Shown: positions 1 through 64,000 of the stretch, piece by piece | Numbering within the stretch: the first letter of the stretch is position 1 | How the letters are laid out: each line of letters begins with the position of its first letter | Origin: Anaerolineae bacterium | GTDB lineage: Bacteria > Chloroflexota > Anaerolineae > UBA1429 | DNA: 64,000 bases | Direction of reading: 5' to 3' | NCBI GenBank assembly: GCA_040768605.1 | Contig: JAXGMP010000001.1 | Location: 1,483,740 to 1,547,739, forward strand | Notes under the pieces: model-generated | Told to the model about the DNA's origin: nothing | Seen by the model: the letters and a program-made list of their open reading frames with translations, nothing else | Database searches by the model: none | Made by a program: the position numbers and the translations under genes

Positions 1-63
1 AGACTAGCTCCGCATCACGCCCGGATCGCTGTACGGCACACGGCCGAACACCAAGCCGCGCTC

Positions 64-92
64 ACCGCGGGGGACATGGCTGTCCCCCGCGG
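64..92 (+). other. Perfect 11-bp inverted repeat (CGCGGGGGACA-N4-TGTCCCCCGCG), probably a stem-loop at the 3' end of the gene cut off by the window start
   Basis: Inverted repeat read directly from the sequence. It lies upstream of the first permease gene and has no U-tract after it. Confidence 0.3.
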
Positions 93-161
93 TGCGTGTG
101 GCCATGCGGGCTATGGCCGCCCCGTGCGGCAGCGCCGGAGCCGCCTGACTGAGGGAAGTGT

Positions 162-1148
162 ATGTTTAACTACATCGTCAGACGCATACTGTTGACCATT
201 CCGACGGTCCTCGTGATCACCGTCGTCACCTTTATCGTCATCCAGCTGCCTGAGGGCGACTATCTCACCAACTACATCTCGCAGCTACAGTCCACGGGTA
301 CGGTGCTTGACGTCTCCGAGATCGAGGCGCTCAGGCAGCGGTACGGGCTGGATGATCCCATATATATCCAGTTCGTCAAGTGGGTGGCGCGGATGACTGA
401 GGGCGACTTTGGCATGTCGTTCCAGTGGAACCGCCCGGTGCGCGACCTGCTTGGCGAGCGCATGCTGCTCACCGTCGCGATGTCCTTGGCCACCCTTCTG
501 TTCACCTGGGCGGTTGCGTTGCCGGTAGGGATCTACTCGGCGACCCACCAGTACTCTTTCCTTGATTACCTGTTCACCTTTCTGGGCTTCTTGGGTCGTG
601 GCATTCCCAGCTTCATGATCGCACTCATCCTTATGTGGATATCCATCTCCCGCTTCGGGGTCAGCGCGGGTGGCTTGTTCTCCGTGGGCTTTCGCGACGC
701 CCCCTGGAGCTGGGCCCGCGTAGTAGATATGCTGAAACACCTCTGGATCCCGATGGTTGTCTTGGGCATCGGCGGAACGGCCAGCCTCATCCGCACCATG
801 CGCGCCAACCTTCTGGACGAGCTCAACAAGCCCTACGTCGAGACAGCCCGCGCCAAGGGCCTCACGGAGGCTCGCATGCTCTGGAAGTACCCTGTGCGCG
901 TAGCCCTGAACCCCTTCGTGAGCACGGTGGGCTGGGAACTTCCCGCGCTCATCTCGGGAGGCACGATCGTGTCGGTCGTGCTCAGCTTGCCCACCGCGGG
1001 GCCTCTCCTGCTGGATGCGTTGCTGGCTCAGGACATGTACCTGGCCGGCGCCTTCCTGCTCTTGCTCAGCGTGCTGACCGTGATCGGCACCCTCTTGTCT
1101 GACATTCTGCTGGCAGCGCTCGATCCGCGGATCAGGTTCGGGGCCTGA
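162..1148 (+). CDS. ABC transporter permease of the DppB/OppB type (peptide/nickel family)
   Basis: 328 aa polytopic membrane protein with the typical Dpp/OppB N-terminal segment (IVRRILLTIPTVLVITVVTFIV). ATG start with SD GAGGGAAG upstream, and an ATGA overlap with the next permease. Confidence 0.9.
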   Translation: MFNYIVRRILLTIPTVLVITVVTFIVIQLPEGDYLTNYISQLQSTGTVLDVSEIEALRQRYGLDDPIYIQFVKWVARMTEGDFGMSFQWNRPVRDLLGERMLLTVAMSLATLLFTWAVALPVGIYSATHQYSFLDYLFTFLGFLGRGIPSFMIALILMWISISRFGVSAGGLFSVGFRDAPWSWARVVDMLKHLWIPMVVLGIGGTASLIRTMRANLLDELNKPYVETARAKGLTEARMLWKYPVRVALNPFVSTVGWELPALISGGTIVSVVLSLPTAGPLLLDALLAQDMYLAGAFLLLLSVLTVIGTLLSDILLAALDPRIRFGA

Positions 1149-2323
1149 TGGAGATAGATAGTATGAGAACTACCGCCTCAGAAGTAGAGCCGACCACTCC
1201 ACGGGAAGACGAGACCCCGCCACACGAGGAGAGCATCTATGTCGCCTCGCAGTGGCAGCTGATGTGGTGGCGGTTCCGCCGCCACAAGGCCGCTCTCGTG
1301 TGCACCGGGATCATCCTGGTGTTGATCGGCGTATCGATCCTGGCCGAGTTCCTTGCTCCCAGCGACCCGCTGACCTACACGGTAGCCTACACCTATGCGC
1401 CGCCACAGGCCGTGCGCTTCTATGACGCGGAGACCGGCTTCTCGTGGCGCCCCTTCGTGTATGGGCTCGAATCAGGTCGCGACCCGCGCACGCTGCGGCC
1501 CACCTACACGATCGACACCACGCGCAAGTATCCCTTGCGCTTCTTTGTGCACGGCACGCCCTACAAGATGCTCGGCATCTGGGAGACGGACCTGCACCTG
1601 TTCGGCCTGGACGACCCCACCGGTGAGGGTACTCTCTTCCTCTGGGGCTCTGATCGCCAGGGGCGCGACGTCCTATCGCGCAGCATCTATGGCACACGCG
1701 TCTCCATGTCCATCGGGCTCATCGGCGTGTTTCTGAGCCTGCTGCTTGGCATCGTGATCGGCGGGTTCTCCGGTTACTATGGCGGGTGGTTTGACGACGC
1801 GGTGCAGCGGGTCATCGAGTTCATACGCTCCATCCCGAGCATCCCTCTGTGGATGGCGCTATCGGCCGCTCTGCCGCCACACTGGCCGACTATCCGCGTG
1901 TACTTTGGCATCACGATCATCCTGTCGCTGGTCGGCTGGACGGGTATGGCCCGCGTCGTGAGGGGCCGTTTCCTGGCTCTGCGCAATGAGGATTTCGTCA
2001 TGGCAGCCAAGCTCTGCGGGGCCAGTGAGATGCGGGTCGTCATGCGGCACATGGTGCCCTCGTTCACCAGCCACATCATCGCCTCGATCACCCTGTCGAT
2101 CCCTGAGATGATCCTCAGCGAGACGGCCCTCTCCTTTCTGGGGATCGGCCTGCGGTCGCCGGTGATCTCCTGGGGCGTCCTGCTGCAGGAAGCGCAGAAC
2201 GTGCAGGCAGTGGTACTGGCGCCGTGGCTTTTCCTGCCCGGCCTTCTCGTGGTGATCACCGTCCTCGCCTACAACTTTATGGGCGACGGCCTGCGCGACG
2301 CCGCCGATCCCTACGTACGCTAG
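1148..2323 (+). CDS. ABC transporter permease of the DppC/OppC type
   Basis: 391 aa with the conserved OppC core (GRDVLSRSIYGTRVSMSIGLIGVFLSLLLG). Its start overlaps the stop of the previous gene (TGATG), indicating translational coupling. Confidence 0.88.
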   Translation: MEIDSMRTTASEVEPTTPREDETPPHEESIYVASQWQLMWWRFRRHKAALVCTGIILVLIGVSILAEFLAPSDPLTYTVAYTYAPPQAVRFYDAETGFSWRPFVYGLESGRDPRTLRPTYTIDTTRKYPLRFFVHGTPYKMLGIWETDLHLFGLDDPTGEGTLFLWGSDRQGRDVLSRSIYGTRVSMSIGLIGVFLSLLLGIVIGGFSGYYGGWFDDAVQRVIEFIRSIPSIPLWMALSAALPPHWPTIRVYFGITIILSLVGWTGMARVVRGRFLALRNEDFVMAAKLCGASEMRVVMRHMVPSFTSHIIASITLSIPEMILSETALSFLGIGLRSPVISWGVLLQEAQNVQAVVLAPWLFLPGLLVVITVLAYNFMGDGLRDAADPYVR

Positions 2324-2386
2324 CCGCTGGACGCTGACGGCGCTTTGGGCCATCGTTCGCATCATCATCCGATAGGAGCAGGGCTC

Positions 2387-3256
2387 GTGACGTCTGATAT
2401 GCCCTTCATACCCGATAGCCACGTCATCTGGGACTTTTGCCCCGGCCTGACCGCCGCGCACACCGTTCCCGCCGGTCGACCCTTCCTGGTTGCGGCTCGG
2501 GATGCCCTCGATGGCCACGTCGTGTGCGGCATGGCCGAGCGCCCGCGCGTCGCCCGGCCCAACCCGGCCACCGGGCCCATCGCCATCGAGGGGGCGAGAC
2601 CCGGCCAGGTGCTCGCGGTAGACGTGCTGGCCATCGACCTCCCCGCGGAGGGCTACCTGACCCGCACGGTCCCGCCGACCTTTCTCCCGCAGCGGGGCGG
2701 GCTGGCCGAGTTCCCCGCCGGCCTCAGGTTCGCCCTGGCCCCCATGATCGGCACCATCGGCGTGGCGCCGGCCGAAGGGAACCACTCCACTCGCGTTCCC
2801 GGGCGCCACGGCGGCAACCTGGACACCCGTGACGTGGCCCCCGGAGCGACTCTCTATCTGCGCGTGTGCCAGGAGGGCGGCCTCCTGGCTCTTGGGGACG
2901 TGCACTCCTTGCAGGCAGACGGCGAGTCGTCGGGGCAAGGGATTGAGACGTCCGCCCGCGTCATGCTCCGCGCGCGCCTCCTGGCCGAGCCGCTGTCCGA
3001 GTGGCCCTACCTGGTGCGCGACGGAGAGCTGATGGTTATCGTCTCAGCCGAGACGCTGGACGCCGCAGCGGCCGACGCCACCGAAGAGATGGCCCGCCTG
3101 CTCGTCGCCCGCAGCACGCTGACCTACGATGAGGCGCGCATGCTCCTCGGCCTGGTGGGGGATGTGCGCGTCAGCCAGATCGTCAACCCGCTCAAGACCG
3201 CGCGCGTGGCCGTGCCCCTGGCCGCGGTGCCCTGGCGCCAGCCGCTGGCGCTATAG
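2387..3256 (+). CDS. Acetamidase/formamidase (FmdA_AmdA) family protein
   Basis: Family-typical N-terminus (PFIPDSHVIWDF...PGLTAAHTVPAG) and overall length. GTG at 2387 sits 10 nt after a GGAG motif; the alternative ATG is at 2399. The ORF-track start at 2345 is TTG and has no RBS. Confidence 0.78.
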   Translation: MTSDMPFIPDSHVIWDFCPGLTAAHTVPAGRPFLVAARDALDGHVVCGMAERPRVARPNPATGPIAIEGARPGQVLAVDVLAIDLPAEGYLTRTVPPTFLPQRGGLAEFPAGLRFALAPMIGTIGVAPAEGNHSTRVPGRHGGNLDTRDVAPGATLYLRVCQEGGLLALGDVHSLQADGESSGQGIETSARVMLRARLLAEPLSEWPYLVRDGELMVIVSAETLDAAAADATEEMARLLVARSTLTYDEARMLLGLVGDVRVSQIVNPLKTARVAVPLAAVPWRQPLAL

Positions 3257-3347
3257 CCGCGCGCAACACACAGAACCTGCCGATGCCCTCCTGGCGCCGG
3301 CAGTCGGCATAGACGAGGTCGTTGGTTTCTACAGTCTGGAGGACAGT

Positions 3348-5270
3348 ATGATCACTCTGATGCGTGAGGACTTTCGCTCTCTCCCCATTGGCAACATCAG
3401 CAAGTGGCCCTACAGCCCTGCTGGCGAGTACCACGTTGTGCCCGAGCCGCCTTCCGGACGCTGGGAAGAGGCCAACATCTCCGGCCGCTGGCGCGACTCT
3501 ACCGGCACCTTCAAGATCATCCCTGAGGGTGGCCGCCGCGTCATGGAGCAGACCTACCTGGACGACCATGAGACGCCGCTCATTGTCACCGGCTCACGCC
3601 TGTGGGACGATTATGTCCTCTCGGCCGATGTCCGCCCGTTGGGCTGGGCACGCCCCATCGGCCTGGTGGTCCGCTACCAGCACAGCCGTCAGTACTACCT
3701 GTTTGCCCTCTACGAGGACCAGGTGGCTTTTATCAAGCGCGACCACACCGAGGAGACCGTCCTGGCGCGCGCGCCGTGGAAGGGCTGCGTCGATCGCTAC
3801 TTCAGGGTTGAGGTTGGCTGCGCAGGAAACCGCCTGAGCGCCTCCATCGAGGGCACCCAGATCCTGACCGCCTTGGACGACACCTTCACCAAGGGCCGCA
3901 TCGGCCTCCTGGCGGAGACCACTGCCCGCTTTGCTGACGTCGAGGTTACTACCGACGAGTCCTCGGCGCGCCGTATTGCCGCCGCCGAGCAGGCCTGGGC
4001 CGACGAGGAGGCCGCCCTACGGGAGGCCAACCCGGAGCCGATCCTGTGGAAGCGCATCTCCACCTCTGGCTTTGGCACCGACCGCAACCTTCGCTTCGGC
4101 GACCTGAACGGCGACGGGCGCCTCGAGATCGTCGTCCCGCAGGCCATCCTGCACGGCCGGCGCGACTCTTTCTCCATGATCAACTGCGTCACCGCGCTGG
4201 ACCTCGACGGCAACGTGCTCTGGCAGGTGGGTGAGCCCACCCTGCAAGAGCCGGAGATGACCAGTGACATCTGCATCCAGGTGTACGACTGGGACGGTGA
4301 TGGCAAGGCCGAGGTGATCTTTACCCAGGACTTCCGCCTAAAGATCCTGGACGGCGCCACCGGCCAGGTCAAGCGCGAGATCCCTACCCCCGTCGACACG
4401 GACCTCCGCCCGGGCGAACCATACGTGCGCACCTTTGGCGACTCGATCTACTTTGCCGACCTCGAGGGCTGCGGCGCGCGCCGCAACCTGATCCTCAAGG
4501 ATCGCTACAAGACCGTCTGGGCCTACGACAACGACCTCAACCTCCTGTGGAGCCATACCCTCAACACCGGCCACTACCCGATCGCCTATGATGTCGACGG
4601 GGACGGCAAGGAGGAGCTCCTCGTCGGCTATACGCTCATCGATCACGACGGCACCATCCTCTGGTCGCTGGACCTCACCGACCATATGGACGGCGCTTTC
4701 ATGGGCCGCTTTACGCCGGACGGGCCCGTGCGTATCTGCATGGGCGCCTCGGACGAGGGTTTTGTCATGGTCGACGTCGAGGGCAACATCCTGGCCCATC
4801 AGCTCCGTGGTCACTGCCAGGGGGCCTCCGTTGCCCGCTTCCTCCCCGATCGTGACGATGTTCAGGTGGCGACCATCACCTTCTGGCACCATCCCGGCAT
4901 CATGACCACCTACGACACCGATGGCAACGTCCTCGCCGAGGTGGAGCCGCTGCAGATCGGCTCGATCCTGCCGCCGGTTGACTGGGCCGGCCACGGGCGT
5001 GCCCTGCTCCTGCACAACACCCATCCTACCACGGGTGGTCTGATGGACATCTTTGGTCGGCGCGCGGTGATGTTCCCAGATGACGGGCACCCCGTCCTCT
5101 GCTCCGAGGCGATCGACATCGACGGGGACGGTCACCAGGAGATCCTCTCCTGGGACTTTCACTCGATCTGGATCTACAAGGCCGACCCTGCTCAAGTCGG
5201 GCCCGGCCGCCAGTATGGCTCGACGCCTATCTATAACAACTCGAACTATCGCGCGCGCTGGCTCTTCTAG
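3348..5270 (+). CDS. FG-GAP-repeat beta-propeller protein with an N-terminal DUF1080 (concanavalin/laminin-G-like) domain, possibly a PL11-like polysaccharide lyase
   Basis: ATG at 3348 is preceded by GGAGG. The N-terminal domain matches the DUF1080/3-keto-disaccharide-hydrolase fold. Several FG-GAP calcium motifs are present (FGDLNGDGRLEIVV, YDWDGDGKAEVIF, YDVDGDGKEELLVG, IDIDGDGHQEIL). The first 73 codons of the ORF-track frame overlap the previous gene and are rejected. Confidence 0.8.
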   Translation: MITLMREDFRSLPIGNISKWPYSPAGEYHVVPEPPSGRWEEANISGRWRDSTGTFKIIPEGGRRVMEQTYLDDHETPLIVTGSRLWDDYVLSADVRPLGWARPIGLVVRYQHSRQYYLFALYEDQVAFIKRDHTEETVLARAPWKGCVDRYFRVEVGCAGNRLSASIEGTQILTALDDTFTKGRIGLLAETTARFADVEVTTDESSARRIAAAEQAWADEEAALREANPEPILWKRISTSGFGTDRNLRFGDLNGDGRLEIVVPQAILHGRRDSFSMINCVTALDLDGNVLWQVGEPTLQEPEMTSDICIQVYDWDGDGKAEVIFTQDFRLKILDGATGQVKREIPTPVDTDLRPGEPYVRTFGDSIYFADLEGCGARRNLILKDRYKTVWAYDNDLNLLWSHTLNTGHYPIAYDVDGDGKEELLVGYTLIDHDGTILWSLDLTDHMDGAFMGRFTPDGPVRICMGASDEGFVMVDVEGNILAHQLRGHCQGASVARFLPDRDDVQVATITFWHHPGIMTTYDTDGNVLAEVEPLQIGSILPPVDWAGHGRALLLHNTHPTTGGLMDIFGRRAVMFPDDGHPVLCSEAIDIDGDGHQEILSWDFHSIWIYKADPAQVGPGRQYGSTPIYNNSNYRARWLF

Positions 5271-5297
5271 CGGCCAGCCGCGCAGGCACGCAGTAAG

Positions 5298-5340
5298 CCC
5301 CGCCCGAAGGCCCGCCGGCCTTTGGGCGGGGTTTGTTCTT
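5298..5340 (+). terminator. Intrinsic terminator: 15-bp stem (CCCCGCCCGAAGGCC / GGCCTTTGGGCGGGG), 4-nt loop, then a TTTGTTCTT U-tract
   Basis: The hairpin and U-tract are seen directly. It sits in the convergent gap between the FG-GAP gene (+) and the glycerate kinase gene (-). Confidence 0.65.
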
Positions 5341-5441
5341 GGGGGGAGGGGCCCTACGCACAGCCGGCGCAGACAGATCGCCGAGCCCTGCCGGCCGCCG
5401 CTGTGGGCGCATGGCACCCGATGAGCAGGCGCGCCAGCCCC

Positions 5442-6806
5442 CTACCAGGCGAACAGGAGCGCCAGGTCGTTGACGTTCGTGTTGGTCGGCCCGGTAACGA
5501 GCAGGTCGTCGAGTGGCTCAAAGAACCGATAGGAGTCGTTCCGCTCCAGGTGGTCCCAAGCGTCCAGGCCTAGAGCACGCGCGCGGGCCATCGTGTCACC
5601 ATCGGCCAGGGCTCCCGAGGCATCGGTGGGCCCGTCCGTCCCGTCGGTGGCCAGGCAGGCCAATGCCACGCCGGGCAGCCCCTCGAGGCGTAGTGCGGCC
5701 ATCAGGGCCATCTCCTGGTTGCGCCCACCAAAGCCCTGGCCCCGCACGGTAACAGTTGTCTCACCGCCCACGACGACGCAGGCCGGAGGTGCCACCGGAG
5801 AGCCCGACTGGTGGATCTCTCGGGCGATCCCCACCAGCACCTTGGCCACCTCCCGCGCCTCGCCCTCCACAAAGGTGGACAGGAGCAGCGTCCGGAACCC
5901 GAGCCTCTCCGCCTCTCGCAGCGCCGCCCGAGCGGCGATATCGTTGGAGGCGACGATGACGTTGTGGGCGCGTTCAAAGAGGGCGTCCCCCGGCTTGGGT
6001 GTTTCCGCGATGGAGCCGGCCCGTCCCGCTGCCAGACGTTCACGGATGCTGGCCGGCGCCGCCACCAGGAGGCCATAGCGCGCCAGTACCTCCTGCGCAT
6101 CGGCATAGGTGGTCGTGTCGGGAACGGTGGGGCCAGAGGCGATCACGTCCAGCGGATTGCCGACGACGTCCGATAGGATCAGCGTTACGACCTGTGCGGG
6201 GTACGCCAGCCGCGCCAGGCCGCCCCCCTTGATCGTCTCGAGGTGCTTGCGCACGGTGTTGATCTCATTGATGGTGGCCCCGGCGCGCAGCAGCGCATCG
6301 GTGAGAGCCTGCATCTCGGCCAGGGTGACCGGCGCCGACGGCAGCGTCATGAGCGCCGACCCTCCGCCCGAGATCAGGCATAGGACCAGATCCTCCGCAC
6401 CCGCCTCGGAGAGCAGAGCGGCGATCCGCTGCGCCCCCTGCCGACCGGGCTCGTCGGGGATGGGGTGCCCCGCCTCACAGAGCTGGACGTGATCTGTGGG
6501 CAGCGTGTACCCGTACTTGACGTTGACGATCCCCGCGGTGATGCGGTCACCGAGCACCGCTTCGACGGCCTGCGCCATCGGTGCGCCCGCCTTGCCCCCG
6601 CCCACGACGATCACATGCCGGAAGGCATCCAGGTCGTAGGCGCGCTCCCCCACCCAGAGCATGTTCTCTTGGCGACGGAGGTGGGCTGCCACCGCCTTGG
6701 CCGGGTCCACCGCATCCAGCGCGGCGTCCATGATGTGTACGATCTGCCGGCGCCGTTCGCCGACCTGTCCGGCGCGCTCGTAAAGCGCGGCCGCAAAGCG
6801 CGTCAT
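5442..6806 (-). CDS. Glycerate kinase of the MOFRL family (glycerate 2-kinase / hydroxypyruvate reductase TtuD-like)
   Basis: 454 aa with the MOFRL-family segments (VVGGGKAG...LISGGGSALM...GGETTVTVRGQGFGGRNQE). ATG start with AGGAGG 9 nt upstream. Confidence 0.9.
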   Translation of the reverse strand: MTRFAAALYERAGQVGERRRQIVHIMDAALDAVDPAKAVAAHLRRQENMLWVGERAYDLDAFRHVIVVGGGKAGAPMAQAVEAVLGDRITAGIVNVKYGYTLPTDHVQLCEAGHPIPDEPGRQGAQRIAALLSEAGAEDLVLCLISGGGSALMTLPSAPVTLAEMQALTDALLRAGATINEINTVRKHLETIKGGGLARLAYPAQVVTLILSDVVGNPLDVIASGPTVPDTTTYADAQEVLARYGLLVAAPASIRERLAAGRAGSIAETPKPGDALFERAHNVIVASNDIAARAALREAERLGFRTLLLSTFVEGEAREVAKVLVGIAREIHQSGSPVAPPACVVVGGETTVTVRGQGFGGRNQEMALMAALRLEGLPGVALACLATDGTDGPTDASGALADGDTMARARALGLDAWDHLERNDSYRFFEPLDDLLVTGPTNTNVNDLALLFAW

Positions 6807-6988
6807 GGCCTGGTCCTCCTATCGGCAAGGCATGCCCCGGGGCAGAGCGCAGCGCTCGGGCGCTCGCTTGGGCGCTCGCTCGGAATCCTGCGCCCCACCG
6901 ATTGTAGGGGGCAGGCCTGCACGTGGTCAACCGCGGCCTGGGCTGCGCCGACAGCTGGTTGGCCTGCGCTGCCCGACCGCGACAAACA

Positions 6989-7021
6989 AGCAGGGGCAAG
7001 GATGTTGGCCCTTGCCCCTGC
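6989..7021 (-). terminator. Stem-loop (AGCAGGGGCAAGG / CCTTGCCCCTGCT) followed on the minus strand by GCUUGUUUGU
   Basis: Hairpin lies just downstream of the minus-strand HTH gene. The U-rich tract appears only on the minus strand. Confidence 0.45.
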
Positions 7022-7044
7022 TCGCGTTGCAGTAGTGAAGAGAT

Positions 7045-7245
7045 CTAGCCGTTGTCGCGCATCAACTCCTCACCCTTGAGGTGGCGCTCCAGCCACGTGT
7101 CCAGGTCCGACCGGCGGAACCGCCAAGTCCTGCCGATCTTGATGGCCGGGACCTTGCCGTCCTGCGCCCAGGAGTAGATGGTCGACTCCTTGAGCTGCAG
7201 GTACTCCGCCACTTGCTTCACGTTCAAAAGTGCTTCCTGACTCAT
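7045..7245 (-). CDS. Excisionase-family helix-turn-helix DNA-binding protein (Xis/AlpA/MerR-like)
   Basis: 66 aa with the motif VKQVAEYLQLKESTIYSWAQDGKVPAIKIGRTWRFRRSDLDTWL. SD AAGGGGGGGA lies upstream of the ATG. Confidence 0.85.
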   Translation of the reverse strand: MSQEALLNVKQVAEYLQLKESTIYSWAQDGKVPAIKIGRTWRFRRSDLDTWLERHLKGEELMRDNG

Positions 7246-7662
7246 CGTTCCCCCCCTTAGTTGCGGCCCGCCCCATATAGGCGGACCGAGAACACACCAC
7301 TAACGATAGTCTCTGATCGGAGTAACCTGGCTCCGGATAAAGATGAATGATGGCTGGCAACGGCCGAGAGAAGAGATATGGGCCCACAATCGCTGACCGC
7401 CTACCAGACCCCCTCTTAATACGAGATTCTATAACAGAATGCGAGTAGAGTCAACGAAGGGCAGTCGGGCAAATGTGGTTTCACAGAAAGGAATGTACCA
7501 GGATGCGGAACAGAGAATCCCGTCAGTAGCGGTCAACACGCAATGATACAGAGGTTGGCTGGCGCACCGCGCTGCCAGGGCTGCACAATCGAGCTCGCGA
7601 GGTCGAGGGCGAGAGGGCCCCCAGGTGAACCGGCGCCACTATTGCCTGCGGGCCCAACATGG

Positions 7663-7710
7663 AAAGCCGCGAGGCAGAGCGCAGGGAAACCCCCGCAGCC
7701 TGCCTCGCGG
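7663..7710 (-). terminator. Stem-loop (CCGCGAGGCAG ... CTGCCTCGCGG) directly downstream of the Gfo/Idh gene
   Basis: 11-bp inverted repeat read from the sequence. The U-tract on the minus strand is weak. Confidence 0.4.
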
Positions 7711-7730
7711 ATGCTACGCATCACCCCGAC

Positions 7731-8807
7731 CTAGAGGCGCACCTCGGTGCCGCTCGCCGCCGACTTGTAGGCAGCCTCGATGATCTGGACTACCAGCGCC
7801 CCATGAGCGGGCTGAATCACCGGCTGGCGGCCAGCGCGAATCGCGTCCACCCAGTCCGGGATCAGTGCCTGGTGGCCGCGCGAGGCCACCTCTTCGAGGG
7901 GCACCGTCGCGCTGGTGAGCTCGCCGTCCTCCTCGCCAAAGTAATGCAGGGGCGTCTCGGCGCCGAACAGGTTGGCGTTCAGCTCCAGGCCGCCCTCGGT
8001 GCCGAAGAGCTGCATCAGCTGGCCCTGGCTGCCGTGGGTCGCCCAGCTGGCCTCCAGCACGAGGGTGCTGCCGTTCTCAAAGCGCACAAACGCGCTGGTG
8101 AGGTCATCGACGTCAAAGCGCGAACCGGCGCCGAAATGGTCCGCCCCCCAGCCGCCCAGCCCCTTGGCCTGCGGGCCAAACTTGGCGTACGTGGCCGCCA
8201 TGACGCTCACCGGCTTCGGGTGGCCCATCAGCCACAGTGCCAGATCCAGCATGTGGCAGCCGATATCCATCATGGCGCCGCCGCCAGCCAGATCCTTGTT
8301 GGTGAACCAGCTGCCATACCCGGGGATGCCGCTGCGTCGCAGGTAAGAGGCCTTGACGTAATAGACGTCGCCGAGGGCCCCCTCCTGGATCATCTCGTGT
8401 GCCTTGACCGTGGCCGGCTGATAGCGCATGTGGTGCCCGATGGTGAGGCTGCGGCCAGCGGTCTCCGCCGTCTGCATCATTCTCTGGGCGTCGGCATACG
8501 TGAGGCACATGGGCTTCTCGCAGATCACGTTGGCCCCGGCGCGCAAGGCATCGATGGCCATCGCCGCGTGGAAGGCGTTTGGGCTGCACACACTGACGAG
8601 GTCCAGTTTCTCGGCCGCCAGCATCTCGCCATAGTCAGCATAGTAGGCCGGGATCTCCATCTCCTCGGCCACTGACTTGGCCCGTTCGAGGTTCACGTCA
8701 CAGATCGCCGCGATCTTGACGCCCTTGGCCTCACGATAGGCGGGAATGTGGCCGCGCACAGCGATCGCGCCGGCGCCGATAAGGCCTGCTCGGAGTGTCT
8801 TGCTCAT
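7731..8807 (-). CDS. Gfo/Idh/MocA-family NAD(P)-dependent oxidoreductase
   Basis: Rossmann N-terminus LRAGLIGAGAIAVRGHIPAY and the conserved EKP motif. SD GGAGGA lies 9 nt upstream of the ATG. Confidence 0.92.
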   Translation of the reverse strand: MSKTLRAGLIGAGAIAVRGHIPAYREAKGVKIAAICDVNLERAKSVAEEMEIPAYYADYGEMLAAEKLDLVSVCSPNAFHAAMAIDALRAGANVICEKPMCLTYADAQRMMQTAETAGRSLTIGHHMRYQPATVKAHEMIQEGALGDVYYVKASYLRRSGIPGYGSWFTNKDLAGGGAMMDIGCHMLDLALWLMGHPKPVSVMAATYAKFGPQAKGLGGWGADHFGAGSRFDVDDLTSAFVRFENGSTLVLEASWATHGSQGQLMQLFGTEGGLELNANLFGAETPLHYFGEEDGELTSATVPLEEVASRGHQALIPDWVDAIRAGRQPVIQPAHGALVVQIIEAAYKSAASGTEVRL

Positions 8808-8920
8808 GGGTCATGGTCCTCCAACTGGTGATGCGTGGCTCGCGCTACTATACGGGCAAGCGCTGTTCTCGTCAAAAGACATCGCTCCGTGCGGTAGACG
8901 GACAAGGCGTTGCACTCGCA

Positions 8921-9619
8921 TCATGTATCATTCGACTCTGCTTCTGGTGATCCAAACCTGTACCCCCGGCCCCGCGCGGTGTGAACATAGTACGGCTTGC
9001 GCGGGTCGTCTTCGATCTTGCGCCGCAGGTAGCTGATATAGAGAGCCACGCGGCGCGCATCGACGTCTTCCTCCTCTCCCCATGCGCCACGGGCCAGGTC
9101 GGCCAGCGCCACCACCCGCCCGCCCGCCCCCACCAACACCCCCAGGAGGCGGTGCTCGATGCGCGACAGGTGCACCCGCTCGCCACGCTTTTCGACTCGC
9201 TGTGACGGCAGGTCCACCAGCAACACACCGTCGTCAAAATGCAGTGGAGAGGTCTCGCGGCGCGCCCTGCGCCGCAGCTGCACTCGAGCGCGGGCCAGAA
9301 GCTCCTGGATGCGGAACGGCTTGACCAGGTAATCATCGGCCCCGGCGTACAGTCCCTGGACAATGTCCTGTTCCTGCCCCAGCGCTGAGAGGATAATGAT
9401 CGGCACCTGGCTCACCGCGCGCAACCGGGCACACGCCTCGCGCCCGTCCATGTCGGGCAGGCGAACGTCCAGCAGGATCAGGTCGGGCGCATGCTCATGG
9501 GCCATAGCCAGCCCTTCGGCGCCCGTGGCCGCGCAGACGACCTCATAGCCGGCCGCGGCGAGATGCTGACGCAGAATCCTGGCAAAGCTCTCCTCATCGT
9601 CGATGACCAGGATAGCCAT
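8921..9619 (-). CDS. OmpR/PhoB-family response regulator (REC domain plus winged-helix domain)
   Basis: The REC domain is recognisable (VIDDEESFARIL, D at LLDVRLPDMDG, K at LVKPF), as is the C-terminal YRFGS winged helix. SD AAGGAAGGA is present. No histidine kinase is adjacent. Confidence 0.92.
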   Translation of the reverse strand: MAILVIDDEESFARILRQHLAAAGYEVVCAATGAEGLAMAHEHAPDLILLDVRLPDMDGREACARLRAVSQVPIIILSALGQEQDIVQGLYAGADDYLVKPFRIQELLARARVQLRRRARRETSPLHFDDGVLLVDLPSQRVEKRGERVHLSRIEHRLLGVLVGAGGRVVALADLARGAWGEEEDVDARRVALYISYLRRKIEDDPRKPYYVHTARGRGYRFGSPEAESNDT

Positions 9620-10067
9620 ACGATCCTTCCTTGTGGCTGCACAGGCGGTTTGGGCGCAGGGCGCGCCGCGGCTCGCTGCTGCTGGGCAAAGGGGCGCCAG
9701 GCCAGGTCGGTGGCCCGGTCGCCGTTGCCCACCGCGATGAGGCCCCGGCAGGCACGGGTAGCGGTGGGACGGTGGGCAGCGCGCCTCCGCCGGCGAGTTG
9801 CCACGAGCCAGGCGGTAAGCAGTCCGCTGATGACCACTCGGCTGCAGAGGTGAGGGTTCATGGCGTTCACCTCCCGTCGCGCTGCATGGTCAACGGCAGG
9901 CGACCCGGCCGCTGCAGCGCCCTCCACTGTATCACGGGCCCACCGAGGGGGCAACCGCAGGATCGCAGCAGCCCGTCTGCTGCCGAGTCGGTCCTCCCGC
10001 GGTCGTGGCGCAGGGCCGGCCCCCAGACCTGGCGGCAACGCCTCCCCGCAGATTGCCGGATCGCTTC

Positions 10068-10096
10068 TGGACACCTTCTGGCATTGGTGCTACAAT
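10068..10096 (+). promoter_or_regulatory. Sigma70-like promoter candidate, TGGACA-17 bp-TACAAT
   Basis: Hexamers read from the sequence. Lies about 170 nt upstream of the BMP substrate-binding-protein gene. Confidence 0.35.
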
Positions 10097-10109
10097 GGGG
10101 CGTGTCCAA

Positions 10110-10153
10110 CGGCGGCCACCCCAGGCGGTGTCGGCTGCCGTTTCTTTGTGTTT
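10110..10153 (+). terminator. Intrinsic-terminator-like hairpin (CGGCGGCC...GGCTGCCG) plus UUUCUUUGUGUUU inside the 5' leader of the BMP ABC operon; candidate attenuator or 3' end of a small RNA
   Basis: GC stem with one G-U pair followed by a 13-nt U-rich tract. There is no plus-strand gene upstream, and the hairpin sits between the promoter-like element and the start codon at 10265. Confidence 0.45.
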
Positions 10154-10264
10154 GGAAGTATCCGCGCTACAGAGAAGGAAGGAGACAGAGGACCCCCCAG
10201 GCGAGAATAGCGTGCTGGACCGTGCCGTCATCGTGACGCCCATCTACATGAGTGGAGGAGATAC

Positions 10265-11449
10265 ATGTTCAGTAAGAGGGTCGGGGCTCTACTGGCCATC
10301 CTCATGGTGCTGACAGTAGCCCTCAGCGGCTGCGTTGTGAGCAAGAACGACGAGGAATTCGTGTTCGGCGTGATCCTGGTCGGCCCGCAGAACGACCACG
10401 GCTGGAGCGAGGCGCACTTCCAGGGCGCCAGCTACGCCGCGGAGCGCATCGAAGGAGCCAGGATGATCGTTCTCGACAAGATGAACTCGGCCGACCGCGC
10501 CGGTACGACGCTCGAGCAGGTCGTCGATGAGATGGTGTCGCAGGGCGCCCAGCTCATCTTCACCACCTCTGATGACTTTGCAGACGACACCGACGTGGCC
10601 GCCGCCAAGTACCCGAACATCCCCTTTGTCCACATTTCCGGTGACCACGTCATCACGGGCAAGGCTCCGGCCAACGTCTCCAACTACATGGCCAAGATGG
10701 AGTACATGAAGGCCGTGGCCGGTTGCGCCGCCGCCCTCAAGACCGAGACGGGCAGCATGGCCTACCTTGGCCCCCTCGTGAACAGCGAGACGCGCCGCCT
10801 GGCCTCCGCCGTCTACCTTGGCGCGCAGGACTGCTACGAGCTGTACCGCAACGAGGACCCCGCCGACCTGCGGTTCGTCGTCAACTGGATCGGCTTCTGG
10901 TTCAACATCCCGGGCGTCACCCTCGACCCCAGTGAGGTCGCCGACGACATGTTCAACGGCGGGGCCGATGTGATCATCTCGGGCATCGACACGACCGAGG
11001 CCATCGTCAAGGCCGGGCAGCGCGCCGACAAGGGCGAGCAGGTCTGGGCCATTCCCTACGACTATGAGGGCGCCTGCGCGCTCAAGCCCGAGGTTTGCCT
11101 CGGCACCCCCTACTTTAACTGGGGTCCCGCCTACCTCGACATGATCCAGCGCGCCAAGGCCGGCACGCTCAAGCAGGACTGGGTCTGGGTGGATCCCGTA
11201 TGGGACGCCCTGAACGATCCGGACAAGGCCACCGTCGGCTATGCCTTTGGCGATGCCCTGTCCGACGAGGATCGGGCCAACCTGAACGACTATATCAGCA
11301 AGCTCGCCAGCGGCGAGGTGGTGCTCTTCGAGGGTCCCCTGAACCTCCAGGACGGCAGTGAGTACGTCCCGGCGGGAGAAAAGGCCACCGATGAGCAGAT
11401 CTGGCGACTCCCGATGCTCCTCGAGGGCATGGAGGGTCCCAGCAACTAG
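10265..11449 (+). CDS. BMP-family ABC transporter substrate-binding lipoprotein (nucleoside/purine-binding type)
   Basis: Lipoprotein signal with lipobox LSGC. BMP/PnrA-like fold indicated by GVILVGPQNDHGWSEAH. SD GGAGGAGA is present. Confidence 0.92.
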   Translation: MFSKRVGALLAILMVLTVALSGCVVSKNDEEFVFGVILVGPQNDHGWSEAHFQGASYAAERIEGARMIVLDKMNSADRAGTTLEQVVDEMVSQGAQLIFTTSDDFADDTDVAAAKYPNIPFVHISGDHVITGKAPANVSNYMAKMEYMKAVAGCAAALKTETGSMAYLGPLVNSETRRLASAVYLGAQDCYELYRNEDPADLRFVVNWIGFWFNIPGVTLDPSEVADDMFNGGADVIISGIDTTEAIVKAGQRADKGEQVWAIPYDYEGACALKPEVCLGTPYFNWGPAYLDMIQRAKAGTLKQDWVWVDPVWDALNDPDKATVGYAFGDALSDEDRANLNDYISKLASGEVVLFEGPLNLQDGSEYVPAGEKATDEQIWRLPMLLEGMEGPSN

Positions 11450-11459
11450 GGCTACGCGC

Positions 11460-11487
11460 GGGGGCAGGCAGCAGCTGCCTGCCCCCG
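11460..11487 (+). other. Perfect intercistronic hairpin (GGGGCAGGCAGC / GCTGCCTGCCCC) between the substrate-binding-protein and ATPase genes
   Basis: 12-bp perfect inverted repeat. Typical of an mRNA-stabilising or partial terminator that raises substrate-binding-protein to transporter stoichiometry. Confidence 0.4.
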
Positions 11488-11506
11488 CCGAACTCTGGCT
11501 AGGCCT

Positions 11507-12970
11507 ATGAAAGTAGAACTACAAGACATCTCCAAGAGGTTTGGCGCCGTTCAGGCCAACCGCCGGGTCTCGCTCACCGTGGACCGCGGCACGATCCATG
11601 GGCTACTTGGCGAGAACGGCGCCGGCAAGACCACTCTGATGAAGGTGCTCTCCGGCTATCTCACGGCCGATGCCGGGCGCATCGTCCTGGACGGCCATGA
11701 GGTGCGTTTCGCGTCCCCTTCGGACGCCATCGCCCACGGCATCGGCATGCTCCACCAGGACCCCCTGGACATCCCGCCCCTCAGCGCGCTGGACAACTTT
11801 TTGCTCGGGCGCCGCTCTGGCACTCTGCAGCCACGGCGGCAAGCCCGTCAGGAGCTCACAGCGCTCTGCGCGCGGTTTGGGTTTGCTCTGGATCCGGATG
11901 AGCCGGTCGCCAACCTGACGGTCGGCGAGCGCCAACAGCTGGAGCTGGTGCGCCTCCTCTCGCTCGGTGCCCGGATCATCATCCTGGATGAGCCCACCAC
12001 CGGCATCTCGGCGCCACAGAAGGTGCTGATGTTCCAGACGCTCCGCCAGCTGGCGGAAGAGGGCATGTCGGTCGTCTTTGTCTCACACAAGCTGGACGAG
12101 GTCGAGGAGCTCTGCTCAGAGGTCACCGTGCTGCGGGGCGGCTCGGTGGCAGGCGCGGCCACGGCGCCCTTCTCCAGCCAGAGCCTGGTGCGCATGATGT
12201 TCGGCAAGGAGTTGGCGGCCCCCAGCCGGGCGGCCTGCCCCATCGGCGCCGTGCGCCTCGAGTTCGACGACGCCTCGGTACACACGTACCGCCTGAGCGT
12301 CAACCACCTGTCGCTCTCGCTGCGCTGCGGAGAGGTGATCGGCCTGGCCGGCCTGGAAGGCAGCGGGCAGCGCCTGCTGATGCAGGCGGCCGCCGGCATC
12401 CTGCCGGTGCGTTCTGGCAGGCTCCTGCTTGATGGCCAGGACATGGTCCGGCAGCCTTATCACCGCTTTCAGCAGATGGGCGTAGCCTATGTGCCCGCCG
12501 CCCGGCTCGAGGAGGGGCTGGTCGCCGGCATGACGCTGCGCGAGCACTTTGCCCTGGCCGGCAACGGCCGCGGCCTGCTGGTGCGCTGGGACGAGGCCGA
12601 CGCACGCGCCGATGAGCGCCTCCGTGCCTTCCACGTGGTCGGCCAGCCACACACCCAAGTGCAGGACCTTTCCGGGGGTAACCAGCAGCGCGCTGTCCTC
12701 TCTCTCCTGCCCGACGCGCTTCGGCTGCTGATCCTTGAGCACCCCACCCGCGGGCTCGATTTGGAGTCGGCGGCCTACATCTGGGAGCGGCTGCTTGGCC
12801 GTCGCGAACAGGGCACTGCTATCCTGTTCTCCTCCACCGACCTGGACGAGCTGGTACAGAACAGCGACCGCATCGTCGTGTTCTCCGGCGGGGTGATGTC
12901 ACAGCCCGTCGCTGCCGGCGCTGTCGACGCGGAGAGACTGGGATATCTGATCGGGGGGAAACAGGAATGA
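11507..12970 (+). CDS. ABC transporter ATP-binding protein with duplicated ATPase domains
   Basis: Walker A motifs GENGAGKTT and GLEGSGQ. Two nucleotide-binding domains, as in the ATPases of BMP/sugar ABC systems. Confidence 0.93.
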
Positions 12971-14031
12971 CCATCCGCTCCAAGGCCGAGGGCGTCCTGA
13001 GCTGGCTAGCCCCCGTGCTGGCCACGCTGGCGTTCATCACGGTCATCCTCCTGGTGGCCGGAGCGAACCCCTGGGATGCCTACGTGGCCATGTTTGGCGG
13101 GGCATTCGCGGGTACGCGCAACATCGCCGACGTCGTGGTCGCCATGGTCCCGCTGATGCTGGCCTCGGCCGGCATGTTGATCACCTTCGCTGCGGGCCTC
13201 ATGAACATCGGCGTCGAGGGGCAGATCATTGCCGGCGCGCTGGGAGCCACCTGGGTTGTGCAGGCCTGCGGCGACGCGCCCCCGCCCGCCGCGATTCTCC
13301 TGCCGCTCACGATTCTGGGGGGCATGGCCGGGGGTGGTGCCTGGGGCCTGCTGGTGGGGGTACTCAGGACCCACGGCGGTGTCCATGAGATCTTTGGCGG
13401 CCTGGGGCTCAACTTTGTGGCCCTGGCGCTGACCAACTATCTGATCTTTGGCCCCTGGCGCCCGCCTGACGGAGCGACCATGAGTGGCACCGATCCCTTT
13501 CCCCGCGAGGCCTGGATGCCGACCATCGGCGATACGCGCGCTGCCCTGGTGCCCGCCCTGGTCGCCGTGGCGGCCATCATCGTGGTCTACGTCCTGCTGA
13601 AAGACACGAACTGGGGCCTGCGGCTCAAAGCGATCGGGCTCAACGGCAAGGCCGCCCACCGCATGGGCATCGATAACAAGAAGAACATGCTGCTCGCCTT
13701 CCTGCTGTGCGGCGTTCTGGCGGGGCTGGCGGGCTCCTTCCAGGCCACGGCCGTGTACCGGCGCCTGATCCCCAGCATTTCCGCGGGGTACGGCTACATG
13801 GCCCAGCTGGTGGTGTTGCTGTCTGGCCTGCGCGCCGAGTGGGTGCCCCTCATCGTGCTGTTCTTCTCAGCGGTCGACGTGGGCAGCCCGCGGCTGGAGC
13901 TGCGCCTGCTGCTCGACTCGTCGCTGGGCGGCGTGCTGCAGAGCTCCATGGTGCTGGCCTTTCTGATCGTCAGGGGGCTGCGCGAGCGCCTGACCCTACT
14001 GCGCCGGCCGCAAGGCTCGGCCGAGGACTAG
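12967..14031 (+). CDS. ABC transporter permease (branched-chain/BMP-associated type)
   Basis: Polytopic membrane protein. ATGA overlap with the ATPase gene. Confidence 0.9.
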
Positions 14032-14038
14032 TCTGCTG

Positions 14039-15013
14039 ATGAACGTGACGCTGGTGCTACAGACCATCTCATCGGTCCTGGCGGCCTCCACTCCGCTCGT
14101 CTTTGCCGGCATCGGCGAGACGATCTCGGAAAAGGCCGGCGTGGTGAACCTCTCTCTGGACGGGACGATCCTTCTCTCGGCCATGGTGGGCTTTGCTGCG
14201 GCTTACGTTACGGGCAGCGTGGTGGTAGGCATCCTGGCCGCGATGCTGGTCGGGGCACTCATCGCGTTGCTGGTCGCCTACGGGTGCATCGCCCTCAAGC
14301 AGGATCAGGTCGCCGTTGGCTTTGTGCTGACTCTCCTCTGCGCCGACCTGAGCTCCTTCCTGGGCAAGCCCTTCGTGCGCATCCCGGGGCCCAGCGTCCC
14401 CCACGCGCCGATCCCACTGCTGGCCGACATTCCCGTGCTCGGCCCCATCTTTTTCCAGCACAATGCTCTGGTCTACCTGGGCTATGTCCTGGTAATCGGG
14501 ACCTGGCTATGGCTCACCTACACGCGGCAGGGGTTGCAGCTGCGCGCCGTCGGCGAGCGGCCGGAGGCTGCCTTTGCCCGCGGGCTGAACGTGAACAGGA
14601 TGCGCTACCTGTACACGGCGCTGGGCGGTGCACTGGTGGGGTTGGCCGGCGCTACCTACTCCCTCTCGGTCAAGCTGGGCTGGAGCCACCGCCACACTTC
14701 CGGCATGGGCTGGATCGCCCTGGCCATCGTCATCTTTGGCGGATGGCACCCCATCCGTGTGGCGCTTGGCGCCTTCCTGTTCGGCGCGCTCAAGTCGTTG
14801 GGCAGCATTCTGCAGCCCGTCTACCCCAACGTCCCCTCGCAGGTGTTCCAGGCCGCGCCGTTTGCGCTGATGATCGTGGCGCTGCTCTTGACCAGCGCCC
14901 GCATCGAGGAGCATCTGCCCGCATTTGTGCCCGCGGCGCTGCGGCGCACGGTGGGCAACCTAGTCCGCGGCACCCCGCCCGCTGGCCTGGGGCAACGCTT
15001 CGAGCAGGGCTAG
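14039..15013 (+). CDS. ABC transporter permease (second permease of the BMP system)
   Basis: Polytopic membrane protein in operon position four. Confidence 0.9.
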   Translation: MNVTLVLQTISSVLAASTPLVFAGIGETISEKAGVVNLSLDGTILLSAMVGFAAAYVTGSVVVGILAAMLVGALIALLVAYGCIALKQDQVAVGFVLTLLCADLSSFLGKPFVRIPGPSVPHAPIPLLADIPVLGPIFFQHNALVYLGYVLVIGTWLWLTYTRQGLQLRAVGERPEAAFARGLNVNRMRYLYTALGGALVGLAGATYSLSVKLGWSHRHTSGMGWIALAIVIFGGWHPIRVALGAFLFGALKSLGSILQPVYPNVPSQVFQAAPFALMIVALLLTSARIEEHLPAFVPAALRRTVGNLVRGTPPAGLGQRFEQG

Positions 15014-15017
15014 GGGC

Positions 15018-15923
15018 CTACAGCAGCCCAATCAGGATCGTCAACGTCACGGCCGACAGCAGCGTGGAGAAAAAGATCACGCTGGTGACGTACTCGGGGT
15101 CGGCGCCAAACTCGATGGCCATCAGCGACGAAGAGACGGCCGTCGGCGTGGCCGCCTCGACGATCCCCACCTGCCGCGCCAGCCCCTGCAGCCCCACGAG
15201 CGGCGCCAGCGCCACCGCCGATCCCGCCCCGACCACTAGCCGCAGGAACACGCCGAGCGCCACATCCTTGTAGTGCTTGCCAACGTGCGTCTGCGATAGC
15301 TGCAAGCCCAGCAACAGGAGCAGGATCGGCACCGCTGCCCTCCCCACCAGCGAGATCGGCTCGAGCAGCATCTCCGGCACCTGCACGCCTAGCAGGCGTA
15401 GGCCAAAGGCCAGCAGAAAGGCGTACATCCCCGGCAGCCGCGCCATCCTGCCGAGCGCCACGCGCATCCCCCCGTCGCCTCGCGCGGCAAAGAAGGCCCC
15501 CAGCGTGTGGGCCGCCAGGCTAGAGATCACAAAGAACGCCGAGGCCAGCGCCAGCCCCTCCTCACCATACGAGAAGAGAATGACCGAAAGGCCAAAGTTC
15601 CCCGAGTTGACAAAGGCAGTCGCCAGCACCAGACCATCGACCTTGCGCGAGGGCCAGCGCAGGGCCCAGCCCACCAGCAGGGCGATACCGATCATGGCCA
15701 GCGTCGTTACCAGCGAAAAGAGGAGCATCTGGGCGAACCGTGCTGGGTCCACCGTGGAGTTGATGATGAGCGAGAAGAGCAGACACGGCGAAAGCACGTA
15801 CAGGGCCATGCGCGAGAGTGACTTGTGTTCTACGTGCAAAAGGCGGTCCATCAGCACGCCGGCGCCAATGATGAGGAAGGCCGGCAGAATGTTGTTCAAG
15901 AAGATGGTCGCAAACGTAGCCAA
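15018..15923 (-). CDS. AEC-family (auxin efflux carrier / malate permease-like) transporter
   Basis: Conserved N-terminus FATIFLNNILPAFLIIGAGVL. The likely start is TTG at 15923, preceded by GGGAGG at 6-nt spacing. The ORF-track start at 15950 is also TTG but has no RBS. Confidence 0.82.
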   Translation of the reverse strand: MATFATIFLNNILPAFLIIGAGVLMDRLLHVEHKSLSRMALYVLSPCLLFSLIINSTVDPARFAQMLLFSLVTTLAMIGIALLVGWALRWPSRKVDGLVLATAFVNSGNFGLSVILFSYGEEGLALASAFFVISSLAAHTLGAFFAARGDGGMRVALGRMARLPGMYAFLLAFGLRLLGVQVPEMLLEPISLVGRAAVPILLLLLGLQLSQTHVGKHYKDVALGVFLRLVVGAGSAVALAPLVGLQGLARQVGIVEAATPTAVSSSLMAIEFGADPEYVTSVIFFSTLLSAVTLTILIGLL

Positions 15924-15989
15924 GAAGGACCTCCCATTGCGAGCCTGCAAACACTCGACGCGTGGAGCCTTTCCAGGCCCCAGTACAGA

Positions 15990-16709
15990 CTAGAGCGATA
16001 CTAGCAGGTTGGCGGCGATACCCAGCAGCAGCGCGACTCCGGAGTAGCGAAAGACCTGCGTGCTGACCCGCTGAAACACCTGCTTGCCGAGGTACCAGGC
16101 GCCCACCACGGGCACCAGAATCAGGACGCCCTGCTCCAGAGCCTCACGCGAGGCCAGCCCCTGAGACACCAGCAGAACCAGCCGAAAGGCACCCATCAGC
16201 AGAAAGAGCGCCGAATAGTAGGCCTTGCAGCATTCCTTCTCCCAGCCGCGCAACAGGGCAAAGAGCACCAGCGGCGGCCCACCGGTGCCAAGGGCGCCGT
16301 TGAACACGCCGCTGGTGGCCCCGGCCACCAGGTTCAACCAGCGCGCACCAAAGCGCCGCCCCTTGGGGGTCCACAGCACGGTGACCACGCCGGCCAGGAT
16401 GATCGTTACCACGCCGATCTTGAGGACGTCCTCGCTCAGCACGGTGAGCAGCCACACGCCGACCGCGACGGCAGGCACGCCTGTCAGGAGCGTCGGCCAC
16501 AGCTCTGGCCAGGGAAGATCATGGCGGACGGACCACAGGTTGGCGGCGGCGAGAACCACAGCGAGCACTGCGCCGACCACCGTGGCCTGTTGCACCGGCA
16601 TAACGGTCACCAGCGTACCCATGAGGATCAGCCCCGAGCCAAAGCCCGTCAGGCCGGAGACAAAGCCGCTCAGGGTGCCGAGAAGAATGAGCTGCACGGA
16701 ACTGATCAA
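15990..16709 (-). CDS. TauE/SafE (DUF81) family membrane transporter
   Basis: Two GxGGG-like repeats typical of TauE (LTGFGSGLIL, NGALGTGGPPLV). Probable TTG start with GAGGTGG upstream; the upstream ORF extension to 16772 is Arg/Ala-rich with no RBS. Confidence 0.78.
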   Translation of the reverse strand: MISSVQLILLGTLSGFVSGLTGFGSGLILMGTLVTVMPVQQATVVGAVLAVVLAAANLWSVRHDLPWPELWPTLLTGVPAVAVGVWLLTVLSEDVLKIGVVTIILAGVVTVLWTPKGRRFGARWLNLVAGATSGVFNGALGTGGPPLVLFALLRGWEKECCKAYYSALFLLMGAFRLVLLVSQGLASREALEQGVLILVPVVGAWYLGKQVFQRVSTQVFRYSGVALLLGIAANLLVSL

Positions 16710-16765
16710 GGCACCACCTCGCCGAGCGAGCAGCGCGGCACTAGGGCCGCGGGACCATGCACCAT

Positions 16766-16794
16766 TTGACAAACCCCCTGCCGGGCGATACCAT
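16766..16794 (+). promoter_or_regulatory. Promoter candidate TTGACA-17 bp-TACCAT upstream of tyrS
   Basis: Hexamers seen in the sequence. The leader is only about 60 nt, so there is no room for a T-box. Confidence 0.3.
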
Positions 16795-16857
16795 CGAGTT
16801 TCGGCAATCGGCCAATGCTAGGGGATTAGTGCGGCCGCGTCAAGTTGAGGTGCAGGC

Positions 16858-18084
16858 ATGAAGAACGCCTACGACGTACTGAAGGAACGGGGTTTCATCG
16901 AGCAGGTGTCGTCTGAGGAGGGCCTGAGGGCTGCCCTTGAGCAACCGCTGACCTGCTATGTGGGCTATGACCCCTCAGCCGCCAGCCTGCACGTCGGCCA
17001 TCTCTGCACGATCATGGCGCTGGCCCATCTGCAGCAGCATGGCCACCGCCCCATCGTCATTGTTGGCGGCGGCACCGGCATGATCGGCGACCCCTCGGGG
17101 CGCACGGAGATGCGGCAACTCCTCTCCGAGGAGCAGATCGGCAAAAACCTCGCCGCCCTGCAGGAACAGATCGGCCGCTTCGTGGACTTTACAGGGGGCC
17201 GCGCCCTGATGCGTAACAACGCTGACTGGCTGCGCGACCTGCGCTACATCGACTTTTTGCGCGACGTTGGCCGGCACTTTTCGGTCAACCGCATGCTGGC
17301 CGCCGAGTCGTACCGCTCGCGCCTCGAGGAGGGCCTCTCCTTCTTGGAGTTCAACTACCAGCTGCTGCAGGCCTACGACTTTCTGCACCTCTACCAGGAG
17401 TATGGCTGCCGGCTACAGATGGGCGGCAACGACCAGTGGGGCAACATCCTGGCCGGCGTCGACCTAATCCGGCGCATGGACGGTGGCGAGGCGTTCGCCC
17501 TGACCCTGCCGCTCTTGACCACCGCTTCGGGAGCCAAGATGGGCAAGACGGCGCAGGGCGCGGTGTGGCTGGATGCCGAGCGGCTCTCTCCCTTCGACTT
17601 TTACCAGTTCTGGGTCAACGTGGAGGATGCCGACGTCGCGCGCTTCCTGCGCATCTTCACCTTCCTACCGCTCGACGAGATCGAGCGCCTCGGACGCCTT
17701 GAGGGCGCCGACGTTCGCCAGGCCAAGGAGGTTCTCGCCTTCGAGGTGACGCGCAACACGCACGGCGCCGAGGCAGCCGAGGCGGCCAAGGAGTCGGCCC
17801 GCAAGCTCTTTGGCGGCGGTGGCCTGGCCGCCGACGTGCCCACGACCGAGGTGGACGAAGGCCTGCTGCAGGAAGGGGTCCCGGTGGCAGAGCTCTTTGA
17901 GCGCGCGGGGCTGGTGCGTTCGCGGAGCGAGGCGCGCCGGCTGATCGAGCAGGGCGGGGCGTACCTCAACGAGGAGCCGGTCGAGACGATCGACCGCGTG
18001 GTCACCGCGGAGGATCTCCGCGACGGGTCGGTCCTCCTGCGCGCTGGGAAGAAGCGCTACCGCCGCGTGACTATCGCCGGATAG
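16858..18084 (+). CDS. tyrS: Tyrosine--tRNA ligase
   Basis: HIGH motif HVGHL and KMSKS-type motif KMGKT. C-terminal S4-like domain. Confidence 0.95.
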   Translation: MKNAYDVLKERGFIEQVSSEEGLRAALEQPLTCYVGYDPSAASLHVGHLCTIMALAHLQQHGHRPIVIVGGGTGMIGDPSGRTEMRQLLSEEQIGKNLAALQEQIGRFVDFTGGRALMRNNADWLRDLRYIDFLRDVGRHFSVNRMLAAESYRSRLEEGLSFLEFNYQLLQAYDFLHLYQEYGCRLQMGGNDQWGNILAGVDLIRRMDGGEAFALTLPLLTTASGAKMGKTAQGAVWLDAERLSPFDFYQFWVNVEDADVARFLRIFTFLPLDEIERLGRLEGADVRQAKEVLAFEVTRNTHGAEAAEAAKESARKLFGGGGLAADVPTTEVDEGLLQEGVPVAELFERAGLVRSRSEARRLIEQGGAYLNEEPVETIDRVVTAEDLRDGSVLLRAGKKRYRRVTIAG

Positions 18085-18108
18085 AGCGAGGGCCTCAGGA
18101 TCCTTCTT

Positions 18109-18144
18109 GGGCACGGCAGCGCGCTAGTACGTGCTGCCGTGCCC
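18109..18144 (+). terminator. 12-bp perfect hairpin (GGGCACGGCAGC / GCTGCCGTGCCC) between the convergent tyrS and nuclease genes
   Basis: Inverted repeat seen directly. It is flanked by a T-rich stretch 5' and followed by TTGGCCTTG. Confidence 0.45.
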
Positions 18145-18153
18145 TTGGCCTTG

Positions 18154-19143
18154 TCAGCCAGCCACCCACCCGATGACGCGGTCGCCGTAGCATAGCAGTC
18201 GGTAGGGACAGCGCCCGCAGGCCCAGGGCAGCTCCGCCAGGCTCGCCTCTCGCTCGGCCAGCGGCGGGAAGCGTCGCGGAGAGGCGATGTTCCGGCCACG
18301 ATCGTCCAGCGCTCCGCGGAGCAGCGCGATGCTCGCCGCAATCGCCTCCTCAGCGCGCTGCAGGCCCCCCTCGCCCAGAGGGAACTCGAGCACCGCGGTG
18401 CCGTTCAGGTCGGCCACCAGGCAGGCCAGGCGCTCCTCAGGCTGTCCCCACTGGCGCGCCGCGTACAGTGCGTAGGTGGCCAGCTGGGCCGCGTGCTGGT
18501 CGGCACGCTCTTCAACGCTGGCGCCGGTCTTCCAGTCGACCACAGCGACACGACCGTCGTCCATCCGCAGCACGAGGTCCGGCACCGCCACCACCTGAAC
18601 TCCCCCCACCCCGATGGACCCGGCGGACTCGACCGAGAGCATCGTCATGGGGCGCCGCAGGGCCAGCGCGTACAGGGGATGCCCGGCCAGCCCCTCGGCA
18701 TAGTGCACAGCACGCTCCAGGGCGGCGCCCGTCTCGCGGGCGCCAAAGTCCAGCCGGTAGTAGTGGTCGTCGAGGATGGCGGAGACCTGCCGGGGCGGGT
18801 GGCCCGCCTCGCAACGGCGCACCGCGCGCCGTGAGGAGCGCAGGAGGCGCGTCATGGCCACGCGCGCGCTGGCCGCCAGGGTCCCCTCTGCCCAAGGTCG
18901 GCCGGTGGCCGCCGCCTGGAGAGAGTCGTGCGCCAGTTCGTGTACCACCCGCCCGATGAGCATGGGGGCCGTGGCCAACCTGCCCAGAAGGTAGATCAGG
19001 GTGCGGTCACCCGGTTCTCGCGGCGCGTTGCCCCCATAAGGAGCATAATAGCGGTAGTAGTACCGCCGCGGGCAGGTGCCGTACACCTGCCCGCGCGAGA
19101 AACTCCAGGAAAAGGGCTGCGTCCGCGTGTCCAGCCAGCTCAT
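18154..19143 (-). CDS. PD-(D/E)XK nuclease of the Cas4/AddB type with an Fe-S cysteine staple
   Basis: Nuclease motifs present (VPDLVLRMDDG, VVDWKTG as D/ExK, QLATYALY as QxxxY). One N-terminal Cys (GTCPRRYYY) plus C-terminal C-x2-C-x5-C (CGRCPYRLLC), as in Cas4/AddB. SD GAGGAGG. Confidence 0.8.
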   Translation of the reverse strand: MSWLDTRTQPFSWSFSRGQVYGTCPRRYYYRYYAPYGGNAPREPGDRTLIYLLGRLATAPMLIGRVVHELAHDSLQAAATGRPWAEGTLAASARVAMTRLLRSSRRAVRRCEAGHPPRQVSAILDDHYYRLDFGARETGAALERAVHYAEGLAGHPLYALALRRPMTMLSVESAGSIGVGGVQVVAVPDLVLRMDDGRVAVVDWKTGASVEERADQHAAQLATYALYAARQWGQPEERLACLVADLNGTAVLEFPLGEGGLQRAEEAIAASIALLRGALDDRGRNIASPRRFPPLAEREASLAELPWACGRCPYRLLCYGDRVIGWVAG

Positions 19144-19268
19144 GCCGGGGCCTCCTCGGGCGTTCTACACGTGCGCTCAGGGGCTCGTGCCGTTGACGCG
19201 GCCCGCCCGCTCACCTAGAATCACAGCCAACAGCCACCCCACAGCACCAGCCGCCTCAGGAGGCGCTC

Positions 19269-19916
19269 ATGGAAGACATCGTGGAAGTCGCCCCATTCCC
19301 CGACCGGCTGCGTCGCGCCTTCTCGCTGATCCTGACGCTGCTCGCCGCCTTCCTGTATGCGGGGGTATTGGGCGTGTCGATCGTCCGCGCCTTCCTGGAG
19401 CCGGATCCCCAGTTCACCGAGGGGACCGTCCGCACCGCCGGCCTCTTGAGTGGGCTGGTGGGCTCGGTCGTCTCGGCCGGCTTTGCCCGCGGCAAGCGGC
19501 CAGAGGCCGTCGCGATGAGCATCGAACACCCCCTCGGCGGCCGATCGCGCACCTCCTGGCAGACCCTGCGGCGCCCGAGCCTGCTGCGCTGCAAGCTGCT
19601 GGGGCTGGCCGGGTTCCTCGGCCTGCGGGCATCGACGGCCACCGGAGAGCCCGAGGAGATTGCGGAGCCGCCGGCCGAGCTCGACCCCGGCAGCGGGCTG
19701 AGCATCAGCCTCTGGGTGGCCCTGCTGTACTTTGCGCTCTACTTTGTGGTCGGGGCGGCGGCCTTCGCCCTGACGCTGCTGCGCACCGCCACGCCCGAGT
19801 TCCTCGGCAACGCCGCCTGGGTCTGGCTGGGCACGGTGTTGTCGTCCGGCTATTCGTTCTTTGCCCTGGGCACCACCGTCCCGGGCAGCGTCGGCACCAC
19901 CCGGCGCGGCAGGTAG
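19269..19916 (+). CDS. Hypothetical membrane protein
   Basis: AGGAGG precedes the ATG. Several predicted transmembrane helices. No recognisable family. Confidence 0.55.
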   Translation: MEDIVEVAPFPDRLRRAFSLILTLLAAFLYAGVLGVSIVRAFLEPDPQFTEGTVRTAGLLSGLVGSVVSAGFARGKRPEAVAMSIEHPLGGRSRTSWQTLRRPSLLRCKLLGLAGFLGLRASTATGEPEEIAEPPAELDPGSGLSISLWVALLYFALYFVVGAAAFALTLLRTATPEFLGNAAWVWLGTVLSSGYSFFALGTTVPGSVGTTRRGR

Positions 19917-19991
19917 CGCGCGGCGAGCTGGCACCATCATACCCCAAGAGAGCGACAGGCCGGCGCCAGGCCCGACCGCGGTGGCGGCTGG

Positions 19992-22184
19992 CTAGTCGCT
20001 GTACCGCAGCATGCGCATCCCGTTTAGGATGACGAGGACGGAGGTCCCCGTGTCCGCCAGGACGGCCATCCAGAGCGTGGCAACCCCGCTGACTGCCAAC
20101 GCCAGGAACAGCGCCTTCACAGCGAGCGCGGCGGCCACGTTCTGGCCCACCACCCGCAGCGCCCTCTGGCTCAGCCGCAGGGCGTAGGGGAGCTTGCCGA
20201 GGTCATCGCCCATCAGGGCAATGTCAGCGGTCTCCAGGGCCGTGTCGGTGCCGGCCGCGCCCATGGCGATGCCTAGCGTGGCCCGGGCCAGCGCGGGCGC
20301 GTCGTTCACTCCGTCACCCACCATGGCGGCCGGCCCGTACTTGGCCTCGAGCCGTTCAATGGCAGCGACCTTGTCCTGAGGCAGGAGCCCGGCCTCGAAG
20401 GCGTCCACGCCGGCACGTGCGGCGATCTGCGCGGCGATGTGCGGGTTGTCCCCGGTCAGCATCACGGTATGCGCGACGCCAGCCCGCTTCACTCCAGCCA
20501 CCGCCTCTCTGGCGTTCGGCCGCAAGGTGTCGGCGATGGCCAGGAAGCAACGCTGTTCGCAGCAGGCGTCCTCCACCAGGACCACGGTGTATCCCTCGGC
20601 CTCGGCGGCCTCGATCTGCCGCACCATCTCGTCACTGAGAGGCCCGTTGCCGGTCTGCTGCTGGAAGGCCAGGTTCCCGGCCGTCACCGCGTGCCCGGCG
20701 ACCGTCCCGGCAATCCCCAGGCCGGCGTGCGCCACAGCGTCTTCACCCGGCGGGTAGCGCCCCTCGAGCCCCTGCTCGGCAGCGCTGCGCGTCACGGCGC
20801 GGGCCAGCGCGTGCTCGGAACGCCCCTCAAGCGCGGCCGCCTTGGCCAGCAGGTCCGCGCAGTTGGCGCACTCCTGGGGACCCTCGGGGTGCAGCTCACA
20901 CGTGCCGCCCACGACATAGGGCTCCCCCGCCGTCAGGGTGCCAGTCTTGTCAAAGGCCATCACCTTCACCCGGGCGAGCGCCTCCAGGTGGCGGCCGCCC
21001 TTTACCAACACGCCCGACCGCGCCGCGCGCGCCAGCGCGCTGACGACAGTGACGGGCGTCGAGATCACCAGCGCGCACGGGCAGGCGATGACCAGGAGGA
21101 CCAGCGCGCGGTAGACCCAGGTACCCAGGCTCCCCAACCCAGCCAGCGGCGGGATCACGGCCACCAGCACGGCCAGCGCGAACACGATCGGCGTGTACAC
21201 CGCGGCGAAGCGGTCCACCAGCCGCTGCGCGGGCGCCTGCTCCGACTCGGCCTCCTCTACCATCTGCAGTATGCGGGCGATGGTGCTGTCTTGGGCCAGG
21301 CGCTGCACCTCGATCACGAGCGCGCCGTTGCCGTTGACAGTGCCGGCGAACACCTCATCCCCAGTGCCCTTTTCGACGGGGATCGATTCACCGGTGATCG
21401 GCGCCTGGTTCACCGCCGAACGCCCCTCGCGCACGGTGCCGTCCACCGGAAAGCGCTCCCCCGGGCGCACCAGCACGCGCTCGCCGCGGCGCAGGTCTTC
21501 CACCGGCACGACCATGGTGCCGCCCTCGCGCTCCACAGTGGCCTCGCGGGGGGCCAGCTCCATGAGGGAGCGGACGGCGTGGCGCGCCCGGTCGGAGGTG
21601 TAGCCCTCCAGCAGCTCGCCGAGGGAGAAGAGCAGCACCGTCACGGCGCCTTCGGCAAAGTCGCCGATAGCCATCGCCCCGACCGCCGCCACCACCATCA
21701 GGACGTTCATGTCCAAAGTGTGGGCGACGGTTACCGACACCCAGCCGGCGCGGGCCAGGGAAAAGCCCCCCACAAGGATGGCGAGCCCATACAGCACCCG
21801 CGAGGCCCACAGTGGGCCCCCGAGCCAACCCACCACGAGCGCCGCCAGAAGCAGGGCGCCGCTCGCGGCAGTGGCGGCCGCCTGCGGGTGGCGCGCCAGC
21901 CAGCCGGCGCGCGGCGCCTCATCGGAGGGTTGGGGCGCGCCTCTCTCAGCGAGCTGATAGCCCATCTGCTGGGCCAACGCGGTCAGTGCCGGGATCACCT
22001 CGTGCGCCCGAGCCGTGGTAATGGTCAGCAGGCCCGTGGTGTAGGCCAACCGCGCCGAGGCCACCCCCGCGGTCTCACGCGCGGCCTTCTCGAGGCTTGC
22101 GGCGCAATCCGGGCAGTCCAGCCCCTGAACCGTCATAACGATCGTCTGCATCGCTTGATCCACTTTGTCGCTCACGTCAAACAC
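19992..22184 (-). CDS. Heavy-metal-translocating P1B-type ATPase of the Zn/Cd/Pb class
   Basis: N-terminal HMA domain with a CxxC site (GLDCPDCA). CPC transmembrane motif (ACPCALV), DKTGTLT phosphorylation site and GDGVNDAPAL. The start is 4 nt after the stop of the upstream arsR-family gene. Confidence 0.93.
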   Translation of the reverse strand: MFDVSDKVDQAMQTIVMTVQGLDCPDCAASLEKAARETAGVASARLAYTTGLLTITTARAHEVIPALTALAQQMGYQLAERGAPQPSDEAPRAGWLARHPQAAATAASGALLLAALVVGWLGGPLWASRVLYGLAILVGGFSLARAGWVSVTVAHTLDMNVLMVVAAVGAMAIGDFAEGAVTVLLFSLGELLEGYTSDRARHAVRSLMELAPREATVEREGGTMVVPVEDLRRGERVLVRPGERFPVDGTVREGRSAVNQAPITGESIPVEKGTGDEVFAGTVNGNGALVIEVQRLAQDSTIARILQMVEEAESEQAPAQRLVDRFAAVYTPIVFALAVLVAVIPPLAGLGSLGTWVYRALVLLVIACPCALVISTPVTVVSALARAARSGVLVKGGRHLEALARVKVMAFDKTGTLTAGEPYVVGGTCELHPEGPQECANCADLLAKAAALEGRSEHALARAVTRSAAEQGLEGRYPPGEDAVAHAGLGIAGTVAGHAVTAGNLAFQQQTGNGPLSDEMVRQIEAAEAEGYTVVLVEDACCEQRCFLAIADTLRPNAREAVAGVKRAGVAHTVMLTGDNPHIAAQIAARAGVDAFEAGLLPQDKVAAIERLEAKYGPAAMVGDGVNDAPALARATLGIAMGAAGTDTALETADIALMGDDLGKLPYALRLSQRALRVVGQNVAAALAVKALFLALAVSGVATLWMAVLADTGTSVLVILNGMRMLRYSD

Positions 22185-22188
22185 CCGT

Positions 22189-22560
22189 CTATTCTTTAGC
22201 GGCCTGGGCGGCTGCGGGCCGCTGGGCCTCGAGGGTATGCTCCAGCGCGTACGCGTACAGGCGGGCGATATGCTCGTCAGCCAGGGAGTAGTAGACGTGC
22301 CGCCCCTCCCGCCGCGCCACGACGGTGCGCAGGCGCCGCAACAGGCGCAGCTGATGAGACACGGCCGATAACGACATCCCCAGCGCCGCGGCCATGGCCC
22401 CCACGCAGACCTCTCCGTCGACCATGGCCGAGATCAGGCGCACCCGTGTTGGGTCCGCCAGTGCCCAGAAGAGCATGGCAATGGCCTGGGCGGGTTCCTC
22501 GTCCAGCGCCCGGCACTCGGTCCCCGAGTGCTGGTGGTAGCCGCTAACTGATGAATCCAT
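22189..22560 (-). CDS. ArsR/SmtB-family metalloregulator with an alpha5 (CzrA/SmtB-type) metal site
   Basis: Winged HTH (LADPTRVRLISAM...LSAVSHQLRLL). Alpha5-site signature D-x-H-x10-H-x2-E (DEHIARLYAYALEHTLE). ATG at 22560; the ORF-track N-terminal extension is rejected. Confidence 0.85.
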   Translation of the reverse strand: MDSSVSGYHQHSGTECRALDEEPAQAIAMLFWALADPTRVRLISAMVDGEVCVGAMAAALGMSLSAVSHQLRLLRRLRTVVARREGRHVYYSLADEHIARLYAYALEHTLEAQRPAAAQAAKE

Positions 22561-22588
22561 CGCGCCCTGCAGCCCCCTCTGTTCATGA

Positions 22589-22604
22589 TTGAGCACTTGC
22601 TCAA
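22589..22604 (-). promoter_or_regulatory. 7-2-7 palindrome TTGAGCA-CT-TGCTCAA about 30 nt upstream of the arsR-family start; candidate operator
   Basis: Perfect inverted repeat read from the sequence. ArsR/SmtB operators are commonly imperfect palindromes of this size that overlap the promoter. Confidence 0.35.
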
Positions 22605-22795
22605 GTATAGCCCCATCGTCCGCCCGTGTCAATACCGCGGTGCGGCCCGTGGCCCGCCGCGCGTACCGCGGCCTCGGGGCGCCATGTGGCCTCGCGGGTC
22701 CCGCCCCGCACGCGCCCCCCCTCCCCCGCCGGAAAGCACACAGCGCCCGGCGGCCGCTGACGCGGCCTCCGGGCGCCATGCCTTGCCCTGGCCCC

Positions 22796-23695
22796 TCAGT
22801 AGACGGCCGGCGCGCCGAGCGCCGCCGCCAGCGCCGGGGGATCGTTGGTCGTAATCCGGTCCACGCCCAGGCCGGCCAGAAGGCGGGCACCCTCGACGTG
22901 GCCCGGCGTCTCGGCGTCGAGCGTCCAGACGTCCGCCTCGATGCCGTGATCATGCAGCCAGGCGATCCAGTCGAACCCATCCCGCAGCGACTGCTCCACC
23001 AGGCGCCCGTGCAGATACCAGACGCCGGCCCGCGCCGGGGCCTGCCGCAGGAGGCACTCCGCGCGCAGGGCTAGGTAGTCCGGCGTCGTCCCCCAGCGCT
23101 TCAGCGCCTGGGGATGGTCGTCCAGGTACCCGTACGCCCCGGTGCGTAGCGGCGGCTCGGGAGGATCGTAGGGCTCCGGGCGGTAGTCGATGTACCAGCC
23201 CGGGTCAAAGCCAAGCGGCAGCTCCGCGTCTAGCTCGCGCAGGCGCCCCAAGGCCCAATCAGCGCAGGAGGTCAGGCGCACACGCTCGCGCAGCGGGCGC
23301 ACCTGGGCAGCAAGGCGCGCCAAGAGAGGAGTCGGCAGGGGTTCATCGGCCTTGAGGTCCAGCTGCAGCTCGACCGCCTCGGGATAGGCGGCCAGCAGGT
23401 CCAGCGCCTGGCCCAGCAGGCCGATCGGTTCCTCGCTGGGGCGCCCCTTCCATAACAGGCGCAACCCGGCGAGGTCGGCGGAGGCGTGCTCAATGGCGCG
23501 CCCACGGCCCGTGGTGCTGCCGTCCAGGACGGCGTCGTGCAGCAGGGCGAACTCGCCATCGGCTGTTGGCGTTATGTCCACCTCCACCACGCGGGCGCCG
23601 GCCCGTAGGCAGCGCTCGAGGGCGGCCAGCGAGTTCTGCGGCAGGTCGCGCCCGCGATTGCCGCCGTGATGGATCAGTAACACTGGTGGTTGCAT
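22796..23695 (-). CDS. Glycerophosphodiester phosphodiesterase family protein (cytoplasmic)
   Basis: ATG at 23695 with AAGGGGA 6 nt upstream. GDPD N-terminal signature LLIHHGGNRG...NSLAALE...EVDI. The ORF-track N-terminal extension is rejected. Confidence 0.85.
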   Translation of the reverse strand: MQPPVLLIHHGGNRGRDLPQNSLAALERCLRAGARVVEVDITPTADGEFALLHDAVLDGSTTGRGRAIEHASADLAGLRLLWKGRPSEEPIGLLGQALDLLAAYPEAVELQLDLKADEPLPTPLLARLAAQVRPLRERVRLTSCADWALGRLRELDAELPLGFDPGWYIDYRPEPYDPPEPPLRTGAYGYLDDHPQALKRWGTTPDYLALRAECLLRQAPARAGVWYLHGRLVEQSLRDGFDWIAWLHDHGIEADVWTLDAETPGHVEGARLLAGLGVDRITTNDPPALAAALGAPAVY

Positions 23696-23745
23696 GCGGT
23701 TCCCCTTCGGTATGGCACCGGCCGGGTGAGGCCGGCGCGCAGCGG

Positions 23746-24630
23746 TCACGCGCCGGCGCGCTCCAGAGCCTCCTCGATCGTGCCGCGCCAGGGGCCCGGC
23801 TGTTCCTGCTTGAGCGTGGTCACGGCGCCGGCTAGGCGGGTGGCCTCGCGGGCCGAGTGCGCCAGCCTCCAGCCGACATAGGTGGAGAAACAAGTATCGC
23901 CCCGCCCCGTCCTGCCGGCCAGCGAGCGCGGAGTGAACGGCGCCCGGTGCACCTGGCCGTCGGACCAGACCAGCACGCCCTCGGAACGCGTCACCACGAC
24001 CTCGCGCGGGCCATAGGCCGCCAGGCGGGCCGCCGCCTTGGCCGCGTCGGTCAGCCCGGTGAGGTGTTCGGCCTCGGCAAGGTCGACCTTCAGGTAGGTC
24101 ACCCGGGCTAGGCCTTGCGCCATATCCGGCCAGGGGCGGAAGACCAGACTGTCCCCATCGGGGACGCGCACAAACCCCTGCACGTCGAGGGCCAGCGGGG
24201 CGCGGTCCGCCAGGGTCTTGAGCAGGGGCAGGTCCACCTCGCCGGCGATGATCGGCGAGATCATGATGACCTTGGCCGCGATGTCGGGCACGTCCTCGGG
24301 CTGAAAGGCCCCGGCAAAGGCCAGCGGATGGCAGACGCGCCGCTCCATGTTCTCCGAGCTATAGATGTTCTCGATCCCTGAGGTGGCCTCGGCGGCCGTC
24401 GGGAACACGCGCACGCCCGCCCGGCGCATCTCGTCCAGCCGCGGGTAGTCCCGCGGGTGGAGGCGGGTGGCGACCGCCACGTCCACACCCAGGCGGCGCA
24501 GGGCCATACTCCCGTAGAACACCCCCCCACCAGTGGCTGCCTCAGAGTGGCCATCCACGACGATGCGGTCCACGGCCATGTGTCCGACCATCAGGATATC
24601 GACGTCGGGTGATGTTGTTATGTGCGTCAT
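23746..24630 (-). CDS. PfkB-family carbohydrate kinase (ribokinase-like)
   Basis: The GG dipeptide region and a C-terminal anion-hole motif (GRGDTCFS) are present. SD GAGGAGA. Confidence 0.9.
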   Translation of the reverse strand: MTHITTSPDVDILMVGHMAVDRIVVDGHSEAATGGGVFYGSMALRRLGVDVAVATRLHPRDYPRLDEMRRAGVRVFPTAAEATSGIENIYSSENMERRVCHPLAFAGAFQPEDVPDIAAKVIMISPIIAGEVDLPLLKTLADRAPLALDVQGFVRVPDGDSLVFRPWPDMAQGLARVTYLKVDLAEAEHLTGLTDAAKAAARLAAYGPREVVVTRSEGVLVWSDGQVHRAPFTPRSLAGRTGRGDTCFSTYVGWRLAHSAREATRLAGAVTTLKQEQPGPWRGTIEEALERAGA

Positions 24631-24705
24631 GGCTCTCCTCGCTCTTGCCTGGCACGCCGCTCATGTGGCAGCGCGCAACGGTCTGATGGTGCAATCCTGG
24701 CGGCG

Positions 24706-26289
24706 CTAGCTGAAGCGGAGACGCTCCGGCTCGTCGCTGCAGATGCCATCGACGCCCAGACCCCTCAGGTAGGTGATGTACTCCGGACGCTCCTCGTGCC
24801 AAAGGATCACGCCCAGGCCCGCGGCGCGCACGCGGTCCACCCACTCCTGCGATAGGGCATCCTCGGGGTGCGGGCCGGAGACGTCCCAGCAGGGGTGCAC
24901 GTAGGTGGCGCCCACCGCCTTGGCCAGGGCCACGGCGTCCACCCGGCGTGAGCCGAACAGGACCGAGATCCGCAGCCCAGGCTCCAACGCCCTGGCCTCG
25001 GCCACCCAGTCGGGGCGGAAGGAGCCCACCATCACCCGCCCGACGGCCCGCTCAGCGCGTAGGATCTCCACCATGGGGCGGATACAGCCGCCGTCCTTGA
25101 TCTCAATGTACAGCCCCAGGCGCAGCTCAGAGGCCAACTGGAGCATCTCGCGGAGGGTGGGCACGCGTTCGCCCTCCGCCAGGGGCACCTTCTGGAGTGC
25201 CTCGAGCGTGCTGCGCTGCACGGGCAGGATGGTGCCGTCTGCTGCGCGTAGCTGGGCATCGTGGATGACGGCCACCTCGCCGTCGGCGGTACGCTGCACG
25301 TCGATCTCCGCGGCGTCAGCGCCGAGGGCGGCGGCCACACGCAGGCCGGTCAGGGTGTTGTCCGGCGCATGGCCAGACGCGCCGCGATGCCCGATGCGCA
25401 GGAAGCGATAGTCCTTATGGCGCGTCTCGCGGGCCAGGTACTCGATCCACCCGTTCACCCGGCCGGGAATCCAGTCGCGCAGCGCTTCCCAGGTGACGAA
25501 ATGCTCCGGAGCTAAAGTGAATCGCCTGGTGAACTCCCAGGACGGGTCAAAGGCTAAATGCTGCAGGTACGTGCGCACCACCGTATCCGCCCGCGGGCTG
25601 CCCTGGATGCGCCCGCGGAACAGATCATTGATGAGCACACCTCCCGAGCCGGCCTTGGCGTTCGTCGAGGAGGGGCGCGTAGACAGGCGGATCTCGTCGT
25701 ACCAGGAAGCCAGCGGGGCAAAGGCGTGCTTGCCCGGCTGAGAGAGGAGCACCACGCGCTCCCCCTCAATGTTCAGGCGCCCGTCCACGGTCATGTCGTG
25801 CAGGTCGCCATGCCAGGAGGCCTCGGCGCGCACTACGCGTCCGTCAGCGTCCACGTAGACCCAAAAGTGCTCCAGTTCATAGAGGTGGCCAATGTCCCAG
25901 TCCCACCAGATGGCGTACTCGATGGCCAGCGCGGCGCTGCCCCCACCCGGGAGCGCCAGGTCGATCGTGCGCCCGAACGAGGAGGACGGCGCCGTGGCCC
26001 GAAAGATCGTGTAGCCCGCCGCGCAGGGCAGGAACGGCTCCCGCGCATCGAACAGGATGACCGGCGCGTAGCGTTCGGCCAGCGCCCGGTCGGCCTCGTT
26101 CTGGGGCGCAGCGCGCAGCGCGGCCAGCGAATCCGCCAGCCAGGCGGGCTCCGCCGCCCAGGGTGCTTGGTAGGTCATGTTCGCCTCCTGAGATGGTTCC
26201 TCGTTCCGCACCGCACCGCAGGCCAGGCACAACAAACACGAGGCCCCCACGAGCCACGCGATCCGCGCACCTCGCCCCCATCTGACCAT
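24706..26289 (-). CDS. Secreted or lipo-anchored fusion protein: N-terminal domain of unknown function plus C-terminal glycerophosphodiester phosphodiesterase
   Basis: ATG at 26289 with GAGGGAG upstream. Signal-like N-terminus (MVRWGRGARIAWLVGASCLLCLACG). The C-terminal half carries GDPD motifs (RIGHRGASGHAPDNTL...EIDV). Confidence 0.85.
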   Translation of the reverse strand: MVRWGRGARIAWLVGASCLLCLACGAVRNEEPSQEANMTYQAPWAAEPAWLADSLAALRAAPQNEADRALAERYAPVILFDAREPFLPCAAGYTIFRATAPSSSFGRTIDLALPGGGSAALAIEYAIWWDWDIGHLYELEHFWVYVDADGRVVRAEASWHGDLHDMTVDGRLNIEGERVVLLSQPGKHAFAPLASWYDEIRLSTRPSSTNAKAGSGGVLINDLFRGRIQGSPRADTVVRTYLQHLAFDPSWEFTRRFTLAPEHFVTWEALRDWIPGRVNGWIEYLARETRHKDYRFLRIGHRGASGHAPDNTLTGLRVAAALGADAAEIDVQRTADGEVAVIHDAQLRAADGTILPVQRSTLEALQKVPLAEGERVPTLREMLQLASELRLGLYIEIKDGGCIRPMVEILRAERAVGRVMVGSFRPDWVAEARALEPGLRISVLFGSRRVDAVALAKAVGATYVHPCWDVSGPHPEDALSQEWVDRVRAAGLGVILWHEERPEYITYLRGLGVDGICSDEPERLRFS

Positions 26290-26387
26290 GGGCACTCCCT
26301 CGGTGCCATCGCTTCGGCCGCCCGATGCCTGCTTCCGGGAGCGGCGGTTGGCGCCGCTCCCCTAGAGCCTGTGCCCGCTGGCCACCT

Positions 26388-27860
26388 CTACAGGTCGCGC
26401 AGGCCGGCCATGGGGCCGAAGGGGGCCAGGCTGACCGTCGGATACGGGTTGCAAAAGATGTCATCTTCCAGGTAGCCGCGCTTCCACATCCGCGCGCACA
26501 TCTCCTCCAGGACGGCCCGGTTGCGGGGGTCCTGGGCGACGTTGCGGAGGCAGTGCGGGTCCTCCTGGAGGTTGTATAGCTCGTCGTCGTCAAAACCGTT
26601 GTAGACGTACTTCCAGTCCTTGGTGCGCACCACGCGCTGCGAGTAGTACAGCTCCACGCCGTTGAACTGGGTATACACAGCGTCGGGCCAGTCCTCCGGC
26701 TCTTCGCCGCGGAAGAAGGGCACCAGGCTCTGGCCGCTGGACCTGGGCAGCTCGGCCCCGCCCAGCTCCACAAAGGTGGGCGCAAAGTCGGCGAGGCTGA
26801 CGAACTCGTCGACGCTGCGCCCGGGATCGGTAATCCCCGCGGGCCAGCGCACCAGCAGGGGAACGTGGTAGCACTCGTCAAAGGCGGCCACGCCCTTCAT
26901 GAACAGGCCGTGCGCCCCGGCATAGTCGCCGTGGTCGGAGGTAAAGATGACCACCGTGTTGTCTGCCTGGCCGGTGGCGTCCAGCCCGTCCAGCACCATG
27001 CCCAGCAGGTCATCCTGCATGGTGCAAAAGCCCCAGTAGTGGGCGATGGCCTCGCGGTACTCCTGCTCGCTCATCTGTGACCAAAAGCGCCGCTGCCGCT
27101 GGTAGACGCGGGGCTTGTCGAGCAGGTTGTCGTAGAAGGAGGGCGGCAGGGCCACGTCGTCCGGATCGTACATCGTGGCGTACTTTTCCGGGAGGATGTA
27201 GGGATCGTGGGGCCCGACGGGGCCGATGAACAGGCACCAGGGCTGGCCCGAGCTGCTCAGGTCCTCGAGCGCCTGTAGGCCGGCCCGCACCGCCTGGATG
27301 TCATGCGGATGGTACGGGTCATGCTCGGGGTCGGGCGTGCGCGTGCCGTACAGACGGTAGCGCCCCCAACCGGGACGCAGCAGCTCGCCCTTTTCGCGGG
27401 GGGCGTCGCTCTCTGGCTCCTGGGCCATCGTGCGGAAGCGCTCCCAACGCAGGCCGTGCATCTCGCCTTGCACGCCGGAGGCCATATACTCCTTCCAGCC
27501 ACGGTCGGCCGGGCCCTCGGTCGCCGAGACGTGCCACTTGCCCGCGAAACCGAGCTCATAGCCCTCGTCGCGCAGTACCTCGCTAAAGGTGGTCACCCCG
27601 GGGTTCAGAGACTCGTGCAGAGCGGCCTGGTTGAGCACGTTGTTGTAGATGCCGTGCTGGCTGGGGAACAGCCCGGTCATGAACGTCGCCCGAGACGGGC
27701 AGCAGTGCGCAGCGATGGTGTAGGTCTGCGAGAAGCGCAGCCCTTCGCGGGCCAGGCGGTCGGCGTTGGGCGTCCGGCAGGGGTGTCCGGGGGTCATAAT
27801 CCCGCCACCTTCCTGGTCCACCATGACTATGAGAATGTTGGGTCGCTCGGTCTGGGGCAC
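26388..27860 (-). CDS. Sulfatase (formylglycine-dependent, Cys-type)
   Basis: N-terminus PNILIVMVDQ and the C-x-P-S-R-x4-TG signature (CCPSRATFMTG). GTG start with AAAGGAGA 7 nt upstream. Confidence 0.9.
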   Translation of the reverse strand: MPQTERPNILIVMVDQEGGGIMTPGHPCRTPNADRLAREGLRFSQTYTIAAHCCPSRATFMTGLFPSQHGIYNNVLNQAALHESLNPGVTTFSEVLRDEGYELGFAGKWHVSATEGPADRGWKEYMASGVQGEMHGLRWERFRTMAQEPESDAPREKGELLRPGWGRYRLYGTRTPDPEHDPYHPHDIQAVRAGLQALEDLSSSGQPWCLFIGPVGPHDPYILPEKYATMYDPDDVALPPSFYDNLLDKPRVYQRQRRFWSQMSEQEYREAIAHYWGFCTMQDDLLGMVLDGLDATGQADNTVVIFTSDHGDYAGAHGLFMKGVAAFDECYHVPLLVRWPAGITDPGRSVDEFVSLADFAPTFVELGGAELPRSSGQSLVPFFRGEEPEDWPDAVYTQFNGVELYYSQRVVRTKDWKYVYNGFDDDELYNLQEDPHCLRNVAQDPRNRAVLEEMCARMWKRGYLEDDIFCNPYPTVSLAPFGPMAGLRDL

Positions 27861-27961
27861 AGAACTTCTCCTTTGCTGACGGTCACTATCTGGCGACGGG
27901 GTACCGGTGGCGCGGAGCCCGGCGTTTGGGCCCGCTCAGCGCAGCGCGCTCGGCAGGGCCG

Positions 27962-29185
27962 CTACAGGCCTGCCTGGTCCATGCGGCGCAGCGCCTCTTC
28001 GTAGACCTCGTAGCGCTCCGCCTCGCGCTCCTCCGGGTCCACCCACTTGAGCCACAGGGCGCTATCGGGGCGCGCCCCGGCGATCTCACGGCGACTACGG
28101 TGCCAGTCGGCATCGGGACCGTGCCAGCGGACCTCGCGATCCTGCAAGAGGATGAACTGCCCGGCATAGTCGCGGAACCTGGCCGCGTTGTCCCGGTAGT
28201 AGAGTGCCTGCTCGCACATGGTCCTCCGCCAAGAGGCCACCGTCGCTCCGCTATCGGGCTGGTCGGCGTAGAAGCGTCCCAACGGGGCGCTCACCTCAGA
28301 GGCCCAATCGATCTCTGCGAGGTCGGCGGTGCCAAAACCGTGCTCGTGGCACACCAGGCCCGGGTTGCGGTCACGCCCGTAGGGCATGGTCGGCCAGTCC
28401 GCGACGGGGTCGTGCCCCATCAGGTGCGTGACCACCGCGTCGGTGGCGGTGACCTGGTCACCAGCGATCAGCGCGTCGCAGACGCGCGCCTCACCGCCCC
28501 ACTCGCTGCCGGCCTGTGCCACCAGCGCGTCGATGATGTTCAGTGTCGGCTGGATGGTTCGCCCCAGATCTGCGAGCACGTACGGCAGGCGGATGATGTG
28601 ATGGTAATAGTGGCGCGGCCGGCCGTAGGGAGGCTCGGTGCACAGCCCGAACAGGTTCTTGAGGCACAGCGTGACGCCCATGAACTTGTGGTTCTTGGCC
28701 TTCTGCACCGAGACGAAGGCGTCGGCCGCCACCACCGATTCCGGCAGCACGTACTCGCCGAACATCAGCCCGCCGCCCGGCACGGCCACGCTGCGCACCG
28801 GCGGCTGGTCCCCGTCGACAAAGGGCACGTCGAACTCGCGCAATACCGGCAGGAGCGTGATCGTCTCCTCCACCGTGTGCGGCCGGCCCGCCCCGCCCAT
28901 GACGCTGATCTCACAGCAGGTGATCTCGGCGGAGGTCTCTGCTCTCAGCAGGCGCAGCACCGCGCGCGCCACGCGATGGTCCACCAGCTCCTGGAGGTGC
29001 CCGGCGTGGTAACGCAGGCCGTCGGGGCTCCAGGCCTGGTTGAACTTGATCGAAATCGTCTTGGCGGCTTTCAGCGTGGCCCAGGTCGCGCTCAGGGGCG
29101 CGGTGGCGCGTTGCAGCGCCTCGTAGATGGCCTCGTCAGAGGACCGGTGATCACAACGCACGGCACGTACCAGCGGCTTGGACAT
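27962..29185 (-). CDS. DUF362 domain-containing protein
   Basis: ATG at 29185 (MSKPLVRAVRCDHRSSDEAIYEALQ...) with GGAGGGG upstream. Family-typical N-terminus. The 35-codon ORF-track extension is rejected. Confidence 0.8.
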   Translation of the reverse strand: MSKPLVRAVRCDHRSSDEAIYEALQRATAPLSATWATLKAAKTISIKFNQAWSPDGLRYHAGHLQELVDHRVARAVLRLLRAETSAEITCCEISVMGGAGRPHTVEETITLLPVLREFDVPFVDGDQPPVRSVAVPGGGLMFGEYVLPESVVAADAFVSVQKAKNHKFMGVTLCLKNLFGLCTEPPYGRPRHYYHHIIRLPYVLADLGRTIQPTLNIIDALVAQAGSEWGGEARVCDALIAGDQVTATDAVVTHLMGHDPVADWPTMPYGRDRNPGLVCHEHGFGTADLAEIDWASEVSAPLGRFYADQPDSGATVASWRRTMCEQALYYRDNAARFRDYAGQFILLQDREVRWHGPDADWHRSRREIAGARPDSALWLKWVDPEEREAERYEVYEEALRRMDQAGL

Positions 29186-29363
29186 GCGCCCCTCCCCGGG
29201 GGATGACTGATCCGGCGCGCACACGTTGCCAGGATGATAGACGCTTACGGCCGCCCCGGCAAGTGCCCGGCGCCCGTACACTTCGGGCATTGCCTCGCCC
29301 GGCCCAGCCGGCTAAGATAGCCGCACGCTCGGGATGACCCCATCCCGGCGAAAGGAGATCACC

Positions 29364-30332
29364 ATGTCCGAGTCGTTGCGAGTGGCAGTCATCGGCGCGG
29401 GGAACATTGCCAGGCGCTACCACCTCCCCTCTCTGGCGCGCCTGAGGGCGGAGGGCCTGGGGCTGGAACTGGCCGCTGTGTGCGACGTGGACCCGGCGCG
29501 CGCCGAAAGCGCCGCCGAGCGGTTCGGGTTCGCCCGGGCCGACACGGACTACCGGGCCATGCTCGATGCCGTCCGGCCCGACGCCGTGTGGGTGCTGGTG
29601 CCGTTCCAGGTCGTGCGCGAGGTGGCCGGGCACGTTCTGGCGCGCCGGGTGCCGCTGATCATGGAAAAGCCGCCCGGGCAGAACGTGGCCGAGGTGCGCG
29701 AGCTGGCCGCCATCGCCCAAGAGGCGGGCACCCCGCACCAGGTGGCCCTCAACCGGCGCTATGCGCCCCTCCTGCGGCGGGCCAAGGAACTCCTGGCCGA
29801 AGCCGGCCCGGTCAAGGCGCTCTCCTGCCAGTTCCTGCGGCACAACAGGCAGGAGGCCACGCACGCCTTTGGCACCGGCATCCACGGGCTGGACGCGCTG
29901 CGCTTCCTGGGCCCAGGAGAGGTGACAGAGGTGCACACGCGCCCCGTTGGCGCGAACGGCGCCCTGGTGACGCTGATCTTTGCCGGGGGCGCCGTCGCCC
30001 ACATGGAGATGCTGCCCCAGGTGGGCGTGCAGATGGAGCGCTACACCGCCCACGCCGGCACGCGCACCGTGGTCATCGACGGGTTGTACGAGCCGCTGAC
30101 GACCTATCCCGGCTACCTGCACTGCTACGACGCGGGACGGCTGGCCTTCTCCTGGGAGAACGCGGCCGCCCCGGCCCCGCCGGAGGTGATCTGCGGCTTC
30201 TATGGTGAGTCGGAGGCGTTCGTGCGCGCCCTCCACGAGGGGCGCGCCCCTACTCCGTCCCTGGCCGAAGCGCTGCGCTCCGTCGAGATCGCCCAGGCCG
30301 TGCAGGATGGCGCGTCGGTGGTGTTCGCATAG
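29364..30332 (+). CDS. Gfo/Idh/MocA-family oxidoreductase
   Basis: ATG at 29364 with AAAGGAG upstream. Rossmann N-terminus LRVAVIGAGNIARRYHLPSL and the EKP motif. Confidence 0.9.
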   Translation: MSESLRVAVIGAGNIARRYHLPSLARLRAEGLGLELAAVCDVDPARAESAAERFGFARADTDYRAMLDAVRPDAVWVLVPFQVVREVAGHVLARRVPLIMEKPPGQNVAEVRELAAIAQEAGTPHQVALNRRYAPLLRRAKELLAEAGPVKALSCQFLRHNRQEATHAFGTGIHGLDALRFLGPGEVTEVHTRPVGANGALVTLIFAGGAVAHMEMLPQVGVQMERYTAHAGTRTVVIDGLYEPLTTYPGYLHCYDAGRLAFSWENAAAPAPPEVICGFYGESEAFVRALHEGRAPTPSLAEALRSVEIAQAVQDGASVVFA

Positions 30333-30391
30333 TGCGCCCTGCCGGCGCCTGACTGGGCAACGCCACGGAATGCGCGAACGCGTGGCCGCCA

Positions 30392-30400
30392 TGCTATAAT
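30392..30400 (+). promoter_or_regulatory. Extended -10 promoter (TGcTATAAT) for the NfeD-flotillin operon
   Basis: A perfect TATAAT with a TG one nt upstream, about 30 nt before the NfeD start. No good -35 element. Confidence 0.4.
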
Positions 30401-30432
30401 GAGGGTGCTCCCGTCTAGGCAAGGAGGGCAGC

Positions 30433-31230
30433 ATGACGGTCTGGTGGTCCGGCTTGACCCCGTTGAACCAGGTTTTCTGGGGCTTGGTGGTGCTGTTTAG
30501 CACGCTGTTCGTGTGGCAGCTCGTCTCCGCCTTTGGCGGGCTGGTGGCGGCTGGCGACGGCGACCTGGATGGCGGGGCCGGCCTCGATCATGGCGGCGAC
30601 GGGCACCTCTTTGGCGGGCATGACGGGGATGGCCACTTTGCTGATGGCCACTTCGCGGACGCGCACGTTGGCGACGCGCATCTTGGCGACGCGCACCTGG
30701 GCGACGTGCACGTGGCGGACGCTCACCTGGGCGACGCTCACCTGGGCGACGCGCACGCCGCCGACCTGCACGCGGGCGACGCCCAAGGCGTGGATGACCA
30801 TGCCGCGCATCATCACTCCTCGGGCGTGGCGACGTTTCGCTTGCTGTCGGTACGGTCGATCTTGGCCTTCCTGACCCTGTTTTCCTGGGCCGCGGCGCTG
30901 TACTTGGGGGCCGACCTGCCTTATGCGCGGGCCTTCCTGCTCGCGGCCTCGTGGGGAATGGCTGGCATGGTGACCGTGGCTGCGTTCTTCTGGGCCATGC
31001 CCCGCCTGAGCGAGGAGGGCACCATGGACGTGTCCAGCACCGTGGGGATGACGGCCACGGTGTACGTGCACATCCCCCGCCAGGGGACGGGCCAGGTGCG
31101 CGTGCTGGTCGGCGAGCGCGTCGCCTACCTGCGCGCCCGCTCGGCCTCGGGCCTGGGGCTCAAGGCAGGGTCGTCGGTGCGCGTGGTCGGTGTCGATGGC
31201 TCGATCCTGGAGGTCGAGGAAGTCCGCTAG
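30433..31230 (+). CDS. NfeD-like membrane protein with a His/Asp-rich pentapeptide-repeat insert and a C-terminal OB-fold
   Basis: TM1, then (H-x-G-D-A)n repeats, then TM2-3, then a C-terminal NfeD beta-barrel-like segment (TVYVHIPRQGTGQVRVLVGERVAYLRARS...VRVVGVDGSILEVEEV). SD AAGGAGG. Followed by a flotillin gene. Confidence 0.8.
   Translation: MTVWWSGLTPLNQVFWGLVVLFSTLFVWQLVSAFGGLVAAGDGDLDGGAGLDHGGDGHLFGGHDGDGHFADGHFADAHVGDAHLGDAHLGDVHVADAHLGDAHLGDAHAADLHAGDAQGVDDHAAHHHSSGVATFRLLSVRSILAFLTLFSWAAALYLGADLPYARAFLLAASWGMAGMVTVAAFFWAMPRLSEEGTMDVSSTVGMTATVYVHIPRQGTGQVRVLVGERVAYLRARSASGLGLKAGSSVRVVGVDGSILEVEEVR
30631..30780 (+). repeat. About ten tandem copies of a 15-bp unit (GCGCACCTGGGCGAC-like) encoding H-L/V-G-D-A pentapeptides
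   Basis: The tandem repeat is seen directly. It is in-frame inside the NfeD-like gene, not a CRISPR array. Confidence 0.8.
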
Positions 31231-31270
31231 CGGCGTTGGTTCGGCCGCCCACCACAGGAGGAAGCATTCC

Positions 31271-32731
31271 ATGGGCTTCGAAGTGATCATCCTCGGGTTC
31301 ATCCTGGCGCTCATCATCCTGGGTACCTTTCTGACCGTCATCGGGCGCTACCGTCGCTGCCCGTCGAACCGCATCCTGGTGGTCTATGGGCGCACGGGCA
31401 AGGGCGCCGCCAAGACGATTCACGGCGGGGCGGCCTTTGTGTGGCCGCTGATCCAGGACTATGCCTACCTGAACCTGGAGCCGTTCGTGGTGCCCATCGA
31501 CCTCGACAACGCCCTTTCGCGAGAGAACATCCGCGTCTCCGTGCCGACCACGGTCACGGCGGCCATCTCGGTCGACCCCAGCCTGATGGCCAACGCCGCG
31601 GTGCGCCTGCTGGGCCTCAACAGCGAAGAAATCCGCTCGCAGGCGCAGGACATCATCCTAGGCCAGATGCGCGCCGTGATTGCCACGATGGCCATCGAAG
31701 AGATCAACCGCGACCGCCAGGCCTTCATGGCCAAGGTGAACGAGGCCCTCTCGGGTGAGCTCGAGAAGATCGGCCTGGAGGTCATCAACGTCAACGTCCG
31801 CGACATCGACGACGAGAGCGGCTACATCCAGGCCATCGGCCGCAAGGCCGCGGCCGAGGCCGTCAACCAGGCCCTGGTCGACGTGGCCGAGCAAGAGCGC
31901 CACGGCCAGACGGGCGTGGCCGAGCTCGAGCGCGACCGCCGCCGGGCCGTGGCCGCCGCCGAGGCCGCTGCGGAGATCGGCGAGAAGGAAGCGGAGCGCG
32001 ACCGCCGCCGGGTGACGGCCGGGCTGGACGCCGAGGCCGTCGAGGCCGAGGCCGAGGCCGAGGGCCAGAAGGCGACCTACAACGCCACCATGCAGGTGGC
32101 CCAGCAGGAAGCGCGCCGACGCGCCGAGGAGGCTGCCCGCGTGGCCGACGGACGTATCCGCGTGGCCGACGAGAACGCCCAACGCGACGCCGAGCTGGCC
32201 CGCGCCGAGCGCGAGCAGGCCCGCCTGCGCGCCGAGGTGGTGGTACCCGCCGAGGCCAACCGTGAGCAGGTCGTCATCGCCGCCGAGGCCGGCCGCGAGC
32301 AGCGGGCCGTCCTCGCTGAGGGTGAGGCCCGCGCCATCCTGGCCCGCATGGAGGCCGAGGCCCAGGGCACCCAGGCCATCCTGCGTTCCAAGGCCGAGGG
32401 GTACCAGGAACTGGTCAAGGCCACCAACGGCCTGCCCGAGGCGGCCGCCTCGTTCCTGATCATCGAGAAACTGGTCGACGTGGCCCGCGTCCAGGCGGAG
32501 GCGATCAAGAACCTGCCGCTGGACAAGGTCGTCGTCTGGGATAGCGGCAACGGTGAGGGCCTCTCTGGCCTGGGCAGGCGCTTCATGGGCGTGATCCCGC
32601 CCATGCACGAGCTGGCCCGCCTGGCCGGCCTAGACCTGCCCGACTTTCTCGGCAAGGTGACCAACGAGGAGGCCGGCCCGCCAGCCGGGAAGACTTCCTC
32701 AGAGGGCACCGCGGCGCCCGCCGAGGAGTAG
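31271..32731 (+). CDS. Flotillin-like SPFH/band-7 protein (FloT/YuaG-type)
   Basis: ATG at 31271 with AGGAGG upstream. N-terminal TM segment and SPFH domain. Long Glu/Ala/Arg-rich coiled-coil repeats (EAEAEAEGQ...), typical of flotillins. Confidence 0.9.
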   Translation: MGFEVIILGFILALIILGTFLTVIGRYRRCPSNRILVVYGRTGKGAAKTIHGGAAFVWPLIQDYAYLNLEPFVVPIDLDNALSRENIRVSVPTTVTAAISVDPSLMANAAVRLLGLNSEEIRSQAQDIILGQMRAVIATMAIEEINRDRQAFMAKVNEALSGELEKIGLEVINVNVRDIDDESGYIQAIGRKAAAEAVNQALVDVAEQERHGQTGVAELERDRRRAVAAAEAAAEIGEKEAERDRRRVTAGLDAEAVEAEAEAEGQKATYNATMQVAQQEARRRAEEAARVADGRIRVADENAQRDAELARAEREQARLRAEVVVPAEANREQVVIAAEAGREQRAVLAEGEARAILARMEAEAQGTQAILRSKAEGYQELVKATNGLPEAAASFLIIEKLVDVARVQAEAIKNLPLDKVVVWDSGNGEGLSGLGRRFMGVIPPMHELARLAGLDLPDFLGKVTNEEAGPPAGKTSSEGTAAPAEE

Positions 32732-32846
32732 CCGCCCGCGCCTGCTCGCGCGGGCACCAAGATGCGCGTCACTGGCGCTCGCCGGGTATGGCATCCGGCG
32801 AGCGCGTTGCGAACCGCTACCTGCGACTGCGAGGAGGACACCCACC

Positions 32847-33986
32847 GTGAACATCGATATGGCCCAGGACGACCTGAGCCCTCTGCAGGGCAGCGCGCGC
32901 TTTGTCACCTTTGGCGAGGTGATGGTGCGCGACACCCCGGCCGACATGGAGCGCCTCGAGCGCACCCGTCAGGTGCACCTATCGCTGGCCGGCAGCGAGT
33001 ACACCCTGGCCATGGGCCTCAGCCGCCTTGGCGTGCCCTCGGCGTTCATCACCCGCCTGCCCGATAACCCCTACGGCTGGCAGGTGCGCGACGTCGCCCG
33101 CGAGCAGGGGCTGAACGTCGACCACCTGGTGTGGGCGCCCAAGACGGAGCCGATCGGCCGCTACCTGTACGAACTGGGGCGCACGCCGCGCCAATCGACG
33201 GGCTGGTACCAGCGCATGTACTCGGCCGCCTCCAAGCTGGGACCCGGCATGGTCGATTGGCCCGCCGCCCTGCGAGACTGTCGCCTGCTGCACTCCTCGG
33301 GCATCACCTTCGGCCTGGCCAACCACAGCGGCTATGAGCGGAACTATTGCCTGGAAGCCCTCTATGAGGCGCTCGAGGCCCGCCCCGACGGCTGCCTGGT
33401 GGGCATGGACTACAACTACCGTTCCACGCTCTGGTCCAAGGAGCAGTGCGCCGCGGCGCTCACGCCGCTCCTGCGCGACCACGTCGATATTCTGATCACC
33501 ACTATCGAAGACATGGCCGCGCTGTACGGCCTGGGCGCTGGCCGCTACAGCCCCGACGAGATCGTCAAGGGCGACTTGGGCCCGCTAAGCGACCAGGACC
33601 TGCAGGCCTTCATGGCTGCCCTCCACGAGCGCTTCCGCCCTCAGATCGTGGCCGTCACCATCCGCTATCCCGACACGTTCGAGGAGCACCGCTGGGAATC
33701 GGCGGCGATGGATGCCGCGGGCAGCTACTTCCGCTCGCCGGCGGTGCGCAACATCGTGCTCTGGGATCGGCTGGGCGGCGGCGACACCTGGAACGCCGGC
33801 TTTTACTACGGCCTCCTCTCTGAAGAGGACCCCGCCCGACGGCTGGAGAAGGGCGTCATGGTGGGGGACGCGGCCACCTGCCTGAAGCAGACGCTCATGT
33901 TTGACCTGCCCATCGTCACCCGGCAGGAGGTTCAGGCCCTGCTGAACGCCTGGGCCAAGGGTGGCGGCAAGCGCACCGCGCGCTGA
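32847..33986 (+). CDS. PfkB-family sugar kinase
   Basis: GTG start with GAGGAGGA 8 nt upstream. C-terminal DRLGGGDTWNAGFYYGL motif (DTxGAGD variant). Confidence 0.88.
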   Translation: MNIDMAQDDLSPLQGSARFVTFGEVMVRDTPADMERLERTRQVHLSLAGSEYTLAMGLSRLGVPSAFITRLPDNPYGWQVRDVAREQGLNVDHLVWAPKTEPIGRYLYELGRTPRQSTGWYQRMYSAASKLGPGMVDWPAALRDCRLLHSSGITFGLANHSGYERNYCLEALYEALEARPDGCLVGMDYNYRSTLWSKEQCAAALTPLLRDHVDILITTIEDMAALYGLGAGRYSPDEIVKGDLGPLSDQDLQAFMAALHERFRPQIVAVTIRYPDTFEEHRWESAAMDAAGSYFRSPAVRNIVLWDRLGGGDTWNAGFYYGLLSEEDPARRLEKGVMVGDAATCLKQTLMFDLPIVTRQEVQALLNAWAKGGGKRTAR

Positions 33987-34024
33987 CAAGTCCGTGCAAG
34001 CGTTGGCCAAGAGATGCGAGGAAG

Positions 34025-35077
34025 ATGAACGACGAGACCCGCGTGCAGCGCCTTGACGCCCCGGTCGCGACGATCGGGCGCGTGGCTCTCCACGGCGACC
34101 TGATCCTGGCGCCGATGATCGGCTACACCGATCTGCCCTTCCGGCTCATCTGCCGCGAGCTGGGCTCCGCCGCCTCCTACACGCCCTGCGTGCTTGACGA
34201 GGGGCTGGTGCGCGCCACCGAGCGCTCGCTCAAGATCACCGACTATGACGAGCGCGAGCGCCCCGTGGCCATCCAGATCATCGGCAAGGACGAGGAGCGC
34301 CTGCTGGAGGCGGGCCGCGCCGCACTGGCGTTGCACCCGGACCTGATCGACGTGAACATGGGCTGCCCGGCCCGCAAAGTCTCTGGCAAGGGCAGGGGGG
34401 CGGCGCTCCTGAAAGAGCCGCAGCGCGCCGGCCAGATCATGGCCGCGCTAGTGGCCGCCCTGCCGGTGCCGGTGACGGCCAAGATACGCCTGGGGTGGGA
34501 CGCCGACTCGCTGAACTACCTCGAGGTGGCCCGCACGCTCGCCGAGGCGGGCGCCGCGGCCATCACGGTGCACGGGCGCACCAGGGTTCAGGGCTACTCG
34601 GGAGTGGCCGACTGGTCAGCCATCGCCGCGGTGCGGCGGGCGGTGGCGGTGCCGGTCATCGCCAACGGCGACGTGCGCGCCGTGGCCGACATCGCCGCGA
34701 TCAAGGAGGCCACCGGCTGCGACCTGGTCATGATCGGCCGCGGCGCCATCGGCAACCCCTGGATCTTTTCCCGGCGAGACTCGGTGGACATCCCCTCCCC
34801 CGAGCGCGCCGCGATGATGCGCCGGCACCTGGCCGCCATGCGCGAGTACTATGGGGCGCGCCTGGGGCTACTCCTCTTCCGCAAGCACTCCGTCCGTTAT
34901 GTCCAGTTCTCTGAGGGTGTGCGCTTCTGGCGGCGGGCCTTTGGCGCGGCAGGCTCCGTAGAGGAGGTTCTGGCGCTCATCGACCGCCTGGAGGCCAACC
35001 CAGAGGATCCTCCCGGCCTCGACGCGCCCGAGCCCCCCGCCCCACCCGAGGGAGAGGACGAGGCGCCGCCCGCCTGA
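34025..35077 (+). CDS. dus: tRNA-dihydrouridine synthase
   Basis: Dus motifs LAPMIGYTDLPFR and DVNMGCP. Proline/glutamate-rich C-terminal tail. Confidence 0.92.
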   Translation: MNDETRVQRLDAPVATIGRVALHGDLILAPMIGYTDLPFRLICRELGSAASYTPCVLDEGLVRATERSLKITDYDERERPVAIQIIGKDEERLLEAGRAALALHPDLIDVNMGCPARKVSGKGRGAALLKEPQRAGQIMAALVAALPVPVTAKIRLGWDADSLNYLEVARTLAEAGAAAITVHGRTRVQGYSGVADWSAIAAVRRAVAVPVIANGDVRAVADIAAIKEATGCDLVMIGRGAIGNPWIFSRRDSVDIPSPERAAMMRRHLAAMREYYGARLGLLLFRKHSVRYVQFSEGVRFWRRAFGAAGSVEEVLALIDRLEANPEDPPGLDAPEPPAPPEGEDEAPPA

Positions 35078-35104
35078 CGCGCCGGCGCCTCCCGTGATCA
35101 GTCG

Positions 35105-36094
35105 CTACCGGATCGCCGTGATCCACGGGTTCCGGTCCAGTGGCACCGGGCGGCCCTGGGCAACCCTCACCAGCGGCAGTAGGTGCTCGCGCAGCTCGGC
35201 GTGCGTGCGCGGGGCGGTGCCCACCTCGCGGTGTTCAAACGCGTCGGCGGCCACCTGGCCGCCGTTCTCCGTCCCTTCCGCAGAGCGGAACCCCGCCTCA
35301 AGCAGCATCCGCACCCAGGTGGCGCCGGAGGGGTGCCGCAGCGTGCAGACGCGCACCTCCTCCAGGTCGGGGGCCAGCTCTTCCAGGAGCGACGGGGTCA
35401 GCCGATCGGGAGTCAAACCCTGCAGACGCTCGGCAGTGCCCCGTGCCCCAGCACCCACGTAGAGGCGGACCATCGTGGCCGTCTCTCCCCCCAGGTCGCG
35501 CGCGACCAGCTCCAGCCTGGTGCGCCCATCGCGCAGCCGTCGGACCTCGGTGACGGTCTCTTCCCCGCCGCGGTAGCGGTCCAGGTCCTCGTAGGACATG
35601 CGCAGCCGCCCGCCCGGCACCAGCACCCTGGCACACTCGCGCAGCATCGCCGCGGGGTCGGGCGTCTGTTCGAAAGACGAAGCCGCCACCACGGCGTCGA
35701 GCGACGCAGACGCGCACGGCAGCGTGCCGTCCGCCCCAACGAGGCCGAACCGGGCGTTGGGGATGCCGAGGCGCGCGGCGTTCTCCGTGCACACCTGGAC
35801 GCGCCGCCGCGAGGCGTCGACGCCGATCACCCCGGCCACGAACGGTGCGATGCGCAGTGAGGGCCAGCCGTCCCCCGGGCCGAGGTCGAGCACCTTGGCC
35901 CCGGCGCCCGCCACGCAGGCAAAGTCGAGGATCTGGCCCTCATCGCGCCAGTCGCCCCGCCGGGTCACGTCCAGCTCCTTGTAGATGACCGGCAGCGAAT
36001 AGCCGGATTGCGAAGCCATGTCGTCATACATGAACTCTGTCGAGGGGCACTGCCGGTGCGGCAGACGGGCCATGATCCAGTCAGTGATCCGCAT
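35105..36094 (-). CDS. Class I SAM-dependent methyltransferase
   Basis: ATG at 36094 with AGGAGG 12 nt upstream. SAM-binding motif I VLDLGPGDG. The 57-codon Arg-rich ORF-track extension is rejected. Confidence 0.8.
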   Translation of the reverse strand: MRITDWIMARLPHRQCPSTEFMYDDMASQSGYSLPVIYKELDVTRRGDWRDEGQILDFACVAGAGAKVLDLGPGDGWPSLRIAPFVAGVIGVDASRRRVQVCTENAARLGIPNARFGLVGADGTLPCASASLDAVVAASSFEQTPDPAAMLRECARVLVPGGRLRMSYEDLDRYRGGEETVTEVRRLRDGRTRLELVARDLGGETATMVRLYVGAGARGTAERLQGLTPDRLTPSLLEELAPDLEEVRVCTLRHPSGATWVRMLLEAGFRSAEGTENGGQVAADAFEHREVGTAPRTHAELREHLLPLVRVAQGRPVPLDRNPWITAIR

Positions 36095-36138
36095 TGTACG
36101 GGATAGCCTCCTGGAGAATTGAGCGACCGGAGCACACG

Positions 36139-36387
36139 CTACAGGAAGGTGACGATGAACACCAGCGCGATGGCGAGAGCAAAGAGGTACCACAAGTCGG
36201 GCCAGATCAGGATCGCGGCGGCCAGGCCGATGACGGCCAGAACCAGCATTACGCTGCAGCCGCAACCGACGCGCAGCAAGAAGCGAAGGGGTCTGGTGAT
36301 TAGCGCCATCGCATAGAGCACCTCTGCCACGATACTACTACACACGGTCGCCATCGTCCAGGCCACAAACAAAGCACTCTCCGGCAC
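36139..36387 (-). CDS. Small hydrophobic protein (2-3 transmembrane helices), hypothetical
   Basis: 82-aa ORF between the GH127 and methyltransferase genes on the same strand. Strongly hydrophobic. No RBS found. Confidence 0.35.
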   Translation of the reverse strand: MPESALFVAWTMATVCSSIVAEVLYAMALITRPLRFLLRVGCGCSVMLVLAVIGLAAAILIWPDLWYLFALAIALVFIVTFL

Positions 36388-36459
36388 CCCCTCCGTATAC
36401 GGAGGGAGAATACCGGGGAGTATCCATCGCTGCCTTATAGGACCTTGCGCGACCGTGCC

Positions 36460-38352
36460 CTAGACCAGGGGCAAGAACACCGTCCAGCGCGCCTCATCAC
36501 TGCGGTTGGCGTGCGCGAAAAAGGGCACCAGGCGCGTCCGCACGGTCGGCAGACCGTCGCCCGGCTCATAGTAAGGTCCCGTCGAGACGCCGCTCGGCTG
36601 TACGGCCAGGTCGGTCCACAGGGCGTACACGCCGCCAAGAAGGTCCGGCTCCCAGACGGCCTCCGCCCTTCGCGCGGCCTGGCTGGGCCGGCAGGGCAGC
36701 CCCAGGCGCTCGAGCGGCTCCGTCGCGTCTACCTGCTCCAGGCAGTAGACCAGCGGTCCCCGCGCCAGAGCGACCTGCCCGGCGTTGGCGGCGATCTCCG
36801 GCGCCGAGACGATGGCGCGCACCGGCATCTCCATTTCCAGCAGGACGCGGTCGCCGGGGTGCCAGGTGCGCTCCAGCGCGGCGTACCCGGGGCCGGCGTG
36901 CTCGCCCCGTCCCCCGGCCGGGTCGGTGACCACCGCGCGCCGGCACCAGGCCGGGATGCGCAGGCGCAGTGTCCACTCGGCCGGGGCATCGCCGCCGATG
37001 GTGATCTCCACGCGTCCCTCGTGCGGGTAGGCCGTCTCCACCCGCAGGTCCAGCACTGCTCCGCCACCCAAGGTGTGGCGCAGGGTGCTGGACGTGTAGA
37101 GGTTCACCCAAACCCCGTCCTCGTCCCAAGAGAAGAGATACTCGGGCAGCGCGCCAAAGAATCGCCAGGCGTTGGGCAGGCAGCAGGCCGTCGAGTGGAT
37201 GGCCGGCAGGCACGTGCGGCGCCCGCGGGGGCTCCAGTGGTCGGTGCGCCAGGACTGGTCGCCCACCACGCGCAGCGGGTTGTAGTAAAAGTTGCCGGTC
37301 TGGTCGAGCGAAAGCGCCCCGAGGTAGTGGTTGTACAGGATCGTCTCGATGGCGTCCATATACCGGGCCTCGCGGCTAGCCGCGTGCATGCGCCAGGAGA
37401 ACATCATCATCGCCACCGAGGCGCAGGTCTCGGCAATGTCGCGGTCCGGGTTCTCCTCGTAGGTCTGGGGCAGGTCCCAGGGGCGGTCGGGGATGCGCTC
37501 CCGTTGCCCCAGACCACCCGTCACGTAGAGGCGCGTGGTGGCCAGCTCGTCCCACACGGCGGAAAGCGTCGGCCAGAGCGCCCCATCGCCGCTCGCGAGG
37601 TAGAGGTCGGCCACCGCCTCGAGCAGGTAGCCGACGCGCACCGCGTGCAGCTGGCCGGCGCCGGCGCGGAGGTCCGCGACCCTGGGCGCCACCCCGTACA
37701 TGCCGATGATCGCCTTGGCGAACTCGGCGTACTCCTGGCGGCCCGTGGCCCGCGCCAGGCGCAGCAGGCCGATCTCAACCTCGGGGTGTTCCTTCTCACC
37801 GACGGCGTCATAGTAGGAGTGCCCCTCGCGATGGCGGGCCAGGAACCAGTCGACCAGACGGCAGGCCGCCTCGAGCAGGCGCCGCTCGCCGGTGGCGCGC
37901 CAGTGGGCCACGGCCGCCTCACAGAGGTGCCCGGCCTGGTACAGGTCGTGGTTCACGCGCGTGTCGAGCCGCTCGAAGGGGGGCACCTGGGTATTCAGGT
38001 AGCCGTCCGGCTGTTGCTGGCCGATGACCAGCGTCACCATTCTGTCGAGGGCGGCGCTCAACCGCTCGTCGGGCCGGTAGACCAGCGCGTAGGAGGCCCC
38101 CTCGATCCACTTGTACAGGTCCGAGTCGGAGGCCAGCCGCTCCGTTTCGGGGCCGGACGTTTCGCCGCGGCTGAGGGCCTCGAAGCGCCGCGGGATGGGG
38201 CTGTCCAGGCCAGCCAGGAGGCTGGCGCGGTTGGCCTCGACCCTCTCGCCGAGAAAGCCCGTCACGCGGACCTCCCCAAGGCTAACCGGGCGTCGGCTGC
38301 CCGGGCGCTGCGGCCAGTCACCTGCGAAGGGATGTGGGAGTCGTGCTGTCAT
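36460..38352 (-). CDS. Glycoside hydrolase family 127 (beta-L-arabinofuranosidase, DUF1680)
   Basis: ATG at 38352 with GGAGAGGA upstream. GH127 N-terminal signature (DSDLYKWIEGASYAL). E-x-C (ETCAS) and CC (HSTACCLP) residues match the Zn-Cys catalytic site. Confidence 0.9.
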   Translation of the reverse strand: MTARLPHPFAGDWPQRPGSRRPVSLGEVRVTGFLGERVEANRASLLAGLDSPIPRRFEALSRGETSGPETERLASDSDLYKWIEGASYALVYRPDERLSAALDRMVTLVIGQQQPDGYLNTQVPPFERLDTRVNHDLYQAGHLCEAAVAHWRATGERRLLEAACRLVDWFLARHREGHSYYDAVGEKEHPEVEIGLLRLARATGRQEYAEFAKAIIGMYGVAPRVADLRAGAGQLHAVRVGYLLEAVADLYLASGDGALWPTLSAVWDELATTRLYVTGGLGQRERIPDRPWDLPQTYEENPDRDIAETCASVAMMMFSWRMHAASREARYMDAIETILYNHYLGALSLDQTGNFYYNPLRVVGDQSWRTDHWSPRGRRTCLPAIHSTACCLPNAWRFFGALPEYLFSWDEDGVWVNLYTSSTLRHTLGGGAVLDLRVETAYPHEGRVEITIGGDAPAEWTLRLRIPAWCRRAVVTDPAGGRGEHAGPGYAALERTWHPGDRVLLEMEMPVRAIVSAPEIAANAGQVALARGPLVYCLEQVDATEPLERLGLPCRPSQAARRAEAVWEPDLLGGVYALWTDLAVQPSGVSTGPYYEPGDGLPTVRTRLVPFFAHANRSDEARWTVFLPLV

Positions 38353-38412
38353 CGTTCCTCTCCTGTGATGCGGTCGGCGCAGGGAGCCGGCAATCTGCGC
38401 GTGCAACCGGGC

Positions 38413-39558
38413 CTAGTATGCGCTGCGGTAGATCGCCTCGACGTCGCCCAGGGTGAGCTCACGTGGGTTGTTGCGCAACAGGCGCGTCACCTGCATGGCG
38501 GCGACCGCCATGTGTGGGATGGCCTCCTCGGGCACGCCCAGGGCGCGCATCTGCTGCGGGACGCCGCAGCGCTCCATGAGCACGCGCACCCGCGCCACCC
38601 CTTGGCACGCAGTGGTCAGCGCCGACGGGCCCTCCGCGACGCCAAGGGCTCGGGCAATCTCGGCGTAGCGCTCCGGAGCGGCCGATAGGTTGTACTCCAT
38701 CACCGTAGGCAGGAGCACCGCGTTCGAGATGCCGTGGGGTACGTGGAACTCGCCCCCCAGCGGATAGGAGAGAGCGTGCACAGCCGCCGTGTTCACCGGC
38801 CCCAGGCAGAGGCCCCCGTAGAGGCTGGCCAGCGCCAACCCCTCGCGCGCCTCGGCATCGTCCCCGTCGGCTACGGCGCGCTCGAGATGCCGCCCCACCA
38901 GGCGGACCCCCTCGAGGGCGTACAGGTCGATGAGGGGGTGGGCGAAGCGGTTCGCGTAGGCCTCCAGGCAGTGGATCAGGGCGTCCAGCCCCGTCGCCGC
39001 GGTGACGCCCGGCGGCACCGTGCGGGTGAGGAGCGGGTCCACATAGGCCGCGTCGGGCACCAGGAAGGGGCTTACCACGCCCTTCTTGAGGGCGGCAGCC
39101 TCGTCAAGCAGGATGGCATTCGGCGAGACCTCGCTGCCGGTACCGGCAGTCGTGGGCAGGCAGACCAGCCGCGCCCCACGCCCGTGCACGAGGCCGATGC
39201 CAAAGAGCTCTCGCACGTCCTGGGCACTGTCGAGGAGCACCGCGATCAGCTTGCTCACATCGAGCGCGCTGCCGCCGCCGATGCCCACCAGCACGTCGGG
39301 CGCCGCAGGGCGGGCCGCCGCCATCGCCTCCTCGAAGGAGGCGATGGTTGGCTCCCCGACGATCCGATCGTACACGGTGACGGAGACGTCTGCCCTGCGG
39401 AGTTCCTCGGCCAGGGGCGTCACCAGCGCGACAACCGGGGGGCTGGTGACCACGAAGGCCCGGCGAACACCCATGGCAACCAGATCGTGGACGCACTGCG
39501 CGGCCACGCCCTGGCCGAAGGCGATGCGCTGCGGCTGCAGCAAGGTAATCGGCCTCAC
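38413..39558 (-). CDS. Iron-containing alcohol dehydrogenase
   Basis: GTG start with AAGGAGA 6 nt upstream. GGGSALDVSK motif and His-rich metal site (HALSYP...HGISNA). The 85-codon ORF-track extension is rejected. Confidence 0.88.
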   Translation of the reverse strand: MRPITLLQPQRIAFGQGVAAQCVHDLVAMGVRRAFVVTSPPVVALVTPLAEELRRADVSVTVYDRIVGEPTIASFEEAMAAARPAAPDVLVGIGGGSALDVSKLIAVLLDSAQDVRELFGIGLVHGRGARLVCLPTTAGTGSEVSPNAILLDEAAALKKGVVSPFLVPDAAYVDPLLTRTVPPGVTAATGLDALIHCLEAYANRFAHPLIDLYALEGVRLVGRHLERAVADGDDAEAREGLALASLYGGLCLGPVNTAAVHALSYPLGGEFHVPHGISNAVLLPTVMEYNLSAAPERYAEIARALGVAEGPSALTTACQGVARVRVLMERCGVPQQMRALGVPEEAIPHMAVAAMQVTRLLRNNPRELTLGDVEAIYRSAY

Positions 39559-39605
39559 GGTATCTCCTTGTCTGCGGGGCACTATGCCCGCTGGTCGCCT
39601 TGGGG

Positions 39606-40754
39606 CTACATCTCGTAAAGAGTATCCAACCCGTCCAGGAACCAGTCCTCGCTGACGCGCACGTACTTGATGCACTGCCGACTCCGGTAGGAGTAGGCCA
39701 TGTGCACCAGCCCGTCGCGCGTCTGGATAATGCACGGGTAGGCGCAACGGCGGTTGAGGCTCTCGTTCCGCTCGCCCGCAAAGCCGTCGCCGGCGTCCAC
39801 GTGGCGCATCCACGGGAAGGTCTCCCCACCATCTTCCGAGACAGCCACCGTGACCGGATAACGACGCCGCGGCCAGACCGTCGCCGTCGGGTCCTCGTTG
39901 GCCGAGAAATGGTTGTGGATGAGGGCGATGCGGCCGCTCTGCAGCCGGAGAGCCTGGATCGAGGCGTTGTTGTTGGGCAGCGCGGTGCGCTCGGGGGCCG
40001 TCCAGGTGCGCCCAAAGTCGGACGACCGGCTCACATAGATGCGGTCAGCCGCGCGGCTGCGGAAAAAGGCCACCAGGCGCCCCGCAACGATCTCGACGAC
40101 CGACATCTGCACCCGCCCGCGGCTCTCAGGCACGGGGTGCTCCGTCCAGGTCTTCCCCTGGTCGCGCGAGACCTGCACGGCCGAATAGTCTTCGCCATGC
40201 CCGGCGGCGTTCAGGCTGTAGTACATGGGGAAGAGCCACTCCCCATTGGACATGGCCACGATCGGCTGGCGGCAGAACGAGGAGGGCTCCCCGAAGAAGG
40301 TCTCCACCGCGCCCCAGGTTGCCCCGCTATCCTGCGATATGCGCCGGCGGATCTGGGCCGTCCACTGCATCGTGTAGCCGCCCTCGGCCTCGCCAGCGGC
40401 CACGCGCCGCTCCCACTCGTCTCGCGGGCAGCCGCGCGTCTCCTGCGCCGTGTACAAAAGCCATACGTCGCCGTGCGGGGTGGCGAAGAGGATCGGATTC
40501 TGCTCCGACCGGGCCGAGTCGTCCGACACGAGCGCCGGCGCGGACCACTGCGAGGCGCCCTTGGGCAGACGGGCCACCGCCACCTTGACATCCCCCGCCC
40601 CCTCCCGCGACCCGGCGAACCAGGTGCACAGCAGGTCCCCATTGGCCAGCTCGACCATGTTGGCGGCATGGTTCTCCTGGCCCATGGAGGGGATAAAGGC
40701 CTCGACGCGGCTGCCATCGTCGGGGGGCACGAACAGCTCGCCTCCCAACACCAT
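39606..40754 (-). CDS. BNR-repeat (sialidase/exo-alpha-sialidase-like) glycoside hydrolase
   Basis: Four BNR/Asp-box motifs (SQDSGATW, SRDQGKTW, SSDFGRTW, SEDGGETF). The start is chosen at the first in-frame ATG after the Arg-rich extension, so the start is uncertain. Confidence 0.78.
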   Translation of the reverse strand: MVLGGELFVPPDDGSRVEAFIPSMGQENHAANMVELANGDLLCTWFAGSREGAGDVKVAVARLPKGASQWSAPALVSDDSARSEQNPILFATPHGDVWLLYTAQETRGCPRDEWERRVAAGEAEGGYTMQWTAQIRRRISQDSGATWGAVETFFGEPSSFCRQPIVAMSNGEWLFPMYYSLNAAGHGEDYSAVQVSRDQGKTWTEHPVPESRGRVQMSVVEIVAGRLVAFFRSRAADRIYVSRSSDFGRTWTAPERTALPNNNASIQALRLQSGRIALIHNHFSANEDPTATVWPRRRYPVTVAVSEDGGETFPWMRHVDAGDGFAGERNESLNRRCAYPCIIQTRDGLVHMAYSYRSRQCIKYVRVSEDWFLDGLDTLYEM

Positions 40755-41020
40755 CTCTTTGAGGTTCAGCACATCGCCCTCCCGGCTGCGGCCTGGCCGG
40801 CGCCTTCCGGCGAGCGGCGCCGCTCTCGTCGATGACGTCGCTAGCCTACCACGAACGGCGCCCCAAGCCAACGCGGCCCGCCTCGCCGGGCGCGGCCGAC
40901 GCTCGACGCCCGGTTGGCACCGCGGTACCGCTCGGCATATACTGACGTTTATCCTGCCCGCCGTCCGGACCGCAACCAGGAGTCTCACCCTGGCCTAGCA
41001 GACAGGATCGACACACACCC

Positions 41021-41668
41021 ATGGGCAACGAGGACCTGCAGACGATCCCGAAGCGCCAGGGCTCTGGCGAGGCCTTGCCGGCCCGCCCCAGCAGGCCGCG
41101 GCGCACGCTGGCGGACCTTTGGCGCGCTTATGCCGTGCGCATCATCGCTGTGGCCACTTCCCTGGCCATCACCGGGCTGGTCCTCGCCTTTCACGACCGT
41201 CTGGCGGCGCTGGCCGGCTACGGCTACGTGGGGGTGTTCCTGGTCAGCGTCATCGGCAACGCGACGGTCATTTTGCCGGTGCCCAGCCTGGCCGCTGTGT
41301 TCGCCGGCGGCGGGGTGCTGAACCCGCTCATCGTCGGGCTGGTGGCCGGCGTTGGCGAGCCCCTCGGTGAGCTCACCGCCTACCTGGCCGGCTACGGGGG
41401 CAGCGCCGTCGTGGAGGACTCGGAGCGCTACCGGCGCGTGCGCGGCTACATGGAAAACCACGGCATGCTGACCATCTTTGTGCTTTCGGCCATTCCCAAC
41501 CCCCTGTTCGACCTGGCCGGCATTGTCGCCGGCATGTCGCACATGCCGGTTTGGAAGTTCTTGTTGCCGTGCTGGCTCGGGAAGACGATCAAGACGCTGG
41601 GCATCGCCTATCTCGGTTCGGTGGCCATCGACTTTGTGACCGACCTGATGGCCAGGCTGGCGGCCTAG
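41021..41668 (+). CDS. DedA/SNARE-associated (VTT domain) membrane protein
   Basis: DedA core (YGYVGVFLVSVIGNATVILPVP...GELTAYLAGY). Confidence 0.85.
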   Translation: MGNEDLQTIPKRQGSGEALPARPSRPRRTLADLWRAYAVRIIAVATSLAITGLVLAFHDRLAALAGYGYVGVFLVSVIGNATVILPVPSLAAVFAGGGVLNPLIVGLVAGVGEPLGELTAYLAGYGGSAVVEDSERYRRVRGYMENHGMLTIFVLSAIPNPLFDLAGIVAGMSHMPVWKFLLPCWLGKTIKTLGIAYLGSVAIDFVTDLMARLAA

Positions 41669-41699
41669 GCGAAGCCGGCGCGGGAAGGGAGTGCGGCCC

Positions 41700-42134
41700 A
41701 TGTCTGATTCGCAGGTGCAGGAGTACCTGGCCCGCCTGCTAGCCGTGCAGCAGCGTGCACTGGCCGAGCTGACGGACATGCCTCGGGAGGAGTTGCGCTT
41801 TGCGGCCGACGCGCCGCGCTGGACGTCAGTACGGCGCCTGCTGCTGCGCCTCGGCGATCACCTCCGGGAACATACCACTCAGCTGGCTGAGGCGCGCGAG
41901 GCGATCGGCGCCGCGCCCACCATGCCCCAGCGCATCCTGGCACAGGCCATGATCGCCCAGGGCTACCTGCTCGGGGCGATGGTTGGCCTGCGTGACGAGG
42001 ACCTCGACACCCCGCCCGCCCCCGGCGAGTGGACGGCCCGCCAGGTGTTGGAGCATATCCTCTCAACCCAGGCCGGCTATCTCGAGGCGATCCAGCAGGC
42101 CCGGCAGGCCCGTCGCCCCGTGGAGCGCGACTGA
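41700..42134 (+). CDS. DinB/YfiT-like four-helix-bundle protein
   Basis: About 145 aa with the His-containing helices LGDHLREH and VLEHIL. ATG at 41700 with GGGAG 9 nt upstream. Confidence 0.6.
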   Translation: MSDSQVQEYLARLLAVQQRALAELTDMPREELRFAADAPRWTSVRRLLLRLGDHLREHTTQLAEAREAIGAAPTMPQRILAQAMIAQGYLLGAMVGLRDEDLDTPPAPGEWTARQVLEHILSTQAGYLEAIQQARQARRPVERD

Positions 42135-42226
42135 CGCGCCCCTGTTCGCAGCCAGAGCCCTTCGGCCGCCAGTGCCCGCCGGGGCGGCACGGACCGCGAG
42201 TGTTCATAGTGGAGTGAGGATGTAAC

Positions 42227-43507
42227 ATGACTGAGCACGTGTACGACGGATTCGACACCCGAGCCCTGCATACCGGCTACACGCCCGATAGTACCGGCGC
42301 CCGGGCCGTGCCGATCTGGCAGACTTCCAGTTATGTCTTCAGAGACGCCGATCACGCCGCGCGCCTCTTTGCGCTGGAGGAGCCCGGCAATATCTATACC
42401 CGCCTGGGAAACCCCACCACCGATGTCCTCGAGCAGCGCGTGGCCGCGCTGGAGGGGGGCGTTGCCGGCCTGGCCTTCGCCAGCGGCATGGCCGCCATCG
42501 CCGCGGCACTGACGACTCTCTGCGGCATGGGCGACGAGGTCGTTTCCAGCACGCGCTTGTACGGCGGGACGGTGACGCTGCTCAGCGTGACGCTGGCCCG
42601 CATGGGCATCCGCACCGTCTGGGTGGATTCTGACGACCCCGCCGCCTTTGCCGCGGCGATCACCGAGCGCACCAAGGTCATCTACCTGGAGACGATCGGC
42701 AACCCCAAGCTCACCATCCCCGACATGGCCGGTATTGCCGAGGTCGCCCACGCCCGCGGGGTGCCGGTGATGATCGACAACACCACCGCCTCGCCGGCAC
42801 TCTGTCGCCCGATCGCGCACGGCGCCGACATCGTCGTCCACAGCCTGACCAAGTACCTCGGCGGGCACGGCACCTCACTCGGCGGAATGGTCGTCGACAG
42901 CGGCCGCTTCCCCTGGGACAGCGGCCGCTTTGCGGAGTTCGTCGATGCCGACCCAAGTTATCACGGACTACGCTTCTACGAGACCTTCGGCAACCAGGCC
43001 TTTGCCATGCGCACCCGCCTCAAGACGCTGCGAGACACGGGCGCCTGCCTGAGCCCGTTCAACTCTTTCCTGATTCTCCAGGGTATTGAGACGCTCAGCC
43101 TGCGCATGGCGCGCCACTCGGAGAACGCCCTGGCCGTGGCCCGCCACCTGGCCCAGCACCCCAAGGCGGCCTGGGTGCTCTATCCCGGGCTGGAGTCACA
43201 CCCGTCCCACGCTCTGGCCGAGCGGTACATGCCGTCCGGCGCCAGCGGGCTGGTGGGGTTCGGCGTCAAAGGGGGCAGGCCGGCCGGCAAGAGGTTCATC
43301 GAGGGGCTGCGGCTCTTTAGCCACCTGGCCAACATCGGGGATACCCGCAGCCTGGCCATCCATCCGGCCTCGACGACGCACCAGCAGCTGAGCGACGAGG
43401 AACAGGCGCTGGCCGGAGTCACGCCTGACTTTGTGCGGCTCTCGATCGGCATCGAGACGCTGGACGATATCCTTGCCGACCTGGACCAGGCGCTGGCCGC
43501 CGTCTAG
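42227..43507 (+). CDS. metY: O-acetylhomoserine sulfhydrylase / aminocarboxypropyltransferase (Cys/Met-metabolism PLP enzyme)
   Basis: PLP-lysine motif [15 protein letters not shown] and full-length similarity to the OAH sulfhydrylase family. Confidence 0.9.
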
Positions 43508-43550
43508 CGCTCGCCAGAGACTAGGCCCCCAAGTCCAACTGCCATAGGAA

Positions 43551-43588
43551 GAGACTCTGGCCACCTCCGATGGAGTGGCCAGAGTCTC
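43551..43588 (+). terminator. Near-perfect 17-bp hairpin (GAGACTCTGGCCACCTCC-gat-GGAGTGGCCAGAGTCTC) downstream of metY
   Basis: Long palindrome seen directly with no U-tract. Could be a GC-type terminator or a protein-binding site. Confidence 0.4.
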
Positions 43589-43828
43589 CTGGGTCATGCC
43601 CCTTGCCCCGCGTAGAACACGTATCCGCGCCCGCAAGTCCGTGCTTCCTCTCCGTGCGACTCTTCCTGACCTTGCGCTAGGTTCGCGACCAACAAGTGAG
43701 CGAGTCTTGTCCCCCTTACTGAATGCTACCTACACCCTAGCAAAGTGCTAGCGCATGGTCAGGCCTTTTGAGCCTGTAGACGAGACATCCGCCAACAGAA
43801 TGCTGTACAATAGTTAACGGAGAGTGAT

Positions 43829-44173
43829 ATGAGAGAACCCTACTTGGCCATCGGGAAACGGTTGCGCCAGGCACGCGAAGGCCTCGGCCTATCACAGCAG
43901 GAAGTGGGGAACCTGATCGGACTATCCGATGTGGGGTATGGTGCGTTTGAGCGAGGCGACCGCCAGATCAGTATCGAGCACCTTCTCCGGCTCTCGGTGA
44001 TCCTGGGGCAGTCCGCGGCGTGGTTTCTGGGCCTAGACGGGCAACTTACCGAACGCGAGGATCATCTCCTAACCACGTTCCGGAGTATCACGAGCCCGGT
44101 GTTTCAGGAGCAGGCACTGGAGGTCGTCAAGGCCGTGGCGGATGCGGACCGTCACATTTGGGAGGAGTGCTAG
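43829..44173 (+). CDS. XRE-family (Cro/C1-type) HTH transcriptional regulator
   Basis: HTH QQEVGNLIGLSDVGYGAFERGDRQISIEHL. A TACAAT -10 element and SD lie upstream. Confidence 0.88.
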   Translation: MREPYLAIGKRLRQAREGLGLSQQEVGNLIGLSDVGYGAFERGDRQISIEHLLRLSVILGQSAAWFLGLDGQLTEREDHLLTTFRSITSPVFQEQALEVVKAVADADRHIWEEC

Positions 44174-44484
44174 GCGCGCCGTAGCGCCCGCGGCCCGACT
44201 CTGGCGATGGTCAGCATGCCCAGTATGGCCGAGCGCCGGGGACCTGCCCGCCCCTCGGGACAGCGGCCGCAGAGGGACAACCGGCAACGGAGACGGCCGC
44301 GGATGGCCTACGGCGTGAATCCACTCCCGGCGCAATCTCCCAGCAGAGCAGGTATTCTGGCCCTGCGACCACAGTAGCTCAGGACGCGGTGCCGGTGCAA
44401 TAGCTTGCGACGTATCCCCGTTACGCGGTGTGACAGGTTCCGGCGCCAGAGGGGGGACTGGCGCCAGCGACGTAGGAGGTCATT

Positions 44485-45063
44485 ATGCCCACGCGCCAGT
44501 GCCCGAACGGCCATCTGACCCGCGACGGCTCCGCCCTGTTCTGTCCCATGTGCGGCGCCCCCATGTCCGGCCAGTCCGCCGGAGCACCGCCCCCGCCCCC
44601 CCAGAAAAAGCGCTCCCGGGGCGGCTGCGTCCTCTTAGGGATCCTCGGGGGGATCTTCCTCCTGTTTGTCTATGTCGCCAGTCAGGGCGGCTCCTCCACG
44701 AGCGGCAGCAGGGCCAGGGCAACGGCCACCATGTCGCCGGAGCTCGTCAAGCGCCAGGCGCAGAGCATCGCCTATGACTCCCTGGCCCGTGACACGGAAA
44801 GCTACGTCGGCAACATCGTGCACTACCGCGGCAAGGTAGTCCAGGTGCAGGAATCCGGTTCGCGGGCCGTCCTGCGCGTGAACGTGACGAACGACGACGG
44901 CTGGTGGGAGGATACCGTCTGGGTGAATTACAGCGGGCCGCGCCTCCTAGAAGACGACATTATCAGCCTGTGGGGCCGAGTCCGAGGGCGCCGCACCTAC
45001 ACCGCCGTGCTGGGCAACAGCATCACGATCCCCGAGCTGGACGCGCTGATTGTTGAGCGCTAG
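44485..45063 (+). CDS. Zinc-ribbon / single-TM / extracytoplasmic beta-domain protein
   Basis: N-terminal C4 zinc ribbon (CPNGH...CPMC), Pro-rich linker, one TM helix and a C-terminal domain of about 110 aa. AGGAGG precedes the ATG. Confidence 0.8.
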   Translation: MPTRQCPNGHLTRDGSALFCPMCGAPMSGQSAGAPPPPPQKKRSRGGCVLLGILGGIFLLFVYVASQGGSSTSGSRARATATMSPELVKRQAQSIAYDSLARDTESYVGNIVHYRGKVVQVQESGSRAVLRVNVTNDDGWWEDTVWVNYSGPRLLEDDIISLWGRVRGRRTYTAVLGNSITIPELDALIVER

Positions 45064-45076
45064 CAGCGAGAAGGCC

Positions 45077-45256
45077 ATGCCCATGAACCGGCTCTACTGC
45101 GGCGACAACCTACAGGTCCTCCGCGAGGCTGGACAGATCCGTACCGTCGAGCAACTACTCGCCGGCGAGGCCTTCCAGTATCCCCACGCGAACGTCGCCC
45201 TCACCCAGGCCGAGCGGGTGGACAAGCGGCGGCCAGAGCAGGGGAGATCGGTGTGA
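45077..45256 (+). pseudogene. N-terminal stub of an N6/N4 DNA methyltransferase (MPMNRLYCGDNLQVLRE...) with no DPPY catalytic region
   Basis: The first about 17 codons match the canonical MTase N-terminus (n-i-y-GD-l-vL). The following sequence and the other frames carry no methyltransferase motifs. It abuts the low-GC cassette. Confidence 0.4.
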
Positions 45257-45359
45257 GGGACGAACAGCCGCGACCGGCTCGCACCGCACGCCTTGGAACG
45301 GACTGGGGCCGAGCACAAACAGAACAGGAGTAGGGCAATACTAGGACGAAAGGCGGAAT

Positions 45360-45836
45360 ATGCAGATCTTCCTCAGTGACAACGATATAACCCACCTGAC
45401 TGCCATGCCCAAGCAGCTCCCCTGCACCTATCGGGCAGACCTTCGTTTACGTCTAGTGCAAGACAGCAAACTGGCCTCCTCGCTGGAGATCACCACGGAG
45501 ACCGGACAGAGATTCTGCATCAAGCTTCGGCAGTCTGTCCAGGATCCTTTCGACTTTTCGGCCATTCTGGCCTATCATCTGCCAGGGTCAACAAAGGTAT
45601 TCCGCCTCAGACGCTACAATGGCGACCACGGTGAGCATACGAACCACCTGGAGAGACTATCGTTTGAGGGACCGCACGTTCACTATGCCACCGAACGTTA
45701 CCAGGCAGTGTGCCCTAAAGAGGACTCATACGCTGTTGTTTGCGATCGCTACGATGATTTGCATGGGGCACTAGAGTGTCTGCTTGAAGACTGTGGCTTT
45801 GTCAGACCGGAGACGGATCCGCCTCGTCTCCTATAG
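45360..45836 (+). CDS. Hypothetical protein (158 aa), first gene of the low-GC cassette
   Basis: Clean ORF in DNA of about 53% GC versus about 68% background. Weak SD. No recognisable family. Confidence 0.65.
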   Translation: MQIFLSDNDITHLTAMPKQLPCTYRADLRLRLVQDSKLASSLEITTETGQRFCIKLRQSVQDPFDFSAILAYHLPGSTKVFRLRRYNGDHGEHTNHLERLSFEGPHVHYATERYQAVCPKEDSYAVVCDRYDDLHGALECLLEDCGFVRPETDPPRLL

Positions 45837-45848
45837 GAGGCCGCGGAG

Positions 45849-46625
45849 ATGGGCGACATCGAGACGATCGAAGCAAGCTTCCGGTCTCGGCTCGGTAGCC
45901 GCATTCGTTTGAAGGCGCGAGGGGTTGACCGCTACCTCGTGCTAACACCCTTTGTCTTCGAGGATGGCGATCATCTCAAGATCGTGGCCAAGAGGGTGCA
46001 CGACCAGTGGTACCTCACCGATGAGGGCCATACGCTCATGCACCTTAGCTACTTCATGGAGGACACTGAGCTCTCGCGGGCTACGCGGCGAGACGTTATC
46101 GAGCACGCCGTGGACTGGTTTGGCATCAGCAACGTCGACGGAGTGCTGATGATGCCAGTGGCATCACCTGATGCCGGCGACGCCTTGTTCACCTTCACCC
46201 AGGGGCTTCTGCGGATCAGCGATGTGACTCTCCTTCAGAGTGACAGGGCGCGATCAGCGTTCATGGAGGACCTCTTTGCGCTGCTCAGAGAGACTATCCC
46301 CGAAGAGCGGCGGACCTTCAACTGGCACGACCCTGTGCACGACAAGCGGGCTACCTATACGGTCGATTGCCGCGCGAATGGGTTACCCGTACCTCTGTTC
46401 ATCTATGGTGTGCCAGGAGACGACAAGGCTCGCGACGTTACCATCAATCTTAACGTGTTCAAGCGCTGGGGGGTCCGCAACAGCTCGCTGGTGGTGTTTC
46501 AGAACCAGGAGACCATCGGTCCGCGCATCCTGGCAAAGCTTAGCGACGTGTGCGACAAGCAGTTCTCCAGCCTAACGGATAACGAAGACCTCATAAGGTC
46601 GAACCTGCGGGAGCGGTTTGTCTAG
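45849..46625 (+). CDS. Hypothetical protein (258 aa), second gene of the low-GC cassette, possibly DUF1828/DUF1829-like
   Basis: AGGAGG lies 10 nt upstream and there is a 12-nt gap from the previous gene, consistent with an operon. About 56% GC. The family assignment is uncertain. Confidence 0.7.
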   Translation: MGDIETIEASFRSRLGSRIRLKARGVDRYLVLTPFVFEDGDHLKIVAKRVHDQWYLTDEGHTLMHLSYFMEDTELSRATRRDVIEHAVDWFGISNVDGVLMMPVASPDAGDALFTFTQGLLRISDVTLLQSDRARSAFMEDLFALLRETIPEERRTFNWHDPVHDKRATYTVDCRANGLPVPLFIYGVPGDDKARDVTINLNVFKRWGVRNSSLVVFQNQETIGPRILAKLSDVCDKQFSSLTDNEDLIRSNLRERFV

Positions 46626-47231
46626 CGATTTCAGGTTCTGTGGGGTAGCGTGTCCGATGGTTGACCCATGCTCGCACACGCCAAGGAGTTCATCTGTCCG
46701 CCCCTGGCCCTAGCCGCGCCCTCGTCTTCATCCGCGAGTCCGTCGTCCGCAACGCCGCGGGCGCCGTCTCGCCGGAGCGCCATGGCTGGCTCGCCGTCGA
46801 AAAGGCCGGTATCTACGCCGACGCCGAGGGCCACCGCTCCGGCCGCACCGCACCCTCCGACTCTGCCCCAACCCTACGGCCGGCCGAAGTCCAGCCGCAC
46901 CGGTGCTGCGAGCTCCCTACGGAGCCTAGCTCGCCCCAAAGCCCTTTCCAGACAGGTCGGCCCTAAGGCTCGCCGCCGGCCGGGTGCCAGGGGCTCCTCC
47001 CATGCAGGGGGAGCCCTGCCCGACGGACGCGGCAGGCTTCTGCTTTCGTATGAGGCAGAGCTAGTCTCCCCTCTTCCCCCTGCCCTGCTCCGCCCGCTGC
47101 ACCTGATCCGCCCACGCCAGGTAACCAGCGCTTCGCGGTGTCCCATTCTCAGAGTCAGTAGATGGTCTGAGTCGCCCGAGGTCTCCGCTGCTGCGACGCG
47201 CCTGGAGGTGAAACGGCGGGCACCCAGAACA

Positions 47232-47495
47232 TTGTGGACAAGGACGCAGGCGATACGGGGGCGGCTGGGGGGGAACCTGGTGCGGGCGCTGCGGATCAGC
47301 CGGACGGAGATGCTGCGGGCGTACCGTGAAGCCACGCGGCGGAACTACCAGGCGAACGGCGACATTGTGGCGGGGTGGCGGTGGCTGTGCGCCAAGCAGG
47401 CGCGGACGTGCGCGGCGTGCCTGGCGATGGACGGGACGCACAAGTGTAGGGACCAGACTGCGGACAATGTCTCCGGAGCCTGCCGGTCATGCTGA
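47232..47495 (+). pseudogene. Fragment of a phage head-morphogenesis protein (SPP1 gp7 / Mu F-like)
   Basis: Family-diagnostic segment ISRTEMLRAYREATRRNYQANGDIVAGWRWLCAKQARTCAACLAMDGTH. The upstream part of the ORF is low-complexity Pro/Ala/Ser/Arg, giving no intact gene. Confidence 0.5.
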
Positions 47496-47966
47496 ACCAG
47501 TATCCGGGAATCACACCCCTAGAGATCGTCCGGAGCGTGTGGCGTCTCGCTCAGGGCAGACGGAGACCATCCGGCAAGCGCGCCCGCTGCCTGACATCGT
47601 CGAGCGAGTACTGCGGCAACGGCGAGATGGACACTGGACCCAGACTCTGGCATCGCACTTGCCGCCGGACAGCGAACACGACACCTGTTTATCGCCGTCA
47701 GCCTGTCGAGTCTGCGAGGGCAACTGAAGGCAGAGTTCCATCGGATCTCAAAGATGCACGGGACGGAAACACAAGACTTGTTCCACCGTGATGGGACGAT
47801 TCGAAAACGGTGGATGAGGGTCAAGTAGCACAAAGCTGGTCCGAAGACCAGCCTTGTGCAGCTCCGTCCACCGTGCGCGACCTCGGCATCTTCATACGGG
47901 ACGCTTACGCGCCTTGATCGTGGCGGGCGACTTACCACCTCAGAGCTACCCTACGTATAGCACAAG

Positions 47967-48272
47967 ATGACGACTATGGCAATGGGCACGCGGACAAGAC
48001 AATCACTGATGCCCCGGATCCGTTTCCTCTGGCTGAGGTGTGGCTGTGGGGCCGAGTACAAGGTGCGGGTGGAGCGCATCGGCGAAGGGGAGCCTTTTGA
48101 GTGCGTATCGTGCGGCGCGCAGATCGCTGTGCGGCCCTTCGCCGGGGTGTTGGAGCTATTGCACCGCTACAGCGAGCTAGTGCTCAGGATCGAGGAGGAT
48201 CTGGAGATCGAGGGCGATACGGTCACGCCGAAGAAGCAGGGCGTGACGGCCGGGCCCAGCCCGGTCAAGTAG
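47967..48272 (+). CDS. Small zinc-ribbon protein, hypothetical
   Basis: 101 aa with CGCG...CVSCG (C4). Followed by a terminator-like hairpin. No clear RBS. Confidence 0.4.
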   Translation: MTTMAMGTRTRQSLMPRIRFLWLRCGCGAEYKVRVERIGEGEPFECVSCGAQIAVRPFAGVLELLHRYSELVLRIEEDLEIEGDTVTPKKQGVTAGPSPVK

Positions 48273-48317
48273 CGGCCTCCGGGGGCTACGCCCCGCCGGG
48301 AACTGCATAGGTACCGC

Positions 48318-48363
48318 TTGGCCACCGCGCAGGGAGACCTGCCGGCGGTGGCCCTCTTTCGGC
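48318..48363 (+). terminator. Compound hairpin (GGCCACCGCGCAGG-gaga-CCTGCcgGCGGTGGCC) followed by CUCUUUCGG
   Basis: Inverted repeat seen directly, downstream of the small zinc-ribbon ORF. Confidence 0.4.
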
Positions 48364-48451
48364 GGCCAAGCAGGCGTACCGCATCGACCCGGGAATATAG
48401 TCAGGGGCCGCCCCGCGGGGTGGCCCCTAACTGTCGGCGTAAAGTCGCCGT

Positions 48452-49255
48452 CTACTCCTCGACGATCTCGATCGTCAGGATCTTGTCACCCGGGGGAGGG
48501 GCCGGCACTGCGTCGGGGTTGCGCAGCGTGATCGCGTTCACCACGTCCATCCCCTCGATCACCTTCCCGAACACCGCATGCGCACCATCGAGGTGCGGCG
48601 TCGGTACGAAGGTGACGAAGAACTGGCTGCCGTTGGTGTTGGGCCCGGCGTTGGCCATCGAGACGATACCGGCCGAGTCATGCCGCAGCGCGGGCGAGAA
48701 CTCGTCGGCAAAGGTATAGCCGGGGCTACCCCTGCCCGTCCCGGTGGGGTCACCGGTCTGGGCCATAAAGCCGGCCAACACGCGATGGAAGGTGACCCCA
48801 TCGTAGTACCCCTCGCGGGCCAGGAAGACAAAGTTGTTCACGGTGAGCGGGGCGTCGTCCTCAAACAGGTCGATGACAAAGTCACCCTTTTCCGTCTTGA
48901 CGATGGCCCGGTAGTCCTTGCTCAGATCGAGGGCCATGGCGGGTGGCTGGGACCAGGTCTTGCCCACGGGTTCTTCCTCCACAGGTGTGCTTGCAGCGAC
49001 AGGGGTCGGTTCGATGGTAGCCGTCGGCTGGGCCGCGGCGCTCGGGCGCCGGCTCAGCCAGTAGGCCACTAGGACCACGGCAATGGCCACCGCCACGATG
49101 CCGAGCGATACCCACAGATCGGTCAGTCGGCTCTTCTTTTCGTCCTTCTTGGGTGGCGGTGGTGGCGCCGGCTTGGGCCGCGTCACAGGCGCCGAGCCTC
49201 GCCGCGTGCGCGCCACCTGGCGCCGGCGTGATAGCACGTCTTTCTTCTTGGCCAT
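48452..49255 (-). CDS. Membrane-anchored cyclophilin-type peptidyl-prolyl cis-trans isomerase
   Basis: ATG at 49255 (MAKKKDVL...), TM anchor, Pro-rich linker and cyclophilin domain ([15 protein letters not shown]...FFVTF). The 62-codon ORF-track extension is rejected. Confidence 0.85.
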
Positions 49256-49343
49256 ACGTAACCCCCATAGATGATGGCTAGACTCTGTAGATCTGTTGGA
49301 GCCGACCTGCCGGCCCCGGACGTGGCGCGCGACTGCCGACGCC

Positions 49344-50375
49344 CTACGGGGCGGGGTCGCCAACCTGCTGGGGCGGATCAGCGAGAGGCACCTGCTCAAA
49401 GCGCCAGATCGCATAGCCGCAGCCAGCCAGGACCAGCGCACCCAGCGCGTACCCCTCGAGGATGCTCGCCTGCGTCAGGAACACGGCCAGCAGGCCGAAA
49501 CACCCGCCGGCCAGGTAAAGCGTCAGCACTGCCTCGCGCGGTGTCTCTCCGAGGCGCACCAGCCGATGCGAAAGGTGATCCTTCCCGGGCGTGGTGAGCG
49601 GGTTCAGGCCGCGGCGCAGGCGCGAGATCGTCACCAGGGCCGTGTCCAGGATCGGCAGGCCCAGCGTCATCACGGGCACCATCCAGGTCACAAAGGTGAC
49701 GTTGTTCGGAAAGCGCAGCTTGATGCCCACCGCCGCCAGCATAAAGCCGATGAACAGGGCCCCCGCATCCCCCATAAAGATGCTGGCCGGGTTCAGGTTA
49801 TAGCGGAGAAAGCCCAAGCAAGCCCCCAAGAGCGCCGCCGCCAGCAGGCCCACCAGGTACTGGCCGCTCATGGCGGCCATCAGCAGGAAAAAGGCCGCCG
49901 CGACGGTGCCGATGCCCCCCGCCAGGCCGTCCATGTTGTCCAACAGGTTGAACGCGTTGGTGATGCCCACCACCCACAGCAGCGTGAGGGCCAGGTTGAT
50001 GGCCGCTGGCACCGGCAGGCGTACCTGCACGCCCGATAGCACCAGGATCGATGCGGCCGCCGCCTGGCCGGCCAGCTTGGCCCACGCGCCCACCCCCTGG
50101 CGATCATCCAGGAGGCCCAGGAGCGAGCAGAAGGTCGCCCCTACCAGAATGCCCACGGCCTCGCGAACGTAGAACCGATCGCCAAGCAGCAGGAGCGCCA
50201 CGATAAAGGCCACATAGATGGCCACCCCGCCCAGAAGCGGCGTGGGCCGCACGTGCACCTTGCGGGCGGCCGGCTGGTCGACCACGCCCAACCGCACGGC
50301 CAGCCGTCGCGCCACGGGCGTAGCCGAAATGGCCCCGACGAACGCCGTAATGAGCACCAGGGCATATTGCGTCAT
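49344..50375 (-). CDS. WecA/MraY-family polyprenyl-phosphate N-acetylhexosamine-1-phosphate transferase
   Basis: Motifs [15 protein letters not shown] and DAGALFIGF with ten TM segments. ATGA overlap with the upstream TPR/ligase gene. Confidence 0.9.
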
Positions 50376-53300
50376 GGATGGGGGGTGTCCTTTCCGGCTG
50401 CAGTGCTCGCTTCGGCCAGGAGCGCCTGGAGCGCCGCCCGCTCCGCCTCGGGGGCCAGCCCCAGGGCGCGCTCAAGGTGAGGCAGCGCCTCCGCCGGGCG
50501 CCCGGTGCCAAGATACAGCTGGGCCAGCGCACGGTGGGCAGTATAGTCATCTGGGCTCAGGTTGAGAAGTTTCGTCAACGCCTGCTCGGCGTCGGCCCAG
50601 CGCTGCAGATGAACGAGATGGTCCGCCAGGGCACGCCAGGCCGCCACAAACCCGTCATCCAGCGTCACGGCCCGCTGGTACGCGTCCACCGCCGCCTCGG
50701 CGTCTCCCAGGCGCGAGTAGGCGTCCCCGAGGTAGCCCCACAGCGGGGGCACCTTGTAGTTCACCTCCAGGCCCCTCTGGTAGGCGTGGATGGCGTTCTG
50801 CCACTCCTCCAGGTTGGAGTAGGCAACGCCGAGGGCTGCCCAGGCCTGCAACGACGTGGCGTCCAGCTCCGTCGCGCGGGTATAGGCCTCCACCGCGCCG
50901 CGCCAGTCTCCGCGGGCCTTGCGCAGCTCGCCGACCAGGAGATACGTCTGTGCATACTCGTCATCAATAGCCAGCGACTCGGTGTACTTGGCCTCGGCGC
51001 CGTCCAGATCGCCGAGGTCCATGTAGGTCAGCGCCCACTCGTTGCGCATCGGGGCGCTGTTGGGGCTGAGCGCCACGGCCCGCTCGTAGGTGGCCAGCGC
51101 CTGCAGACGCATGTCCCGCGCCAGGGCCGGGTCGTCGGTATCGAACGCCCACCGCCGATAGAGCCGCGCGATGTTGGCGGTGTGGTCGGTGTTCAGCGGG
51201 TTGAGGCCTTGCGCCTCCTCGAGGGCCAGCAAGGCCTCCTCGTAGGCCGCGTCCCGCGCTGCGGCGTCCTTTTCGGCGGCGGCCACCTCGAGAAGGGCGC
51301 GGCCCAGGAACAGGAGATAGTGGTCCTGATCCGGTTCCATGAGATGGGCCTGCTCGTAGAGCTTCGCCGCCTCGCTCCAGAATTGCGCCGAGTCGTACCG
51401 GTAGCCCTCCTTGTAGACGACGTCGGCCCGCACCATGCGCACATTGCGTACGTTCACGAACAAGAGAACGCCGACCAGCGCCGCGGCCGCAGCGATAGGC
51501 GTGGCCGGGTGCCGCCAGGCGGGGGAGCCGGACGCCCGTGGCCACAAGAACGCCGTGAGCGCCAGCCACACCGCCACGACCACGGCGATGAGACCGGCCA
51601 GCAGGTCAGCAGGGTTGCTGACCCGAGTCAGCGCGCGCGCGTGCAGGGTAGCGTAGGCCATCGCCAAGCCCGCGGCGATGGCCACAAAGAGCCCGCCCGC
51701 CCCGCACCACCAGGCGGCCGAACGCCGCTCTCCACTGCGGGCCGCCGCACCGGCCACGCACAGGAGGCCGCCGGCGGCGAAGGTGCTCAGGAACAGGCCG
51801 ACCATGCCCAGGCTTTCGACGTCAGGCCGGCCCACAGCCGCCAGGCTGGTCAGTGACTGCACCAGGACAGCCCCCGGGTTGGTCGACCCCAGAGGGTTGG
51901 TCGTATAGTCCCACACCATCACCGCCAGCACCAGGCCGGCCAGGAGGGCGGGCGCCGTCACCGGGTGAGCGCCCAGTCGCTCGACCAGCGGGCTGCGCCG
52001 GCGGGTTGGCTGCCGGCGCACGCCGCGCCGCCTGGCTGCCTGCGGCGCAGCCACGACGGCAGCGGGCAGAGCCTCTGTTGCTTCCTCAGCCGTCGGCAGC
52101 CAGCCCTGGCCGAGAACCACCAACAGGCCGGCATACGCCCAAAAGTAGGTGCGAGTCGCGGCGACGGCGATGCCCAAGTTGATCTCCAGAAAGTGCGCCG
52201 CAACGCCGGCCACGAGGGCGGCGATGAGGAGCGCCTCCGCCGGGCCGCGGCGCTCCGACGGCCCGCCCGCCGATCGGCCGGACGCGACCGCCTCAACCGA
52301 GAGGCCCGCCGCATAGGCGGCCACGCCTGCCAGCATCCCCAGCGGCTGCCCCACGCCGATGTACCGCCAAGAACCGTCCAAGAGCACCGGCAGCGCCGTG
52401 CCCAGCACCCCGCCGGCCGCCATGCACAAAAGGAAGGCGCGCCGGCGCCCGGGCGTCGCCAGCAGGCCCATCCAGTGCAACCCATAGTAGAAGACACTGC
52501 CGAACAGTAGCAGGTGAGCAGCCAGACCCAGCACGCCGGTGGTGATCAGGGCGTCAAACGTCTCGTTGTGGGCGCGATCCGGCGAGCGGTTGCGCGCCTC
52601 ATAGTGGCCCAGCTCCGCCGGGTAGAAGGGCGTAAAGGCCACGTACATTGCCTCGGGGCCGTAGCCGATCAGGGCCCGCGCCGGATCGGAGGCCACCATC
52701 TCCGCCGCGCCCTCCCAGATCAGCAGGCGCACCTTGCCGGTGCCGCCCTCCGTCTCCAGGAGTTGCCCCAGGCGGCCGACGTAGGGCACCTCGCGCAGGG
52801 GCGCAAAGGGGGAGTTCGGCACGTTCAGCCAGACGATGAAGGCCGCCAGGGCCAGGCCTCCTATCGTGACCAGCAGCGCCAGCCGCCTCCGGCCTACTGC
52901 CAGGAGGTACAGCAGCAGGAACAGGGCCAGACCGGTGGCCAGGCCCAGCCAGGGGCCGCGGCTCTGGGTGAAGAAGAGGCACACCGCCTGCGCGCTCAGA
53001 GCCAGCAGGTGGGCGCCGAGCAGCAGGTACCTGGCCAGCGGTTTCCTGGCCGCGACGCCCACCAGCGCCAGGCCCACGACGCCCGCCGCCGAGATGGCCA
53101 GCCCCGCGCCAAAGCCGAGGAGCGCCCAGCCAGCCACTTCGGCGAGGAGAACCACCGCAGCGCCCGCGCCGAGCAGTACCCGCGCTCGGCGGCCCTCGCC
53201 CGCAGGCCCGCCCGTCACCAGCCCGACCACGCGCGCCAGGCAAAGGGGCAGCACCATGATCAGGTAGGCCGCCACAAAGATGGGGTTCCCCATGTTCGAG

Positions 53301-53842
53301 GCGACCCGGAAGGTCGTATCTCCGCCCCACGGCAGCGGGTCCAGCTGATAGTGCTGCAGCATGCCGTACAGCGAGATGGGCAGGCTGGTCAGGATGACCA
53401 CGGTGACCAGGCGGTCCAGCTGCTCGCGCCGGCGCAGCGTCGTCAGCAGGGCCGCAAAGATCACCATGTACGAGAGCAGCGAATAGGTGCCCTGCAGCCG
53501 CTGGTACGAGCCCCACAGGCTGATGCGCGGCACCACCGAGAAGGCCGTCGATAGCAGGTGGACGCCGGCGAGGATCAGGGCCGGCACAACGAGCGGCGCC
53601 CGCCAGCCGACCCGCGGTGTGGAGGGCCCGGACCCCACGGTCCTGCCTGCCAGACGCTCGTCGGCGTACCTGACCACGATGGCCAGCGCCATCAGCGTGG
53701 CGATCGACCTCAGGATGGCCAGCTTGTCGGGCTCAAAAACGCGGCTCGAGTAGACGTTGAAGAAGAGAGGGATGATGGCTAGGGCCAGCAACCAGCCGGC
53801 CTCCAGCACAGCGTCGCATATTCCACTGATCTTTGTGCGCAT
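50372..53842 (-). CDS. Large polytopic membrane protein with an O-antigen-ligase/polymerase-like domain and a C-terminal TPR-repeat region
   Basis: ATG at 53842 ([12 protein letters not shown]...), more than 20 TM helices, and a C-terminal run of about ten TPR repeats ([18 protein letters not shown]...). The 93-codon Gly/Arg/Pro ORF-track extension is rejected. Confidence 0.85.
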
Positions 53843-53979
53843 GCCCGCCAACCTGGTACTGTTTGACCCGACGAAGCATGCCGGGCCGACGTTCAATACG
53901 GCACCTGTAGTGAAACCGTCAAGAAAGGGCCTGCCGCCGTCGTCACCTTCACCGGGCCGGGCCCGCCTAGGCCCCCGGC

Positions 53980-55113
53980 CTAGCCTCGGTGGCTGGCCGC
54001 CCGCCGTAGGGCCTCCCGGTACACGGTGTGGATGCCGGCCACCATCTGCTCGACCGACAGCTCCGCCGCCCGGGCCCGCGCCCGTGCGCCGAGCGCCCGC
54101 CGCAGCGAGCCATCTCGGCACAGGATGCGGATGGCCTTGGCCAGCGCCTCCGTACCGCGCGCCGGCACGACCAGCCCCGTCTCACCGTGCTGGTTCACGA
54201 AACTCGTCCCCGTGCCCAGCTCGGTCGACACCACGGGCAGCCCGGCGTGCATCGCCTCCAGCTGGACGAGCCCGTAGGCCTCGGACCGCTCGCTGGCCGG
54301 CAGTACAAAGAGATCCGCGGCACCATAGTAGGTGGGCAGGTCCTCGTCCGGCACGCGTCCGCAGAACACCACCCGTTCCTGCAAGCTGAGCTCCCGTGCC
54401 AGGGCCCTCCAGGCCTCGCCCATGGGGCCCTCCCCCACCACGAGGAGCGTCCCGGCGACCTCGGGCATGGCCCGCAGCAGGTAGTCCAGCCCCTTATAGT
54501 ACCGCAACACGCCCACAAAGAGGAGCAGCGGCCCCGCTGTCGCAAAGCGCGCCCGCAGCTGCTGCACCCGGTCCGCATCTGGTGCGGCAAAGCGCCGCCC
54601 ATCGATGCCGTAGGGCACCACGCGGCACTTGTCCGCCAGGGCCCGCAGGACGGGCGAGCTCTCCAGGTAGTTAGGGCTGCCGACGATGATGCGGTCCGCC
54701 TTGTTCAGGGCACGCAGCATCAGTGGCCGGTACAGGGCCAGAAGGCGCTTCTGCCGCACGACGTCGCTGTGGTAGGTCACGACGGTGGCCCGGCTGCGCC
54801 CTACCAGGTACTGCGCCAGCTCGCCGACCGGATAAGGGAAATGCACATGGGCGACGTCGGCCTCGAGGCCGGCCAGTTCCAGCGGCAGGCTCAGGCTCAG
54901 CGGGGTAGAGGCCACCGTGGCCAGGCGCCCGGCCTTGAGCACGTGCACGCCGCCGCGGTATTCCTCCGTCGTCTGCGGCCCGGTGTTGGCCACCAGCACC
55001 GTCACGTCGTCCCCCGCGGCAGCCTGGGCCTCCGCCACCAGCCGCACGTGGTTCTCGATCCCCCCCACTACCGGGGCATAGTCCTTGTAGATGTGCACGA
55101 CGCGCATGCTCAT
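53980..55113 (-). CDS. Glycosyltransferase family 4
   Basis: GT4 fold with N-terminal YAPVVGGIENHV and a C-terminal E-x7-E region. ATGA overlap with the upstream GT4. Confidence 0.9.
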   Translation of the reverse strand: MSMRVVHIYKDYAPVVGGIENHVRLVAEAQAAAGDDVTVLVANTGPQTTEEYRGGVHVLKAGRLATVASTPLSLSLPLELAGLEADVAHVHFPYPVGELAQYLVGRSRATVVTYHSDVVRQKRLLALYRPLMLRALNKADRIIVGSPNYLESSPVLRALADKCRVVPYGIDGRRFAAPDADRVQQLRARFATAGPLLLFVGVLRYYKGLDYLLRAMPEVAGTLLVVGEGPMGEAWRALARELSLQERVVFCGRVPDEDLPTYYGAADLFVLPASERSEAYGLVQLEAMHAGLPVVSTELGTGTSFVNQHGETGLVVPARGTEALAKAIRILCRDGSLRRALGARARARAAELSVEQMVAGIHTVYREALRRAASHRG

Positions 55114-56279
55114 TGCCCCGCCCCTTTGGGCGCTGGGCCACCCCCGAGCACCTGCGCGTACACGGCCTCGGTCTCCGCGATCTCGCGGGGCAGGCCAAAG
55201 AGGGCTCTTACACGCGCCAACCCCTTGGCCCCCAACCTGGCCGCCTCACCGGGATCCCGGAGCAGCCGCAGCAGGGCGCTGGCCAGCTCGGCAGGCGAGC
55301 GGGACGTCACCAGCAGGCCCGTCTCGCCGTCGACGACCGCTTCTGGGATGCCCCCGACCCGCGACGCCACCACCGGCAGGCCGGCTGCCATCGCCTCCAG
55401 AATGCTCAGGTTCATACCCTCCCACCCGGCGGTCGCGTGCACCAGCAAGTCTGAGGCGGCCAGCAGGGCGGGCACGTCGTCGCGCTGGCCCGTCAGTATC
55501 ACCTGCTGCCTGAGCCACAGGCCGTCCACCAGATCCTCAACCCGAGCGCGGTAAGGACCGTCCCCCACGATAAGCAGGCGGGCGCCCGGCAGCTCCTCGC
55601 GCACCTGGCGAAAGGCGATCAGGAGCGTCTCAAAGTCGCGCGGGCGGTACAGCCGGCAAACCATGGTCGCCACCCTGGCATCCGCAGGGAGCCCCAACCT
55701 GCGCCGCGTCTCCTGGCGCGCCAGAGCGGGCCCTCCGCCCACCCCAAGCGCGGGCAGGTCGATTCCGTTGTACACGACTGCGATGCGCTCGGGCGCACAC
55801 ACTTGCGCCGCCAGCAGCTCAGACCGCTGCGCCTGGGCCACGGCGATGACCGCATCGGTATAGCGGGCCAAGGCACGCTCCAGCGCCAGGAGAACGGCCG
55901 ACGCGGGCCGGCGATAGTGCGGCGCGGCAAAGGCGTGCACGGTGTACACCACCCGCGGCCGCGCGGAGCCCAGCGCCGCCGCGGCCAGCCGGCCATAGAA
56001 AGCGGCGCGCGGCCCATGGACGTGCATCAGGTCCGCGTTCTGCGCCAGCCTCCGCAGGGCGCTCAGCGCCCGGAGCGAAAGGCCCCGCTCCAGTGGCAGG
56101 ACGTGCACGGCCGCCCCCGCCCCGCGCAGGTCGCCCGCAGACACGCTGCCTCCATCATCGGGCAGGGCCACCTGTATGTCGTAGCGCGCAGGGTCCAGGC
56201 CGCGCACCAGGTCGCGCACGTGCACCGCGCCGCCGCCCCGCGACGAGGCGATCACCTGCAGCAGGCGCACCTTGCTCAT
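55110..56279 (-). CDS. Glycosyltransferase family 4
   Basis: ATG at 56279 (MSKVRLLQVIASSRGGGAVHV). C-terminal GT4 motifs (EGMNLSILEAMAAGLPVVAS). Confidence 0.88.
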   Translation of the reverse strand: MSKVRLLQVIASSRGGGAVHVRDLVRGLDPARYDIQVALPDDGGSVSAGDLRGAGAAVHVLPLERGLSLRALSALRRLAQNADLMHVHGPRAAFYGRLAAAALGSARPRVVYTVHAFAAPHYRRPASAVLLALERALARYTDAVIAVAQAQRSELLAAQVCAPERIAVVYNGIDLPALGVGGGPALARQETRRRLGLPADARVATMVCRLYRPRDFETLLIAFRQVREELPGARLLIVGDGPYRARVEDLVDGLWLRQQVILTGQRDDVPALLAASDLLVHATAGWEGMNLSILEAMAAGLPVVASRVGGIPEAVVDGETGLLVTSRSPAELASALLRLLRDPGEAARLGAKGLARVRALFGLPREIAETEAVYAQVLGGGPAPKGAGQ

Positions 56280-56307
56280 GGGGTACCCCCCGCAGGGCAG
56301 GGCGCCC

Positions 56308-56961
56308 TCACGGCTGCCCCCGGGCGGCCAGCATGGCCTCAATCCGCGAGCAGATCATGCCCAGCGCCACGTCGTTGTGGCCCCCCTCGGGCACGATGAC
56401 GTCGGCGTACCGCTTGGACGGCTCCACGAACTCCAGGTGCATGGGGCGCACGGTCTCCATGTACTGGCCCAGTACCGAACTGAGCGAACGGCCGCGCTCC
56501 TCCACGTCGCGCCGCAGCCGGCGGATGAGCCGCACGTCGGCATCGGCGTCCACGTAGATCTTGATGTCCATCAGCGCCCGCAGGCGCGGGTTGGTGAAGA
56601 CCAAGATCCCCTCCACGAGGATGGCCGGGCGCGGGTCCACGCGGCGCGTCTCGCGCTTGCGCACATAGTTGGAAAAGTCGTAGATCGGCACACAGACCGG
56701 AAAGCCATCCAGCAGGCGCTGTAGGTGTGCCAACAGCAGATCGTCCTCCAGGGCATCCGGATGGTCAAAGTTGCACTTGCGGCGCTCCTCGAGGGGCAGG
56801 CCGCTTAGGTCGCGATAATACGAGTCATGCTGGATGTAGGCGACCCGGTCGCGCCCGACGCGAGCGAGGATCGTGTTCGAGATCGTCGTCTTGCCCGATC
56901 CGGTCCCGCCGGCCACGCCGACCACGATCGGTTTGTGCGCTGCGCTCAGGTTCACGCTCAT
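56308..56961 (-). CDS. udk: Uridine kinase
   Basis: ATG at 56961. P-loop GVAGGTGSGKTT and the uridine-kinase core (YIQHDSYYRD...NFDHPDA). The long upstream ORF-track extension is rejected. Confidence 0.92.
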   Translation of the reverse strand: MSVNLSAAHKPIVVGVAGGTGSGKTTISNTILARVGRDRVAYIQHDSYYRDLSGLPLEERRKCNFDHPDALEDDLLLAHLQRLLDGFPVCVPIYDFSNYVRKRETRRVDPRPAILVEGILVFTNPRLRALMDIKIYVDADADVRLIRRLRRDVEERGRSLSSVLGQYMETVRPMHLEFVEPSKRYADVIVPEGGHNDVALGMICSRIEAMLAARGQP

Positions 56962-57177
56962 GGGTGGGTCCCCGTCACTCCACGATAAAGGTCCGGCCGG
57001 CCGGGTGAGTATAAGTGCGGGGGGCGTCCTCGTCAACGGGTGGGAGCGCCCACCGCGGCACTGCTTGACAGCCCCGCCCCCACTGGGGCATAGTGCCGCC
57101 GTACGTGCGCGGGCGCCGAGCCACCCCGGCCAGCCCGTGCAACCAGTTGGTACCGCCAGTAAAGCAAGGAGCATAGC

Positions 57178-57963
57178 ATGGCCCAGCCCATCCCGATCGG
57201 CATGTGCATCAACCCTGACAAGGTCTCCGAGTTGGCCCCCGGCTACGACTACCTGGAGCTCACCGTCTCGGGGGCGCTGAACCCCCTCGAGGACGATGCC
57301 ACCATGGCCCCGCGCCTGGCGTCGCTGAAGGCGCTGCAGCCCCCGGTGCGGGCCTTCAACGTGTTCGTGCCCGGGGCGCTCCGCATCACCGGCCCGGAGG
57401 TAGATTGGGACCGCCTGGCCGGTTATGTCGACCGCGCCGTGGCGCGCGCCCAGGCGCTCGGCGGCAAGATCATCGTCTTTGGCTCCGGCGGGGCGCGTAG
57501 CATTCCCGAGGGGTTCCGCCGCGACGAGGCCTGGAAGCAGTTGGTGCGCTTCTGCAACCTCTGCGCCGACCGCCTGGAGGGCTCCGGCGTCACCCTGGCG
57601 ATCGAGCCGCTCAACCGCAAAGAGTCGAACGTGCTGAACACCTACCTCGAGGGCGTCCGCCTGGCCAAGGACACCAACCGCCCCAACGAGATCAAGGTGC
57701 TGGCCGACATCTATCACTTTATGATGGATGAGGAGCCCCTCGACGACATCCTGCAGGCCCCCGAGTGGCTGGCCCACGTGCACCTGGCCGATTCAGGCCG
57801 CCTGAACCCCGGCACCGGCACCTACCCGCTGCGCCGCTGGTTCGATATCCTCCGCGAGGTCGGCTACCAGGGCATGGCCTCGGTCGAGTGCCGCTTTGGC
57901 GACGACTATACTAAGCAGACGGCCGAGTCGCTGGCCTTCTTGCGGCCACTGGCCGGCTGGTAG
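57178..57963 (+). CDS. Sugar-phosphate isomerase/epimerase (xylose-isomerase-like TIM barrel), paralogue 1
   Basis: AAGGAG upstream. TIM-barrel family motifs (LAIEPLN..., HVHLAD). Confidence 0.9.
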   Translation: MAQPIPIGMCINPDKVSELAPGYDYLELTVSGALNPLEDDATMAPRLASLKALQPPVRAFNVFVPGALRITGPEVDWDRLAGYVDRAVARAQALGGKIIVFGSGGARSIPEGFRRDEAWKQLVRFCNLCADRLEGSGVTLAIEPLNRKESNVLNTYLEGVRLAKDTNRPNEIKVLADIYHFMMDEEPLDDILQAPEWLAHVHLADSGRLNPGTGTYPLRRWFDILREVGYQGMASVECRFGDDYTKQTAESLAFLRPLAGW

Positions 57964-58028
57964 GGTCCTGAGGGCTTCGCCAGCACATCGCCCGGAGCGC
58001 ACACCGTCCGGAGCAAGGAGCAGATGAG

Positions 58029-58808
58029 ATGCCTAAGCGCATCCCGATCGGTATGTGTGGCAACCTCGAGGAGTTCGCCATGCTGGCCCCCGGGTACGAC
58101 TACCTGGAGCCATCCGTGGCCCGCACCCTCAGCCCCCTGGAGGACGACGCGGCCATGGCCGAGCGCATGGCCGCTCTGCGGGCGCTGCAACCGCCCATCC
58201 GCGCCTTCAACATCTTTGTGCCCGAGGCCGTACCCCTGACGGGGCCAGCCGTGGACTGGGACAGGGTCGCGCTCTATGTGTCGCGGGGGCTGGGCCGCGC
58301 GGCGACGCTGGGCGCCAGGGTGATCGTCTTTGGCTCCGCGGCGGCCCGCCGGGTGCCCGACGGCTTCCCGTACCGAGAGGCCTGGGGGCAGCTGGTGCGC
58401 TTCCTGTCCATCTGTGCGGACCACGCCAGCGCGCAGAACCTCACCATTGCCATCGAGCCGGTCTATAGCTCGAACATCATCACCAGTTACCTCCAGGCCG
58501 TGGCCCTGGCCAAGGAAGTCGGCCGCGAGGAGATCAAGGTCGTGGCCGACATCATCCATTTCTGGAAGGTGAACGAGCCCCTCGAGGACATCTACCTGGC
58601 GCCCGAGTACGTCGCTCACGTGCACGTTTCGGACACGGAGCGCCGCGCTCCCGGCCCGGCAGACCCGCACGGGGCGGTGCAGCGCCTGTTTGAGATCCTC
58701 CACGACATAGGTTACCAGGGCCTGGCCTCGGTCGAGGCGCAGTTCGGCGACGACTACACTGCCGAATCGGCAGCGGCCCTCGCCTACCTGCGCGACCTGG
58801 CCGGCTAG
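58029..58808 (+). CDS. Sugar-phosphate isomerase/epimerase (xylose-isomerase-like TIM barrel), paralogue 2
   Basis: AAGGAG upstream. Clearly paralogous to the upstream gene along the full length (manual alignment). Confidence 0.9.
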   Translation: MPKRIPIGMCGNLEEFAMLAPGYDYLEPSVARTLSPLEDDAAMAERMAALRALQPPIRAFNIFVPEAVPLTGPAVDWDRVALYVSRGLGRAATLGARVIVFGSAAARRVPDGFPYREAWGQLVRFLSICADHASAQNLTIAIEPVYSSNIITSYLQAVALAKEVGREEIKVVADIIHFWKVNEPLEDIYLAPEYVAHVHVSDTERRAPGPADPHGAVQRLFEILHDIGYQGLASVEAQFGDDYTAESAAALAYLRDLAG

Positions 58809-58913
58809 CAGGGCGCCCCTCGCCACACGACGCGGCCGCTCCCCTTCGTCAGGAAGGGAGCGGCCGCCACGCTGTCGCCTGTGCGGGCCATGGCGGGCAG
58901 CGGTCCTGCGCCC

Positions 58914-60278
58914 TCACCCCACGCCCGTATGGGCGACCTCGTACTTGCCCTGCAGCCCCTTCACCGGCGCTCCCTGTAGGTTGTACAGCACCCCGAACAT
59001 GCCCGCCAGCTGCTGGGCCTCGCCAGGGTGCTCATCGATCAGGTTGTGCCGCTCCTGCGGATCGTCGACGAGGTGGTACAGCTCGTCCACCTGGTCGGCC
59101 GGGCGGCGGATGTAGCTCCAGGTCAGATCGCGCACCACGCGGTCCGGCGCCTGGTGGTACCCGGAGATGATCGCCTGGCGGATGGCCGGCACCTCGCCGC
59201 GGATCACCGGTAGCAGACTCTTGCCGGGGAGGGCATCCAGGTTGTTGCCCATGCCGATCGCATCCAGAAGCGTGGGCAAGACGTCGTGGAAGGAGCCCAG
59301 CGCCTGCAGCCGCTGCCCTCCATGGCGTGCGCCCGGGAAGCGGATCAGGAAGGGGACCTTGAGCAGCTCGCTGTACAGGCGGTCGCCGCCCTTCAGGAAC
59401 TTGCCATGGTCGGCCAGCGGGTGGCCGTGATCGGCGATGAGCACGATCACCGATGTCTCGTACAGGCCCAGGTCCTTCAGCCGGTGCAGCAACACGCCCA
59501 CATAGTGGTCGACGTAGGCACACTCGCCGGCATAGAGCCCGCGGATGTAGGCGATCTCTTGGGCGCTGAAATGAGCCGAGGCCGGCCCGCCCGGCGGCAG
59601 GATGAGGCGCTTGCCCCGGTAGGAGGGGTCGGTGTAGCGGTCGAACTCGGGCGGTGGGGTCCACGGCTCGTGCGGGTCAAACGAATCGAGGAAGAGGAAC
59701 AGCGGCTGAGAGGCGACGTTCCGCTCCAGCCAGGCGTTGGCCTTGCGCACCAGCCGCGCGGCATAGTGGTCTTCGGCCGTCTCGAACTCCTCGACGTTCT
59801 TGAGCGCCGTCTCGACGATCCGCCGCCACTCCGGAGAGTAGGTCTCTTGACAATAGTCGTCGAGGCGCAGCCTGGTCAGCGGGCCTGAACGGTAGGCGTC
59901 GTACTCCTGCCCACGCACCCACTCCCAGGTACGGTAGCCGCGGTGCAGGTTCATCCCCGGCTTGAAGTAGTGGTAGCAGTCGGTGTACAAGGCCGTCAGG
60001 TAGCCGGCGCTGGCCAGGATCTCCGGCAGGCTGCGGTCCTCCGGGGTCAGCGGCTGCCAGGGGCGGTGTACCAGGGTCCTCTCGCCCGTCAGCCAGGCGG
60101 TGCGCACCGGAATGGTTGGCAACCCCTCCGGGTAGACGTTGTCAAAGGCCACGCTCTCGCGCGCCAGCGCGTCGAGGTGGGGCGTCGCGCAGGGCGCGGC
60201 GGGGTTGTAGAAACGCACGTGGTCCTGCCGGAAGGAATCGAGACAGATAAAGATGACGTTGGGGCGCTCATCGACCAT
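58914..60278 (-). CDS. Sulfatase-like (alkaline-phosphatase superfamily) hydrolase with Thr at the formylglycine position
   Basis: Sulfatase N-domain (NVIFICLDSFRQDHV). The signature position reads T-I-P-V-R-TAW-LTG rather than C/S-x-P-x-R. GAGGAGG lies 8 nt upstream of the ATG. Confidence 0.88.
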   Translation of the reverse strand: MVDERPNVIFICLDSFRQDHVRFYNPAAPCATPHLDALARESVAFDNVYPEGLPTIPVRTAWLTGERTLVHRPWQPLTPEDRSLPEILASAGYLTALYTDCYHYFKPGMNLHRGYRTWEWVRGQEYDAYRSGPLTRLRLDDYCQETYSPEWRRIVETALKNVEEFETAEDHYAARLVRKANAWLERNVASQPLFLFLDSFDPHEPWTPPPEFDRYTDPSYRGKRLILPPGGPASAHFSAQEIAYIRGLYAGECAYVDHYVGVLLHRLKDLGLYETSVIVLIADHGHPLADHGKFLKGGDRLYSELLKVPFLIRFPGARHGGQRLQALGSFHDVLPTLLDAIGMGNNLDALPGKSLLPVIRGEVPAIRQAIISGYHQAPDRVVRDLTWSYIRRPADQVDELYHLVDDPQERHNLIDEHPGEAQQLAGMFGVLYNLQGAPVKGLQGKYEVAHTGVG

Positions 60279-60394
60279 GGCCAGGCCTCCTCGTTCTCAC
60301 CCGTTCGCAGCGAACCCCAGGCGGGCCACGCCGCCCACAGGCCGGACGGGTGCGCCCCCGTGTGCGGGCGTCCGCGCCGCCGGCGCCGGCCGGC

Positions 60395-60844
60395 CTAGGC
60401 CCACGGATCGATGGGCGGCTCGTCCTTCTTGATCTCGCTCTGTTCGGGCGCTGAAGGGGCCGGCTTGCCCCTGCCGAACAGGTCGTTGAGGAAAGCGCGC
60501 ACCTTCTCGTCCGCCGTGCGGCCGATGGCCGGCCAGTCGGCGTCGCGAGAGGTACCCACCAGGTGCGCCACGGTGCCCCGAGCCGCGTGTTCCGCCTCAC
60601 GGCCGATATCGTCCCACTCGGCGTCGTCCTGCAGCCCCACGGTCTGGGCAGCGCCGCGGCGGGCGCTGTCCCCCGCCTCGCGGCCGATGGCATCCCAGGG
60701 GGACTCCTCCGGCAGGCCGACCAGGCGGGCTGCCTCGCGCCGCACCTGGTCCTCGATCTGGCGCAAGATATCCCCCCACTCTTTGGCGCTGGAGCGCCCG
60801 GCCCCCTCGGGACCGGCCTGCGGTTTCGGCCCTTCCGTCGTCAT
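60395..60844 (-). CDS. Hypothetical protein with three internal repeats of about 24 aa (W-x2-IGREA...VG)
   Basis: ATG at 60844 with GGGAGGAG 6 nt upstream. Acidic, repeat-containing. No recognisable family. Confidence 0.55.
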   Translation of the reverse strand: MTTEGPKPQAGPEGAGRSSAKEWGDILRQIEDQVRREAARLVGLPEESPWDAIGREAGDSARRGAAQTVGLQDDAEWDDIGREAEHAARGTVAHLVGTSRDADWPAIGRTADEKVRAFLNDLFGRGKPAPSAPEQSEIKKDEPPIDPWA

Positions 60845-60958
60845 GTTGGCTCCTCCCGTTCTCATCGAACCCACAGACGGCAGCTACACTGCCATTCTAG
60901 CAGGCGTCGGCGCCAGCGTCTACGGGTCTGCAAGCCGCAAGATCATCATCTGCAGACG

Positions 60959-60987
60959 TTGCCTTCCGCGCTGCAATGATGTATGAT
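60959..60987 (+). promoter_or_regulatory. Promoter candidate TTGCCT-17 bp-TATGAT driving the leuS leader
   Basis: Hexamers seen in the sequence, about 245 nt upstream of the leuS start. Confidence 0.4.
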
Positions 60988-61019
60988 GTCCCCAGTGATA
61001 GACAGCAGGTGACAGTGCG

Positions 61020-61115
61020 ATGCACGCTGGCCATATCTCCCACAGCCCGGCTCTCCTTCTTGCGGGGCTCCTCCTTCGGAGGAGCTATTGCCGCATGGGA
61101 GGCGGCCGGGCGTAA
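61020..61115 (+). CDS. Putative Leu-rich leader peptide (MHAGHISHSPALLLAGLLLRRSYCRMGGGRA) of a leuS attenuator
   Basis: SD AGGTGA lies 7 nt before the ATG. There are six Leu codons in eight positions (CTC CTT CTT gcg ggg CTC CTC CTT), three of them the rare CTT. The stop is followed by a hairpin and a canonical terminator. The ORF is not in the ORF track because it is shorter than 60 aa. Confidence 0.45.
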   Translation: MHAGHISHSPALLLAGLLLRRSYCRMGGGRA

Positions 61116-61151
61116 CCTGGTAAGCGCTATCTGACCAGGCTCAGGCCACCC

Positions 61152-61188
61152 ACGAGGGCCCCCATGCGGGGCCCTCGTTTTGCTTTCC
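61152..61188 (+). terminator. Canonical intrinsic terminator (11-bp GC stem ACGAGGGCCCC / GGGGCCCTCGT, loop CATGC, then UUUUGCUUUCC) 16 nt before the leuS start
   Basis: Hairpin and U-tract seen directly. It lies inside the leuS 5' leader downstream of the leader ORF. Confidence 0.65.
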
Positions 61189-61204
61189 CAAGGAGGAACA
61201 CGCT

Positions 61205-63697
61205 ATGCCTACATACCGAGATGAGCAGCCAGAAGACCAGGAGGCCCGCTACGACCACCACGCCGTGGAGCGCAAGTGGCAGCAGACCTGGGAGGAAACC
61301 GGGATCTACCGCGTCGACCTGGACGGCGCTGCGCGCCCCTACCTCAACCTCATGGAATTCCCCTATCCCTCTGGCGAGGGCCTCCACGTCGGGCACGTCT
61401 ACACCTACGGCGGGGCGGACGTGCACGGTCGCTACCAGCGCATGCGCGGCCTCGACGTTTTCCAGCCGATGGGTTTTGACGCGTTCGGCATCCATGGGGA
61501 GAACTATGCCCTGCGGCTCGGCGTCAACCCTGCCATCCTGGTGCCCAAGAACATCGTCCGCTTCCGCGAGGAGCAGATGAAGCGCATCGGCGTGGCCTTC
61601 AACTGGGAGCGCCAGGTGGATACCACTGATCCCGCCTATTACCGCTGGACGCAGTGGATCTTCCTGCGCCTCTACCACGCCGGGCTGGCCTACCGTGCCG
61701 AGGCGCCGGTGAACTGGTGTCCCTCCTGCCTGACGACCCTGGCCGACGAGCAGGTCATCGACGGCGAATGCGAGCGCTGCTCATCCCCCGTGGCCACCCG
61801 CCGGTTGACGCAGTGGTTCTTCCGCATCACCGACTATGCGGACCGGCTGCTCGACTTTTCCAAGGGGGACTATCCCGACGTCACCCGCAAGCTGCAGACG
61901 GCCTGGATCGGCCGTCGCGAGGGGACGGAGCTTCGCTTCACCGTCCAAGGTGGCGGAGAGATCACCGTGTTCACCACACGCGTGGACACGCTGCACGGCG
62001 CCACCTTCCTGGTGCTGGCCCCGGAACACCCCGATGTCAAGCGCCTGACCTCCGCCGACAGGATGGCCGAGGTGACGGCCTACTGCGAGGAGACCTCCGG
62101 CCGGACACCGGCCGAGCGGCTGGCCACTGGCCGGGCCAAGACGGGCGTCTTTACCGGCTCGCTGGCCACCAACCCGATCAATGGCCGCGCGCTGCCCATC
62201 TGGGTGGCCGATTACGTCCTCGCCGAGTACGGCACCGGGGCCGTCTTTGCCACGCCGGCGCACGACGCCCGCGACCTCGAGTTCGCGGTGGGGCACGGCC
62301 TGCCGGTGATCGAGGTCGTGGCTCCGCCCGAGCCGCTGCCCGAGGACGAACGCCCCCCGCGGGCCGCCTACGAGGGCGAGGGCGTGCTGATCAACTCCGG
62401 CGAGCACACCGGCCTCAGCACGGCGGAAGGGCGCCGCGCCATCACCGAGGACCTGGCCGCCCGCGGCCTGGGGGGCTTTCGCGTGACCTATCGCCTGCGC
62501 GACTGGCTGATCTCCCGGCAGCGCTACTGGGGCCCGCCGATCCCGATCGTCTACTGCGAGCGGTGCGGCACGGTTCCGGTCCCCGAGGAGGACCTGCCCG
62601 TGCTGCTGCCGAGGACCGAGCACTTTCGCCCGCTGGGCACGGGCGAGTCCCCTTTGGCCTCGCTGCCCGAGTTTGTGGCCACGCGCTGCCCGCGCTGCGG
62701 AGGGCCGGCCCGCCGCGAGACGGACGTTTCCGACAACTTCCTGGATTCTGCCTGGTACTACCTGCGCTATACCTCGACGGAGTACAGCGATCGCGCCTGG
62801 GATGAGGGGCGCCTGCGGCGCTGGCTGCCCGTCAGCCAGTATACCGGCGGCGTAGAGCACTCTACCCTTCACCACCTGTACGCGCGCTTCCTGTGGAAGG
62901 CCCTGCAAGACGTGGGATGCCTGCCGCGTGACCTCGGTGTGGAGCCGTTCGCCCGGCTGCGCCTGCACGGCGTCGTCCTCAAGGATGGCGAGCGGATGAG
63001 CAAGAGCCGCGGCACCGTGGTGAACCCCGACGAGTACGTGGCGCGTTACGGCGCCGACGTGCTGCGCGTGTACCTGCTGTTCATGGGGCCCTTTGAGCGT
63101 GGCGGGGACTTTCGCGACGATGGCATCAACGGCGTCGTCCGCTGGTTGCAGAACCTCTGGCGGGTAACGGCCCCGCGCGCCACCGCACCGGCCGACGAGG
63201 CCCCCGCCGCTGAGGAGATGCTCCCGCTGCGGCGCGCGTTGCACCGGGCCATCCGCAAGGTGACCGATGACGTCGAGTCGATGGCCTTCAACACCGCCAT
63301 TGCCGAGCTGATGGCCCTCACCAACACCCTGCGCGAGTGGCGCGATCATGCCGACGTAAGGTCGTGGGATGAAGCCGTATCGGCCCTGATCCGTCTGGTC
63401 GCCCCTCTGGCCCCCCACCTGGCCGAGGAGCTGTGGGCCAGGGAGGGCCAGCCCTACAGCGTGCACCGTCAGCCCTGGCCCGAGTGCGACCCCGCACTGA
63501 TCGAGGCGTCGCGAGTGACGCTGGCCGTCCAGGTGAACGGGCGTCTGCGCGGCAGGGTGGAGGTCCCAGCCGGGCTGGAAGAGGCGGAAGCGGTCCGCCT
63601 GGCGCTGGGCCTGGAGGGGGTGCAGAACGCCCTGGCGGGCCGCACGGTGCGGAGGACGATCGTCGTGCCTGACCGGATCGTGAACCTGGTGGCGTAG
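61205..63697 (+). CDS. leuS: Leucine--tRNA ligase
   Basis: HIGH motif (HVGHVYTY), KMSKS motif (RMSKSRGT), CP1 editing domain and Zn-binding cysteines. SD AAGGAGG. Confidence 0.97.
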   Translation: MPTYRDEQPEDQEARYDHHAVERKWQQTWEETGIYRVDLDGAARPYLNLMEFPYPSGEGLHVGHVYTYGGADVHGRYQRMRGLDVFQPMGFDAFGIHGENYALRLGVNPAILVPKNIVRFREEQMKRIGVAFNWERQVDTTDPAYYRWTQWIFLRLYHAGLAYRAEAPVNWCPSCLTTLADEQVIDGECERCSSPVATRRLTQWFFRITDYADRLLDFSKGDYPDVTRKLQTAWIGRREGTELRFTVQGGGEITVFTTRVDTLHGATFLVLAPEHPDVKRLTSADRMAEVTAYCEETSGRTPAERLATGRAKTGVFTGSLATNPINGRALPIWVADYVLAEYGTGAVFATPAHDARDLEFAVGHGLPVIEVVAPPEPLPEDERPPRAAYEGEGVLINSGEHTGLSTAEGRRAITEDLAARGLGGFRVTYRLRDWLISRQRYWGPPIPIVYCERCGTVPVPEEDLPVLLPRTEHFRPLGTGESPLASLPEFVATRCPRCGGPARRETDVSDNFLDSAWYYLRYTSTEYSDRAWDEGRLRRWLPVSQYTGGVEHSTLHHLYARFLWKALQDVGCLPRDLGVEPFARLRLHGVVLKDGERMSKSRGTVVNPDEYVARYGADVLRVYLLFMGPFERGGDFRDDGINGVVRWLQNLWRVTAPRATAPADEAPAAEEMLPLRRALHRAIRKVTDDVESMAFNTAIAELMALTNTLREWRDHADVRSWDEAVSALIRLVAPLAPHLAEELWAREGQPYSVHRQPWPECDPALIEASRVTLAVQVNGRLRGRVEVPAGLEEAEAVRLALGLEGVQNALAGRTVRRTIVVPDRIVNLVA

Positions 63698-63759
63698 AAA
63701 CGCGCCCTCGGGCGCCTGTCTCGGAGTACCGTCCCGGGCGGGCGCCCGGAGGGCGGCGC

Positions 63760-63990
63760 TCAGCGCCCGCCCAACAGCACCCAGCGCACGCGGCGCCAGG
63801 TCACCCAGGTCAGCCAGCCGGCCGCGGCCAGGGCCGCGGTGAGGACCACCGTCCGCCACACCGGGAACTCGGGCACCGCGGAAAGGACCTGGAAGGCGTC
63901 CACCGCGCAGTCGCGGCCCGCGGAGGCGGCCGGGGCCTCCTCGGCGACCGTGATGGTGACGGTGTGTTGCCCGGGAGTAGCCTCGCGCAC
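63760..63990 (-). CDS. Hypothetical protein, possibly the C-terminal part of a gene that starts beyond the window; C-terminal TM helix followed by a basic tail
   Basis: ORF at the window edge. The C-terminus VVLTAALAAAGWLTWVTWRRVRW resembles a membrane anchor. Confidence 0.3.
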   Translation of the reverse strand: MREATPGQHTVTITVAEEAPAASAGRDCAVDAFQVLSAVPEFPVWRTVVLTAALAAAGWLTWVTWRRVRWVLLGGR

Positions 63991-64000
63991 GAGGGTGACG

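What the first reader, a model, noticed from the sequence alone, without database searches (positions are those of the whole stretch)
30433..32731. NfeD-flotillin operon whose NfeD carries a His/Asp-rich (H-x-G-D-A)n pentapeptide tract encoded by 15-bp tandem DNA repeats
The 265-aa protein has NfeD-short architecture (N-terminal TM segments plus a C-terminal OB-fold beta-barrel) and is followed, 40 nt downstream, by a flotillin (SPFH domain plus EA-rich coiled coil). This is the conserved NfeD/SPFH pairing. Unusually, about 90 residues between TM1 and TM2 form a run of ten H-[LVF]-[GA]-D-A units (GHFADGHFADAHVGDAHLGDAHLGDVHVADAHLGDAHLGDAHAADLHAGD) ending in HHH, encoded by near-identical 15-bp tandem repeats at 30631-30780. 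The His/Asp periodicity suggests a metal-binding or metal-sensing loop attached to a membrane-microdomain scaffold. The DNA repeat also makes the tract prone to slipped-strand length variation. A TGnTATAAT extended -10 element precedes the operon.
Basis: partly seen in the sequence, partly recalled or inferred. Interest (0 to 1): 0.6.

Follow-up and report, generated by a model that had tools for sequence, protein, structure and literature searches.

The report
Flotillin partner with His/Asp repeat linker
This is an ordinary two-gene membrane-scaffold operon (an NfeD-type partner plus a flotillin) from an uncultured Chloroflexota bacterium, but its NfeD carries an unusually long floppy loop with a histidine every fifth residue, an extreme case of an acidic, often histidine-rich loop that the whole protein family shares and that I found described nowhere.

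Summary
ORF 30433-31230 (+, 265 aa) is a short NfeD: three predicted membrane helices and a C-terminal OB barrel. Pfam NfeD passes its cut-off, the five best Foldseek matches are all NfeD structures, and the best PDB sequence match is B. subtilis YuaF. A flotillin-type SPFH gene (31271-32731) follows 40 nt downstream. This pairing was found in 42 of 42 related genome loci from several phyla.

The His/Asp tract is real. His sits at exact 5-residue spacing 13 times in a row (residues 53-113; p<1e-5), encoded by diverged 15-bp repeats. The identical protein occurs on 17 independently assembled contigs.

It is not a one-off. In this subfamily (about 5,000 representatives at 50% identity) the TM1-TM2 linker is acidic and almost free of Lys/Arg, with 7.4% His against 0.8% elsewhere. 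Other lineages carry His/Asp repeats of different periods.

AlphaFold predicts the linker as disordered. Charge distribution places it in the cytoplasm, next to the flotillin assembly. His and Asp never change between units or alleles, while the other positions do.

The best reading is a selected, disordered, cation-binding or pH-titratable tether. Metal binding is untested. Length hypervariability is not supported. Verdict: a new variant of a known kind, of moderate interest.

The parts
30392..30400 (+). Extended -10 promoter-like element TGCTATAAT. No recognisable -35 hexamer.
   Evidence: It is the only TGNTATAAT in 64 kb, with 0.06 expected. It is invariant in the diverged allele L007, although the 5' half of the spacer differs there. 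The consensus promoter scan found no -35/-10 pair.
30422..30427 (+). Shine-Dalgarno sequence AGGAGG, 5 nt before the nfeD ATG.
   Evidence: Read directly from the sequence. The N-terminus MxxWWxGL is conserved across the family, which fixes the start codon.
30433..31230 (+). nfeD-type gene, 265 aa. It is a flotillin-associated short NfeD (NfeD2/YuaF-like architecture).
   Evidence: Pfam NfeD. PDB match to YuaF. AlphaFold model plus Foldseek matches. 40 homologues in the word-indexed protein search, and 5,089 representatives at 50% identity.
30472..30549 (+). Transmembrane helix 1, residues about 14-39.
   Evidence: AlphaFold helix 10-40. Kyte-Doolittle windows above 1.6 start at residues 13-21.
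30550..30831 (+). Disordered acidic His/Asp/Gly/Ala linker, residues 40-133. Composition: 17 His, 19 Asp, 21 Gly, 18 Ala, no Lys or Arg. Inferred to be cytoplasmic.
   Evidence: pLDDT is below 50 and the model shows coil. Composition and charge titration run from -1 at pH 5 to -18.5 at pH 8. Lys/Arg distribution gives the topology.
30556..30573 (+). D-G-D-L-D-G, residues 42-47. It matches the DxDxDG pattern just after TM1.
   Evidence: Pattern match in the window linker. The motif is found in 30 of 135 family linkers, against 11.3 expected from shuffles.
30586..30825 (+). Full phase-locked pentapeptide tract: 16 units, with His at position 2 in 15 of them.
   Evidence: Unit table. His positions 53-113 lie at exact spacing 5, with 123 and 128 in the same phase.
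30631..30780 (+). Core array of ten 15-bp units encoding x-H-[FLVA]-[GA]-D.
   Evidence: Tandem Repeats Finder. Unit table. Against allele L007, 21 of 135 nt differ in units 1-9 and 23 of 663 elsewhere.
30832..31002 (+). Conserved FRLLSxRS motif followed by the TM2-TM3 helical hairpin, residues 134-190.
   Evidence: AlphaFold helices 129-159 and 164-196. These are the most conserved columns of alignment A1.
31036..31218 (+). C-terminal NfeD OB-fold (partner-binding) domain, residues 202-262.
   Evidence: Pfam PF01957. pLDDT is above 90. Foldseek matches to 2k14, 3wwv, 2k5h and 3cp0 have TM-scores (target-normalised) of 0.56-0.85.
31256..31261 (+). Shine-Dalgarno sequence AGGAGG for the flotillin gene.
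   Evidence: Read directly from the sequence.
31271..32731 (+). Flotillin-type SPFH gene, 486 aa. It has an N-terminal TM helix (residues 4-24) followed by RYRR, a Band_7 domain (residues 31-209), and an Ala/Glu/Arg-rich coiled-coil region.
   Evidence: Pfam Band_7 E=2.9e-29. NCBIfam FloT gives a partial match of 137.8 bits. Human flotillin-1/2 cryo-EM chains score E=8e-32 over residues 29-454. Hydropathy and composition.

Best explanation
The two genes form the conserved module of a bacterial flotillin (SPFH2 type) and its NfeD2-type partner.

How the NfeD is built. By analogy with the E. coli QmcA-YbbJ cage and with B. subtilis NfeD2-FloT, it is anchored by three membrane helices and docks its C-terminal OB domain onto the cytoplasmic flotillin assembly. 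This subfamily has an insert between TM1 and the TM2-TM3 hairpin: an intrinsically disordered, strongly acidic linker almost free of Lys and Arg. The positive-inside rule places the linker in the cytoplasm, at or under the flotillin dome.

What happened in this lineage. The linker grew to 94 residues by tandem duplication of a 15-bp unit. The ancestral G-D-[LF]-[AG]-D pentapeptide now carries His in place of the first Asp. This gives 13-15 His in strict register, each with an Asp three residues later.

What it most likely does. The His and Asp positions are held by selection while the other positions drift. I therefore think the tract works as a multivalent, low-affinity ligand array for divalent cations (transition metals for the His version, Ca/Mg-type ions for the Asp-only relatives). 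Its charge and compaction would change with metal load or pH, and this would tune how the NfeD tether behaves inside the flotillin assembly.

Shown here: gene identities, pairing, disorder prediction, periodicity, family-wide composition, and conservation of His and Asp.
Inferred: cytoplasmic location, docking to flotillin, cation binding.
For: Identity:
- Pfam NfeD scores 30.0 bits against a cut-off of 29.1, and Band_7 scores 102.8 bits.
- The family profile hits YuaF 2k14 at E=0.0024.
- The five best Foldseek matches are all NfeD structures, including YbbJ in the QmcA-YbbJ complex.
- Human flotillin-1 matches at E=8e-32.

Pairing:
- The NfeD gene is directly followed by a flotillin gene on the same strand in 42 of 42 genome loci. 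These come from Chloroflexota, Planctomycetota, Thermodesulfobacteriota, Verrucomicrobiota and Lentisphaerae.
- No other conserved neighbour was found.

Disorder:
- Residues 41-128 are coil, with most of residues 43-120 below pLDDT 50, while the OB domain is above 90.

Topology:
- Mean Lys+Arg counts are 1.74 before TM2 and 1.34 after TM3, against 0.24 in the N-terminal tail and 0.46 in the TM2-TM3 loop.
- The flotillin TM helix is followed by RYRR.
- The QmcA-YbbJ cage is reported to protrude into the cytoplasm (PMC13086221).

Selection on the tract:
- Within the ten units, all 14 amino-acid differences fall at positions 1, 3 and 4. None falls on His or Asp, although synonymous codons differ.
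- Allele L007 differs at 15.6% of nucleotides in units 1-9 and 3.5% elsewhere, yet every His and Asp is kept and the length is unchanged.
- A third variant differs by 10 changes, all synonymous.

Family-wide signal:
- Linkers of 135 diverse representatives contain D 23.8%, G 16.2%, H 7.4% (0.8% in the rest of the protein) and K+R 0.6%.
- 37 of 136 linkers (the window protein included) have at least 5 His.
- Other lineages have independent His/Asp repeats of other periods: SHDGHDF x4 in P0187, HTDx x5 in P0172.
- DxDxD is enriched (317 observed, 81 expected), and DxDxDG occurs in 30 proteins against 11 expected.

Asp-to-His replacement:
- His in the window aligns with Asp in the closest His-free relatives. 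GHFAD aligns with GDFAD/GDLAD in P0004-P0006, and H63 and H68 align with Asp in P0003.

Background from the literature:
- B. subtilis NfeD2 co-localises and co-migrates with FloT and depends on it (PMC4928834).
- Deleting a flotillin-like COG2268 gene in Shewanella lowered free iron three-fold (PMC1468410).
Against: - No metal-binding test exists, and no metal-related gene is linked to the operon.
- 34 of 136 representatives have no His in the linker, and close relatives at 52-60% identity lack it. His is therefore dispensable for the core function.
- Across the family, adjacent HH and HxH are depleted (z = -3.6 and -4.4). These are the spacings typical of high-affinity His sites.
- Free transition-metal levels in the cytoplasm are very low (general knowledge).
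- The nfeD2 deletion in B. subtilis has no phenotype (PMC4928834).
- The topology rests only on the positive-inside rule and on analogy. An acidic loop after an uncharged N-terminal tail could in principle be exported.
- The Pfam NfeD score is only just above its threshold.
Confidence: 0.45

Rival explanations
1. The tract is a neutral low-complexity expansion. The linker only has to be flexible and acidic. The His/Asp pentapeptide array is a by-product of replication slippage in a tolerant disordered region and has no specific ligand function.
For: - Linker length ranges from 21 to 126 residues, and His content from 0 to 20, across the family.
- Close relatives lack His.
- Nucleotide divergence is 4-5 times higher in the array than in the rest of the gene.
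- One unit was gained in the sister cluster.
- AlphaFold predicts disorder.
Against: - His and Asp are invariant across ten units and across alleles, while positions 1, 3 and 4 vary and synonymous codons differ.
- His keeps its register even in the degenerate flanking units, 15 of 16.
- All four full-length alleles have the same length.
- His is enriched nine-fold in linkers across phyla, in independent repeat types.
Confidence: 0.27
2. The tract is a pH-responsive switch rather than a metal binder. With 17 His interleaved with 19 Asp, the linker changes from a near-neutral polyampholyte to a strong polyanion over the physiological pH range, and so expands or collapses. This would couple flotillin/NfeD behaviour to cytoplasmic or near-membrane pH.
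For: - Computed net charge is -1.1 at pH 5, -5.9 at pH 6, -14.9 at pH 7 and -18.5 at pH 8.
- The B. subtilis yuaF-floT operon belongs to the sigma-W regulon, which is induced by alkaline shock among other stresses (PMC2636767).
- The regular His spacing and the depletion of HH and HxH fit distributed charge better than chelation sites.
Against: - Cytoplasmic pH is buffered.
- Asp-only relatives cannot titrate in this range.
- There is no experimental evidence.
- The idea is not exclusive of metal binding.
Confidence: 0.15
3. The topology is the opposite one. The N-terminus is inside and the acidic His/Asp loop and the OB domain are exported, so the tract captures metals outside the membrane, like the His/Asp loop of periplasmic ZnuA-type proteins.
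For: - The N-terminal tail is uncharged and the segment after TM1 is strongly negative, which can favour export of that segment (sequence; general knowledge on acidic residues and the proton-motive force).
Against: - The Lys/Arg distribution over the short loops favours linker-in and OB-in, about 3.1 against 0.7.
- The partner flotillin has RYRR after its single TM helix, which places its SPFH domain in the cytoplasm.
- The solved QmcA-YbbJ cage is reported to be cytoplasmic (PMC13086221).
Confidence: 0.1
4. The A-H-L-G-D units form a folded pentapeptide-repeat right-handed beta-helix (A[D/N]LXX type) rather than a disordered loop.
For: - The unit A-H-[LFV]-[GA]-D has Ala at i-2 and Leu/Phe at i with period 5, as in the pentapeptide-repeat consensus. 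This resemblance is recalled from memory and is a lead only.
Against: - No Pfam hit, Pentapeptide families included, even at E up to 10.
- AlphaFold gives coil with pLDDT below 50 across the tract.
- Ten units would make only 2.5 coils.
- Relatives have linkers of quite different periods.
Confidence: 0.03

Closest known systems
B. subtilis yuaF(nfeD2)-floT(yuaG) operon, the NfeD2/SPFH2 pairing of Hinderhofer et al. 2009 (PMC2636767)
   Same: - The gene order is the same: a short NfeD gene directly upstream of a flotillin-type SPFH gene.
- The NfeD has N-terminal hydrophobic helices and a C-terminal OB barrel.
- YuaF is the best PDB sequence match and the second-best fold match.
- There is no ClpP protease domain.
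   Different: - Typical short NfeDs are 140-175 aa with three adjacent hydrophobic stretches (PMC2636767).
- Here a 94-residue acidic His/Asp linker separates TM1 from TM2-TM3.
- The flotillin does not reach the FloT equivalog cut-off (137.8 against 700 bits).
- There is no yuaI-like third gene.
E. coli QmcA-YbbJ SPFH-NfeD cage (PDB 8z5g; Tan et al. 2024, cited in PMC12624060 and PMC13086221)
   Same: - YbbJ is the best Foldseek hit, aligned over TM helices and the OB domain (E=1e-5).
- It gives the structural precedent for an NfeD sitting 1:1 in a cytoplasm-facing SPFH cage.
   Different: - QmcA is a stomatin-type SPFH1 protein, not a flotillin (E=8.7e-5 only).
- The overall superposition is poor (TM-score 0.22-0.35, rmsd 10).
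- From its length of 148-152 aa I infer that YbbJ has no long acidic or His-rich linker. I did not inspect its sequence.
E. coli yqiJ-yqiK (DUF1449 inner-membrane protein plus flotillin-family protein)
   Same: - The operon logic is the same.
- YqiJ has the same layout: TM1, a short linker free of Lys and Arg containing D-A-H-L-D-H, a basic residue before TM2, and a C-terminal beta domain (PMC2636767).
   Different: - No detectable sequence homology to this family (hhalign probability 0.8%).
- The linker is only about 30 residues with 5 His and is not repetitive.
His/Asp-rich flexible loops of metal-handling proteins: RcnA and CDF/ZIP transporter cytoplasmic loops, the ZnuA loop, and the Ala-His-Asp repeats of Plasmodium HRP2. 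These are recalled from general knowledge and were not tested here.
   Same: - A low-complexity His plus Asp composition in a flexible segment of a membrane or metal-handling protein.
- HRP2 is likewise built of short Ala/His/Asp tandem repeats.
   Different: - Those loops usually contain HH or HxH clusters. Here His are strictly 5 apart.
- The host protein is a scaffold partner, not a transporter or chaperone.
- No homology is implied.

Membership tests
NfeD (Pfam PF01957; short, protease-less form) | C-terminal OB-fold beta-barrel (partner-binding domain) | tested here: met
   - PF01957 covers residues 202-262 at 30.0 bits against a cut-off of 29.1.
- The AlphaFold barrel (strands 207-263) has pLDDT above 90.
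- The five best Foldseek PDB matches are all NfeD domains.
- The family profile hits YuaF at E=0.0024.
NfeD (Pfam PF01957; short, protease-less form) | N-terminal hydrophobic membrane helices, with no ClpP-type protease domain | tested here: met
   Three helices at 10-40, 129-159 and 164-196, with supporting hydropathy. Pfam reports no other domain.
NfeD (Pfam PF01957; short, protease-less form) | Encoded next to, and co-oriented with, an SPFH gene | tested here: met
   The gap to the Band_7 gene in the window is 40 nt. The pairing holds in 42 of 42 related loci.
NfeD (Pfam PF01957; short, protease-less form) | Physical association with the SPFH partner | not testable with these tools
   Known only by analogy: NfeD2-FloT co-migration (PMC4928834) and the QmcA-YbbJ structure.
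NfeD2 / YuaF-type (Hinderhofer 2009) | The partner is a flotillin-like SPFH2 protein | tested here: met
   Near full-length match to human flotillin-1/2 (E=8e-32 and 4e-27). Partial match to the NCBIfam FloT model.
NfeD2 / YuaF-type (Hinderhofer 2009) | Compact size (about 140-175 aa) with three adjacent hydrophobic stretches | tested here: not met
   This protein is 265 aa, and the family is typically 200-225 aa, because of the TM1-TM2 linker. The typical size comes from PMC2636767.
Flotillin / SPFH2 | SPFH (Band_7) domain after an N-terminal membrane anchor | tested here: met
   PF01145 covers residues 31-209 at E=2.9e-29. A hydrophobic segment at residues 4-24 is followed by RYRR.
Flotillin / SPFH2 | Long C-terminal Ala/Glu-rich coiled-coil (flotillin) region | tested here: met
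   The alignment to flotillin-1 extends to residue 454. Residues 216-400 contain 48 Ala, 32 Glu and 25 Arg out of 185. Imperfect tandem repeats lie in this region.
FloT equivalog (NCBIfam NF058507) | Score at or above the curated cut-off of 700 bits | tested here: not met
   137.8 bits. It is a flotillin-family protein, not a FloT orthologue by this model.
YqiJ / DUF1449 | Sequence homology to E. coli YqiJ | tested here: not met
   hhalign probability is 0.8% and E=0.073 over 32 columns. No Pfam YqiJ-family hit.
Pentapeptide-repeat beta-helix proteins | Match to the pentapeptide-repeat profile and a predicted quadrilateral beta-helix | tested here: not met
   No Pfam hit at E up to 10. AlphaFold gives coil with pLDDT below 50.
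Contingency (phase- or length-variable) repeat locus | Frequent unit-number polymorphism among close strains, typically changing frame or expression | tested here: not met
   The unit is 15 nt, so changes stay in frame. All five full-length members of the 90% cluster (four distinct alleles) are 265 aa. A single change of one unit is seen in the sister cluster.
DxDxDG calcium-binding motif | Sequence pattern D-x-D-x-D-G | tested here: met
   Residues 42-47 read D-G-D-L-D-G. The motif is found in 30 of 135 family linkers, against 11.3 expected.
DxDxDG calcium-binding motif | Structured loop context and actual Ca2+ coordination | not testable with these tools
   The region is predicted to be disordered, and no binding data exist.
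Anti-phage defence systems (PADLOC) | Match to any PADLOC model | tested here: not met
   No hit for either protein at E up to 0.01.

The most novel reading that the evidence does not exclude
The acidic, His-studded, Lys/Arg-free linker is a functional module of a large flotillin-associated NfeD subfamily. Suppose NfeD sits 1:1 with flotillin, as YbbJ does with QmcA. Dozens of such linkers would then fill the cytoplasmic space under each flotillin dome. That would make a dense polyanionic His/Asp brush that binds or buffers divalent metals (or protons) and so gates or tunes the scaffold. This would give bacterial flotillin microdomains a direct link to metal or pH homeostasis, with lineage-specific tuning by tandem-repeat expansion and Asp-to-His replacement.
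Probability: 0.2. Interest if true: 0.65.

Novelty: new variant of a known kind. Interest (0 to 1): 0.4.

Why it matters
The roles of NfeD proteins and of bacterial flotillins are still unclear; the nfeD2 deletion in B. subtilis, for example, has no phenotype. This work identifies a large NfeD subfamily (about 5,000 representatives at 50% identity). Its only fast-evolving part is a disordered linker with non-random chemistry. It is acidic, lacks basic residues, is nine-fold enriched in His, shows DxDxD alternation, and carries repeated independent His/Asp tandem arrays.

That gives a concrete and cheap hypothesis to test: cation or pH responsiveness of the NfeD-flotillin assembly. The window protein has 13 His in perfect register and is a natural best-case peptide for such a test. 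If the test is negative, the tract is simply a well-documented example of selection-constrained repeat turnover in a disordered membrane-protein loop.

Tried and rejected
1. Assembly artefact. Rejected: the identical protein is on 17 contigs from independent runs and on an NCBI metagenome-assembled genome, and there is a variant with synonymous changes only.
2. Pentapeptide-repeat beta-helix. Rejected: no Pfam hit at E up to 10, and AlphaFold predicts coil.
3. Homology to E. coli YqiJ. Not detectable. Only the architecture and a DAHLDH motif are alike.
4. A conserved third gene or a metal-related neighbour. None was found beyond clade-level synteny with PfkB and Dus genes. The first clustering attempt was polluted by shadow ORFs inside the flotillin gene and was redone.
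5. Unit gain plus loss between the two alleles. A unit-level alignment cannot separate 24 substitutions from about 16 substitutions plus two unit indels, so I make no claim either way.
6. A metagenome scan for more close alleles gave only 9 loci and no new His-tract alleles.
7. A regex-anchored extraction of linkers caught only 33 of 152 proteins. It was replaced by an alignment-based extraction.
8. Defence-system membership. No PADLOC hit.
9. Literature. No paper in the library contains both 'NfeD' and 'histidine-rich'. The Tan et al. 2024 structure paper is not held and is cited only through other papers.
10. A sigma-70 -35/-10 pair or an intrinsic terminator for the operon. None was found by the consensus scan. 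Whether transcription continues into the PfkB gene is open.


Full report
**1. What is in the sequence**

The ORF at 30433-31230 (+) encodes 265 aa. AGGAGG lies 5 nt upstream of its ATG. The N-terminus MTVWWSGL matches the family consensus MxxWWxGL, which fixes the start.

Tandem Repeats Finder reports a period-15 array at 30658-30756 (6.6 copies, 83% matches) and a period-45 version running to 30782. Cutting the gene into 15-nt units in frame gives ten units at 30631-30780: GHFAD GHFAD AHVGD AHLGD AHLGD VHVAD AHLGD AHLGD AHAAD LHAGD. Degenerate units that keep the His register flank them: DHGGD, GHLFG and GHDGD upstream, and AQGVD, DHAAH and HHSSG downstream.

His occupies residues 53, 58... 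113, which is 13 in a row at spacing 5, and then 123 and 128 in the same phase. 15 of 17 His and 14 of 19 Asp lie in one phase, and none of 100,000 shuffles reached this. The units are diverged, at 71-83% identity. Only units 6 and 7 are identical, so 'near-identical' overstates it.

**2. It is real, not an assembly artefact**

The exact protein is encoded on 17 contigs. They come from several independent sequencing runs and from an NCBI metagenome-assembled genome. One of these (L005) differs by 10 nucleotides, all synonymous. The 90%-identity cluster is annotated as Chloroflexi/Chloroflexota bacterium.

**3. Gene identities**

*The NfeD.* Pfam NfeD (PF01957) matches residues 202-262 at 30.0 bits, just above the cut-off of 29.1. 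A profile of 37 family members hits B. subtilis YuaF (2k14) as its best PDB sequence (E=0.0024).

The AlphaFold model (mean pLDDT 75) has these elements:
- a helix at residues 10-40;
- coil through residues 41-128, with most of residues 43-120 below pLDDT 50;
- helices at 129-159 and 164-196;
- a beta-barrel (strands 207-263) with pLDDT above 90.

Its five best Foldseek PDB matches are all NfeD structures: YbbJ in the QmcA-YbbJ complex, YuaF, P. horikoshii 1510-C, MTH693 and 3cp0.

*The flotillin.* The downstream gene (31271-32731, 486 aa) has a Band_7 domain (E=2.9e-29). It aligns almost end to end with human flotillin-1 and flotillin-2 cryo-EM chains (E=8e-32 and 4e-27). It matches the NCBIfam FloT model only partially, at 137.8 bits against a cut-off of 700. 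It has one N-terminal hydrophobic helix followed by RYRR, and an Ala/Glu/Arg-rich region.

In the classification of Hinderhofer et al. 2009, this is an NfeD2-SPFH2 pair, like yuaF-floT and yqiJ-yqiK (PMC2636767).

**4. Conservation of the module**

A scan of one genome per species returned 42 loci. They come from Chloroflexota/Anaerolineae, Planctomycetota, Desulfomonilaceae/Syntrophales, Verrucomicrobiota and Lentisphaerae, plus one Oscillospiraceae. In all 42, the NfeD homologue is directly followed by a flotillin homologue on the same strand. After removing shadow ORFs, no other neighbour is conserved beyond clade-level synteny.

A full HMMER scan of 1.84 billion representatives found 5,089 proteins at E<=1e-3 and 2,583 at E<=1e-10. 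This is a large subfamily.

**5. The linker is a family trait; the window is an extreme**

I extracted linkers by alignment from about 85 homologues and from 135 diverse representatives. Their median length is 42 residues (range 21-126).

| Residue(s) | Linker | Rest of protein |
|---|---|---|
| Asp | 23.8% | 2.5% |
| Gly | 16.2% | 9.9% |
| Ala | 12.0% | 9.5% |
| His | 7.4% | 0.8% |
| Lys + Arg | 0.6% | 7.4% |

(Composition.)

34 of 136 linkers have no His, 37 have at least 5, and 9 have at least 10. These counts include the window protein; the other figures in this section are for the 135 representatives without it.

Other lineages carry their own repeats:
- SHDGHDF x4 (P0187, 20 His);
- HTDx x5 (P0172);
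- GHDF-type repeats (P0149, P0159);
- a 126-residue Asp-only repeat linker (P0183).

Across the family:
- His residues avoid adjacency (HH z=-3.6, HxH z=-4.4) and prefer spacings of 5-7;
- HD dipeptides are enriched (z=5.1);
- D-x-D-x-D alternation is strongly enriched (317 observed, 81 expected);
- D-x-D-x-D-G occurs in 30 proteins against 11 expected, and the window has one at residues 42-47.

The window protein has the longest His-bearing linker and the cleanest period. It is not qualitatively unique.

**6. Origin of the tract**

In alignment A1, the window's G-H-F-A-D aligns with G-D-F-A-D and G-D-L-A-D in the His-free relatives P0004-P0006 (52-57% identity). H63 and H68 align with Asp in P0003. 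The sister cluster (P0002 and P0046, 60% identity) has the same H-x-G-D-x unit.

I infer that an ancestral acidic pentapeptide acquired His in place of Asp, a one-nucleotide change from GAC to CAC, and was then amplified.

**7. Evidence for constraint**

Within the ten units, all 14 amino-acid differences lie at positions 1, 3 and 4. His and Asp are invariant, although His is encoded by both CAC and CAT and the neighbouring codons vary.

A second allele group (P0041, P0042 and P0045, from other samples) differs at 44 of 798 nt. Of these, 21 lie in the 135 nt of units 1-9 (15.6%) and 23 lie in the remaining 663 nt (3.5%). Outside the array there are only 2 amino-acid changes. Inside it there are 7, and none touches His or Asp. 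The length is again 265 aa.

The array core therefore turns over faster, by substitution, conversion or unit gain and loss; cannot tell which. The ligand-type residues and the length are nevertheless kept.

In the sister cluster, one allele has exactly one extra GDIHA unit (236 against 241 aa). Unit changes do happen, but this is not a hypervariable contingency locus. Being 15 nt long, the unit cannot switch the reading frame.

**8. Where the loop is**

Mean Lys+Arg counts across the family:

| Segment | Mean Lys+Arg |
|---|---|
| N-terminal tail | 0.24 |
| Linker | 0.10 |
| Conserved FRLLSxRS segment before TM2 | 1.74 |
| TM2-TM3 loop | 0.46 |
| After TM3 | 1.34 |

The positive-inside rule therefore favours this topology: N-terminus out, linker in, hairpin loop out, OB domain in. 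This fits two other points. The partner flotillin has a cytoplasmic orientation, with RYRR after its TM helix. The E. coli QmcA(YbbK)-YbbJ cage of 26 heterodimers is reported to protrude into the cytoplasm (PMC13086221).

This placement is an inference, at roughly 70% confidence. The opposite topology is kept as a rival.

**9. Mechanism**

Shown here:
- an NfeD2-type protein and a flotillin in a fixed two-gene module;
- a predicted disordered linker;
- strict His/Asp periodicity under constraint;
- a family-wide cation-ligand-like composition.

Inferred:
- The OB domain docks on the flotillin assembly. In B. subtilis, NfeD2 co-migrates with FloT and needs it for focus formation (PMC4928834).
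- The linker then hangs in the cytoplasm at or under the dome.

My preferred reading is a multivalent, low-affinity divalent-cation array. In the His version this would favour transition metals. Binding would neutralise and compact the linker. The computed net charge also moves from -6 at pH 6 to -17 at pH 7.5, so a pH response is a close rival and is not exclusive of metal binding.

There is a weak external hint. Deleting a flotillin-like COG2268 gene in Shewanella lowered EPR-detectable free iron three-fold (PMC1468410).

Against a specific metal role:
- there is no metal-related neighbour;
- many relatives lack His;
- HH and HxH are depleted;
- there are no data at all.

**10. Expression signals**

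TGCTATAAT at 30392-30400 is the only TGNTATAAT in 64 kb, with 0.06 expected. In the diverged allele L007, the 5' part of the 100-nt spacer has many changes. The last roughly 70 nt, which include this element and the ribosome-binding site, are nearly invariant.

No -35 hexamer and no terminator were found by the consensus scan. The upstream GFO/IDH/MocA gene and the downstream PfkB gene are co-oriented, so read-through cannot be excluded.

**11. Novelty and verdict**

The operon type is textbook.

I found no published description of the His/Asp repeat linker: no paper in the library contains both 'NfeD' and 'histidine-rich'. It is, however, an extreme member of a family-wide pattern and not a singular oddity. 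I rate it a new variant of a known kind, of moderate interest. The family-level linker chemistry is the more useful lead.

Noticed in passing
window 31882-31955, 32041-32063, 32123-32236: The flotillin gene has its own imperfect in-frame tandem repeats (periods 33, 6 and 21 nt) inside the Ala/Glu/Arg-rich coiled-coil region.
   Followed up: no
Relatives P0187, P0172, P0159, P0149, P0183: Other members of the same NfeD subfamily have independently built repeat linkers of different periods: SHDGHDF x4 with 20 His, HTDx x5, GHDF-type repeats, and a 126-residue Asp-only DSDLDVAGPDLDV repeat. This suggests convergent evolution of His/Asp arrays at the same position.
   Followed up: partly
Family linkers; window 30556-30573: D-x-D-x-D alternation is about 4-fold enriched over shuffles in the linkers of 135 representatives (317 against 81). 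The DxDxDG calcium-binding-like pattern is about 3-fold enriched. The window keeps one copy, D-G-D-L-D-G, right after TM1.
   Followed up: partly
L053:2209-2838 (E. coli K-12 yqiJ): E. coli YqiJ is the partner of the flotillin-family protein YqiK. It shows no detectable homology to this family, yet it has the same layout and a D-A-H-L-D-H motif in a linker free of Lys and Arg between TM1 and TM2.
   Followed up: partly
window 30333-30432, against L007 5901-6000: In the diverged allele, the 5' third of the intergenic spacer upstream of nfeD is heavily substituted. The 3' roughly 70 nt (extended -10 element, 5' UTR and ribosome-binding site) are almost invariant. This suggests a constrained promoter or leader.
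   Followed up: partly
window 30415-31341 (-): A 308-aa antisense ORF overlaps the whole nfeD gene, and similar long ORFs overlap the flotillin gene in other frames. They behave as shadow ORFs of GC-rich coding DNA, and they contaminated the first neighbour clustering.
   Followed up: yes
window 27962-29290 (-), 29334-30332 (+), 32847-33986 (+), 34025-35077 (+): The flanking genes are a DUF362 protein, a GFO/IDH/MocA oxidoreductase, a PfkB-family kinase and a tRNA-dihydrouridine synthase (Dus). The PfkB and Dus neighbours recur only in related Anaerolineae loci.
   Followed up: partly
L038 4558-6100; L051 4468-4785: In two related loci the flotillin homologue is split into two ORFs (L038) or is short (L051). 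These may be frameshifts, pseudogenes or assembly errors.
   Followed up: no

What the first reader, a model, noticed from the sequence alone, without database searches (positions are those of the whole stretch)
45257..46630. Low-GC two-gene cassette of unknown function inside a decayed restriction-modification/prophage island; candidate uncharacterised accessory (defence-type) module
Two tandem, tightly spaced genes (158 aa and 258 aa; 12-nt gap; AGGAGG before the second) lie in DNA of about 53-56% GC against a 68% background. The cassette begins exactly where an N-terminal stub of a DNA methyltransferase breaks off, and it is followed by a degenerate phage head-morphogenesis gene. An XRE/C-protein-like regulator and a zinc-ribbon membrane protein lie just upstream. 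Neither protein shows a motif I can assign to a known family; the second may resemble DUF1828/DUF1829 proteins. The composition and context suggest a horizontally acquired module that displaced part of a restriction-modification system, a common signature of anti-phage or abortive-infection cassettes.
Basis: partly seen in the sequence, partly recalled or inferred. Interest (0 to 1): 0.65.

Follow-up and report, generated by a model that had tools for sequence, protein, structure and literature searches.

The report
Uncharacterised two-gene phage-defence candidate cassette
Two tightly linked foreign-looking genes form a widely travelling module that often sits inside bacterial restriction systems, so it is probably an untested anti-virus defence whose first protein matched no solved structure.

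Summary
Gene A (45360-45836, 158 aa) and gene B (45849-46625, 258 aa) are intact and 12 nt apart. AGGAGG overlaps A's stop codon. At 57.0% GC they are the lowest-GC stretch of a 68.1% GC window.

A belongs to the DUF6978 family. B is DUF1828 plus an unnamed C-terminal domain.

A relative of A is encoded in 524 species-level genomes across many phyla. In 78 of the 80 best loci B follows A directly, and the other two contigs end first. No third gene is conserved. A and B co-diverge (r=0.76).

In 11 of the 78 loci the pair is embedded in type I restriction-modification (hsdS|AB|hsdR, the prrC position) or in Hma/MADS systems. In three temperate Pseudomonas phages it matches A; in phage 5371, the one inspected, the pair follows cI.

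Through the phage homologues the pair links to PADLOC's candidate PDC-M24. I found no report of experimental validation. PADLOC's A models miss this copy.

Best reading: a mobile two-gene defence or abortive-infection module. The mechanism is inferred only.

The parts
45257..45359 (+). Leader upstream of gene A. The drop in GC begins here. No convincing sigma-70 promoter was found.
   Evidence: Sequence, composition, promoter scan.
45360..45836 (+). Gene A, 158 aa, DUF6978-family protein. NCBI calls a 143-aa version starting at M16. Invariant motif FRLRRYNG...HTN..E...HxHxATERYQ (R82, R85, N87, G88, H93, N95, E98, H106, H108, R113, Y114, Q115). Proposed catalytic or metal-binding component.
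45835..45840 (+). AGGAGG ribosome-binding site for gene B. It overlaps A's stop codon and ends 8 nt before B's ATG, suggesting translational coupling.
   Evidence: Sequence.
45849..46223 (+). Gene B, N-terminal domain (residues 1-125): DUF1828, with a type III secretion chaperone / YbjN-like fold. Proposed protein-binding or sensor domain.
46224..46625 (+). Gene B, C-terminal domain (residues 126-258). No Pfam model covers it. The fold is restriction-endonuclease-like, with D173 conserved at strand 2 but no (D/E)xK lysine in strand 3.
45077..45256 (+). Context: remnant of a PF01555-type DNA methyltransferase (59 aa). The N-terminal 14 residues are retained, and it has its own stop codon.
43829..44173 (+). 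Context: XRE-family HTH regulator. It resembles RM control proteins, CapH and RmrA.
44485..45063 (+). Context: zinc-ribbon plus transmembrane protein with a phage-family C-terminal domain.
46668..47495 (+). Context: decayed Mu F / SPP1 gp7-like head-morphogenesis fragment. Only residues ~194-268 are similar, and the hits are sub-threshold.

Best explanation
A and B form a self-contained, horizontally mobile two-gene anti-phage defence module of the abortive-infection or toxin-antitoxin-like kind. It is a divergent member of the uncharacterised PADLOC candidate PDC-M24 (a DUF6978 protein followed by a DUF1828 protein).

Shown:
- The two genes are an obligate, co-diverging, translationally coupled pair.
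- The pair moves between phyla as a unit.
- It is repeatedly inserted inside type I RM and Hma/MADS operons.
- In the inspected temperate phage (5371) it sits beside cI.

Inferred mechanism:
- A is the effector, a small enzyme built on a beta-sheet. Its invariant H93/H106-x-H108/E112 cluster, with R82/R85/N87/N95/R113/Y114, forms a metal-dependent or acid-base active site.
- B is the sensor and regulator. Its chaperone-like DUF1828 domain holds A, or captures a phage protein. Its restriction-endonuclease-like domain binds nucleic acid and is probably not a canonical nuclease.
- Infection, or inhibition of the neighbouring restriction system as with PrrC, releases or activates the effector and stops phage growth.

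In this genome the module lies in a decayed island, and its B protein is unusually diverged, so it may no longer be fully active.
For: Pairing:
- 78 of 80 loci have B directly after A on the same strand. The other two contigs end first.
- No third gene is conserved.
- Mirror-tree correlation between A and B distances is r=0.76, p<5e-4.
- The ribosome-binding site overlaps A's stop codon.

Mobility:
- 524 species-level genomes from many phyla encode a relative of A.
- The cassette is lower in GC than its flanks in 65 of 68 loci, by 6.9 points on average.
- It is the lowest-GC stretch of this window.

Defence association:
- Embedded as hsdS|AB|hsdR in L060, L064, L067, L071 and L083.
- Embedded as SNF2-DUF1156 methylase|AB|HEPN-DUF499 ATPase, or SNF2|AB|DUF1156, in L011, L078, L084, L022, L034 and L023.
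- Immediate neighbours include 7 HsdS, 9 mad2, 7 mad5 and 3 PF01555 methylases.
- In Pseudomonas phage 5371 the pair follows the cI repressor on the same strand.

Family link:
- B hits PDC-M24B at 1.4e-16.
- The phage A (37% identical to window A) hits PDC-M24A at 1.2e-8 and DUF6978 at 7e-12.
- PDC systems are defined by guilt-by-embedding. PDC-M24 is a two-family cassette.

Roles of the two proteins:
- A's polar motif is invariant in 40 relatives and retained in the phage copy.
- B's putative acidic and lysine residues are not retained in the phage copy, apart from D173 and E221.
Against: - I found no report of an experiment on any family member. Searches of the held papers found none.
- About 85% of loci are not embedded in a recognisable defence system. 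Many neighbours are housekeeping genes.
- Only 7 hits were found in 2.9 million viral contigs.
- A has no fold or family relative of known function, so its enzymatic nature is inferred from conservation alone.
- B is highly conserved (64-68% identity), which is unusual for a fast-evolving sensor.
- Which protein is the effector is not resolved.
- The window's B departs from 21 of 104 near-invariant positions, against a family median of 2. These include E218Q and K226R.
- PADLOC's A models do not recognise window A.
Confidence: 0.5

Rival explanations
1. The pair is an addiction (toxin-antitoxin) module that stabilises mobile islands, prophages and RM operons. It has no direct anti-phage role. 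One protein is a toxin and the other neutralises it.
For: It is a compact, obligate, translationally coupled pair. It sits on mobile, low-GC DNA. It co-diverges. The neighbours include other TA-type genes such as MNT nucleotidyltransferases and Fic. A DUF1829 partner protein has been proposed as antitoxin-like in HipAD.
Against: Neither protein has a DNA-binding antitoxin domain or belongs to a known toxin family. At 158 and 258 aa both are large for a classical type II pair. The specific insertion inside RM/MADS operons and next to phage cI is the pattern seen for defence genes. TA and abortive-infection roles are not mutually exclusive.
Confidence: 0.2
2. The pair is an accessory or guard component that works only with a neighbouring methylase, RM or MADS system. 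It would regulate that system or back it up, as PrrC does with EcoprrI. In this window it is an orphan because the methylase has decayed.
For: It occupies the position of prrC between hsdS and hsdR in 5 loci, and sits between Hma/MADS genes in 6. A methylase remnant lies directly upstream here. PF01555 methylases neighbour the pair in 3 other loci and lie nearby in L050. B is unusually diverged here.
Against: Most loci (about 85%) have no adjacent RM or MADS genes. The partner systems differ between loci (type I RM, Hma/MADS, phage cI region), which argues for an autonomous module.
Confidence: 0.15
3. The pair is a selfish homing-type cassette. B would be a restriction-endonuclease-fold nuclease that, with its partner A, inserts the cassette between genes, with no benefit to the host. 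Alternatively, in this genome it is simply a decaying relic without function.
For: The cassette boundaries are sharp and it is inserted between intact operon genes. B has a REase-like fold. The island here is decayed, and B is the outlier of its family.
Against: No terminal repeats or target duplications were found. B lacks the canonical catalytic lysine, and its putative acidic residues are not retained in distant members. Both ORFs are intact and full length, and both proteins are strongly conserved across phyla.
Confidence: 0.1

Closest known systems
PADLOC phage defence candidate PDC-M24 (Payne et al., bioRxiv 10.1101/2024.01.29.577857)
   Same: Same two-gene architecture: a DUF6978-type protein followed by a DUF1828-type protein of about 256 aa. 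B matches the PDC-M24B models. The phage homologues of both genes match PDC-M24A and PDC-M24B. Relatives are embedded in type I RM and Hma systems, which is the criterion that defined the candidate.
   Different: Window A, and its close relatives P0008 and the L011 copy, are not detected by any PDC-M24A model at E up to 0.1-1. Window B matches only over its N-terminal half. PADLOC would therefore not call the system here. PDC-M24 is itself an unvalidated prediction with no mechanism.
PrrC anticodon nuclease embedded in the EcoprrI type I RM locus (from established knowledge)
   Same: The genomic position is the same, between hsdS and hsdR, in five related loci. This suggests a second-line or guard role.
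   Different: There is no sequence or fold similarity. PrrC is a single ABC-ATPase-like anticodon nuclease, whereas this is a two-protein module. Most copies are not RM-embedded.
Lambda rexAB-type prophage exclusion genes
   Same: In Pseudomonas phage 5371 the pair lies directly downstream of cI on the same strand, like rexA-rexB. It is a two-gene module carried by temperate phages.
   Different: There is no homology to RexA or RexB. B is not a membrane protein. The pair is rare on viral contigs (7 hits).
PD-(D/E)xK nucleases with sensor domains (Can2/Card1, NucC, PspGI/NgoMIV-type restriction enzymes)
   Different: The N-domain is chaperone/YbjN-like, not CARF. No conserved lysine lies in strand 3. 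The acidic residues are poorly retained in distant members. There is no sequence-level match to any nuclease family.
HipAD (DS-6) partner protein with DUF3037+DUF1829 (DefensePredictor, PMC13092281)
   Same: In Pfam's description, recalled and not checked here, DUF1828 commonly occurs with DUF1829. DUF1829 was recently implicated in a validated two-gene defence system, as a proposed antitoxin-like partner.
   Different: B and 10 divergent relatives show no DUF1829 match. The partner here is DUF6978, not a HipA kinase.

Membership tests
PADLOC PDC-M24 (candidate system) | Second gene matches a PDC-M24B HMM | tested here: met
   PDLC04539 at E 1.4e-16 and PDLC04540 at 9.9e-13. The match covers only residues 4-148.
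PADLOC PDC-M24 (candidate system) | First gene matches a PDC-M24A HMM | tested here: not met
   No PADLOC hit for window A at E up to 1, nor for P0008 or the L011 copy at E up to 0.1. The link is only transitive: the phage 5371 homologue, 37% identical to window A, hits PDC-M24A at 1.2e-8.
PADLOC PDC-M24 (candidate system) | Genes adjacent, same strand, A then B | tested here: met
   12-nt gap in the window. The same order is seen in 78 of 80 loci.
PADLOC PDC-M24 (candidate system) | Instances embedded in BREX, DISARM, type I RM or Hma systems | tested here: met
   11 of 78 related loci are embedded in type I RM or Hma/MADS. In the window itself only a methylase remnant is adjacent.
Anti-phage defence system (any) | Reduces phage infection when expressed | not testable with these tools
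   I found no experimental report for this family.
Pfam DUF6978 (PF22398) | Score at or above the gathering threshold (29.6 bits) | tested here: inconclusive
   Window A scores 20.1 bits, E 8.4e-4, below the cut-off. Many relatives at about 50% identity carry PF22398, and the phage homologue scores 46.2 bits.
Pfam DUF1828 (PF08861) | Score at or above the gathering threshold (22 bits) | tested here: met
   72.6 bits, E 3.4e-20, residues 33-123 covering the full model.
Pfam DUF1829 | C-terminal domain matches the DUF1829 model | tested here: not met
   No hit at E up to 1 for window B. No hit at E up to 0.01 in 10 divergent relatives. Precomputed Pfam lists only PF08861 for all 120 listed homologues except P0122 (none recorded).
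PD-(D/E)xK nuclease superfamily | Restriction-endonuclease-like alpha-beta-beta-beta-alpha-beta core | tested here: met
PD-(D/E)xK nuclease superfamily | Catalytic D ... (D/E)xK motif on strands 2 and 3 | tested here: inconclusive
   D173 is conserved at strand 2. Strand 3 (183-188) has no conserved acidic residue or lysine. E218, E221, K226 and K237 are conserved in the close family, but only D173 and E221 persist in the phage copy. No coordinates were available to inspect the site.
Type II toxin-antitoxin systems | Antitoxin with a DNA-binding domain (HTH, RHH or similar) and a toxin of a known family | tested here: not met
   No such domains were found in A or B by Pfam, NCBIfam or PADLOC.
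Type III secretion chaperone / YbjN-like fold | Structural similarity of B's N-domain | tested here: met

The most novel reading that the evidence does not exclude
DUF6978 (protein A) is a new enzyme fold with a three-histidine/glutamate metal site. It would act as the effector of a previously uncharacterised, widespread two-protein immune module. The DUF1828/REase-like partner would control it, and the module would back up restriction-type systems (type I RM, Hma/MADS) when phages disable them.
Probability: 0.2. Interest if true: 0.75.

Novelty: new member of a known kind. Interest (0 to 1): 0.5.

Why it matters
If the pair is shown to protect against phages, it would turn a purely computational candidate (PDC-M24) into a defined defence family. 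That family is present in at least 524 species-level genomes across bacteria, and its B protein also occurs in an archaeal (Methanoculleus) MAG. It would also assign a function to two long-standing domains of unknown function, DUF6978 and DUF1828, and could reveal a new effector fold. Finally, this case shows that the current PADLOC models miss a large clade of the family.

Tried and rejected
- Sequence searches of A and B against PDB, as single sequences and as profiles, found nothing useful. The one hit was a weak match (E 0.009) of B's C-domain to a Csx1-Crn2 region, which I regard as chance.
- The afdb50 library was unavailable.
- NCBIfam gave no hits for A or B.
- The plasmid collection gave no hits for A or for the methylase stub.
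- No tRNA, att-like direct repeats or terminal inverted repeats bound the island or the cassette.
- No convincing promoter lies upstream of A.
- A profile search with B's C-domain across 1.84 billion representatives returned only the same architecture among the best 150, so it revealed no informative fusions.
- A housekeeping role is rejected because of the patchy cross-phylum distribution, the foreign composition and the mobile context.
- The low-GC stretch at window 1-1487 is only ABC permease genes.

Full report
**Observation.** The two ORFs are as described. A runs 45360-45836 (158 aa) and B runs 45849-46625 (258 aa), both on the + strand. They are 12 nt apart. AGGAGG at 45835-45840 overlaps A's TAG stop and ends 8 nt before B's ATG.

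Exact composition confirms the anomaly. A+B is 57.0% GC against 68.1% for the whole window. The lowest 1266-nt window of the entire 64 kb starts at 45331. GC3 is 0.61 for A and 0.75 for B, against 0.82 +/- 0.07 for long host ORFs (profile).

**The surrounding island.** The host genes on either side are a Cys/Met-metabolism PLP enzyme ending at 43507 and a peptidyl-prolyl isomerase on the minus strand from 48452. Between them lie:
- an XRE HTH regulator (43829-44173), which resembles RM control proteins, CapH and RmrA in PADLOC;
- a zinc-ribbon/transmembrane protein with a phage-family C-terminal domain (44485-45063);
- a 59-68 aa methyltransferase remnant;
- the A-B cassette;
- an ORF (46668-47495) in which only residues ~194-268 resemble Mu F/SPP1 gp7 minor head proteins, at sub-threshold scores;
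- a small CxxC protein.

The remnant's first 14 residues (NRLYCGDNLQVLRE) match the extreme N-terminus of a PF01555 N6/N4 methylase found near the cassette in locus L050 (11/14 identical, E 7e-6). By eye, the rest resembles that enzyme's C-terminal tail (QIRTVEQLLAGEAFQYP against QIYTVEDFFEGRRPLLP). That suggests an internal deletion, not a gene cut off by the cassette. The remnant also has its own stop codon, 100 nt before A. No tRNA gene or att-like repeat marks the island.

A MAG contig (GCA_040771465.1, JAXGHD010000009.1) is 99.6% identical over window 39846-47953, with 14 indels. These are probably assembly errors, and they explain a frameshifted version of B in the databases.

**What the proteins are: A.** Window A scores below Pfam's threshold for DUF6978 (20.1 against 29.6 bits). 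However, it has 756 database relatives, and many of those at about 50% identity carry PF22398. It also matches phrog_27326 at 4e-27.

An alignment of 40 relatives shows 25 invariant positions. They concentrate in FRLRRYNG-x4-HTN-x2-E-x7-HxHxATERYQ. The motif survives in a phage homologue that is 37% identical.

**What the proteins are: B.** B has a bona fide DUF1828 domain (72.6 bits). Its C-terminal domain is not covered by any Pfam model. DUF1829 is not detected in B, nor in ten divergent relatives.

D173 sits where the first catalytic Asp would be. Strand 3 has no conserved (D/E)xK. Of the other conserved charged residues, only D173 and E221 persist in the phage copy. Nuclease activity is therefore doubtful.

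A profile of the C-domain finds 641 representative proteins among 1.84 billion. All full-length proteins among the best 150 share the same architecture of about 258 aa.

**Is the pair a unit?** A scan of one genome per species found 524 genomes encoding a relative of A. They come from Chloroflexota, Acidobacteriota, Planctomycetota, Proteobacteria, Actinomycetes, Firmicutes, Bacteroidales, Thermotogae and other groups. B homologues also occur in Methanoculleus.

- In 78 of the 80 best loci B lies directly downstream on the same strand. In the other two the contig ends 59-150 nt after A.
- Clustering of all flanking ORFs found no third conserved gene.
- Pairwise distances of A and B correlate across 70 loci (r=0.76, permutation p<5e-4).
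- The cassette is lower in GC than its flanks in 65 of 68 loci, by 6.9 points on average.

The pair is thus an autonomous module transferred horizontally as a unit.

**Genomic company.**
- In L060, L064, L067, L071 and L083 the pair lies between hsdS and hsdR of a type I RM operon.
- In L011, L078 and L084 it lies between a DUF1156 methylase and a HEPN-DUF499 ATPase.
- In L022, L034 and L023 it lies between the SNF2-like helicase and the DUF1156 methylase of the same kind of system.
- PADLOC names such neighbours mad2 and mad5, components of MADS.

Among 127 immediate neighbours scanned there were 7 HsdS, 9 mad2, 7 mad5 and 3 PF01555 methylases. There were also KAP NTPase, DUF6079, Fic and MNT genes, alongside many unrelated housekeeping genes.

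Three temperate Pseudomonas aeruginosa phages carry a homologue of A. In phage 5371, the one inspected, the pair follows the cI repressor (HTH plus S24 peptidase) on the same strand, after one small ORF. Only 7 of 2.9 million viral contigs carry it.

**Link to what is known.** B hits PADLOC's PDC-M24B models (1.4e-16, N-terminal half). Window A hits no PADLOC model. The phage A hits PDC-M24A (1.2e-8) and DUF6978 (7e-12), and the phage B hits PDC-M24B. The window pair is therefore a divergent member of PDC-M24.

PDC systems were defined by Payne et al. purely by guilt-by-embedding in BREX, DISARM and type I RM (a companion set, the HECs, came from Hma). PDC-M24 is listed as a two-family cassette with no annotation. 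I found no experimental test of it. Papers that tested PDCs chose others. The only DUF6978 and DUF1828 mentions are incidental. DUF1829 has been implicated in the HipAD system, but B does not carry that domain.

**How it most likely works.**

Shown:
- an obligate, co-evolving, translationally coupled pair;
- a mobile module;
- recurrent insertion at the same positions where known second-line defence genes sit. From established knowledge, prrC lies between hsdS and hsdR, and rexAB lies after cI.

Inferred:
- A is the effector enzyme. Its polar motif is the most deeply conserved feature of the system.
- B is the sensor and regulator. It uses the chaperone-like domain to hold A or capture a phage protein, and the REase-like domain to bind nucleic acid.
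- Activation during infection, or when the adjacent restriction system is inhibited, arrests the cell or destroys phage nucleic acid.

I put about 0.5 on the general defence or abortive-infection reading, and considerably less on the assignment of roles. Rival readings are a pure addiction module, an obligate accessory of RM/MADS systems, and a selfish cassette or local relic.

For this particular copy, B departs from 21 of 104 near-invariant family positions, against a median of 2. The flanking methylase and phage genes are decayed. Reduced or lost activity here is a real possibility, though both ORFs are intact and full length.

**Verdict.** Four corrections apply:
- the family is already catalogued as an unvalidated candidate;
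- DUF1829 does not apply;
- 'displacement' of an RM gene is not shown;
- the prophage evidence is weak.

I rate the novelty as a new, divergent member of a known candidate kind that PADLOC misses. Interest is moderate. The appeal lies in a widespread, wholly uncharacterised two-protein module whose first protein has no structural relative of known function.

Noticed in passing
window 44485-45063 (+): 192-aa protein with an N-terminal zinc ribbon, one transmembrane segment and a C-terminal domain. The C-terminal domain matches phage families phrog_26308, phrog_5319 ('outer membrane protein') and phrog_26645 (E 1e-10 to 1e-14). It may be a prophage membrane gene.
   Followed up: partly
window 45077-45256 (+): The methyltransferase remnant keeps the extreme N-terminus of a PF01555 methylase. 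This is joined in frame to what looks like a methylase C-terminal tail. That points to an internal deletion, not a simple truncation by the cassette.
   Followed up: partly
window 45849-46625 (+): The window's B protein is the largest outlier in its family. It is changed at 21 of 104 near-invariant positions, against a median of 2. The changes include E218Q and K226R. This could be relaxed selection or a long branch.
   Followed up: partly
window 45360-45836; L011 8001-8474; P0008: PADLOC v2 PDC-M24A HMMs fail to detect this clade of DUF6978 proteins, although the B partner is detected. PADLOC would therefore under-call the system in many environmental genomes.
   Followed up: yes
L086 (GCA_040771465.1 JAXGHD010000009.1) = window 39846-47953: A same-species MAG contig is 99.6% identical with 14 indels in 8.1 kb. 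Its annotated B product contains a frameshifted patch, and several neighbouring genes are truncated. This is probably assembly error. The contig ends inside the island at window 47953.
   Followed up: partly
window 47600-48272: A second low-GC patch (58-60%) holds a 101-aa ORF with two CxxC pairs (47967-48272). It has no family match.
   Followed up: no
L085 (Pseudomonas phage 5371) 3838-6286: The gene order is cI repressor, an 84-aa ORF with only weak sub-threshold Pfam hits, the DUF6978 gene and the DUF1828 gene, all on one strand. This immunity-region layout recalls lambda cI-rexAB.
   Followed up: partly
L050 10995-12443 (-): A PF01555 DNA methylase fused to an Mrr-like / NACHT-associated inactive REase domain lies 1.7 kb from the A-B pair in a Dehalococcoidia genome. 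Its N-terminus is the best match to the window's methylase remnant.
   Followed up: partly
window 43551-43588 and 48399-48432: A perfect 14-bp stem hairpin lies just after the PLP-enzyme gene, and a GC-rich palindrome lies at the other edge of the island. They are probably terminators of the flanking host genes.
   Followed up: no
window 1-1487: The only other stretch below 62% GC is a pair of ABC (oligopeptide-type) permease genes. It is not an island.
   Followed up: yes

Follow-up and report, generated by a model that had tools for sequence, protein, structure and literature searches.

We propose that the leader of leuS in the analysed window, a 64,000-nucleotide stretch of an Anaerolineae bacterium genome, is probably a classical ribosome-mediated (leader-peptide) transcription attenuator, sensing charged tRNA-Leu and regulating leuS. 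Judged by the sequence comparisons given below, this leader belongs to a new sequence family that is absent from Rfam, with a mechanism that is textbook and has a precedent for leuS itself. The parts of the locus, all on the plus strand, are as follows.

60959-60964 and 60982-60987, plus strand: sigma-70-like promoter, TTGCCT, 17 nt, TATGAT (promoter scan)

61007-61012, plus strand: Shine-Dalgarno-like AGGTGA, 7 nt upstream of the leader ATG (61020)

61020-61115, plus strand: leader ORF of 31 codons plus TAA (61113-61115), peptide MHAGHISHSPALLLAGLLLRRSYCRMGGGRA (ORF listing, family comparison)

61045-61111, plus strand: P1 hairpin (1:2), helices CUCC/GGAG, GCGG/CCGC and CUCCUCC/GGAGGAG (MFE fold, RNAalifold, pair counts)

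61053-61076, plus strand: region 1, the regulatory Leu run CTC CTT CTT GCG GGG CTC CTC CTT

61078-61085, plus strand: region 2a, GGAGGAGC, partner of the Leu codons GCUCCUCC (61067-61074), 8 nt, 100% complementary

61091-61099, plus strand: region 2b, CCGCAUGGG, proposed 5' strand of the antiterminator, 9 nt, 100% complementary to 61161-61169

61116-61139, plus strand: small hairpin P2, CCTGGTAAG / CTGACCAGG, directly after the leader stop codon

61152-61178, plus strand: intrinsic terminator (3:4), ACGAGGGCCCC-CATGC-GGGGCCCTCGT, 11 pairs, 9 of them G-C, loop CAUGC

61152-61188, plus strand: the terminator with its U-rich tail UUUGCUUUCC, hairpin energy -23.9 kcal/mol

61161-61169, plus strand: region 3 apex, CCCAUGCGG, proposed 3' strand of the antiterminator (top of the 5' arm, loop and first two G of the 3' arm)

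61190-61197, plus strand: leuS Shine-Dalgarno AAGGAGGA, duplex energy -11.4 kcal/mol

61205-63697, plus strand: leuS, leucine--tRNA ligase, 830 aa (NCBIfam TIGR00396 leuS_bact, 849 bits against a cutoff of 548)

A sequence-only reading of this DNA had already proposed an attenuator here, and all the parts it listed were recovered where it placed them. The promoter TTGCCT-17-TATGAT is exact at 60959-60987, the 31-codon ORF agrees base for base with 61020-61115, and six of the eight codons at 61053-61076 encode leucine. The CCTGGT/ACCAGG hairpin corresponds to the small hairpin at 61116-61139, and the 11-bp terminator stem lies at 61152-61178, followed by TTTGCTTTCC, so that the terminator ends 16 nt before the leuS ATG (61205). 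Its description of a good Shine-Dalgarno (SD) sequence stands in part: AGGTGA and its 7-nt spacing are present, and the strength of the signal is moderate. The duplex of AGGTGA with the extended anti-SD has an energy of -9.1 kcal/mol, a value that 7% of random windows equal and that is weaker than that of the leuS SD (-11.4 kcal/mol).

The promoter scan found 2 promoter-like sites in 1 kb versus 0.1 expected, and alignment A1 (six relatives) shows no variation in the TTGC and TA..AT columns. The gene next upstream of the leader (60395-60874) lies on the minus strand, indicating that the terminator is not a property of an upstream gene; it is placed between the promoter and leuS, all three on the same strand. 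Folding of the leader exceeds that of shuffled sequences (z = -3.0), with 1 of 200 shuffles equally good. Neither tRNA genes nor, by pattern and by covariance model R1, a second copy of the leader element were found in the window.

All six leucine codons of the run are CUC or CUU, and the dominant CUG is absent from the leader. Leucine codons in 35 long ORFs of the window are CTG in 57% of cases, CTC in 28% and CTT in 5%, which bears out the earlier remark that CTT is rare in this genome. By standard decoding, the reader of CUC and CUU codons is presumably tRNA-Leu GAG.

Comparison with other genomes places the leader in a family of 15 distinct sequences: that of the window, 11 others found before leuS on Chloroflexota-like contigs, two leuA-linked lineages, and L097, a single copy at a contig end whose following gene is off the contig. 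Common to the family is the core GCTCCTC-N6-AGGAG-N5-GCCGC-N-TGGGA together with a terminator; in L105 the core match is approximate, with GACCCG instead of TGCCGC. The leuS-linked loci (L081-L091 and L103-L105) encode LeuRS proteins 61-97% identical to that of the window, and the sources of the closest ones are named "Anaerolineae bacterium" or "Chloroflexi bacterium". A look-up of the window's LeuRS yielded no identical recorded sequence. Each of these loci has a promoter, a short ORF, the core and a strong terminator upstream of leuS, the sigma-70-like promoters of distant members having been judged by eye and those of close members being backed by alignment A1.

The copies upstream of leuA represent two Caldilineaceae lineages, L092/L096/L102 and L106. 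In the first, detected by a metagenome pattern scan, the downstream gene is a long-form 2-isopropylmalate synthase (NF002991, 870 bits), and the nearest named relatives of this leuA are Caldilineaceae. The presence of the leader before a leucine-biosynthesis gene fits a leucine-sensing element. Model R1 was built from 14 sequences, and L106, a copy before leuA in a Caldilineaceae MAG that was not in the training set, scored 73.6 bits (E = 9e-24). The metagenome pattern scan returned 11 loci, five of which belong to the family and represent three lineages (L092/L096/L102, L097, and L100, the last being the contig of L089). The others (L093-L095, L098, L099 and L101) look like chance matches in coding DNA, with R1 scores of at most 21 bits and without a terminator, and were discarded.

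Among the matches listed, the element is absent, by pattern and by R1, from 80 leuS loci of other lineages. The LeuRS proteins of these loci are, among the matches listed, 42-56% identical to that of the window and come from many phyla, including other Chloroflexota. Since R1 is blank at these 80 loci, the element appears to be confined to one clade and associated with two leucine genes. A search for Leu-rich leader ORFs before leuS in the same 80 distant loci gave a few weak candidates only; the best of them, in L015, was set aside for lack of both a promoter and a terminator.

The pattern of conservation argues that the leader reading frame is under selection and is not a chance ORF. The mini-ORF is kept at the orthologous loci, as the sequence-only reading expected of an attenuator: it is present in 15/15 distinct family sequences, with a length of 26-34 codons. 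The frame-0 stop falls 36-51 nt past the core in 14/14 sequences, nine of which stop at +45 precisely, as L106 does; TAA, TAG and TGA are all used across the family. The first stops of frames 1 and 2 are spread over 8-2659 nt, and none of the 28 lies inside the 36-51 nt window. Every member has an in-frame ATG (GTG in L082), and the open stretch around it is often just 45-81 nt. The sole indel among close relatives measures 9 nt and is in frame.

Likewise, the substitutions seen in the family indicate that leucine identity is selected beyond the nucleotides. The leaders contain 4-9 Leu codons in two runs (14 sequences), and L106 has 10. The third codon of the second run, which sits in the hairpin loop, encodes leucine in 11 of the 15 sequences by way of CTT, CTG or TTG, and in L106 CUC CUC is replaced by CUU CUG with Leu-Leu retained. 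The rest of the peptide behaves differently. N-terminal residues vary freely (window versus L081: A to T, H to R, P to S), and C-terminal residues show non-synonymous changes wherever the bases are unpaired, one codon reading Y, D, H, R, G or N and another C, G, W, R or D. With a free N-terminus and a C-terminus that changes where it is unpaired, the peptide is not itself what is conserved; the frame and the pairing are. A conserved functional peptide with the C-terminal motif RSxCR[ML]G was ruled out on account of these non-synonymous changes at unpaired bases.

Leader SD signals range from -11.5 kcal/mol to none across the family, and no recognisable leader SD is present in L084, L092, L104 and L106. 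With signals from strong to absent among members, we rejected the SD as a family-wide feature. In L104, six bases separate the ATG from a TATATT box, so that the ATG starts 7 nt past it, and the L104 mRNA may be leaderless because the start codon lies so near the box. Streptomyces leader mRNAs have been reported as leaderless (PMC8079986).

The regulatory codons are themselves part of a hairpin that the earlier reading missed. P1 is a long imperfect hairpin spanning the ORF from codon 9 onward, in which CUCCUCC of the second Leu run forms the 5' arm and GGAGGAG in the same ORF the 3' arm. For P1 and the terminator together, 91% of cells are paired, 10 pairs are changed on both sides and 0 of 500 shuffles are as good, alignments A4 and A5 being fitted to a model built from the proposed structure itself. 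RNAalifold, given a plain MAFFT alignment, arrives independently at the same P1 and terminator. In 14 of the 15 sequences the P1 upper helix does not vary, and its covariation stems from the single lineage L106, where the partner GAGGAG has become CAGAAG and the resulting CUUCUG/CAGAAG helix holds three compensatory pairs. Both the 1:2 pairing and a requirement for Leu codons find support in this lineage. At the position of P2, single-sequence folds give a small hairpin in most relatives, with unrelated sequences.

Downstream of P2, the terminator stem covaries across the family at six of nine pairs. The stems of 14 sequences have energies of -16.6 to -29 kcal/mol, and a tail containing T follows each of them; this tail is poor in L083, L084 and L086. 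A matching terminator hairpin with a T tract is also present in L106. In all members the terminator loop ends in GC or GU, two bases that face the GC of region 2b. A GC or GU at the loop end is unusual for a terminator loop.

Region 2b follows the pattern GC-N-UGGGAG(G) across the family and begins 24 nt past the core. We mimicked co-transcriptional folding by masking the Leu codons as if covered by a ribosome and by ending the RNA at the terminator loop. Under these conditions, 12 of 14 sequences form a pairing between region 2b and the 5' arm of the terminator; automatic arm detection failed for L084 and L086. RNAduplex places regions 2b and 3 in the same register in 14/14 sequences, with energies of -15 to -22 kcal/mol. 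Over 15 sequences, 82.8% of cells in the 2b:3 pairing are paired, versus 36-54% after shifting the partner by 1-3 columns. Thus an alternative structure, of the kind that the earlier reading suggested might emerge on folding, is potentially available in every member and in one register. Covariation in 2b:3 is not above that of shuffles (one two-sided pair; 95 of 500 shuffles reach the score), and in the G+C-rich members shuffled partners give duplex energies that are at least as good. For these reasons, we count the 2:3 pairing as conserved and plausible, and as unproven. In our equilibrium folds, the stability of the terminator always far exceeds that of the antiterminator; the switch model consequently depends on kinetics and on the coupling of transcription with translation.

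From the observed parts, their conservation, the reading frame and the pairing potentials, we propose the following course of events, in which translation of the ORF, stalling and the regulatory outcome are predictions. Transcription would start from the promoter at 60959-60987, and a ribosome would translate the 31-codon leader. When Leu-tRNA is plentiful, the ribosome would reach the UAA (61113) and cover the stretch 61091-61102 with region 2b; with region 2b covered, the terminator (61152-61178) would form and most transcripts would stop before leuS. When the Leu-tRNA that reads CUC and CUU is scarce, the ribosome would stall in the Leu run (61053-61076) and mask regions 1 and 2a, leaving P1 unable to form. 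The free region 2b could then pair with the terminator apex (61161-61169) once this is transcribed, blocking the terminator and allowing read-through into leuS. In the absence of translation, P1 (1:2) and the terminator (3:4) would both form and transcription would end.

The spacing of the parts is compatible with the dimensions of a ribosome, which by standard values extends about 15 nt beyond the P site on the downstream side. Were its A site to hold a Leu codon of the second run, the ribosome would mask regions 1 and 2a and leave 2b free. At the stop codon (core +45) it would cover roughly core +27 to +57, including the GGGAG of 2b. The leu/his/trp-type architecture claimed in the earlier reading is matched by the presence of 1:2, 2:3 and 3:4 pairing potentials. 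Its interpretation as attenuation gains computational support from a mini-ORF that is kept, from the lack of a riboswitch match and from antiterminator potential in all members.

We examined whether the leader matches a known RNA family. Scanning 60700-61400 with Rfam 15 at E<=10 detected no T-box and no leader family, only four weak unrelated matches. In seven leader-bearing relatives, no Rfam family reached the gathering threshold, RF00230 included, and neither a T-box sequence nor a specifier loop was found in the leader. The positive control L005 (Ktedonobacterales) yielded a T-box upstream of leuS at 97 bits, showing that the scan is able to detect T-boxes in Chloroflexota. We therefore rejected T-box and other Rfam families as the identity of the element, for want of matches in the window or its relatives; the earlier statement that no T-box is present withstood the scan of the window and of the seven relatives.

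Other readings of the same parts have to be weighed. The leader could be an RNA-only element, riboswitch-like or bound by a protein or by LeuRS, in which P1 and GCCGC-N-UGGGAGG bind a ligand, tRNA or protein that chooses between terminator and antiterminator, the ORF being incidental in a G+C-rich structured leader. The paired nucleotides are indeed the most conserved, down to a P1 upper helix unchanged in 14/15 sequences, the C-terminal half of the peptide changes non-synonymously at unpaired bases, and leader SD signals are not conserved. Yet an incidental ORF is hard to reconcile with a frame-0 stop held within a 15-nt window by three different stop codons where the other frames scatter, with a start codon in every member and with indels in multiples of three. 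Leucine is, moreover, kept by synonymous codons at unpaired loop positions and in L106. The element is also short and simple, lacks a conserved multi-helix ligand pocket, and matches no Rfam family, T-box specifier or T-box sequence. We consider this reading very unlikely. A functional small hydrophobic protein, co-transcribed with leuS or separate from it, with the hairpin merely as its terminator, would account for the conserved ORF and its hydrophobic LLLAGLLL core. It would not explain a peptide whose N-terminus is unconstrained and whose C-terminus is constrained only at paired nucleotides, nor an ORF that precedes two different leucine-related genes, leuS and leuA; a terminator of this kind would, furthermore, sever leuS from its only visible promoter. 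This possibility strikes us as scarcely credible.

Control could also be mainly translational, or act at two levels, with the Leu run CUCCUCCUU serving as an anti-SD that hides the leuS ribosome-binding site and the terminator being secondary. The stretch UCCUCCUUCGGA (61069-61080) is 92% complementary to UCCCAAGGAGGA (61186-61197), which contains the leuS SD, and there is a precedent in the actinobacterial LEU element before leuA (PMC1262725). In that element, the Leu run pairs with the leuA SD in a pseudoknot, and translational control was proposed on the basis of this pairing and because no terminator is described (PMC1262725). The leader studied here shares with it an ORF with a Leu run that pairs to a GGAGG-type sequence, and the association with leuA. 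It differs in the partner of the Leu run, here the internal GGAGGAG, and in the strong terminator that all members have further downstream; complementarity to the leuS SD exists here, but so does the terminator. Such complementarity is expected by default, as any CUCCUCC run pairs with any GGAGG SD, and the local partner GGAGGAG lies much nearer to the Leu run than the SD does. In every member a strong terminator with a U-rich tail stands between leader and gene, and the SD lying beyond the terminator in L087, L091, L104 and L105 belongs to a mini-ORF and not to leuS. Mainly translational control is, in our estimation, highly improbable, and leader-peptide attenuation of transcription is the reading that we retain.

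Attenuation of leuS is not unprecedented, as predictions in Streptomyces show (PMC1262725, PMC8079986). In 2005, Seliverstov et al. (PMC1262725) predicted classical attenuators before leuS in S. avermitilis and S. coelicolor, and in S. lividans TK24 a leaderless 12-aa leuL2 and a terminator were mapped upstream of leuS, with leuL1 upstream of leuA (PMC8079986). These systems share with ours a short leader ORF rich in leucine that lies immediately before leuS with an intrinsic terminator after it, a proposal of classical attenuation for an aminoacyl-tRNA synthetase gene and, in S. lividans, a Leu leader also before leuA. They differ in belonging to Actinomycetota, whereas our contigs are Chloroflexota-like, and in having a 12-aa peptide, MRAVRLLLSEPR, on a leaderless mRNA, whereas here a 1:2 hairpin lies inside an ORF of 26-34 codons. 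We found no sequence core shared between the two groups, whose nucleotide sequences were not compared directly.

The enterobacterial leu operon leader (leuL, Rfam RF00512) and the trp and his leaders follow the same logic of alternative 1:2, 2:3 and 3:4 hairpins. They also share tandem cognate codons, the use of a minor codon, and a stop placed so that the terminating ribosome covers region 2. By comparison, the gene here encodes a tRNA synthetase, no Rfam leader matches at E<=10, the Leu codons stand in two runs split by two other codons, and the regulatory codons themselves form a stem with region 2a. The textbook attenuated synthetase operon is E. coli pheST, with cognate codons in its pheM leader. 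It resembles our locus as an aminoacyl-tRNA synthetase operon under leader-peptide attenuation and differs in amino acid and phylum; its attenuation is cited in PMC1262725. With the T-box (RF00230), the leader has in common its genomic position, a terminator/antiterminator pair and an output of more synthetase when charged tRNA is low. The two differ in that here the translating ribosome would do the sensing, with no direct tRNA binding and no specifier loop.

In a full-text literature search, we found no description of leader-peptide attenuation in Chloroflexi; Lopatovskaya et al. 2010, reportedly a survey of the attenuation of amino-acid and aminoacyl-tRNA operons across bacteria, might list such elements. 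Classical leader-peptide attenuation, best known in Proteobacteria and predicted in Actinobacteria, would thus extend to a clade of Chloroflexota, with one recognisable leader family common to a tRNA synthetase gene and a biosynthesis gene. For the specialist this is neat and not surprising, the mechanism being textbook. Model R1 and the 15 sequences offer a starting point for an Rfam-type family, and annotators should not treat the region upstream of leuS as empty.

A wider reading, which we regard as doubtful, would see a small leucine regulon in this Chloroflexota clade, with one cassette before leuS and leuA to which anti-SD action and a translational checkpoint at a mini-ORF are added. 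The cassette might then fill the role that the T-box has elsewhere in Chloroflexota, where L005 carries one before leuS. Within this reading, the Leu run CUCCUCC would also function as an anti-SD towards the ribosome-binding site downstream. A second conserved mini-ORF, beginning MGL..., follows the terminator in several lineages and would, on the same reading, add a translational checkpoint before leuS.

In four lineages (L087, L091, L104 and L105, relatives' leuS loci that carry the predicted Leu-codon attenuator), the leader terminator is followed by a second mini-ORF before leuS:

L087, 1926-1953: second mini-ORF
L091, 1932-1959: second mini-ORF
L104, 1439-1474: second mini-ORF
L105, 1378-1432: second mini-ORF

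All four begin with MGL (ATG GGN CTC), encoding MGLVN*, MGLEN*, MGLERII* and MGLAMYVPHDNLL*, possess a strong Shine-Dalgarno (SD) sequence, GAAAGGAGG, and terminate 27-69 nt short of the start of leuS. The corresponding SD of the window belongs to leuS itself and is used directly. The second mini-ORF could serve as an extra, translational checkpoint with one Leu codon.

We found that the Leu run of the window's leader (UCCUCCUUCGGA, 61069-61080) shows 92% complementarity across 12 nt with UCCCAAGGAGGA (61186-61197), which contains the leuS SD. The complementarity recalls the LEU element, an actinobacterial leuA leader in which the Leu run pairs with the leuA SD (PMC1262725). Alternatively, it may be a mere consequence of CUCCUCC resembling the anti-SD.

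The leader of L104 displays TTGCCC, a 17-nt spacer and a TATATT -10 box (~1255-1280), and its ATG begins 7 nt past this box, with six bases intervening. This arrangement suggests that ribosomes may read the L104 copy from a leaderless mRNA, a situation reported for Leu leaders in Streptomyces (PMC8079986). L104 and another leader-carrying locus, L083, reside on different contigs of a single assembly, GCA_040960625.1. The LeuRS proteins of L083 and L104 differ, with identities to the window's LeuRS of 72% and 64%, respectively, and each locus harbors a separate copy of the leader, indicating that this assembly is probably a mixture of two organisms.

Upstream of leuS, the window contains the following features:

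58914-60278, minus strand: sulfatase gene, beyond the 159-aa protein gene
60395-60874, minus strand: gene for a 159-aa protein, divergent from leuS
60922-60894: promoter-like site for the 159-aa protein gene, from a promoter scan
60943-60982: imperfect inverted repeat, TCATCATCTGCAG ... CTGCAATGATGT, with its arms on either side of the leader promoter's -35 box

The repeat W-[DP]-x-I-G-R-[ET]-A occurs three times in the 159-aa protein, whose relatives have no recorded Pfam match. The order sulfatase, small protein, leuS is common to the window, L081 and L083. In L084 and L085, a small protein of similar size precedes leuS, and the next gene beyond is without a recorded Pfam family. An Rfam scan of 60700-61400 picked up the inverted repeat as a weak IRE_II-like match (22 bits, E = 0.18). 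Alignment shows that L081, whose LeuRS is 97% identical to the window's, keeps the repeat with one substitution; in L083-L086 the sequence differs at this region. Located within a divergent promoter region, the repeat could be an operator.

At a further leader-carrying locus, L082 (positions 1890-2000), the source-called leuS start lies ~120 nt past the terminator, a larger gap than the window's, and leuS is closely followed by a mobile element gene:

L082, 4580-5434: IS110-family transposase
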